A stretch of 32,953 bases of DNA, from positions 1 through 32,953 of the forward strand of contig LIAZ01000001.1 of NCBI GenBank assembly GCA_001438985.1, given 5' to 3'. A program made the position numbers and the translations under genes. Shown piece after piece: positions 1 through 32,953 of the stretch. Position 1 is the first letter of the stretch, and every line of letters starts with the position of its first letter. The DNA is from Acidimicrobium sp. BACL17 MAG-120823-bin42 (lineage in GTDB: Bacteria; Actinomycetota; Acidimicrobiia; Acidimicrobiales; Ilumatobacteraceae). The notes under the pieces were generated by a model. That model was not told the DNA's origin. It was given only the letters and a program-made list of their open reading frames with translations, and did not search any database.

Positions 1-293
1 CCGCAGCCTCAGCGTTGCAAGAGCTGGGGTGTCAAGCAGATGTTGTTTCCATGCCATCCTTTGATCGGTTCGAAAGTCAACCGATTAAATATCAACACGA
101 AGTGTTCCCAAGTGGTGTGCCTGTGGTTTCAGTGGAAGCAGGTGTCACCTTCGGATGGTCAGAATATGCAGATGCAAGTATCGGAATTGATCGTTTTGGA
201 GCGAGTGCACCAGGGGCAACGGTGATGGAAAAACTAGGAATTTCTGTGAATAACGTGGTGCAGGTTGCTCATGAAATCGCAACGAAACGATAA
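1..293 (+). CDS. tkt: Transketolase, C-terminal fragment (5' end lies outside the window)
   Basis: The reading frame is open to the window edge, and track ORF 15..293 is its tail. VVSMPSFDRFE...SIGIDRFGASAPG is the conserved C-terminal end of transketolase. The TAA stop overlaps the tal ATG (TAATG at 291-295). Confidence 0.9.
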   Translation, partial: AASALQELGCQADVVSMPSFDRFESQPIKYQHEVFPSGVPVVSVEAGVTFGWSEYADASIGIDRFGASAPGATVMEKLGISVNNVVQVAHEIATKR

Positions 294-1402
294 TGAGTAC
301 TTCACAACATCAACCTTTAGTACAGCTTTTTGAAGTTGGTGGACAAAGTCCGTGGCTCGACAATCTGAAGCGGGAATACATTGCCCATGGAGACTTTGAG
401 CGGGTACTTGCATCTGGAATCCGAGGTTTAACGTCGAATCCCACCATCTTTCAGAAAGCGATAGAAGGTTCTGATTTGTACGATGATCAATTTCATCAAT
501 GCATAGCGCAGGGACTTACGATCGAAGAAACATATTGGGAGCTTGTGAAAAGCGACATTGTCGCTGCAGCCGATATCTTCGCACCGTTGTACAAGCAGTC
601 TGGTGGGTTAGACGGCTATGTCAGCGTCGAAGTTTCTCCGGAACTTGCCCATGACACGCTCGGGACAATTAATGCAGCCCAACTGCTGCATGATCAGATT
701 GCCTGTCCGAACGTGATGATCAAGATCCCGGCAACAGTTGAGGGAATTCCAGCAATTGAAGAGGTCATCAGCCGTGGGATCAATATCAATGTGACGTTAA
801 TTTTTAGCGTTGATCGCTACGCCGACGTGATGAAGGCGTACATCCAAGGGCTCTCTCGCTTGGCTGCCACCGCGCCTCAACGGGTCGCTCATGTTGGCTC
901 AGTTGCAAGTTTTTTCATTTCGCGAGTCGATTCAGAGATAGATAAGCGGTTAGCAGCGATTGGATCTGATAGCGCCACACAACTCATGGGTAAAGCCGCC
1001 ATTGCCCAGGCAAAAGTCGCTTATCAGTTGTTTGAAAGAACATTTTCCGGCGAGAGCTGGCACAAGCTGTCTCAGGCGGGTGCTCACGTACAACGTCCAC
1101 TATGGGCATCAACGAGCACAAAAAATCCGAGCTACCCCGACACGATGTATGTTGATCAGCTCATTGGTCCCCATTCAGTCAACACGCTCCCCGATCAAAC
1201 CATGGATGCATTCATCCAGCGAGGAACCATCAGCACCACGATCACTCAAGATGTTCAACGTGCACACGAAGTGTGGGATGCACTATCACAATGCGATATC
1301 GATCCAAACGAAATTGCTCAACAACTCGAGACCGAAGGTGTGGCATCGTTTCAAAAAAGCTTTCGGGATCTATTGGCAGTACTTGCAGCAAAAGCCAAAT
1401 AA
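293..1402 (+). CDS. tal: Transaldolase (long actinobacterial type)
   Basis: 369 aa. Family hallmarks are GLTSNPTIF, YVSVEVSP and the Schiff-base lysine context VMIKIPAT. It directly follows tkt with a 1-nt overlap. Confidence 0.95.
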   Translation: MSTSQHQPLVQLFEVGGQSPWLDNLKREYIAHGDFERVLASGIRGLTSNPTIFQKAIEGSDLYDDQFHQCIAQGLTIEETYWELVKSDIVAAADIFAPLYKQSGGLDGYVSVEVSPELAHDTLGTINAAQLLHDQIACPNVMIKIPATVEGIPAIEEVISRGININVTLIFSVDRYADVMKAYIQGLSRLAATAPQRVAHVGSVASFFISRVDSEIDKRLAAIGSDSATQLMGKAAIAQAKVAYQLFERTFSGESWHKLSQAGAHVQRPLWASTSTKNPSYPDTMYVDQLIGPHSVNTLPDQTMDAFIQRGTISTTITQDVQRAHEVWDALSQCDIDPNEIAQQLETEGVASFQKSFRDLLAVLAAKAK

Positions 1403-1405
1403 ATC

Positions 1406-2431
1406 ATGGTTGACAACGGACTCAACCGCGCTTTAGACGATGCGATAAGCCAGCTGATTGCCAACCACGGAGGCGGCCATGACACCGACTATGTCAAACA
1501 CCTCATCGTCACCGCGCTCGGACTAGGCCAAGACAAAACATCAACTCTGGATCTCAAGATTGCTTCCTCGGCACTGAAGGAAATGCGCGAAGCATTCTCG
1601 ATGTTTGATCCGTATGCAGATCGTAAAAAGGTAACCATATTCGGATCGGCACGCACCAAAAAAGATGACCCACTGTATTTGCACACGCAACATGTCGCTG
1701 CCGAGTTGGCAGAACGTGGATGGATGGTGGTTACTGGAGCAGGACCAGGGATTATGGAAGCAGGAATGGTTGGGGCTGGAAGAGATCAATCAATTGGAGT
1801 ATCAATCAGACTCCCTTTTGAGGCAAGCGCGAATCCAATCATCGCCGGAGACGGAAAATTTGTTGAAATGCGCTACTTCTTCACGAGAAAGCTCATGTTG
1901 ATGAAAGATTCTCAGGCATTTATTTGTATGCCAGGTGGATTTGGAACATTAGATGAAACATTTGAATTGCTGACGTTGATGCAAACTGGCCGTGGTGCTA
2001 TCGCCCCAACCGTGCTCCTAGATTTACCCGGTGACCATTTTTGGCAGACAATGGACACGTTTGTTCGCAACGAATTGCTTCCACGGGGGTTGATTTCGGC
2101 ATCGGATTTAGGCCTCTACAAAGTGTGCGAAACCACCAGTGCCGCAGTGGCAGAAATCGATAACTTCTACCGCGTCTTTCACTCAATCAGATTTGTCGGA
2201 AAATTCCTGATCATCCGTATGCACAAGCAAATATCCGAAACATACCTGCATTCCATGCAGGCCGAATTTGCACACCTGCGAAAGCAAGGGTTATTCGAAT
2301 TCTGTGAGCCAACACCACAGGAGATTCATACCAACGACAATCTCGACAAATCGCGATTCAAATTCGAATTTGTTCGCAACGACCTCGGTGGGTTGAGATC
2401 ACTCATTAACCGAATTAATCAAGCCGACTAA
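1406..2431 (+). CDS. LOG/TIGR00730-family protein, long form (PpnN/YgdH-like nucleotide 5'-monophosphate nucleosidase candidate)
   Basis: Rossmann core motifs are VTIFGSAR, VVTGAGPGIMEAG and PGGFGTLDETFE. It also has a ~75-aa N-terminal and a ~85-aa C-terminal extension. The functional call is family-level only. Confidence 0.8.
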   Translation: MVDNGLNRALDDAISQLIANHGGGHDTDYVKHLIVTALGLGQDKTSTLDLKIASSALKEMREAFSMFDPYADRKKVTIFGSARTKKDDPLYLHTQHVAAELAERGWMVVTGAGPGIMEAGMVGAGRDQSIGVSIRLPFEASANPIIAGDGKFVEMRYFFTRKLMLMKDSQAFICMPGGFGTLDETFELLTLMQTGRGAIAPTVLLDLPGDHFWQTMDTFVRNELLPRGLISASDLGLYKVCETTSAAVAEIDNFYRVFHSIRFVGKFLIIRMHKQISETYLHSMQAEFAHLRKQGLFEFCEPTPQEIHTNDNLDKSRFKFEFVRNDLGGLRSLINRINQAD

Positions 2432-2609
2432 GTACACCAATCGCTTTTTCGACTGCCCTACGGGCCTGAGTGATCTGGCGCTCCCGCTCAGGGCGCTTAG
2501 CTTGCCCTTCTCGGTGTGCCTCTTTAAGCGCATCTAACGATTTATCAGCAAGATCTTCAGATACCCCTTGCAAGGTGGAAATGATTTCTTCAACGGATGC
2601 CACAAACAA
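2415..2609 (-). CDS. Hypothetical small protein (64 aa, charged, helix-prone)
   Basis: TTG-initiated ORF that fills the otherwise unexplained 2432-2636 gap. Composition is rich in E/K/R/A/L. It overlaps the convergent LOG stop by 17 nt. No family is recognised. Coding status is inferred mainly from the very high coding density of the window. Confidence 0.35.
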   Translation of the reverse strand: MFVASVEEIISTLQGVSEDLADKSLDALKEAHREGQAKRPERERQITQARRAVEKAIGVLSRLD

Positions 2610-2636
2610 ACTGTACTTCGTCTATCGTTATCGCTC

Positions 2637-3368
2637 GTGCCAAAGCCTAAAGACCTCCACGAATATGTCAGCTTCTCTGATCCCAACTCGGATCAGACCT
2701 GGATGATCGATGCAACCTATTTGCAGTCCAATTGGACGTGTATTTATGGCTCGGGATGCAAGGGGGTCCTTGATGATGATGCAACAAAGTTGCAGCACGG
2801 TTGTTGCAGTTACGGCGCCCACTTTATTGATAAGAAAGACCTTGCTTCAGTAAAAAAGTCAGTTGCCCGCCTTACTCCAGACCAATGGCAGAACATGGAT
2901 CGCGGCAAGAACGGTAAATGGTTAGGCAAAGAACGCGATGGCGCAGATGTCACGCGCAAGGTAAACGGTGTGTGCATATTTCACAATGACGCCGATTTTC
3001 CCGGTGGGCTCGGCTGTGCGTTTCATATTGCAGCTCTCGAGGCAGGCGAACGTCCGATGGATTGGAAGCCTGATGTATGTTGGCAAGTTCCACTTCGATT
3101 GGAAGAGTTCACCGAAGATGATGGTCATGTGGTTTCTTTTGTACGCGAATGGAAACGTCGCGACTGGGGTGAGGGCGGCCATGACTTCCATTGGTGGTGC
3201 ACAGATGATTCAAAGGCATTTGTCGGCAAGAATCCCGTGTATGAATACCTGAAAGATGAACTCACCGAATTAGTTGGGCCAGCGATCTACAAGATGATTG
3301 TCGACACGCTGTCACGAGATACTTCAGTTGCACTTCCCCATCCAAAGATGAAGAAACCAAAAAACTAG
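2637..3368 (+). CDS. Conserved Cys-rich protein of unknown function
   Basis: This is track ORF 2568..3368. Its first 23 codons read as low-quality sequence and overlap the antisense small ORF. I therefore prefer the in-frame GTG at 2637 (VPKPKDLHEYVSF...). Eight Cys lie in motif-like contexts: WTCIYGSGC, HGCCSYG, GVCIFH, GLGCAFH, DVCWQ, WWCTD. Confidence 0.7.
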   Translation: MPKPKDLHEYVSFSDPNSDQTWMIDATYLQSNWTCIYGSGCKGVLDDDATKLQHGCCSYGAHFIDKKDLASVKKSVARLTPDQWQNMDRGKNGKWLGKERDGADVTRKVNGVCIFHNDADFPGGLGCAFHIAALEAGERPMDWKPDVCWQVPLRLEEFTEDDGHVVSFVREWKRRDWGEGGHDFHWWCTDDSKAFVGKNPVYEYLKDELTELVGPAIYKMIVDTLSRDTSVALPHPKMKKPKN

Positions 3369-5212
3369 TTATTTGATTTCTTGGTGTATTTGCGACGCTC
3401 TTCGAGTGTCAGATAGCGCTTGCGAATTCGAATGAAGTTTGGTGTAACTTCAACCAACTCGTCATCACCGATCCATTCGATAGCTGTTTCCAGAGTATGG
3501 GTGACTGGCGTAGCAAGTTTCGGGCCATCATCGTGGCTGTGAGTACGAATGTTGGTCTTCTCTTTTGCGCGGACGGCGTTGACCACCATTTCGTCATCAC
3601 GTGAATTCTCGCCGACAACCATTCCTTCATAGGTGTCATCGCCTGGAGAAACGAACAAGGTTCCACGAAGTTGCAAGTTGTCCAATGCATAAGCAGTCGT
3701 TGTACCCATGCGGTCGGCGATCATTGCACCACCTAGGCGATGCGGAAGCTCGCCGCACCACGGCATCCAGCCTGCAAGGCTTTGATGAAGTAGCGCAGTA
3801 CCACGAGTTACGGTGAGTAGCAGCGAGCGGAATCCGATTAATCCGCGTGAGGGGGCCTCAAAGCTCACAATCGTTCGTCCTGGATCGCCTGGGCGAAGAT
3901 CGGTGATGCGGCCTTTGCGGGGTGCAAGCGCCTGTGTAATTGCTCCAACATATTCTTCGGGAACGTCACACGTACCTGATTCAAGCGGCTCATGTCTTTT
4001 TCCGTCGATGTCTTTGGTGATTACTTCTGGACGACTGACTTGAAGTTCGAAACCTTCTCGACGCATGTTCTCAATGAGCACTGCAAGTTGCAATTCTCCT
4101 CGCCCTGCAACTTCCATTACTTCAGCAACTTCGGTGTTAGAAATTTTGATACTTACGTTGCCTAGGATTTCTTTGTTCAAGCGATCACGTAAGTGGCGAC
4201 TGGTGAGATACTTGCCGTCACGACCAGCGTATGGCGAAGTGTTTACGCCAAAACTCATACGCAAGACTGGTTCATCTACTTCCAACCGCGGAAGCGCAAC
4301 CGGATTATCAACTGAGGCGATGGTGTCGCCAACTTCTACTTCTTCAATACCAGAGAGAATGAACAAGTCACCCGCGACAATTTCAGTTGCATCAGAGCGT
4401 TCAATGCCTGAGAACTGAAACAGCGAACTGAGTTTCCTTTTAAGAATTGGTGCAGGATTAGTTTCGGTTGGCTTTTGGCATACCGCAACGTTGTCGCCTT
4501 TGCGAAGTACTCCGGAAATCACTCGACCAATTGCCAAGCGACCGAGATAGTCAGACGCATCGAGGTTTGTCACCATCGCTTGCAATGGTGCTGTTGGATC
4601 ATTGGTTGGTGCTGGAATATGTTCAACAATGGCATCGAGCAATGGACTGAGGTCTGAATCAGGTGCTGGCATCCCTAGACCCTCCATCGCCCTGCTTTCA
4701 CGGGCGACCGCAGAGTACACAGGGAATGACAAATGGTGATCCGCGTGAGCGAGGTCAAGAAATAATTGTTCAACTTCAAGCAACACTTCTTCTTTACGCT
4801 CATCTTGACGGTCAACCTTATTGATCACCAAGATCACGGGAAGATCTAGTGCCAGAGCCTTCGATAACACATACCGCGTCTGCGGCAAAGGGCCTTCGGC
4901 GGCGTCGACAAGCAACAAAATGCCGTCAACAAGAGCTAATGCTCGCTCTACCTCGCCACCAAAGTCAGCGTGGCCAGGGGTGTCCACCAAGTTGATCTTG
5001 GTGCCCTTCCACTCGATCTGGGCAGCCTTTGCAAGGATGGTGATTCCTCGCTCGCGCTCTTGATCGTCATTGTCCATCACGCGCTCAATCACCGCAGCGT
5101 GTGCGGCAAAGGTGCCGGTACTACGCAGTAAAGCATCTACGAGGGTTGTTTTGCCATGGTCTACGTGGGCGACCAACGCAATATTGCGCAGCTTGTCAGA
5201 TTGTTGTGTCAT
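3365..5212 (-). CDS. typA: Translational GTPase TypA/BipA
   Basis: 615 aa. G motifs are AHVDHGKTT, DTPGHADF and NKVD. EF-G-like domains and the TypA-specific C-terminal domain are present. A TACAAT box (minus strand, 5229..5224) lies 11 nt upstream of the ATG. Confidence 0.95.
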   Translation of the reverse strand: MTQQSDKLRNIALVAHVDHGKTTLVDALLRSTGTFAAHAAVIERVMDNDDQERERGITILAKAAQIEWKGTKINLVDTPGHADFGGEVERALALVDGILLLVDAAEGPLPQTRYVLSKALALDLPVILVINKVDRQDERKEEVLLEVEQLFLDLAHADHHLSFPVYSAVARESRAMEGLGMPAPDSDLSPLLDAIVEHIPAPTNDPTAPLQAMVTNLDASDYLGRLAIGRVISGVLRKGDNVAVCQKPTETNPAPILKRKLSSLFQFSGIERSDATEIVAGDLFILSGIEEVEVGDTIASVDNPVALPRLEVDEPVLRMSFGVNTSPYAGRDGKYLTSRHLRDRLNKEILGNVSIKISNTEVAEVMEVAGRGELQLAVLIENMRREGFELQVSRPEVITKDIDGKRHEPLESGTCDVPEEYVGAITQALAPRKGRITDLRPGDPGRTIVSFEAPSRGLIGFRSLLLTVTRGTALLHQSLAGWMPWCGELPHRLGGAMIADRMGTTTAYALDNLQLRGTLFVSPGDDTYEGMVVGENSRDDEMVVNAVRAKEKTNIRTHSHDDGPKLATPVTHTLETAIEWIGDDELVEVTPNFIRIRKRYLTLEERRKYTKKSNN

Positions 5213-5248
5213 TGTGGGGGTGAATTGTAAAAGCCGAACAGGGCTGAT

Positions 5249-5479
5249 CTAGTTCTCGTCCTCTTCGCTTTCTTCTTCATCATCGTCGAACCGCACTCCG
5301 TAGCGTTCTGCTATGGCTGCATATTCGTCTTCTTCCGTCTGCGGCGAACGCGAACGCCCGCCAAAACCTAAATCTTCGGCCGTTGGGCCTGATTGCTTCA
5401 ATCTGCGCGCTTCTTCAAAGCGACGATGACGACCCTTCTTCACGGTAGGGGCTCCGAACTGTGATCGGACGACTACCAC
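5249..5479 (-). CDS. Small protein with basic N-terminus and poly-acidic C-terminal tail
   Basis: 76-codon GTG ORF. An in-frame GTG at 5443 has GGAG 8 nt upstream and would give a 64-aa product, MKKGRHRRFEEARRLKQ...DDDEEESEEDEN. The architecture is reminiscent of small actinobacterial DUF3073-type proteins, but I cannot confirm the family. Confidence 0.5.
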   Translation of the reverse strand: MVVVRSQFGAPTVKKGRHRRFEEARRLKQSGPTAEDLGFGGRSRSPQTEEDEYAAIAERYGVRFDDDEEESEEDEN

Positions 5480-5546
5480 CTAGGTAGCCGCCTATTGAAT
5501 AAACATCGCCGTGTACTCTAGCCGTTAACGGCTGCTAATTATGGCT

Positions 5547-6692
5547 TTATCGCAAGGTTGTTGGCAGTAATCGAAGCCGACCATGTCCATCGAAGCTCAA
5601 ACCTGCTTCGCCACTCAAAATACGTTCAATGTCATGACCGACCATTTCCGCTCTCCAGCCTGTGGATAACCGTGATGAGCGGTTTGGCCGTAACAAATCC
5701 ATGATGTCCTGACGAGTTCCAAGCAGCGTTGCATCTATGTCATGAATTCGAGCTAACTCTCCTATCCACGCAGCAATAAGACTCATGGCAGGTCGGAACT
5801 CTTTATCAACATCATCAGCATCAGTCTGAGGAAACCGTGCTTCTATCAATCTTCCATCCCGGACCGTTGCGATGATTTCAGACGATAGAGATGAACCGAG
5901 TTGGCGACTCTCTACTCCTCTGATTTGGCTCAGGTCTTCAACAGTTTCTGGCATTGCGTGTGCTATCCCGATTAAGGCAATATCTGAAAGCACACGACGT
6001 GGTGGAATATCACTTGCAATGGCTTTTAATTCTCGCCATTGTGCAAGCGCTTGCGCAGTGCCGCGCGATGCCGGCTTCAGTGTTCGCACCTCTTTGATCT
6101 TTAACCAAGCATCTCGCGGTTCAGACGGACTCGTTGGACGCGAGCGCAGTTCCTCGCAAGCTTCTTGCGCCCATGACACTCTTCCCAATTGTTCAAGCTT
6201 TTCGTTGATCTTGTCGTGCAAAATGAACAAGTATTCGACGTCACTTGCTGCATAATTCATTTGATCCGCGCTGAGTGGTCGACGTAACCAGTCTGTAAGC
6301 CGATCGCCTTTAGGTAGCGAGATCTTCAACTCGTTCTGGACAAGCGAAGCAAGAGACGGCGTAGATAAACCAGTGAATCCAGATGACAGCTGCGTGTCGA
6401 AAATACGTTTTGGTATTGCCCCAACGGCATGTTGCAGCACTTCCATATCCTGCTGTGCGGCATGAACCACGCACAAGGAGTCGGAATCAAATAAACGTGA
6501 AAAGGCAGACGTATCAACTGCTAGCGGATCGATGATTGCAGTTGTTTCGTGAGTCTTTATCTGAACAAGAGCGAGCTTGGGAAAGTAGGTCTTCTCGCGA
6601 TGAAACTCGGTGTCAAGGGCGTAGCGGTCCCGCGACACCGCATTGTCGATCAACTCGCTCAGGGCGGCATCGGTGTCCACCCATAACACCAT
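5547..6692 (-). CDS. rnd: Ribonuclease D (DEDD 3'-5' exonuclease + HRDC domains)
   Basis: 381 aa. Exo motifs are YALDTEF (DxE), HAAQQDMEVL and YAASDVEYL. An HRDC-like region follows (ALAQWRELKA...). The start overlaps the rhodanese stop (TAATG). Confidence 0.85.
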   Translation of the reverse strand: MVLWVDTDAALSELIDNAVSRDRYALDTEFHREKTYFPKLALVQIKTHETTAIIDPLAVDTSAFSRLFDSDSLCVVHAAQQDMEVLQHAVGAIPKRIFDTQLSSGFTGLSTPSLASLVQNELKISLPKGDRLTDWLRRPLSADQMNYAASDVEYLFILHDKINEKLEQLGRVSWAQEACEELRSRPTSPSEPRDAWLKIKEVRTLKPASRGTAQALAQWRELKAIASDIPPRRVLSDIALIGIAHAMPETVEDLSQIRGVESRQLGSSLSSEIIATVRDGRLIEARFPQTDADDVDKEFRPAMSLIAAWIGELARIHDIDATLLGTRQDIMDLLRPNRSSRLSTGWRAEMVGHDIERILSGEAGLSFDGHGRLRLLPTTLR

Positions 6693-7006
6693 TATGCGCC
6701 GGTTTCTACTTCGTTACCAAGTGCTATCCACCCAGATGTACCACCCGCAACGTTGACTACGTTGGTGATACCTGCATCGTGCAAGAACTCACATGCACGC
6801 ATACTCCTGGCTCCTGAATGACAGATCACATACACCTTGTCATTACTGCGAAATTTCTCCATGTTTTCAAGAACGCTCGACAGCGGAATCGATTGTGCAG
6901 TAGGTACATGGCCATCCACAAACTCTGATGGTTCACGAACGTCAACCAACTTGGCACCTGTTGGTAAACATGTTGCTAATTCGGTCACTGAAATTTCATC
7001 AATCAT
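6692..7006 (-). CDS. Single-domain rhodanese-like sulfurtransferase
   Basis: 104 aa. The active-site loop is CHSGARS and the flanking motif is DVREPSEF. Confidence 0.85.
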   Translation of the reverse strand: MIDEISVTELATCLPTGAKLVDVREPSEFVDGHVPTAQSIPLSSVLENMEKFRSNDKVYVICHSGARSMRACEFLHDAGITNVVNVAGGTSGWIALGNEVETGA

Positions 7007-7015
7007 GTCTCAATC

Positions 7016-7594
7016 CTATGCAAGGTCGTTGGGTGAATTGATGTTCCGTAACTCACGCTCATCAAAGGGCTCAAAGTGGACGTCAAGACCGGCTACGGCA
7101 CGATGGATTGCTCGCTCTCCCGTATCAAACAGATCACACAGATGTCTTCTGCACGCATCAGCATTCCAGCAACTAAGTAGCCAATGAGCATTTTCTTGCT
7201 TTTTGCTATCAACAGCCACCACAGCAGCAAATTGATCCATTTGAGCAAGTAATCGAGCGAATGATTCGGCAGAAAAATACGGTGTGTCGCACGGTGCAAC
7301 GAGCACAAACTCCGCAGTTACCGAATCAAGTGCATCACACAACGCTCCTAAGGGGCCCGAACCCTCACGTTTCCCGATCAACACTCCACTGTGAGAAAAC
7401 TTCGCGTTATCGCGAGCGCCGACAAAGATGGGATCACAATCAGCCGCAGCACCGATGTGAACAGCAACCCACTCGATCATTGGCATTCCATCTATTTCGA
7501 AGAGTGCCTTGTTTGATCCAAAGCGACTGCTTGAACCGCCAGTAAATACAAACGCTGCGACGTGACTTTTAGCCAAGTTATTTGGGTTTGCCAT
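7016..7594 (-). CDS. mobA: Molybdenum cofactor guanylyltransferase (MobA-like)
   Basis: FVFTGGSSSRFGSNKAL (LAGGxxxRMGxxK-type), GPLGAL, APCDTPY and a C-terminal NINSPNDL. The track ORF extends to 7642. I prefer the ATG at 7594 (MANPNN...), with a TTG at 7576 as an alternative. Confidence 0.75.
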   Translation of the reverse strand: MANPNNLAKSHVAAFVFTGGSSSRFGSNKALFEIDGMPMIEWVAVHIGAAADCDPIFVGARDNAKFSHSGVLIGKREGSGPLGALCDALDSVTAEFVLVAPCDTPYFSAESFARLLAQMDQFAAVVAVDSKKQENAHWLLSCWNADACRRHLCDLFDTGERAIHRAVAGLDVHFEPFDERELRNINSPNDLA

Positions 7595-8006
7595 TGGGGT
7601 CGCATTGCAACAAAAATTGTGAGCATCGAGTTGCCTCATCAATCTCGCCGATCATGCCTGCGGTGCGTGCAAGGCCATCCAAGCAACGTAGGAAGCCATG
7701 ATTAGAAGGCGCCGACCAACGCACATAACCACTGCCCTTCCAACCATTTGCGCGCAACGCGTCTAATCCTCGGTGATAACCAACGCGATACGCCATGTAG
7801 CTCTCGATCGTGTCACGCGCACAGTCACCTAATGCTGCCCATGCATCAAGGAAGCGAGGGTTCGAGGCAACGACACGTGCAACCGCATCGCGCTGTTGAT
7901 GTGCGGGAGACGCCATCGCAGCATCCAATGCCGAAGCGAGATCGGCTCGAACCTCTGGCAGTACAACATCAGGGGGACCAACACCAGATACATTCACGTT
8001 TGACAT
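7578..8006 (-). CDS. DUF3151-like conserved actinobacterial protein
   Basis: NPRFLDAWAALGD...YRVGYHRGLDALRANGWKGSGYVRW...GFLRCL matches my recollection of the DUF3151 family. The preferred start is the ATG at 8006 (MSNVNV...), which has a TACGGT -10-like box 6 nt upstream. The track ORF extends to 8078. Confidence 0.7.
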   Translation of the reverse strand: MSNVNVSGVGPPDVVLPEVRADLASALDAAMASPAHQQRDAVARVVASNPRFLDAWAALGDCARDTIESYMAYRVGYHRGLDALRANGWKGSGYVRWSAPSNHGFLRCLDGLARTAGMIGEIDEATRCSQFLLQCDPNGKPK

Positions 8007-8117
8007 GCGTTTACCGTATCCCAGATGCGCTGTACCGCGTGGTTTTGCTGGCAGAATACGAGTGTGGATTGGTTTCAATTTGACGCTGACAGCGTGAAGA
8101 ACTATTCGTTGTTCGCA

Positions 8118-8357
8118 ATGGCGGGATCGTTTATTGGGTTGCTGCTCGTTCTTAAATTTGCTAAGTCAGTCGTGTCAAAACTCTTGCTCCTGATCATGTT
8201 TGTTGCAATTGGAGTACTCGCATTTACACAACGGGATGCTGTAAATGCGTGTATCGCATCAGCAAAGGATCAGGCAGAAGCAGGCACGCCTCTGAATACC
8301 ACCTGCACTTTTTTTGGACAGGAAGTTTCACTTTCTTCGATCACTCAGAATCCATGA
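8118..8357 (+). CDS. Small membrane protein (two predicted TM helices)
   Basis: MAGSFIGLLLVLKFAKSVVSKLLLLIMFVAIGVLAF is followed by a short soluble tail. The stop overlaps the aminopeptidase start (ATGA at 8354-8357). The start is uncertain; the track ORF begins at 8025. Confidence 0.5.
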   Translation: MAGSFIGLLLVLKFAKSVVSKLLLLIMFVAIGVLAFTQRDAVNACIASAKDQAEAGTPLNTTCTFFGQEVSLSSITQNP

Positions 8358-9601
8358 TTTCAACGTTTAAACATCAAATCGATCAGTCCCCTACGGCAAG
8401 CCATGTCGTTGCCAATGCAGCGCGCATTCTGAGTGAGCACGGCTTCATTGCCTATCACCCATCTAGCGATTCACGGCCTCATGGTGAGCGGGGGTTCGTT
8501 GTCCGTAACGGAACGGTCATTGCCTGGCGCAACAGTATGCGCATCAATGAGCACGGCGCTCGAATTATCGGAGCACACACCGATTCCCCCGGTTTGCACA
8601 TCAAGCCACGACCGGATATGACTGTCCTCAATTGGCAACAACTTCATGTCGAGGTGTACGGAGGCCCGCTTCTTAATTCGTGGCTAGACCGCGACTTGGG
8701 TATCGCGGGCCATATTGTGCGACGCGACGGCACGACTCAGTTGTTCGCAACCGATCATGCCGTTGCCCGTATTCCACAACTTGCCATCCATTTAGATCGC
8801 GAGGTTAATGACAAAGGTTTGATTCTTAATCGTCATCAGCACCTTTCACCGGTGTGGTCGGTAGATCAACCCTCAACGTCATTTGACGCGTGGCTTTCAG
8901 AACTCACACAATGCGATCGTGGGGAAATTGCCAGCTGGTCCGCGCAATTATTTGATACGCAGCGCGGTGAGATCATTGGTAAAAACAACGAGTTTTTTGC
9001 ATCGTCACGAATCGATAATCAGATCTCATGTTGGGCGGCAATTGACGCACTCGTTTCCGTCGACGGAGACACACCGATGATTATTGCGTTGTTCGATCAC
9101 GAAGAGGTCGGCTCCGAGTCGGCAGTTGGTGCAGCGGGTCCAATGCTCGAACATGTGCTCGAATCCCTATCGCTTCATAACAATGGATCACGTTTTGATT
9201 ACCTCAGCCTCCTGCAGCACAGCCATTGCATGTCTGTTGACAATGCCCACGCCGTTCATCCCAATTACGTCGACCGTCATGAAATGAACAACGCTCCATT
9301 AATTAACCACGGTGTGGTTGTCAAGCACAATGCAAACCAGCGTTATGCAACATCGGCGTCGTCGTTGCTCCCTGTTGTAGCGGCAGCCGAAAAAGCAAAG
9401 GTTTCGCTACAGACATTTTCTTCGCGCAACAACATTGCATGCGGTTCCACTATTGGGCCAATCGCAGCAACACGACTTGGAATCGACACCGTTGATATCG
9501 GTGTCCCGCAATTATCAATGCACTCGATTCGAGAAATGTGTGGAACAAAAGATCCGCTAGATCTTGTTGCGCTCATGCGCAGCTATTTGAAGAGAAGCTA
9601 G
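8354..9601 (+). CDS. M18-family aspartyl aminopeptidase
   Basis: Motifs are GAHTDSPG, FDHEEVGSES and QLSMHS. The preferred ATG at 8354 (MISTFKHQ...) forms an ATGA overlap with the upstream small ORF. The track start at 8249 adds junk-like residues. Confidence 0.9.
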   Translation: MISTFKHQIDQSPTASHVVANAARILSEHGFIAYHPSSDSRPHGERGFVVRNGTVIAWRNSMRINEHGARIIGAHTDSPGLHIKPRPDMTVLNWQQLHVEVYGGPLLNSWLDRDLGIAGHIVRRDGTTQLFATDHAVARIPQLAIHLDREVNDKGLILNRHQHLSPVWSVDQPSTSFDAWLSELTQCDRGEIASWSAQLFDTQRGEIIGKNNEFFASSRIDNQISCWAAIDALVSVDGDTPMIIALFDHEEVGSESAVGAAGPMLEHVLESLSLHNNGSRFDYLSLLQHSHCMSVDNAHAVHPNYVDRHEMNNAPLINHGVVVKHNANQRYATSASSLLPVVAAAEKAKVSLQTFSSRNNIACGSTIGPIAATRLGIDTVDIGVPQLSMHSIREMCGTKDPLDLVALMRSYLKRS

Positions 9602-10258
9602 TTGATCAATCGGTTTGCTTCATCAAGCACTGATTGAAGTCTTGCCTGCAACAACAGCGTCAATTCAGAAACTTGATCGCGACTGGCCCTACCCGACTCA
9701 GGGATGATGACCGAGATCGGTTCGCCAATGACCATGGCACATCGTGTGAATCGAATCTTCTTGGACCCTGTGCGCATGACATCTTCAGTTCCAGCAATTC
9801 CTGCCGGAACAATAGAAACACCAACCTTAAAGGCAACATAGGCTGCACCATCAAACAATGGCATCACTTCAGGGCCAACGTGACGCGTGCCTTCTGGAAA
9901 CATCACTAACGGTTCGCCACTGTTCAACACCGCAATGCATCGCTTCAATGCCTCCAAATCGGCAGATCCGCGAGTTACAGGAAAAGCACCAAGAGCCGAC
10001 ATTGCTTTTCCGAGCACTGCAAATTTCCAGATTGAATCTTTACCCATAAATCTCATTCTGCGACGCGTTGCAGCCGAGGCTATGGGAATGTCAATAGTTG
10101 AGCGATGCGTAGGGGCAAATATGAATGCACCAGTTTTAGGGATGTTCTCGGAACCAACCACCTTGAGTCTGAGCAGTGTTCGACACAGAAATACTACAAA
10201 CGAACGAATGACTGCATAGAAAACTTTTGTAGAACGCGTTTGACCGACGATGCGAGTA

Positions 10259-10272
<14 letters not shown>
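9598..10272 (-). CDS. plsC: 1-acyl-sn-glycerol-3-phosphate acyltransferase
   Basis: The HRSTID (HX4D) and FPEGTR acyltransferase motifs are present. 224 aa. Confidence 0.85.
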
Positions 10273-12414
<2,142 letters not shown>

Positions 12415-12449
12415 TTAAGGCTACTCCGTATTTGTAGTCTCGTAACTAC

Positions 12450-13370
12450 ATGAGCAACATCGTCAAAAGCAATGCAGTGGACACCGTAGAACGGGCGGCC
12501 GAGGCGCTTGCGCGGGGCGGCCTCATTGGCATGCCAACGGAGACGGTGTATGGGCTGGCTGGAAGCGCTGCAAACGAACAAGCCTTATCTAAAATTTTTG
12601 ACGTCAAGGGTCGTCCGATAGGTCATCCATTGATTGTGCATCTTTCGTCGCTAGATGAATTAGATCGTTACGCGCTATCGGTACCTCAAGCAGCTGTGGC
12701 TCTCATCGGAGCATGCTGGCCAGGACCGCTCACGGTGTTGTTGCAACGATCCAGACATGTCTCCGACTTGATTACGGGAAACCGATCAACCGTTGCCATT
12801 CGCATTCCTGCAAATGAGTGTGCGCGTTCAATCATTGCGATGCACGGTCATGCTGTTGCTGCACCATCTGCGAATCGATTTGGTCATGTCAGTCCAACCA
12901 CGGCTCAACATGTGTTGGATGATCTCGGCGAGCACGTCGACCTTATTGTTGACGATGGACCGTGCACCATTGGTGTTGAATCGACCATCATCGATTTCAC
13001 ATCACCTGTACCCCAACTGCTACGACCAGGCGGCTTTGCACTCGAAGACCTCGAGGAACTGATGGGCATTCACGTTGCTGCACCTGAAGGTGAGTCGAGG
13101 GCGTCTGGCATGCTCGAATCTCACTATGCGCCACAGGGCAAAGTGCTGCTCGTTAACTCTCTATCGGAGGCTAAATCGGTGCTCTCGGCACACCCCGAAG
13201 CGCGACTAATTAGCCACTGGGAGAGTCTGCCTCTCTACGCAGCCAGCCTGTATGCCCAAATGCGCCAGGCAGATCACGATGGTGTGCCGCTCATTGTGGC
13301 CATCACTCCCGCCCCGTCGGGGCTGGGCCGGGCCATCTGTGACCGACTGAAAAAGGCTTCTCACCCCTAA
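12450..13370 (+). CDS. tsaC: L-threonylcarbamoyladenylate synthase (Sua5/YwlC-type, with C-terminal Sua5 domain)
   Basis: Motifs are GGLIGMPTETVYGLAG, KGRPxxHPLIVH and APSANRFG. The 306-aa length implies the long two-domain form. Confidence 0.9.
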   Translation: MSNIVKSNAVDTVERAAEALARGGLIGMPTETVYGLAGSAANEQALSKIFDVKGRPIGHPLIVHLSSLDELDRYALSVPQAAVALIGACWPGPLTVLLQRSRHVSDLITGNRSTVAIRIPANECARSIIAMHGHAVAAPSANRFGHVSPTTAQHVLDDLGEHVDLIVDDGPCTIGVESTIIDFTSPVPQLLRPGGFALEDLEELMGIHVAAPEGESRASGMLESHYAPQGKVLLVNSLSEAKSVLSAHPEARLISHWESLPLYAASLYAQMRQADHDGVPLIVAITPAPSGLGRAICDRLKKASHP

Positions 13371-13431
13371 GATTAAGTTCCTAAACCCAGGGTGGCACCC
13401 GTCACCCGACTCCTAGGGGGAGAAAACAAAC

Positions 13432-14751
13432 ATGAAGAAAACAGCAAAGCGTCGCTTCGGTGCTCTCGTTGTTGGTCTCAGCCTCGTGGCTGCGGCTTGC
13501 GGCGGAAGCAGTGAAAGCGAAGATACAACAGCCACCGCTGGTGGCGAACTGGAAGGCATGAAGGGCACAATGCCACTCGTCGACCTTGGATCTGAGTTTA
13601 CAGATGGTTTGAACGCGTTCTGGACTGCCGCAGGCAATGCAGCGCTTGAAGACTATTCATATGCTGCAGAATCATTTGACTCAGTAATGCTTATTGCACT
13701 TGCAGCAGAAGCAGCACAGACTGATGGAAGCGCACTTGCTTCACAGATCCAAGCTGTTTCAGCCGAAGGTGAAACATGCAGTGACTTCGCAGCATGTGTT
13801 GCAATTATTGCAGCGGGCGGCGATGTTAACTACGAAGGTGCCTCTGGCCCACAGGACATGAACGGAAACGGCGAACCAATTAATGCTTCGTACGGCGTTC
13901 TTACCTTTGGTGCAGACAATCGCTTCAGTTACGAAGATGCTTCGTACGTTCTTGCTGATGCCCCAGCTTCGGACATTGTTCCAAATGCTGATGTAACGGT
14001 AGAGCGTCAAGGTGACGGCGTATTGAAGATCGGTTCAATGTTGCCAGAAACCGGTTCACTTGCATTCCTCGGACCACCAGAATTTGCTGGTGTTGAGTAC
14101 GCAATCAGCCTCATCAACGAGGCAGGCGGCGTCCTTGGCAATCCAGTTGAGTACGTTCAGGGTGACTCGGGTGACACAAGCACTGACACAGCAAGCACGA
14201 CCGTCGACCGTCTCCTCGGAGAAGGAGTTGACGCAATCATTGGTGCTGCTTCATCGTCAGTGTCGCTGACCGTAATTGACAAGATCACTGCTGCTGGTGT
14301 TATTCAATTCAGCCCAGCAAACACTTCAGACAAATTCTCAACGTATGCCGACAATGGTTTGTATTTCCGTACCGCTCCTGCTGACAAGCTTCAGGGTGCA
14401 GTGCTAGCAAACCTCATTGCAAGCGACGGTGCAGCAACTGTCTACATCATGGCGTTGGATGATGCTTACGGCACGGGTCTTGCAGACTCAATCGAAGCAA
14501 ACATCACCGCAGCAGGTGTGACTGTTCTTGGCAAAAAGATCTACGATCCAAAGGCCACAACATTTGATGCTGAAGTTGCAGAAATCAAGGATGCAAATCC
14601 AGATGCAATCATGCTCGTAACATTTGACGAAGGTTCACGTATCTTGCGCACCATGGTGGAGCAAGGCATTGGACCTAAGGCCAAGATGGTCTACGGCTGT
14701 GACGGCAACATGGGTAATGCACTCGGTCAGAACTTCGACTCGGGTAATTAA
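13432..14751 (+). CDS. ABC transporter solute-binding lipoprotein, Liv/HAAT (Peripla_BP_6-like) family, apparently circularly permuted
   Basis: Signal peptide with lipobox LVAAAC, and a strong RBS (GGGGGAG) 9 nt upstream. Residues 197-439 (LKIGSMLPETGSLAFLGPPEFAGV...) resemble the N-terminal two thirds of the family. Residues ~38-174 resemble its C-terminal third. Codon usage looks highly expressed, and the gene is followed by the only canonical terminator in the window. Confidence 0.85.
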   Translation: MKKTAKRRFGALVVGLSLVAAACGGSSESEDTTATAGGELEGMKGTMPLVDLGSEFTDGLNAFWTAAGNAALEDYSYAAESFDSVMLIALAAEAAQTDGSALASQIQAVSAEGETCSDFAACVAIIAAGGDVNYEGASGPQDMNGNGEPINASYGVLTFGADNRFSYEDASYVLADAPASDIVPNADVTVERQGDGVLKIGSMLPETGSLAFLGPPEFAGVEYAISLINEAGGVLGNPVEYVQGDSGDTSTDTASTTVDRLLGEGVDAIIGAASSSVSLTVIDKITAAGVIQFSPANTSDKFSTYADNGLYFRTAPADKLQGAVLANLIASDGAATVYIMALDDAYGTGLADSIEANITAAGVTVLGKKIYDPKATTFDAEVAEIKDANPDAIMLVTFDEGSRILRTMVEQGIGPKAKMVYGCDGNMGNALGQNFDSGN

Positions 14752-14773
14752 TCCCTGACTCTGTCAGTTTACG

Positions 14774-14810
14774 AAAAGGCCCCCAACCGTAAGGTTGGGG
14801 GCCTTTTTAT
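14774..14810. terminator. Bidirectional rho-independent terminator between the convergent SBP gene and the ABC ATPase gene
   Basis: AAAAGGCCCCCAACC-GTAA-GGTTGGGGGCCTTTT is a perfect ~13-15 bp GC-rich stem with a 4-nt loop. It is flanked by an A-run on the left and a T-run on the right, so it can terminate both strands. Confidence 0.9.
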
Positions 14811-14834
14811 TTGTCGAACTAACGATTAAATTAT

Positions 14835-15572
14835 TTAGCCGCCTGTCATCTTGGCCAAAGTACCCAGATATAACTTGATCACATTTGGATCCTCAAGTAG
14901 TTGTCGACCCGTACCCGTGTAGGCATTCTTGCCTTGATCAAGAACATATGCCCGATCGGTGACCTGCAAGCATCGACGAGCATTCTGTTCCACCATCAAG
15001 ATTGCAATTCCCTCAGCATTAATGCGTTTGCATTGAATAAATACCTCGTCTTGTAATGCAGGAGAAAGACCAGCGCTAGGTTCATCGAGCAACAGCAGTT
15101 TGGGCTCCATCATCAATGCGCGGCCCATCGCTACCATCTGACGTTCGCCGCCCGATAGCGATCCGGCCCGCTGGGCTGCGCGTTCGCGTAATTTTGGGAA
15201 TAACGCAGTGACATATTCGAAACGCTCCTCAAATACTTCTGGCTTTAGAAAACAGCCCATTTCGAGATTCTCTGACACAGTCAAACTCTGAAACACATTT
15301 TGCGTCTGTGGAACATAGCCAACACCTTGCTCTACAAGTTCGTGCGCTTTTCTGCCGGTGATATCGGACCCGAAGAACGTTACGGAGCCCGATCTCACAC
15401 CACATTGACCGAGAATCGCCTTAAGAACTGTGGACTTGCCGGCTCCATTTGGCCCAATAACACCAACGAACTCTCCCGCACGCACTTCAATATTGCAACC
15501 GTCCAAAATGTTGACCTCAGGCACGTAGCCAGCAACGAGTTCATCAACAATTAGTACTCGATCATCAGCCAC
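14835..15572 (-). CDS. ABC transporter ATP-binding protein (LivF-like)
   Basis: Walker A GPNGAGKST, signature LSGGERQ, Walker B LLLLDEPS. 245 aa. The substrate is not inferable from the sequence. Confidence 0.9.
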   Translation of the reverse strand: MADDRVLIVDELVAGYVPEVNILDGCNIEVRAGEFVGVIGPNGAGKSTVLKAILGQCGVRSGSVTFFGSDITGRKAHELVEQGVGYVPQTQNVFQSLTVSENLEMGCFLKPEVFEERFEYVTALFPKLRERAAQRAGSLSGGERQMVAMGRALMMEPKLLLLDEPSAGLSPALQDEVFIQCKRINAEGIAILMVEQNARRCLQVTDRAYVLDQGKNAYTGTGRQLLEDPNVIKLYLGTLAKMTGG

Positions 15573-16483
15573 TACATGTCCTCGCTATCAAGAAGAGACT
15601 TGCCCTGATGGCTACCAAGATATGCCTCAATAACAGCCTGATTAGACGCAATTTGCTCGGGAGTACCTTCAGCGATGATTCTCCCCTCAGCCATCACTAC
15701 CACCCAATCGGAAACATCGTGCACCATGTCCATGTCATGCTCGACAAATAACACCGTCATACCATCATCTCGTAATCCACGAATGTGTTCATTCAGATTT
15801 TGTTTCAGTGCGGGGTTGACGCCAGCCATGGGCTCGTCCAACATAACTAAACGGGGGTTTGTCATTAAGGCCCGTGCCATTTCGAGCAACTTACGCTGTC
15901 CACCAGACAACGTACCCGCATACTGATCTCGCATGTGGTCTAGTTTGAAACGCTTGAGCAACTCATCTGCCCGCTGTTCAATCATTGCTTCTTGCTTGCG
16001 GTAGCGAAAAGGAAACAAGCCATTCCACCATTTTTCGCCTGTTTGGTGCGTGGCGCCAAGTTTCATGTTCTCAATGACCGATAACTTCGTGAGACTCTTT
16101 GTCAATTGGAACGTCCGCACCATTCCAAGTCGTGCCGTACGATGAGCGACCACCTTTTCAAGATTCTTGCCATCGAACATCCACTCGCCTGCATCGGGCG
16201 AGTCGAACCCCGTAAGCAAGTTGAACAATGTTGTCTTACCGGCGCCGTTCGGTCCAATCAAGGCAGTTATCGAACCACGTTGCACCTCAAGATGAGCAAC
16301 ATCTACGGCTGTTACGCCACCGAAATTTCGCTTCACGCTATCGGCGACCAAAATTGGGTCGGGTTTGGAGACTCCAGGGGATGCATTTACCGATTGCAAG
16401 GCGGCTCGTGCACGCAATGCCAAATCTGAATACGACCGCTCAGCGACCATCAAGGGCCATCTCTTCCTTGCTTCCAAACACAC
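15572..16483 (-). CDS. ABC transporter ATP-binding protein (LivG-like)
   Basis: Walker A GPNGAGKTT, signature LSGGQRK, Walker B LVMLDEP, and a LivG-type C-terminal extension. The start is possibly at 16450 (MVAERS...), which reduces the overlap with the permease gene. Confidence 0.9.
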   Translation of the reverse strand: MCLEARKRWPLMVAERSYSDLALRARAALQSVNASPGVSKPDPILVADSVKRNFGGVTAVDVAHLEVQRGSITALIGPNGAGKTTLFNLLTGFDSPDAGEWMFDGKNLEKVVAHRTARLGMVRTFQLTKSLTKLSVIENMKLGATHQTGEKWWNGLFPFRYRKQEAMIEQRADELLKRFKLDHMRDQYAGTLSGGQRKLLEMARALMTNPRLVMLDEPMAGVNPALKQNLNEHIRGLRDDGMTVLFVEHDMDMVHDVSDWVVVMAEGRIIAEGTPEQIASNQAVIEAYLGSHQGKSLLDSEDM

Positions 16484-17444
16484 CTTGCGGACGGAAGGTC
16501 ATGAGCAGCATCAAACCGAGCCCAATCAACATGTAGTTAACGGGACCTACCTGTGATTTCTGAATCAGGCCAAAACCGAATACTTCAAAGGGCTGGTTCT
16601 TTGTTAGTTCGCGAAGGAAATTGTCACTGAACACGTACAAGGCCCAAAACATCATTGGTCCCACCACTGAGCCTCGAACCTTTGCAACTCCACCTAGAAC
16701 CAAAGCCGTCAAAATATAAAACGTGACGTCACGGCTGTAGTTATCAGGCTGGACAGATCCGCGATCGAGGGCAAAGATCATGCCTGAAAACATACCGATT
16801 GCGCCACCAATAATCAGCGATTGCATCTTGTACGAATACACGTTTTTGCCAAGACTGCGAACTGCATCTTCATCTTCTCTGATTGCTTTTACTACTCTGC
16901 CCCACGGACTCTTCATCAACATAAAGACCAATAACGAGAACAGCGCAACGAGTGACCAACCGACGATGATCGTCCAAAAGGAATATCCGCTGTAGCGGAA
17001 TGGGCGAATGCCATATTGTGCCGCAGGGTTAAACGGACTGAGATCCCTAAAGGATCTACTGAAACCGTTGATTCCATCGGAGCCACCAAAATATTCTTTG
17101 AACCGAACCGATCTCACGACAAGACGCACTATCTCGGCCATCGCGATCGTCACGATTGCTAAATAGTCGGCCCGCAATCGAAGTGTTGGGATACCAACCA
17201 GCAATCCAAGTATGACGACAAACACCAGTCCAATCAGAATTCCCCACCACAAACCAACTCCAAAATATTGAGTGGTCATTCCAAGTCCATACGCACCACA
17301 GGCCATAAATGCTGCTTGGCCAAAATTGAGCAGGCCGGTGTAGCCAAATTGCACGTTGAGTCCAATGGCAGCAAGGGCGAAATACGCAGCGTCAATTCCG
17401 AACAATGCAGCGACAGTATTTTCGAGAATTTTGATGATGTCCAT
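16440..17444 (-). CDS. ABC transporter permease (LivM-like)
   Basis: 334-aa polytopic membrane protein with GYTGLLNFGQAAF, typical of HAAT-family LivM permeases. Confidence 0.9.
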   Translation of the reverse strand: MDIIKILENTVAALFGIDAAYFALAAIGLNVQFGYTGLLNFGQAAFMACGAYGLGMTTQYFGVGLWWGILIGLVFVVILGLLVGIPTLRLRADYLAIVTIAMAEIVRLVVRSVRFKEYFGGSDGINGFSRSFRDLSPFNPAAQYGIRPFRYSGYSFWTIIVGWSLVALFSLLVFMLMKSPWGRVVKAIREDEDAVRSLGKNVYSYKMQSLIIGGAIGMFSGMIFALDRGSVQPDNYSRDVTFYILTALVLGGVAKVRGSVVGPMMFWALYVFSDNFLRELTKNQPFEVFGFGLIQKSQVGPVNYMLIGLGLMLLMTFRPQGVFGSKEEMALDGR

Positions 17445-17447
17445 TGA

Positions 17448-18767
17448 TCAACCAATCCTCTGTTTGCGGCCAAGAATGCCTTGCGGCCGAACCACAAGCA
17501 CAATGATCAGAATAAGTAAAGCAGGGGCATTCTTCAGTTCGGCCGGTACCACCAAGGATGCGAGTTCGACAAGTACGCCCACAAAAAAACCGCCGATCAG
17601 TGCTCCATATGCAGACCCGAGTCCACCGAGTGTGATGCCTGCAAACATCAAAAAGATCAGCCTAGATCCCATCTCAAATCCGACTTGTTCATCAAGTCCG
17701 CGAAACAATCCTCCCATGGCAGCGAGGGCGCCTCCCGCAAACCACACAATGCGGATGATCTTCTGCGTATCAATACCCGTGCTCGATGCGAGGTCAGGAT
17801 TATCTGATACCGCACGAATTGCTTTACCCGTGCGGGATCTTTGCAAGTACAAGGCAACGAGCACCAAAACGATAAGCGAGATGATCGCCGTTGTTAAATC
17901 ACGCATCGTGATGCTTACCGGCCCGAACCTTTTAGCTACTTGCAAACTAAAGTCATCAAGTGGTCTAGTTCGACCTCCGAACTGATACAGGTACATGTTT
18001 CTCAACATGATCGACAAGCCAACTGATACGACCAACTGCGAGATCAATCCGATACCACGCTTACGCAATTTGGCAAAAATGATGGCATTCATCGCAAGCC
18101 CCAACACCCCACCTAGGGCGATCACCAAAGGTGCAGCGATCAATAACGGAACACCCAGCAAAACGTTAAACCAAAAGGCAATTAATCCACCAAATGTCAC
18201 CATTTCGCCGTGGGCAAAATTTGTCAAACCTGTTGTGCCAAAGATCAGTGAAAGGCCAACTGAACTAATCGCGATGATCAGCCCCAAACGGACTCCATCA
18301 ACCAGTCGCTGGGCTAGTCGATCAACAAGTGGCGCACCTGTTGCTGTGCTGGAACCCGCAAAGAATGTGACCCGCTTTGAATTAGTGGTAAACGAATCTT
18401 TCTCAATCGTTGCTTGTGTCTTACTCTCATCAATCAATGTCACATCATCTGGCAATGTAGAGACATCAATCGTCACAACATAAGAGTCCTTGGATGGCAC
18501 GGAGATGGTGACTGTTCCGCTCGAGTCCGTGACACCTTCCCCGACCATGCTCCCAGTCGATGTTGTGATGGCTATCGACACTCCGGACACGGGGTTTTTT
18601 GTCGCCACACCATCATCAATGGTCTGATTTTGCACTGAGGCCACGATAGAAAGCCCGGACTCTTCAGCTTGAGCCGCTGAAGAAAAGGCAAACACAGATG
18701 CAGCGACAATGGCAAAGGCCTTACACAATGCAATCCAGTTCGTACGAGCTGTGGCTGTTTTGATCAC
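17448..18767 (-). CDS. ABC transporter permease (LivH-like) with N-terminal signal peptide and extracytoplasmic beta-sandwich-like domain
   Basis: The canonical LivH core starts near LVDRLAQRLVDGV...GLTNFAHGE. It is preceded by ~158 residues: a signal-like segment (WIALCKAFAIVAASVFAFSSAAQA) followed by VSGVSIAITTSTGSMVGEGVTDSSGTVTISVPSKDSYVVTIDV. The preferred start is the GTG at 18767 (GGGGA 4 nt upstream). The ATG at 18806 (track start) is an alternative. Confidence 0.85.
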   Translation of the reverse strand: MIKTATARTNWIALCKAFAIVAASVFAFSSAAQAEESGLSIVASVQNQTIDDGVATKNPVSGVSIAITTSTGSMVGEGVTDSSGTVTISVPSKDSYVVTIDVSTLPDDVTLIDESKTQATIEKDSFTTNSKRVTFFAGSSTATGAPLVDRLAQRLVDGVRLGLIIAISSVGLSLIFGTTGLTNFAHGEMVTFGGLIAFWFNVLLGVPLLIAAPLVIALGGVLGLAMNAIIFAKLRKRGIGLISQLVVSVGLSIMLRNMYLYQFGGRTRPLDDFSLQVAKRFGPVSITMRDLTTAIISLIVLVLVALYLQRSRTGKAIRAVSDNPDLASSTGIDTQKIIRIVWFAGGALAAMGGLFRGLDEQVGFEMGSRLIFLMFAGITLGGLGSAYGALIGGFFVGVLVELASLVVPAELKNAPALLILIIVLVVRPQGILGRKQRIG

Positions 18768-18792
18768 TTGGTCCCCAATTATGCGATTCGTA

Positions 18793-19677
18793 CTAGTCAA
18801 GCACATTGAGCCTTGTAGTGGGAAGAAAAACTGCCAAAACAGCCAACCACACCATTACTGATCCCGCGATATGAATCGCTACAAGATGGGCAGGAACGCC
18901 AGCAAAGTATTGCACGTAGCCAATAAATCCTTGAGATACCAAAGAAAATAGAAGAAATTGAATGCGGGCTCCCTCAGTGCCCCATCGCTCGACAGATCGT
19001 CGAGCGCGGATCGCTAACAACACTGAAATCGCAACGGTGATCCACACCGCAATCGAATGCAACTGCGTAGCAAACCGAACAGATATATCGAGTCGCGTGA
19101 CAGCCTCTGAGCCCGAATGTGGACCGCTACCCGTCACCACCGTTCCCAGAACAACGCTGATCATCGCTGAGCTAAAAAGCGCCTTTTTCAGTGCAACATC
19201 CTGTCGGTCAATAGGCGGTACTCCACTAGACAGGGTTCTGGTCCGATTGAGCAACACAACGGCTGCAGTTACCAACATAAATGACACCAAAAAGTGGACC
19301 ATATTGGTCCAAGGATTAAGACCCGTCAGTACGACATAGGCACCAATAATTACCTGCGCGATAACCCCAATGACCAAGAGGATCGCATTATTGGTGATCT
19401 TCCTCACTGGTTTTGCTAACAGTAAAGACAAGGCAACAGCACCAGCTACCGACAATGCAACAACGCCAGTGAACAGACGATTGATCTGCTCAATTGCTGC
19501 GTGACCACTGGAAACATCGATGAAACGAGTGTTGTTGCAATTGGGCCAATCCGAACAGCCAAGCCCCGAACCTGTAAGGCGAACGAGTGACCCTGAAATG
19601 ATGATCACAATAAGAGCACCTAGGGCCAACCATACGGCCCGTTCATAGGCATTCACGGATACCTGGGGCCTGCGCAC
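18793..19677 (-). CDS. ctaA: Heme A synthase (COX15/CtaA family)
   Basis: 294-aa polytopic membrane protein with GSGLGCSDWPNC in the first loop and conserved His in the TM helices. Confidence 0.8.
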   Translation of the reverse strand: MRRPQVSVNAYERAVWLALGALIVIIISGSLVRLTGSGLGCSDWPNCNNTRFIDVSSGHAAIEQINRLFTGVVALSVAGAVALSLLLAKPVRKITNNAILLVIGVIAQVIIGAYVVLTGLNPWTNMVHFLVSFMLVTAAVVLLNRTRTLSSGVPPIDRQDVALKKALFSSAMISVVLGTVVTGSGPHSGSEAVTRLDISVRFATQLHSIAVWITVAISVLLAIRARRSVERWGTEGARIQFLLFSLVSQGFIGYVQYFAGVPAHLVAIHIAGSVMVWLAVLAVFLPTTRLNVLD

Positions 19678-19868
19678 ATCCGCAGAGTAGCCCTCAATCC
19701 AAGGAATTCACCGTCGTATCTCAACACTTCAGGTGGTCAAATAGGACTGAAATCACCATTTACTCACTCTTAGTGGTTGCAACAACATTATTAGTGAAAT
19801 AATCCTCAAGTTTTCCCTTCTGGAACCGATCCCTAATGCGGATCTCACACCAGAAAGTCAGGGAAATC

Positions 19869-21188
19869 ATGAACACATCAGTAATTCGCAAAGCAGTTGT
19901 CGGATTGTCGCTTTCCGTTATCGGATCGATGAGCATGTCAACGTTGACAGTTACAGCGGCGGATGCACAAGTTGTCAGTGCAAAGCCACTTGCTCTTCCT
20001 CGCATGGGCGAATCAGGACCAGAGGTCATTCGACTTCAACAGGCAATTGTGGCTCGTGGTTTCACAATCAAAGGTGGCATCGATGGCTCATTTGGAGCTT
20101 CAACTCGATCGGCCTTGAGGTCATTACAGAAGGTCGCTGGATTTAGGGCAACGGGGAATCTTGACTCCCGCACCGCGAAATTTCTTGGTCTTGTAGATGT
20201 GACACCCCTATCGAAGAATTCACTTCCGACTATTGGAGCATCTGGTGATGCCGTGTGGTCGATACAACAAGCGTTGATTAATAGTGGCGTAACTGTGAAG
20301 GGTGGTGCCGATGGCAAGTTTGGACTTGCAACATCAATCGCAATTGGCCGATTTCAAAGTGCTCGAGGTTTGAGAGTTACGAAATCTGTCGACGAAGCAA
20401 CCGCAATCGCATTGGGCCTTCTCGCAGCGCCTGCACCAAAGGCATCTGCCACGAAAACCGTTGTCGCTGCAGGCGTAGTTGCGCCAGTAGCAACACCTGT
20501 TGCAGCAGCGGCCAGTATCACCATTGACTCCTTGCCGGTACGTGGCCAGACGAGTGAAGCTGTTCGTACCGTGCAACATGCATTGTTGGCAGCGGGCATA
20601 GAAGTCAAGGGTGGCGCAGATGCTGTGTTTGGCGTTGCCACTTCGGTAGCAATAGGAAAATTCCAATCAGTGAAGGGACTTAACGTCACCACGGCACTCG
20701 ATGCAAACACTGCTGCAGCACTTGGACTCATCCCAACACTTGCAGAGTTAGGCCTTCCAACGCTTCAGGCTTTCCCGATGCAAGGCCGTTGTTCTTTCTC
20801 TGATTCATGGCACGCTCCGCGAGGAAGTGGACGTGTCCATGAAGGGGTAGACATCGTTGGTGCTCGCGGCCTGGCAATCTATGCGGTGGTTGACGGAATC
20901 ATCACACGAATGTTGTCGGGCGGAGCATTGAGTGGAAACTCAATTCGCCTTACCGCACCAGATGGAACGTACTTTTTCTACGCTCACCTTGATGGCTTTG
21001 CAGCAGGCTTGGCTGTAGGTCAGACCGTGCGTGCTGGCCAAGTTATTGGATACAACGGTTCGACTGGAACGTCAACGCCCCATGTCCACTTTGAAGTACA
21101 CCCCCAGGGTGGGGCCGCTGTCAACCCTTACCCACTCGTGAAGGCAGTCGACGCATGCAACAACACGAGCATTCCTGCTCAGCCGTAA
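19869..21188 (+). CDS. Secreted peptidoglycan hydrolase: three PG_binding_1-like repeats + M23 (LytM-type) metallopeptidase domain
   Basis: Signal peptide MNTSVIRKAVVGLSLSVIGSMSMSTLTVTAADA, with RBS AGGGA 5 nt upstream of the ATG at 19869 (track start 19836). M23 motifs are HEGVDI, HLDGF and TPHVHFEVH. Confidence 0.9.
   Translation: MNTSVIRKAVVGLSLSVIGSMSMSTLTVTAADAQVVSAKPLALPRMGESGPEVIRLQQAIVARGFTIKGGIDGSFGASTRSALRSLQKVAGFRATGNLDSRTAKFLGLVDVTPLSKNSLPTIGASGDAVWSIQQALINSGVTVKGGADGKFGLATSIAIGRFQSARGLRVTKSVDEATAIALGLLAAPAPKASATKTVVAAGVVAPVATPVAAAASITIDSLPVRGQTSEAVRTVQHALLAAGIEVKGGADAVFGVATSVAIGKFQSVKGLNVTTALDANTAAALGLIPTLAELGLPTLQAFPMQGRCSFSDSWHAPRGSGRVHEGVDIVGARGLAIYAVVDGIITRMLSGGALSGNSIRLTAPDGTYFFYAHLDGFAAGLAVGQTVRAGQVIGYNGSTGTSTPHVHFEVHPQGGAAVNPYPLVKAVDACNNTSIPAQP
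19998..20729 (+). repeat. Three intragenic copies of a ~65-aa peptidoglycan-binding module
   Basis: Copy 1 is GESGPEVIRLQQAIVARGFTIKGGIDGSFGASTRSAL...GL. Copy 2 is GASGDAVWSIQQALINSGVTVKGGADGKFGLATSIAI...GL. Copy 3 is GQTSEAVRTVQHALLAAGIEVKGGADAVFGVATSVAI...GL. Copies 2 and 3 are separated by an Ala/Pro/Val-rich linker. Confidence 0.75.
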
Positions 21189-21257
21189 AGCTCTGATTCT
21201 GTAGTGATTCGGATCAATGACGATGTGAGAACCATCATTGGTCCGGATCACCACACA

Positions 21258-21935
21258 CTAACGAGTGCGATCTTCCGCTGGAAGGTGGTCTACATCGCTT
21301 AGCCGCTCAAGACTAAACGCGTAACCATCTCCCAATTTGATGGTTTTTAATGTTGTTATCGAAGCATGGTTAATGATAAATCGTTCCCATTCCCAAGGGG
21401 TTGCCGGCAAACCAAGCAAATGGCAAATCAATACGCTATTCGTTCCCGCATGAGCGAAGAACACAAATTTCTCGCCTGGATTATCAATCTGCCAAACGGG
21501 CAAATCCGTGCCAATCCGACGAACGCCATTGCGTTCGAGAAAGTCTGTAGCGCCAATGTGAATTCGAGCGACAAAATCTCGCACGGATTCTCCGCCCTGC
21601 AAGCCATTCCAACGCTCGTGTGAGGGGTTGCTCATTTCTCTGCGATATGCCTTGATGGTTTCTTCTACTGGAGCACCGTGCCATGATGGCTCGCGAATTT
21701 CTTCCAGAAATGGTTCGATCTCGAGGGGCCTGTTATGCCGTGTCAGTGTCGGTAATGCTGTCAAATGCGTTCGCTGCAATGGTGACGCAAACACATGGTC
21801 GTAATCAAAGGTTTCCAATCGTCGTCCAAGTAATTCGGCTTGACGTAGTCCACGCTCCGTCAACGGCGGATTGACAACGCTTAGACCGTCCTTTACCCAT
21901 TCGGGTTCGGCATGTCTAATGAGAACTAATTCCAT
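21258..21935 (-). CDS. Histidine phosphatase family protein (phosphoglycerate-mutase-like)
   Basis: N-terminal LIRHAEPEW (RHG-type motif) and a downstream FFAHAGT histidine motif. 225 aa. Confidence 0.8.
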   Translation of the reverse strand: MELVLIRHAEPEWVKDGLSVVNPPLTERGLRQAELLGRRLETFDYDHVFASPLQRTHLTALPTLTRHNRPLEIEPFLEEIREPSWHGAPVEETIKAYRREMSNPSHERWNGLQGGESVRDFVARIHIGATDFLERNGVRRIGTDLPVWQIDNPGEKFVFFAHAGTNSVLICHLLGLPATPWEWERFIINHASITTLKTIKLGDGYAFSLERLSDVDHLPAEDRTR

Positions 21936-21944
21936 TGCAGCAAT

Positions 21945-22688
21945 CTACTCCACTTCGATATTGCACAACGCGAATGCCTTCACAAGCGCTTCATCAAAAA
22001 CTTCATCTGACACCACTGCGCCGACCGCAAGATTCATCATTTCCGATCCCAGACATAGAGCCTGTTCAGAAGTGATTGCAATACCACGCTGCTCGGCAAG
22101 AAAATATGCATACGAACGCGTTGCAGTGTCTTCATTGTCAAATCCCGTGTTTAATTCTTCCTGTGGATCAACCACAAAAGAAGTGCCGGTTATTGGCATA
22201 TCGCTATCGGGCAGACCGTTAATACCGCTTTGCAAATTCACGCTGCATTGTTTAACGATGAAATCTCTCAGTGAACTTAATGCTTCTACATTGTCGTTGC
22301 GTGACAAGTTGGCGATGGACTGTTGCGCATTTGAATCGGTGTTGGCAATCGACCCATCCCAATAGACATTTTCGAGCGCCACGGCAAGTTCCAAATACGA
22401 ACGTTCAACTGTTTCTACATCTTGTCTAATTGTTGAAGGTGCGACATCAGTCATAACGGAAAGAGTGCCTGTTAGAACACCGATTGTGCTCTGCATCTGT
22501 CTCGGTGGCACTCTGCTGAGCGATTCGATCATCACCCCAGTGGCAACAAGTGACGATTCCAGCTCAGTTGTGTAACCGCACAGCGCATTGGTTTCTACTT
22601 GCTCACCGCAACCAAGTACTGCTGTAGCGGAAAGCCCAGGAATGACGAGAAACCTAAGAGTATGAGAAAAAGCTCGGCTTAGTTTCAA
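21945..22688 (-). CDS. Hypothetical lipoprotein
   Basis: The preferred TTG start at 22688 has a strong RBS (GAGGAGGAG) 6 nt upstream. This gives MKLSRAFSHTLRFLVIPGLSATAVLGC, a textbook lipoprotein signal with lipobox. The mature part is mostly helical-looking and no family is recognised. The track ORF extends to 22709. Confidence 0.7.
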   Translation of the reverse strand: MKLSRAFSHTLRFLVIPGLSATAVLGCGEQVETNALCGYTTELESSLVATGVMIESLSRVPPRQMQSTIGVLTGTLSVMTDVAPSTIRQDVETVERSYLELAVALENVYWDGSIANTDSNAQQSIANLSRNDNVEALSSLRDFIVKQCSVNLQSGINGLPDSDMPITGTSFVVDPQEELNTGFDNEDTATRSYAYFLAEQRGIAITSEQALCLGSEMMNLAVGAVVSDEVFDEALVKAFALCNIEVE

Positions 22689-22723
22689 TCGTGACTCCTC
22701 CTCGTACAAACTCTAGTTGTACG

Positions 22724-23275
22724 ATGATTCATCCCATGGCCAATTCATCAACCGCACGTGCCAAGTCGCTCATTGCACGAACGACAATCGTGACAACGGT
22801 GTTTGCGCTGAGTGTGATGTGGATATACGCATTTGTTTTCGCGTCAAAAGAGTCAGTTAATAAAATCGCGGATCAGGCGTGGACTGCTCGGGCGGAAAGC
22901 ATTTGCCAAGAGGCGTTCCAACAGCGATTACTTCTGATTGATCTTCGTCAGATTTCAGATTCAGGACCAGATGCCCTTGCCCAACGCGCGGACATCGTCG
23001 ATAAAGCAACGGATTTATTAGAAAGCGCAATCGTCGAAATTGAAAAAGTTTCTCCGAACGACCCAAAAGGGCTGGCTATCGTTCCGCTGTGGATAAGCGA
23101 CTACAAGACACTCATATCTGATCGACGTGACTACTCAGCACTTTTGCGCACAGGAGACAATTCGCCGTTTGCAGAGTCAATGACCGAGGGTTTGCCTCTT
23201 AGCGAGAAAATATCAACATTCGCTGCAGACAATCGCATGCTTTCATGCAAAGCGCCCATCGATTTATCAATCTGA
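22724..23275 (+). CDS. Hypothetical N-terminally membrane-anchored protein
   Basis: A single TM or signal-anchor (TTIVTTVFALSVMWIYAFVF) is followed by a ~140-aa helical-looking domain bracketed by two Cys. The start is ambiguous: GTG 22691, ATG 22724 or ATG 22736. No family is recognised. Confidence 0.6.
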   Translation: MIHPMANSSTARAKSLIARTTIVTTVFALSVMWIYAFVFASKESVNKIADQAWTARAESICQEAFQQRLLLIDLRQISDSGPDALAQRADIVDKATDLLESAIVEIEKVSPNDPKGLAIVPLWISDYKTLISDRRDYSALLRTGDNSPFAESMTEGLPLSEKISTFAADNRMLSCKAPIDLSI

Positions 23276-23914
23276 TACGAATTCGTTCTTCGGCAACCAG
23301 CCCTGACCTTCCGCATATTGTTTGATCACTCGCGCGGGTGATCCAACAGCAACACAATAATCTGGGATCACACCCGTGACCACGCTGTTTGCGCCAATAG
23401 CAACATGTTTTCCAATTTGTGCACCTGGCAATACAACGGCGCCAGCGCCGATCCACGAACCATCACCAATAGTGACCATTCGCTCTGGCTGAGTTTGTTG
23501 CGAAATTGGAACATCGATGCGTTCGTAACCGTGATTCTGATCGGTGATATAGACGTGATGACCAGTCCACACATCGTTACCAATATCAATTCCCAGATGA
23601 CCCACGATCCCACTACCTCGACCAATCAGGCAACGGTCGCCGATACGCACAACCGGATTGGTCACACATAATTGGCCTGGCATCATCCCTGCCGACAGCG
23701 CCACATTTTGGCCGATCATGGTGTCATCACCAATTTGGATGTACTGCTCGTTAAAAATCGTTGTTACGGGAAAGCAGATAATGCTGTTGTCTCCGAAACG
23801 TCCAAACCTCTTACCCCGTGCAGTATCTGGCCCAATCGAGCCGTGTAGACACAGCCAATTCCACGCACTCACCGCTATTTTCTCGCGCATCCGCTGAACT
23901 GACTTGGCAAGCAT
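23267..23914 (-). CDS. Left-handed beta-helix (hexapeptide-repeat) acyl/acetyltransferase
   Basis: Hexapeptide repeats run through IGDDTMIGQNVAL...IGDRCLIGRGSGI...IGDGSWIGAGAVVLPGAQIGKHVAIGANSVV. The preferred ATG at 23914 (MLAKSVQRM...) has TAGATT 7 nt upstream. The track ORF extends to 24010 and would overlap panB. Confidence 0.85.
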   Translation of the reverse strand: MLAKSVQRMREKIAVSAWNWLCLHGSIGPDTARGKRFGRFGDNSIICFPVTTIFNEQYIQIGDDTMIGQNVALSAGMMPGQLCVTNPVVRIGDRCLIGRGSGIVGHLGIDIGNDVWTGHHVYITDQNHGYERIDVPISQQTQPERMVTIGDGSWIGAGAVVLPGAQIGKHVAIGANSVVTGVIPDYCVAVGSPARVIKQYAEGQGWLPKNEFVSD

Positions 23915-23944
23915 GTCTACGAATCTAATCTGTAGCCTGAAAAC

Positions 23945-24769
23945 ATGCCCGAAAGTACCAGTCGACCAAGGGTGACTGTTCCCGACGTCATTGCGCGCAA
24001 GAACCATCATCTGCCGCTGACCATGATCACGGCTTACGACGCCACATTCGCAAAGATCGTCGATGAGTCTGGTGTCGACATGATTCTCGTTGGAGATTCC
24101 GTGGGTTCAGTGGTACAAGGTGTTGCTAACACCATTCCCGTAACGCTTGAGGAAATGGAATATCACGTTCGCCTTGTTGCGCGTGCCAATCCGCGGGCGT
24201 TGATCATTGGCGATCTACCGTTTGGCTCATACCAAGTGAATACTGAGCAAGCAGTACGCAGCGCTATTCGACTGGTTAAGGCAGGTGCTGCTGCAGTAAA
24301 ACTTGAGGGCGGCGTCACGATGCAGGACGCGATTGCAGCTATCTCTCGAGTTGATATTCCAGTAATGGGCCACATCGGACTCACTCCCCAGAGCTATCAC
24401 CGAATGGGCGGCCACCGAGTCCAAGGTCGCGCAGAAGGTCGCGATCCAGGTGGCAAAGAACGATTGCTCGAAGACGCTCATTCCGTTGAGCAAGCAGGAG
24501 CATTTGCAGTGGTCATTGAGGGTGTTCCTCGAGAATTAGCGCGAGAAATCACTCAGAAAATTTCAATACCAACCATAGGAATCGGGGCCGGACCGGATTG
24601 TGATGGTCAGGTACTCGTACTGCATGACATCCTCGGTCTCAGCCCGAATAATTTGAAGTTCACTCGCAAGTATGCAAATGTCCGCGAACTGAGCATTCAG
24701 GCATGTTCGGAGTTTGTGCACGAAGTACGTGCACGACAATGGCCCGATGACGACCATTCTTTTCACTGA
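23945..24769 (+). CDS. panB: 3-methyl-2-oxobutanoate hydroxymethyltransferase
   Basis: LTMITAYD, VGDSVGSVVQG, KLEGG and GHIGLTPQ. 274 aa. Confidence 0.95.
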   Translation: MPESTSRPRVTVPDVIARKNHHLPLTMITAYDATFAKIVDESGVDMILVGDSVGSVVQGVANTIPVTLEEMEYHVRLVARANPRALIIGDLPFGSYQVNTEQAVRSAIRLVKAGAAAVKLEGGVTMQDAIAAISRVDIPVMGHIGLTPQSYHRMGGHRVQGRAEGRDPGGKERLLEDAHSVEQAGAFAVVIEGVPRELAREITQKISIPTIGIGAGPDCDGQVLVLHDILGLSPNNLKFTRKYANVRELSIQACSEFVHEVRARQWPDDDHSFH

Positions 24770-25595
24770 TACTCATCAGTTTGCTGACTGGCTGGCGACC
24801 AAGCGAGACAGCACCATTGTTGGTTTTGTACCGACCATGGGTGCATTACATGAAGGACATGGTTCATTATTTGAGCTTGCTAGATCACAGTGCGACCTTG
24901 TGATTGCAAGCATTTATGTCAACAATCTTCAGTTCAATTCATCCTCAGATTTTGATCGCTACCCCCGAACGCTTGATGAGGATGTCGCCATGTGTCAATC
25001 GCGCAGCGTTGATGCGGTGTGGGCTCCATCACAACTCGATCTATTTCCAGATGGACAGCAACTACTCACAACTGGTGAAAATGCCCTCGAGTACGAAGGC
25101 AGAGATCGGCCAGGTCATTTTGTCGGTGTAGCAACTGTTGTTGATCGTTTGTTATCAATCGTTGCACCAGACCGCATGTATCTCGGGGCTAAGGATCACC
25201 AGCAAATCTCTGTCATTACGTCAATGTGCGGTCAGCTTCATCAATATGTCAACATCGTCCGCTGCCCTACCATTCGAGAACATGACGGTCTTGCGATATC
25301 GAGTCGCAACCGATTTCTCACTCAACACGGTCGAAGCCAAGCCCCAATCATCTCATTGGCTCTTCAACATATGATCGACACGTGGAGAGCAGGCGAAACC
25401 GAACCGACCACACTGATCGCTCAAGCAACGTCTGAACTCCAGAACATAAATGGTGCGACTGTTCACTACATTGCAGTGCTTGATGGACACGAGATGCAAC
25501 TGACAATGAGTGTCAAACAAGGAGATACGGCAATCATTGCGGTATCGATAGATAACGTTCGCTTGATTGACAACATGCAATTTGTCAACGTTTGA
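24747..25595 (+). CDS. panC: Pantoate--beta-alanine ligase
   Basis: GFVPTMGALHEGH (HIGH-like) and FDRYPRT. The preferred ATG at 24747 (MTTILF...) overlaps the panB 3' end by 23 nt. The track start is 24714. Confidence 0.9.
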   Translation: MTTILFTDTHQFADWLATKRDSTIVGFVPTMGALHEGHGSLFELARSQCDLVIASIYVNNLQFNSSSDFDRYPRTLDEDVAMCQSRSVDAVWAPSQLDLFPDGQQLLTTGENALEYEGRDRPGHFVGVATVVDRLLSIVAPDRMYLGAKDHQQISVITSMCGQLHQYVNIVRCPTIREHDGLAISSRNRFLTQHGRSQAPIISLALQHMIDTWRAGETEPTTLIAQATSELQNINGATVHYIAVLDGHEMQLTMSVKQGDTAIIAVSIDNVRLIDNMQFVNV

Positions 25596-27042
25596 CGGTG
25601 GTATCGATCTGAGTCATCCGATAGCGGATCGTGTAGACAGAATCGCCACTCAGAATTCCCCCTCTGCCAAGCGAACGTCCCAACTGCCAATTTGATAAAC
25701 CGAGTTCTGGCTTGTTCAGCGCATACTGGCCGTCGACCCAGCGAGTCATACCGTTCCCGAAGAATGGTGCATTACTTGTGCTCCACGCATGTTCGTGTTC
25801 GTCTTGATGTACTGACAATACCGACAACACGAATTGAGGAGAGTGCATGTTGAATAATTCAACTGCAGAGGCAATATTCTTAGCTATCACGAGCGTTACT
25901 TCAGGTGTTGTCTCCCATTCCCATTCCTTGGAGAGATCTAACTCATCGGTGATTTCTACAACCACGCCTGACGATACATCGGCCAGATCGATGCCGAGAT
26001 GAACCAACTGCTGCTCCACGTTTGATGAAATATGAACGATGGGCCGCACACCGTTGCGTAAGCCACTTTTACCAATTCCTTTGAAAAGGGTTGAAATAAT
26101 CTCGCATGCGGCTTTCTCCAGTATCACGATCGTGTTCAGCGTGTTGCACACCTTGCGGTCGAGCGAATGCAAAATAATGTCTTCTAATCCAGCGAGATCG
26201 TCATACTGAGAAACCACTGCCCATGCGCCGCCAGTCCCGTGCAGACTGACAGGAATGCCATGTTGTTGTGCAATGTTTCCCAGCAGCGCAACTGAAGCGC
26301 CGCTTCCACGCGCAACTGCCAATGCAATCCCGTCGTTGGAAAACAACGCCCAGGCAGAAGCATGCGTGATGCTTGGCAATAACATCACGCAATGCTCTGG
26401 TAAACCAGCTTCAATAAGCGACGGATGTACTGCGACCCTCATCAACGCCTCGGCAGTGTTGTAGGCATCGCTCCCGATCCGAAACACACAGGTGTTTCGA
26501 CTGCGTATCACCCCAGTGGCATCAGCCAACACATTAGGTCGTCCTTCAAAAACGAATCCGACCAATCCCAATGCACACTGGCGCGCCTCCACAGACCAAC
26601 CCGAATGCTCTATATGTGCAACATGATCTTGCACTGCCACCATGTCCTGCCATAGACCAAGTGCGTCAATCATGTCTTTACGCATACTGGGAGTCAACCC
26701 GAGACGCGTAGTTGACCGACCACGTTGTTTAGCTTGTTCAACGTCGTTCTCATTGACAACCATAACTTCGGCCATGAGCACATCATCGGCTAGTCGATCT
26801 GCAAACAGCCTAAAAAACGTCGATATCTGATCGTCGCTGGCAGATTGCAACAAAGAAAATGCCCTCCGCGATAGTTCCACAACTTGTCCAACAATGTCTA
26901 TTTCAGTTTTTGGGATAAGCATTAATTGCCCATCTGTTGAAGCCACGATGCGGTCACCATCCGAAAATTGATCCGCTATGGCAGCACCAATGGTGATCAA
27001 TTTTCCGTTGACAAGAATTCGATCTGTTGCTCGCACACTCAT
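25585..27042 (-). CDS. Divergent gamma-glutamyl-phosphate-reductase (ProA)-like aldehyde dehydrogenase with N-terminal extension
   Basis: It is colinear by eye with ProA: FEGRPNV (ProA YEARPNV), ARGSGASV (PRGGAGL), IPVSLHGTGG (IPVITGGIG), catalytic-Cys context RKVCNTLNT (STCNTVET) and a C-terminal NAPFF.NG...GLS. A ~45-aa N-terminal extension (ILVNGKLITIGAAIADQFSDGDRIV...) is absent from canonical ProA. Confidence 0.65.
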   Translation of the reverse strand: MSVRATDRILVNGKLITIGAAIADQFSDGDRIVASTDGQLMLIPKTEIDIVGQVVELSRRAFSLLQSASDDQISTFFRLFADRLADDVLMAEVMVVNENDVEQAKQRGRSTTRLGLTPSMRKDMIDALGLWQDMVAVQDHVAHIEHSGWSVEARQCALGLVGFVFEGRPNVLADATGVIRSRNTCVFRIGSDAYNTAEALMRVAVHPSLIEAGLPEHCVMLLPSITHASAWALFSNDGIALAVARGSGASVALLGNIAQQHGIPVSLHGTGGAWAVVSQYDDLAGLEDIILHSLDRKVCNTLNTIVILEKAACEIISTLFKGIGKSGLRNGVRPIVHISSNVEQQLVHLGIDLADVSSGVVVEITDELDLSKEWEWETTPEVTLVIAKNIASAVELFNMHSPQFVLSVLSVHQDEHEHAWSTSNAPFFGNGMTRWVDGQYALNKPELGLSNWQLGRSLGRGGILSGDSVYTIRYRMTQIDTTVKR

Positions 27043-27086
27043 TGTTTCACCTTCATTGACATATCGTAGATCGCTAAGATTGAGGT

Positions 27087-27797
27087 GTGGATAATCGTCT
27101 GTATTTCAAGCAACTTTTGTCGGGACGGGATTTTGCCTGTGGCGATCAAATGGCAAGCCAAATGGTCAATTTCGTCTACGCCATCGGCGATCTTGTCACA
27201 CGCGAATGCGTGATTGTTGATCCGGCCTACGCAGTCAATGAACTTGCTTCAATTGTCCAAGCCGATGACATGGTCATCAGTGGAGTGCTTGGAACTCATT
27301 ACCATCCCGATCATTTAGGTGGATCAATGATGGGTTGGAATATTGAAGGTATTTCAACCTTGCTAGATGTTGTTGACGTGCCGATTCACATCAATCGTTA
27401 CGAATCCGAATGGGTTCAAAAAACCACGGGCGTTTCTTCGAATTTACTCTCACTTCACGATGCAGGAGACATCATCCGTATCGGAGAGATTGATATCACA
27501 CTGCTTCACACACCTGGTCACACACCAGGAAGTCAATGCTTCCTCGTGGACAACAAACTTGTATCAGGCGACACGCTGTTTTTAGAAGGATGTGGCCGAA
27601 CTGACCTGCCTGGCTCTAATCCTGATGACATGTTCGATAGTTTGACGCTGCTGTCAACGCTCCCCGATGACGTGATTGTGTTTCCAGGACATCAGTACTC
27701 TCAACCGGCGCAGATGTTGATGGGTGATGTGCGCTCGTCGAACTATGTCTTCAAGCCAAAGACAAAAGAGGCTTGGCTGCAGTGGTTTGGTCGGTAG
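27087..27797 (+). CDS. MBL-fold metallo-hydrolase (glyoxalase II / persulfide-dioxygenase-like)
   Basis: GTG start. Motifs are THYHPDHLGG (HxHxDH), HTPGHTPGS, GDTLFLEGCGRTD and FPGHQY. Confidence 0.85.
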   Translation: MDNRLYFKQLLSGRDFACGDQMASQMVNFVYAIGDLVTRECVIVDPAYAVNELASIVQADDMVISGVLGTHYHPDHLGGSMMGWNIEGISTLLDVVDVPIHINRYESEWVQKTTGVSSNLLSLHDAGDIIRIGEIDITLLHTPGHTPGSQCFLVDNKLVSGDTLFLEGCGRTDLPGSNPDDMFDSLTLLSTLPDDVIVFPGHQYSQPAQMLMGDVRSSNYVFKPKTKEAWLQWFGR

Positions 27798-27800
27798 AAG

Positions 27801-28541
27801 TCAGCCGCTTAACCCACCATAGATACTGCTCAATGCACCAAAACTGAGCAGAAGCAAGACCGCGTTTCTAAAACGCAACGGATCAATGCGTTTCCTTACG
27901 ACTCGTCCTATCAGCACGCCTACCACCATCACAGGCAACACAACCGTTGCCAGCATTAAGTCCGTTATCGCAATTTCACCAAATATCGCAAAGAGCGCAA
28001 TTCCGTAGAGGCCACTAACCAAAAAGATCATGTTCAAGGTTGCCCGAAAAACTTCGGGAGAGCTTCTGCGAGCCTGTAAAGCAAAAACTAACGGTGGGCC
28101 ATTGGTTGATGTGGACGTCAACAAAATACCGCTAATAATTCCCATGGCCCAATCAAGTCCGATATGGGCCTCGGATAGGTCGCTACCTCGAGACAACAAC
28201 AGCACTCCGAACAAGACCCCACACCCAAGAATGATTTTCAACACATCTTGGTTGGCGTAGATAAATACCGCAAGTCCCGCCGGTGCACCAAGAAATGAAG
28301 CGTACAGAAAACGTTTCACCTGAACTGTGTCTTGATCTTTACGCAAATCCCTGAATTGAAACACGTTGTTTGACGTTCCGATCAGTGAAGCAAGTATCAC
28401 TGCTGGTTGAAGCTCAATGACTTGAATGAGCAAAGGCACGGCTAGAAGCGCAAACCCAAAACCCACGACCGATTGCACAAACGCTGTGATTAATACGATT
28501 CCAGTGATAAAAACGAGCTCGATAACAGTGAGATCAATCAT
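27801..28541 (-). CDS. TauE/SafE-family anion exporter (sulfite/organosulfonate exporter family)
   Basis: 246-aa polytopic membrane protein with an internally repeated 4-TM architecture and VVGFGFALLAVPLL. Its ATG overlaps the stop of the upstream aminotransferase (ATGA at 28538-28541). Confidence 0.75.
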   Translation of the reverse strand: MIDLTVIELVFITGIVLITAFVQSVVGFGFALLAVPLLIQVIELQPAVILASLIGTSNNVFQFRDLRKDQDTVQVKRFLYASFLGAPAGLAVFIYANQDVLKIILGCGVLFGVLLLSRGSDLSEAHIGLDWAMGIISGILLTSTSTNGPPLVFALQARRSSPEVFRATLNMIFLVSGLYGIALFAIFGEIAITDLMLATVVLPVMVVGVLIGRVVRKRIDPLRFRNAVLLLLSFGALSSIYGGLSG

Positions 28542-29881
28542 TCGACCAATACTTTTACAGCTTGCTCAAAAATCTCGGAATGCTGGTCAACATTTGCCTC
28601 ACTGTGATGCGGTGTCATCAACGCCATATTGTGAAATGGTGTGAGGAGCACTCCCCTGTTGAGTGCCCACAGATGCATAAATGATTCAAGTGCATCATCC
28701 ACCGTTGCGGCGGCCTGAGCCCCATTAGTCGGGTGTTCTGCAAACCAATACTCTGCACGACAACCCAGCTGCTGGACAGTCCATGGAAGCGAGTAACGAT
28801 TGATAACTGATTGCACCGCCTCGCTCCAACGCGTTGCGAGTGGAATCGATATCGCAAAATCCTCTTCTCTCAGCGAATGTTGCAAGGTTGCTTTCATCGC
28901 TGCAGCACTTAGCGCACTACCACTCAGGGTTCCACCTATTCCAGAAACGTCAAGGTCATGTCCTTTCATCAGCATCTCAACTCGACTCGCAACATGTTGA
29001 GACATGCCATAGGCAGCAACAGGAACTCCTCCACCGATGGTTTTTCCGATCACCAGCATGTCTGGTTCAATCCCCCATAACCGTGAGGCCCCATTTGGTC
29101 CAGCGCAGATCGTGTGTGTTTCATCCATAATTAACAGCACGTCATATTGGGTTGTAAGACGGCGCACACCCTCAAGGTATCCAAGGGCGGGAAGAACAAT
29201 TCCAATATTTGTCAGTGCTGGTTCCATCAGAACGCACGCAACATCACCTATTTTCAAGGCGTCTTCCAACGCACCCAAATCGTTAAACGGAACTGCTCGC
29301 GTTGTTATCTCGGGGTTAACTTGAGGACCGATTGCACCAGGTCGGCTCACTGTCTTGTTGTTCTCATCAAGAATCACCAACGTTTCATCAACTGTTCCGT
29401 GATAACACCAGTCGTTGACCACAACTTTGCTTCGCCCGGTCAATTGTCTGGCAATACGCAGGCTAAATCGATTCGCATCAGTAGCGCTTAAACAAAACTG
29501 CCATTTTGGCAATCCGAACCGACTTGATAGATGATCGGCTACCCACGCGATGTCCTGCGACGGCAACATAGTTGTCAAACCAATACGAGATTGAGAACTA
29601 ATCGCCGCTGACACTTCCGGGGAAGAATGGCCAATCATTGCCCCCGTATCACCCAAACAAAAATCGACGTAGACATTGCCATCGATGTCAGTAATCGACC
29701 CGCCTGCGGCATTGGCCGCCACGATCGGAAATGGACCCGCCCAACGTTTCATCCATGGCATGGGCACCCCCGCAAGGAGGGAACCTGTGCTGTTCTTTGA
29801 TTGATCTTTGGACTTGGGATGACTCTTTTCAAACAGATTGATTTCTTGGTTCAGCAATTCAGGCAGACGCGGAAACAACAT
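28538..29881 (-). CDS. Class-III (GSAM-like) PLP-dependent aminotransferase
   Basis: DFCLGDTGAMIGHS, LIMDETHT and the PLP-lysine context LVIGKTIGGGVP are typical of the glutamate-1-semialdehyde-aminomutase-like subgroup. The preferred start is the ATG at 29881; the track TTG start at 29911 is possible. Confidence 0.85.
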   Translation of the reverse strand: MLFPRLPELLNQEINLFEKSHPKSKDQSKNSTGSLLAGVPMPWMKRWAGPFPIVAANAAGGSITDIDGNVYVDFCLGDTGAMIGHSSPEVSAAISSQSRIGLTTMLPSQDIAWVADHLSSRFGLPKWQFCLSATDANRFSLRIARQLTGRSKVVVNDWCYHGTVDETLVILDENNKTVSRPGAIGPQVNPEITTRAVPFNDLGALEDALKIGDVACVLMEPALTNIGIVLPALGYLEGVRRLTTQYDVLLIMDETHTICAGPNGASRLWGIEPDMLVIGKTIGGGVPVAAYGMSQHVASRVEMLMKGHDLDVSGIGGTLSGSALSAAAMKATLQHSLREEDFAISIPLATRWSEAVQSVINRYSLPWTVQQLGCRAEYWFAEHPTNGAQAAATVDDALESFMHLWALNRGVLLTPFHNMALMTPHHSEANVDQHSEIFEQAVKVLVE

Positions 29882-29933
29882 GAATACATTCTTATTGACG
29901 ACGAGGTGCAAACTGAACTTCTACACTGACTAC

Positions 29934-31169
29934 ATGCCTGCACCACAAGTCAATGGCTCGCGCCTCATGGAACGGATCATGGCCTTAGCCGAGATATCTC
30001 CTATCCCTGGAGGAGGCAATTGTCGTCTGGCGTTAACTGATGAAGACAAACTCGGCCGTGATCTGGTAGTTACCTGGATGACTGATTTAGGTCTTCATGT
30101 CAGCATTGACGCAATCGGAAACATTGTAGGAACGTGGGAGGTTGGCTCAGGTGCTCCTGTAATGACGGGGTCGCATATTGACACGGTGAAAACCGGTGGA
30201 AAGTACGACGGGAATTACGGAGTCCTCGCAGGTTTGGAAGTCATCGAAACATGTCAACAATTGGGCATCGCTCCTCAGCGGCCACTTGCAGTCGCAATTT
30301 TTACCGACGAAGAAGGTGCGCGTTTTGCTCCGGACATGCTTGGTTCACTGGTGTATGTGGGTGGCATGTCAGTGGAGGAAGCTCTTGACATTCGCGCCAT
30401 TGATGGCCCGCGATTGGGCGATGAACTCGAGCGAATTGGATACGCCGGCAGTATTCCATGCCCTCAACCATCCCCTCATGCATTCGTCGAATTACATATC
30501 GAACAGGGTCCGATACTTGAATCCCGCAATATTCGAATCGGTGCAGTGACCGGCGTTCAGGGAATTTCTTGGACGGAAGTGACCATTATTGGTCAAAGCA
30601 ACCACGCAGGAACAACGCCTATGAACCTAAGACGCGACCCCGTTGTCGCATGTTCGGAAATTGGAAAGTTTGTCCATGATCTCGCATTGAGATACAGCGG
30701 AAATCAAGTTTGCACAGTTGGCAAGATCGACATCCATCCCAACCTTGTCAATGTTGTGCCTTCACAGGTGGTCATGACTTTAGATGTACGCAATACCGAC
30801 GAAGGCTTGCTGCAACAGGCTGAAGCAGAAATATCTCGCTTCATCGTCCAAATGGCCGAACGGGAAAACTTGGTGATTAATACGAGAACCTTGTCGCGTT
30901 TTGAACCTGTTGTTTTTGATACACGCGTTATTGACATCATTGCCAACCATGCATCAAGCCAAGGCAATTCAGTGGATTATCTCCCCTCGGGGGCAGGTCA
31001 TGACGCACAAATGCTCGCGCGCGTATGCCCCACAGCCATGATCTTTACTCAGAGCCAAAACGGACTCAGCCACAACCCAGCGGAGTACACGTCGCCCGAA
31101 GACCTCGAGGCTGGAGCAAACGTATTACTTGCGACCATGCTCACACTGTGCGAAACGTCTTTCGATTAA
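29934..31169 (+). CDS. M20-family amidase of the allantoate amidohydrolase / N-carbamoyl-L-amino-acid hydrolase / beta-ureidopropionase group
   Basis: Motifs are GSHIDTV, FTDEEGARF, SNHAGTTPM and PSGAGHDAQ. The preferred ATG at 29934 (MPAPQVNGSRLMERIMALAEI...) matches the family N-terminus. The track ORF starts at 29838. Confidence 0.85.
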   Translation: MPAPQVNGSRLMERIMALAEISPIPGGGNCRLALTDEDKLGRDLVVTWMTDLGLHVSIDAIGNIVGTWEVGSGAPVMTGSHIDTVKTGGKYDGNYGVLAGLEVIETCQQLGIAPQRPLAVAIFTDEEGARFAPDMLGSLVYVGGMSVEEALDIRAIDGPRLGDELERIGYAGSIPCPQPSPHAFVELHIEQGPILESRNIRIGAVTGVQGISWTEVTIIGQSNHAGTTPMNLRRDPVVACSEIGKFVHDLALRYSGNQVCTVGKIDIHPNLVNVVPSQVVMTLDVRNTDEGLLQQAEAEISRFIVQMAERENLVINTRTLSRFEPVVFDTRVIDIIANHASSQGNSVDYLPSGAGHDAQMLARVCPTAMIFTQSQNGLSHNPAEYTSPEDLEAGANVLLATMLTLCETSFD

Positions 31170-31193
31170 CCATCGACAATTAGGCTGATTGGT

Positions 31194-32120
31194 ATGGCAA
31201 GAATCATTACCGTTGCTGCGGCTCAGATGGGTCCGATACAACGGGACCACACGCGAGAATCCTGTGTAGAAAGACTGATAACACTGTTACGCATTGCTCA
31301 CGACAAGGGCGCTGAACTTGTGGTATTCCCCGAACTTGCTCTCACCACATTTTTCCCTAGGTGGTTTGTCGATGATATTTCGCAAGCACATCACTGGTAT
31401 GAAACATCGATGCCAAATAAGAACACTCAGCCATTATTCGATGAAGCAAAACGACTCGGAATTGGTTTTTGCCTCGGCTATGCAGAGCTCACCGAAGCTG
31501 GCGAACGGTTTAACACACAAATCTTGGTTGATGCGCAAGGCAACACAGTCGCCAAGTATCGCAAGGTGCATATACCAGGGCATGCTGAACACGAACCGGA
31601 TCGACCATTTCAACATGCCGAGCGTTACTACTTCACTCCAAGCGATGAAGGTTTCGGCGTATGGAAGGCGTTTGGTGGCCGAATTGGAATGATGATCTGC
31701 AACGATCGACGCTGGCCCGAGTCGTACCGCGAAATGGGGCTACAGGGTGTCGAGATGATCTTGTGTGGTTACAACACGCCACTTCATTACGTGCCAGATC
31801 CATCGCAGGATCCACTCGCGGGGTTCCATAATTCACTCGTCATGCAAAGTGGCGCATATCAGAACGGCACCTTTGTTGTTGGTGTTGCCAAAGGCGGCGT
31901 TGAAGAGGGTGTCGACAGCCTCGCTGAGTCAACGATCATTGGTCCATCAGGAGAGATCCTGGCCAAAACCGTCACCTCTGCAGACGAAGTTGTCGTTGCT
32001 CGATGCGACCTTGATTGGTGCTACCAATACAAGAACACACTGTTTGACTTCGATCGATATCGCCGACCCGAGGTGTACACGCGAATCACCGCCCAACGTG
32101 GCGCCATTATTGCCGACTGA
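31194..32120 (+). CDS. Nitrilase-superfamily N-carbamoyl-D-amino-acid hydrolase (DCase)-like amidohydrolase
   Basis: The Glu-Lys-Cys triad contexts are FPELALTTFFPRWF, KYRKVHIPGH and MMICNDRRWPE. These, and much of the rest, closely resemble the Agrobacterium DCase sequence as I recall it. 308 aa. Confidence 0.85.
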   Translation: MARIITVAAAQMGPIQRDHTRESCVERLITLLRIAHDKGAELVVFPELALTTFFPRWFVDDISQAHHWYETSMPNKNTQPLFDEAKRLGIGFCLGYAELTEAGERFNTQILVDAQGNTVAKYRKVHIPGHAEHEPDRPFQHAERYYFTPSDEGFGVWKAFGGRIGMMICNDRRWPESYREMGLQGVEMILCGYNTPLHYVPDPSQDPLAGFHNSLVMQSGAYQNGTFVVGVAKGGVEEGVDSLAESTIIGPSGEILAKTVTSADEVVVARCDLDWCYQYKNTLFDFDRYRRPEVYTRITAQRGAIIAD

Positions 32121-32193
32121 TTTTTACATTCTGTAAATCTCAAACCCAATGGGTGTATGGTTTAGAGAGAAACAGGGCATGTGGGGGTTAAAC

Positions 32194-32953
32194 ATGAGCG
32201 AGGCCACGAAGACACACCAGATCGGGTTTGTTGTCAACGGTGTACCCGTGCGCGTCCGCTCTCACCATCCGCATCTTTTGTCAGCGTTGCGCGACGAACT
32301 CAACATCACATCTCCAAAAGATGGGTGCTCGCCGAGCGGACAATGTGGTTGTTGCACTGTACTGGTCAATGGCAAAGCCGTCGTGAGTTGCCAAATAAGT
32401 CTTGACAAAGTATCGGGTGGCGAAGTGATCACGCTTGAAGGAGTTGATGAGAACGAGCGCCAGAAATATGCAAATGCTTTTGCAGCTTGTGGCGGTCTGC
32501 AATGCGGTTTCTGCATTCCGGGCATCGTTGTTCGGGCAAAAGCCCAAGTTGATAAAAAGGGTGCATCGCTGAAGCGAGAAGATATGGCGCGACACCTTGG
32601 CGCACACCTATGTCGCTGCACCGGCTATGTAAAGATTCTCGATGCAATTGAAATGGTCGCAACTGGCCAAGCTCCATACTGCGAACCTGTCGGCGGAGTT
32701 GGCTCTCGCAGCGTTAAGTATGAAGCTCAACAACTCGCACTTGGCGATCGAGGTTATGTCGATGACATTCGCATCGATGGCATGCAACACGCCGCATTGC
32801 ACCTCACCTCGCATGCTCGCGCACGAGTAATTAATATTGATGCCACAGCAGCTCTCGCTCATCCGAATGTAACCGCCGTGCTGACAGCAGCAGATGTTCC
32901 AGGTGAGCTCATGGTGGGGATTATTTATAAGGACTGGCCAGTGATGATTCCGG
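32194..32953 (+). CDS. Xanthine-dehydrogenase-family oxidoreductase, fused [2Fe-2S] and molybdopterin-binding subunit (3' end outside the window)
   Basis: This ORF is not in the supplied track because it has no stop before the window end. My translation from the ATG at 32194 (GGGGG 6 nt upstream) is MSEATKTHQIGFVVNGVPV...DGCSPSGQCGCCTV...CGFCIPG...CRCTGY. It continues without a stop into VGSRSVKYEAQQLALGDRGYVDDIRIDGMQHAALHLTSHARARVINID...PNVTAVLTAADVPG, which is the N-terminus of the Ald_Xan_dh large subunit. I found no in-frame stop in 253 codons. Confidence 0.85.
   Translation, partial: MSEATKTHQIGFVVNGVPVRVRSHHPHLLSALRDELNITSPKDGCSPSGQCGCCTVLVNGKAVVSCQISLDKVSGGEVITLEGVDENERQKYANAFAACGGLQCGFCIPGIVVRAKAQVDKKGASLKREDMARHLGAHLCRCTGYVKILDAIEMVATGQAPYCEPVGGVGSRSVKYEAQQLALGDRGYVDDIRIDGMQHAALHLTSHARARVINIDATAALAHPNVTAVLTAADVPGELMVGIIYKDWPVMIP

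Follow-up and report, generated by a model that had tools for sequence, protein, structure and literature searches.

Does the lipoprotein gene at positions 13432 to 14751 of a stretch of Acidimicrobium DNA encode a solute-binding protein whose segments stand in rotated order, and can such a protein serve as a working uptake receptor? The stretch, hereafter the window, comprises 32,953 nt of contig LIAZ01000001.1 (GCA_001438985.1, Acidimicrobium sp. BACL17 MAG-120823-bin42), read on the forward strand, and all coordinates given below are window positions. A sequence-only reading had proposed a Liv/HAAT-type binding protein in which the normal start appears only at residue ~198 and runs to the stop codon, the C-terminal third of the family being found directly behind the lipobox, at residues ~38-174.

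The results favour, with a probability of roughly 0.88 for the reading as a whole, a functional, lipid-anchored and circularly permuted type I (cluster B, LivJ/LivK-like) binding protein, most likely the receptor of the LivF-G-M-H transporter and of tandem-duplication origin. The chain would start about 8 residues before the third hinge crossover and run through the canonical C-terminal third; a conserved linker of 23 residues would then join the old C-terminus to the old N-terminus, and the chain would finish after the canonical N-terminal two thirds.

The gene and its annotated parts

According to the ORF list and the translation, ORF 13432..14751 (+) encodes a lipoprotein of 439 aa. The parts of the gene and the transporter genes next to it are the following:

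13416..13422 (+): Shine-Dalgarno-like GGGGGAG, 9 nt 5' of the ATG, read from the sequence
13432..13500 (+): signal peptide and lipobox, residues 1-23, LVAAA-C23 (basic n-region, hydrophobic core, then AAAC; pLDDT below 50)
13501..13542 (+): flexible post-lipobox tether, residues 24-37 (disordered in the model, variable in homologues)
13543..13953 (+): transposed segment, residues 38-174, homologous to the canonical LivJ-type C-terminal third (P0138, PF01094 and 4gnr alignments)
13954..14022 (+): 23-residue linker, residues 175-197, from old C-terminus to old N-terminus (fixed length, invariant positions)
14023..14751 (+): homologue of the N-terminal two thirds, residues 198-439, with the stop codon (PF13458, P0138, Foldseek)
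14773..14808 (no strand assigned): 16-bp GC-rich hairpin with an A-run on one side and a T-run on the other, probably an intrinsic terminator working in both directions (RNA fold)
14835..15572 (-): LivF-like ATPase (ORF; kept beside the binding-protein gene in related loci)
15572..16483 (-): LivG-like ATPase (ORF; synteny)
16440..17444 (-): LivM-like permease (PF02653; 31% identity to E. coli LivM)
17448..18806 (-): LivH-like permease, PF02653 at residues 168-436, which has a signal sequence at its N-terminus and, in addition, a beta-rich domain of ~110 aa

The lipobox motif reads MKKTAKRRFGALVVGLSLVAAA-C23, and Cys23 and Gly24 were invariant in an alignment of 32 homologues. Signal peptide and invariant lipobox cysteine mark the protein as a lipoprotein, its lipidation being predicted. 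In the same alignment the post-lipobox tether, rich in T, E, A and P, varied from ~10 to 60 residues, which suggests that the precise lipid anchor point may matter little.

Folding of the RNA of positions 14752-14834 gave -37.9 kcal/mol (z = -7.4). The hairpin at 14773..14808, which separates the convergent binding-protein gene and livF, was revealed by this folding, having been missed by a simple terminator scan.

The LivH-like permease of the window showed weak Ig-like matches at residues 67-113, and its residues 166-449 were 31% identical to E. coli LivH. A tie between its N-terminal extension and the permutation was considered and rejected, since canonical systems carry the extension too.

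Segment order of the protein

PF13458 (Peripla_BP_6) covered only residues 198-426, corresponding to profile positions 2-230 of 343 (135.5 bits, cut-off 31.7). The protein ends 13 residues past this match, at a point beyond which family members usually run for more than 100 residues. The normal start of the family is therefore found where the sequence-only reading had placed it. The same partial coverage was obtained with PF01094 (97 bits) and PF13433 on the full-length protein, the Pfam families matched being Peripla_BP_6, ANF_receptor and Peripla_BP_5 only. NCBIfam LivJ-type and urea-binding models matched the same C-terminal part only, far under their cut-offs.

A search with residues 1-197 alone recovered PF01094 positions 271-350 of 353; the match covers residues 73-159 and, with 25.3 bits (E 9.8e-6), falls marginally short of the 25.4 cut-off. 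PF13458 had itself been expected to give two matches with swapped coordinates; it gave one, and the second appeared with PF01094 and with closer relatives.

BLASTP comparison with P0138, a canonical relative of 445 aa, aligned residues 185-438 with P0138 residues 50-312 (58% identity, E 2e-89) and residues 38-169 with P0138 residues 312-439 (41% identity, E 1e-28). G438 and G38 of the window protein thus both map to P0138 residue 312 and, because the two alignments meet there, the cut is exact. A junction-spanning query (residues 38-250) was also run against 1.84 billion cluster representatives; its first 130 residues aligned with the last 130 of many canonical proteins of ~420-450 aa, at 40-54% identity.

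Comparison of the family profile with the PDB gave the same swapped picture on 4gnr, profile positions 207-441 corresponding to chain residues 7-236 and profile positions 42-112 to chain residues 240-307. The assignment of residues ~38-174 to the C-terminal third of the family is upheld by the P0138, PF01094 and 4gnr alignments alike. An artificially re-ordered chain, [196-439]+[33-176], gave a single colinear match to each target (PF13458 2-314, PF01094 6-349, 4gnr residues 8-318). A colinear full-length Peripla_BP_6 order was absent from the native chain and was restored only by this re-ordering.

The swapped profile coordinates, the exact junction on P0138 and the colinearity of the re-ordered construct identify the window protein, as judged from its sequence and far beyond chance, as a circularly permuted Liv/HAAT-type binding lipoprotein. 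Profile annotation reaches only two thirds of such permuted proteins, and a truncated domain match here does not signify a fragment or a pseudogene.

Occurrence among Acidimicrobiia and selection

An odd segment order, with Pfam spanning just two thirds of the protein, could also be due to an assembly or gene-calling artefact, namely a chimeric join of two ordinary binding-protein gene fragments. Against this, the identical protein was found on 16 contigs from four sources, and ~110 full-length homologues among the matches listed, down to 62% identity, were all colinear over the whole window protein. From 574 candidate stretches encoding a relative in species-representative genomes the best 80 loci were retained, and all 80 had the same permuted order. 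These independent species-level genomes belong to Ilumatobacteraceae, Microthrixaceae and other Acidimicrobiia, and some of the loci lie on contigs of 1-2.5 Mb.

Among the best 150 representatives of 50%-identity clusters, 61 were permuted, 66 canonical and 2 tandem doubles. At least 80 genomes at the species level encode the permuted form, which is conserved in many Acidimicrobiia of fresh water and soil.

Compared pairwise with five relatives, residues 198-439 gave dN/dS values of 0.05-0.13, and the linker (residues 175-197) gave values of 0.13-0.31. For residues 38-174 the value was ~0.17 in three of the five comparisons and 0.38 in one, and was not computable in one. These ratios indicate that every segment of the protein is under purifying selection. 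With selection on all parts, and with the confident, compact AlphaFold2 model described below, a chimeric join is left with a negligible probability, and the concern about mis-assembly that had accompanied the first proposal is effectively removed.

Predicted fold, cut site and linker

The AlphaFold2 model, for which the 32-sequence alignment was the input, had a mean pLDDT of 84.6 and a pTM of 0.83. Values below 50 were confined to the signal peptide and tether (residues 1-35) and to a short loop (207-211), while the transposed segment, residues 38-174, reached ~86-97. In a Foldseek search of the PDB, LivJ-like proteins came first with probability 1.0 (the leucine-bound 4n0q, 3ipc and 4gnr, among others), over ~245 aligned columns and with a target-normalised TM of ~0.55-0.59. 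The Foldseek aligner is sequential and aligns the larger segment only, at most two thirds of a permuted chain; with one third of the chain out of order, TM values in this range are as expected. The model indicates that the two-lobed alpha/beta Venus-flytrap fold is kept.

No PDB chain colinear with the whole family profile was found when the profile was compared with the PDB, so that the topology is apparently unsolved in the Peripla_BP_6 subfamily.

The linker had been taken for a former post-lipobox tether of ~25 aa. In the 32 homologues its length was fixed at 23 residues, with A175, P178, S180, V190, R192, G194 and G196 invariant, and in the model it had a pLDDT of 88-96 and formed neither helix nor strand. 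Together with its low dN/dS values, these properties speak against the earlier description: a conserved, ordered fourth connection describes the linker better than a relic tether does.

The cut site lies at about LivJ residue 241, the equivalent of P0138 residue 312. In the mapping onto LivJ, the C-terminal YGCDGNMGNALGQNFDSGN of the window protein matches LivJ MGPEGVANVSLSNIAGESA, with D424 at the Glu226 position (3ipc and 4gnr HMMER alignments, and the LivJ sequence), and the N-terminal GGELEGMKGTMP matches GESAEGLLVTKP. MAFFT, used to align the protein with LivJ and LivK of E. coli, put LivJ 200-280 out of register, pairing Glu226 with K416, and the HMMER alignments with 3ipc and 4gnr were used instead.

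We take lobe 1 of LivJ to comprise residues 1-120 and about 250-326, and lobe 2 the remainder. By homology to LivJ, the new termini would be located in lobe 2, ~8 residues ahead of the third hinge crossover, which would place the lipid tether on lobe 2 and not on lobe 1, a move from the first to the second lobe. The LivJ domain boundaries further imply four inter-lobe crossings, compared with the canonical three: the first segment would contribute two canonical crossings and the second segment one, and the new linker would make the fourth. The earlier claim that the anchor had moved to another point of the fold agrees with this mapping, but its placing of the termini in the hinge region does not. 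The altered open/closed dynamics or docking that had been suggested along with it are speculative.

Probable ligand pocket and signs of expression

The amino-acid-binding positions of LivJ are presumably Ser79, Ala100, Thr102, Tyr150, Tyr202 and Glu226. Residues S275, A296, T298 and Y346 of the window protein align with Ser79, Ala100, Thr102 and Tyr150, and all four are invariant in the 32 homologues. In the 3ipc and 4gnr alignments D424 falls on the Glu226 position, and Phe398 stands in place of Tyr202. An amino-acid-type pocket is likely kept, and the predicted ligand is an amino acid or a small molecule like it.

Among 26 genes of the window whose codon usage was checked, this one had the lowest effective number of codons (Nc 43.1; the others, 51-61). 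This codon bias, the GGGGGAG Shine-Dalgarno sequence and the 16-bp hairpin terminator fit high expression, signs to which the sequence-only reading had already drawn attention, and the binding-protein gene is probably highly expressed.

Relation to the neighbouring importer

The livF, livG, livM and livH genes are located directly downstream from the binding-protein gene, which is convergent to the transporter operon and not co-transcribed with it. Convergent LivF-G-M-H genes were present in every related locus with enough flank, and the upstream GuaB-like and Sua5 genes were usually kept too. Loci found with the canonical P0138 showed the same arrangement and homologous transporters. At the loci L113-L115 a canonical binding-protein gene lies between the same Sua5 and LivF neighbours, the GuaB-like and CtaA genes also being there. 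Having the same position and homologous transporters, permuted and canonical genes behave as positional orthologues.

The position of the gene outside the operon, convergent to it, could mean that the permuted protein has left transport and acts mainly as a sensor or as the binding protein of another system, its adjacency to livFGMH being merely inherited. The permuted module also occurs joined to Ser/Thr kinases (P0123, P0167) and to anchors of other kinds (P0118), which points the same way. We consider this quite unlikely: at 157 of 160 related loci the 8-kb flanks held no further binding-protein gene, canonical orthologues occupy the same position, and a codon bias this strong suits an uptake receptor made in large amounts. 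The best argument for a role in uptake is that in some relatives a canonical binding protein is found at this position; the adjacent ABC importer, of the LivF-G-M-H type, thus most likely works with the permuted protein as its receptor.

Origin of the permuted order

The sequence-only reading had explained the rotated chain by tandem duplication followed by trimming of both ends, and had called for a survey of relatives for possible intermediates. This survey found tandem-fused double lipoproteins: P0151 (813 aa), P0181 (1034 aa) and P0250 (856 aa) each contain two complete LivJ-type modules. Their internal copies are 68-81% identical, and their junctions, of ~20-30 residues, are like the window linker in length.

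By the duplication route, a canonical gene would have undergone in-frame tandem duplication and fusion, and the outer parts would then have been lost, the first two thirds from copy 1 and the last third from copy 2, leaving the observed order. The 150 cluster representatives included no intermediate with only part of the trimming done (N-C-N, or C-N-C of a single family). The termini of the window protein overlap by at most 1-2 residues, so that the route is not directly recorded in the window gene. Without trimmed intermediate or clear terminal overlap, duplication, fusion and trimming is a plausible origin and the most likely route, yet an inferred one; the fused doubles and a second type of cut speak for this part of the earlier proposal, which stops short of proof.

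A different source for the N-terminal module was also considered, namely a fragment of a paralogous gene fused to a truncated binding protein, with no permutation by duplication. A similar origin has been suggested for the permuted part of TpMglB-2, tandem paralogous genes do occur (at L120 a canonical gene lies directly upstream of a permuted one), and the N-terminal segment is less like P0138 than is the C-terminal segment, with the 41% and 58% identity given above. The last point loses weight because the C-terminal third is less conserved in canonical relatives too. Moreover, both segments retrieve the same canonical relatives, the junction is exact to the residue, and full tandem fusions of near-identical copies exist. 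An origin from another gene is thus unlikely, and duplication followed by trimming remains the preferred route.

The second permuted type, referred to as type B (type A being that of the window protein), has a chain that ends ...GIGPxx and carries a 22-residue VYGxDGNMxN piece at its N-terminus. Its cut lies ~22 residues upstream of the type A cut, and the two cuts are complementary. Type B was found at three loci, L080, L125 and L127. Six other loci were rejected as type B: contig ends truncate their genes, which are of type A.

When LivF-G-M-H were concatenated and placed in a neighbour-joining tree, two type B loci grouped with 17 canonical loci (100% bootstrap), and the window fell among 49 type A loci that formed one clade (bootstrap 82). 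Canonical lineages were interleaved, with weak support, with a few deep ones of type A. In a neighbour-joining tree of the re-ordered binding proteins themselves, the permuted proteins, type A and type B each failed to form a single clade, being divided over 3-11 pure groups (200 bootstraps); this tree was poorly resolved and was not used for counting origins.

Types A and B are probably separate outcomes, as far as these comparisons of sequences go. It is possible, and we advance it tentatively as having somewhat less than an even chance, that one orthologous Acidimicrobiia locus was permuted more than once, giving types A and B with cuts ~22 residues apart while fused doubles persisted. If so, the locus would offer a natural series of canonical, fused and two permuted Venus-flytrap receptors, all docking to homologous importers, in which the fourth inter-lobe connection and the moved anchor might alter hinge dynamics.

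Comparison with known binding proteins

The window protein resembles the canonical LivJ/LivK proteins (HAAT, Peripla_BP_6; E. coli LivJ and S. pneumoniae LivJ, 4gnr) in its homology over the whole mature chain, its predicted two-lobed fold, the aligned Ser, Ala/Thr, Tyr and acidic positions of the putative pocket and its LivHMGF-type partner genes. It differs in that the chain is rotated, with the C-terminal third first and a new 23-residue linker, and in that the termini and the lipid anchor would be on the second lobe and the crossings would number four instead of three, both by homology.

The closest precedent for the window protein is TpMglB-2 (Tp0684) of Treponema pallidum, the crystal structure of which showed a type I binding protein that is circularly permuted, its fourth crossover leading into an extended linker (PMC4990184). 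In TpMglB-2 the first three strands of the N-lobe have been moved to the C-terminus, the permuted parts share 13% identity with EcMglB, and ligand binding and closure are retained (PMC4990184). The family is widespread in monoderm bacteria, and a 'Type Ic / Cluster Bc' class has been proposed, made up mostly of tethered proteins of spirochaetes and Gram-positive bacteria (PMC4990184).

Both proteins are natural permutations of a type I, or cluster B, binding protein, both are tethered lipoproteins and both have a fourth crossover, which in the window protein is deduced from homology. TpMglB-2 belongs to the sugar-binding MglB subfamily, whereas the window protein belongs to the amino-acid-binding branch, Peripla_BP_6. 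In the window protein the cut is in the second lobe and the last third has gone to the N-terminus; unlike in TpMglB-2, the displaced segment is strongly similar to canonical relatives (E 1e-28) and canonical positional orthologues exist.

The window family agrees with the permutation-by-duplication model in that the two halves correspond to a single canonical gene and meet there exactly, in that tandem fusions occur in the family and in that two complementary cuts are found. It departs from the model in that a partly trimmed intermediate and a clear terminal overlap were not found for it.

In the literature searched, which takes in few subscription journals, we found no binding protein of the LivJ type or of Peripla_BP_6 described as permuted, and no documented natural permutation besides that of the sugar-binding TpMglB-2.

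Significance of the permuted binding protein

The binding proteins of ABC importers are standard models of ligand-induced closure and popular scaffolds for biosensors. To our knowledge, natural circular permutations among them are rare. The results presented here indicate that the amino-acid-binding branch also tolerates permutation, at a site different from that of TpMglB-2, and that many species of Acidimicrobiia have maintained the permuted form, which in these abundant inhabitants of fresh water and soil is probably a strongly expressed uptake receptor.

Since homologous transporters are found next to canonical orthologues, to proteins with the second cut and to fused forms alike, the effect of chain connectivity on hinge motion, anchoring and docking can be compared directly. 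The window family also provides a concrete test case for the permutation-by-duplication model.

Genes flanking the binding-protein gene

The gene of the permuted binding protein (13432-14751, forward strand) converges with livF, and a 16-bp hairpin lies between the two. The features considered here are the following:

14773-14808: 16-bp hairpin in the gap that separates the binding-protein gene from the convergent livF
17448-18806, reverse strand: LivH-like permease; N-terminal extension at residues 1 to about 165, with weak Ig-like and CarboxypepD_reg matches
18793-19677, reverse strand: CtaA/COX15-like gene
19836-21188, forward strand: gene whose product combines peptidoglycan-binding repeats with an M23 peptidase domain

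The hairpin has an A-run at one end and a T-run at the opposite end, and could function as a bidirectional transcription terminator. It was absent from the output of a consensus terminator scan.

The LivH homologue of the window carries a hydrophobic signal-like stretch (residues 23-46) and a beta-rich extra domain of about 110 aa, N-terminal to the permease core (residues 166-449); the weak domain matches fall at residues 67-113. E. coli LivH has no such extension. A link between the extension and the permutation was considered and rejected, because related loci keep the extension whether their binding protein is permuted or canonical.

The first 14 nt of the LivH-like gene also belong to the CtaA/COX15-like gene. 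Next to the latter comes the divergent gene, which codes for three peptidoglycan-binding repeats and the M23 peptidase domain; both genes are kept as neighbours at many related loci.

Cysteine pair in the transposed segment

Two invariant cysteines, C116 and C122, are located inside the transposed segment of the binding protein (residues 38-174), in the motif GE.C.....C, and canonical relatives from actinobacteria have them too. As the protein is extracytoplasmic, the two are probably joined by a disulfide.

Other permuted and duplicated forms

A second permuted form, type B, is represented by P0134, P0146, P0236 and other related proteins, and by loci L080, L125 and L127. Its cut lies about 22 residues upstream of that of the window's protein (type A): the strand with the residue equivalent to Asp/Glu226 lies at the N-terminus, and the chain ends with GIGPxx. 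The transporter of type B clusters with canonical systems (100% bootstrap).

Three related lipoproteins, P0151 (813 aa), P0181 (1034 aa) and P0250 (856 aa), each contain two full tandem LivJ-type modules with a mutual identity of 68-81%; P0181 has an additional YceI-like domain at the C-terminus. As such they may be analogous to the duplication intermediate. Locus L120 (2526-5133) has a permuted type A gene immediately preceded, in the same orientation, by a gene for a canonical binding protein; tandem paralogues therefore occur at such loci.

Fusions were identified in P0123, P0167, P0164, P0207 and P0118: among related proteins, the permuted module is located C-terminal to Ser/Thr protein kinase domains, to Bmp/PnrA-type binding proteins, or to a zinc-ribbon with a transmembrane anchor. 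The permuted module seems to serve as a sensor or binding module that is paired with various kinds of anchor.
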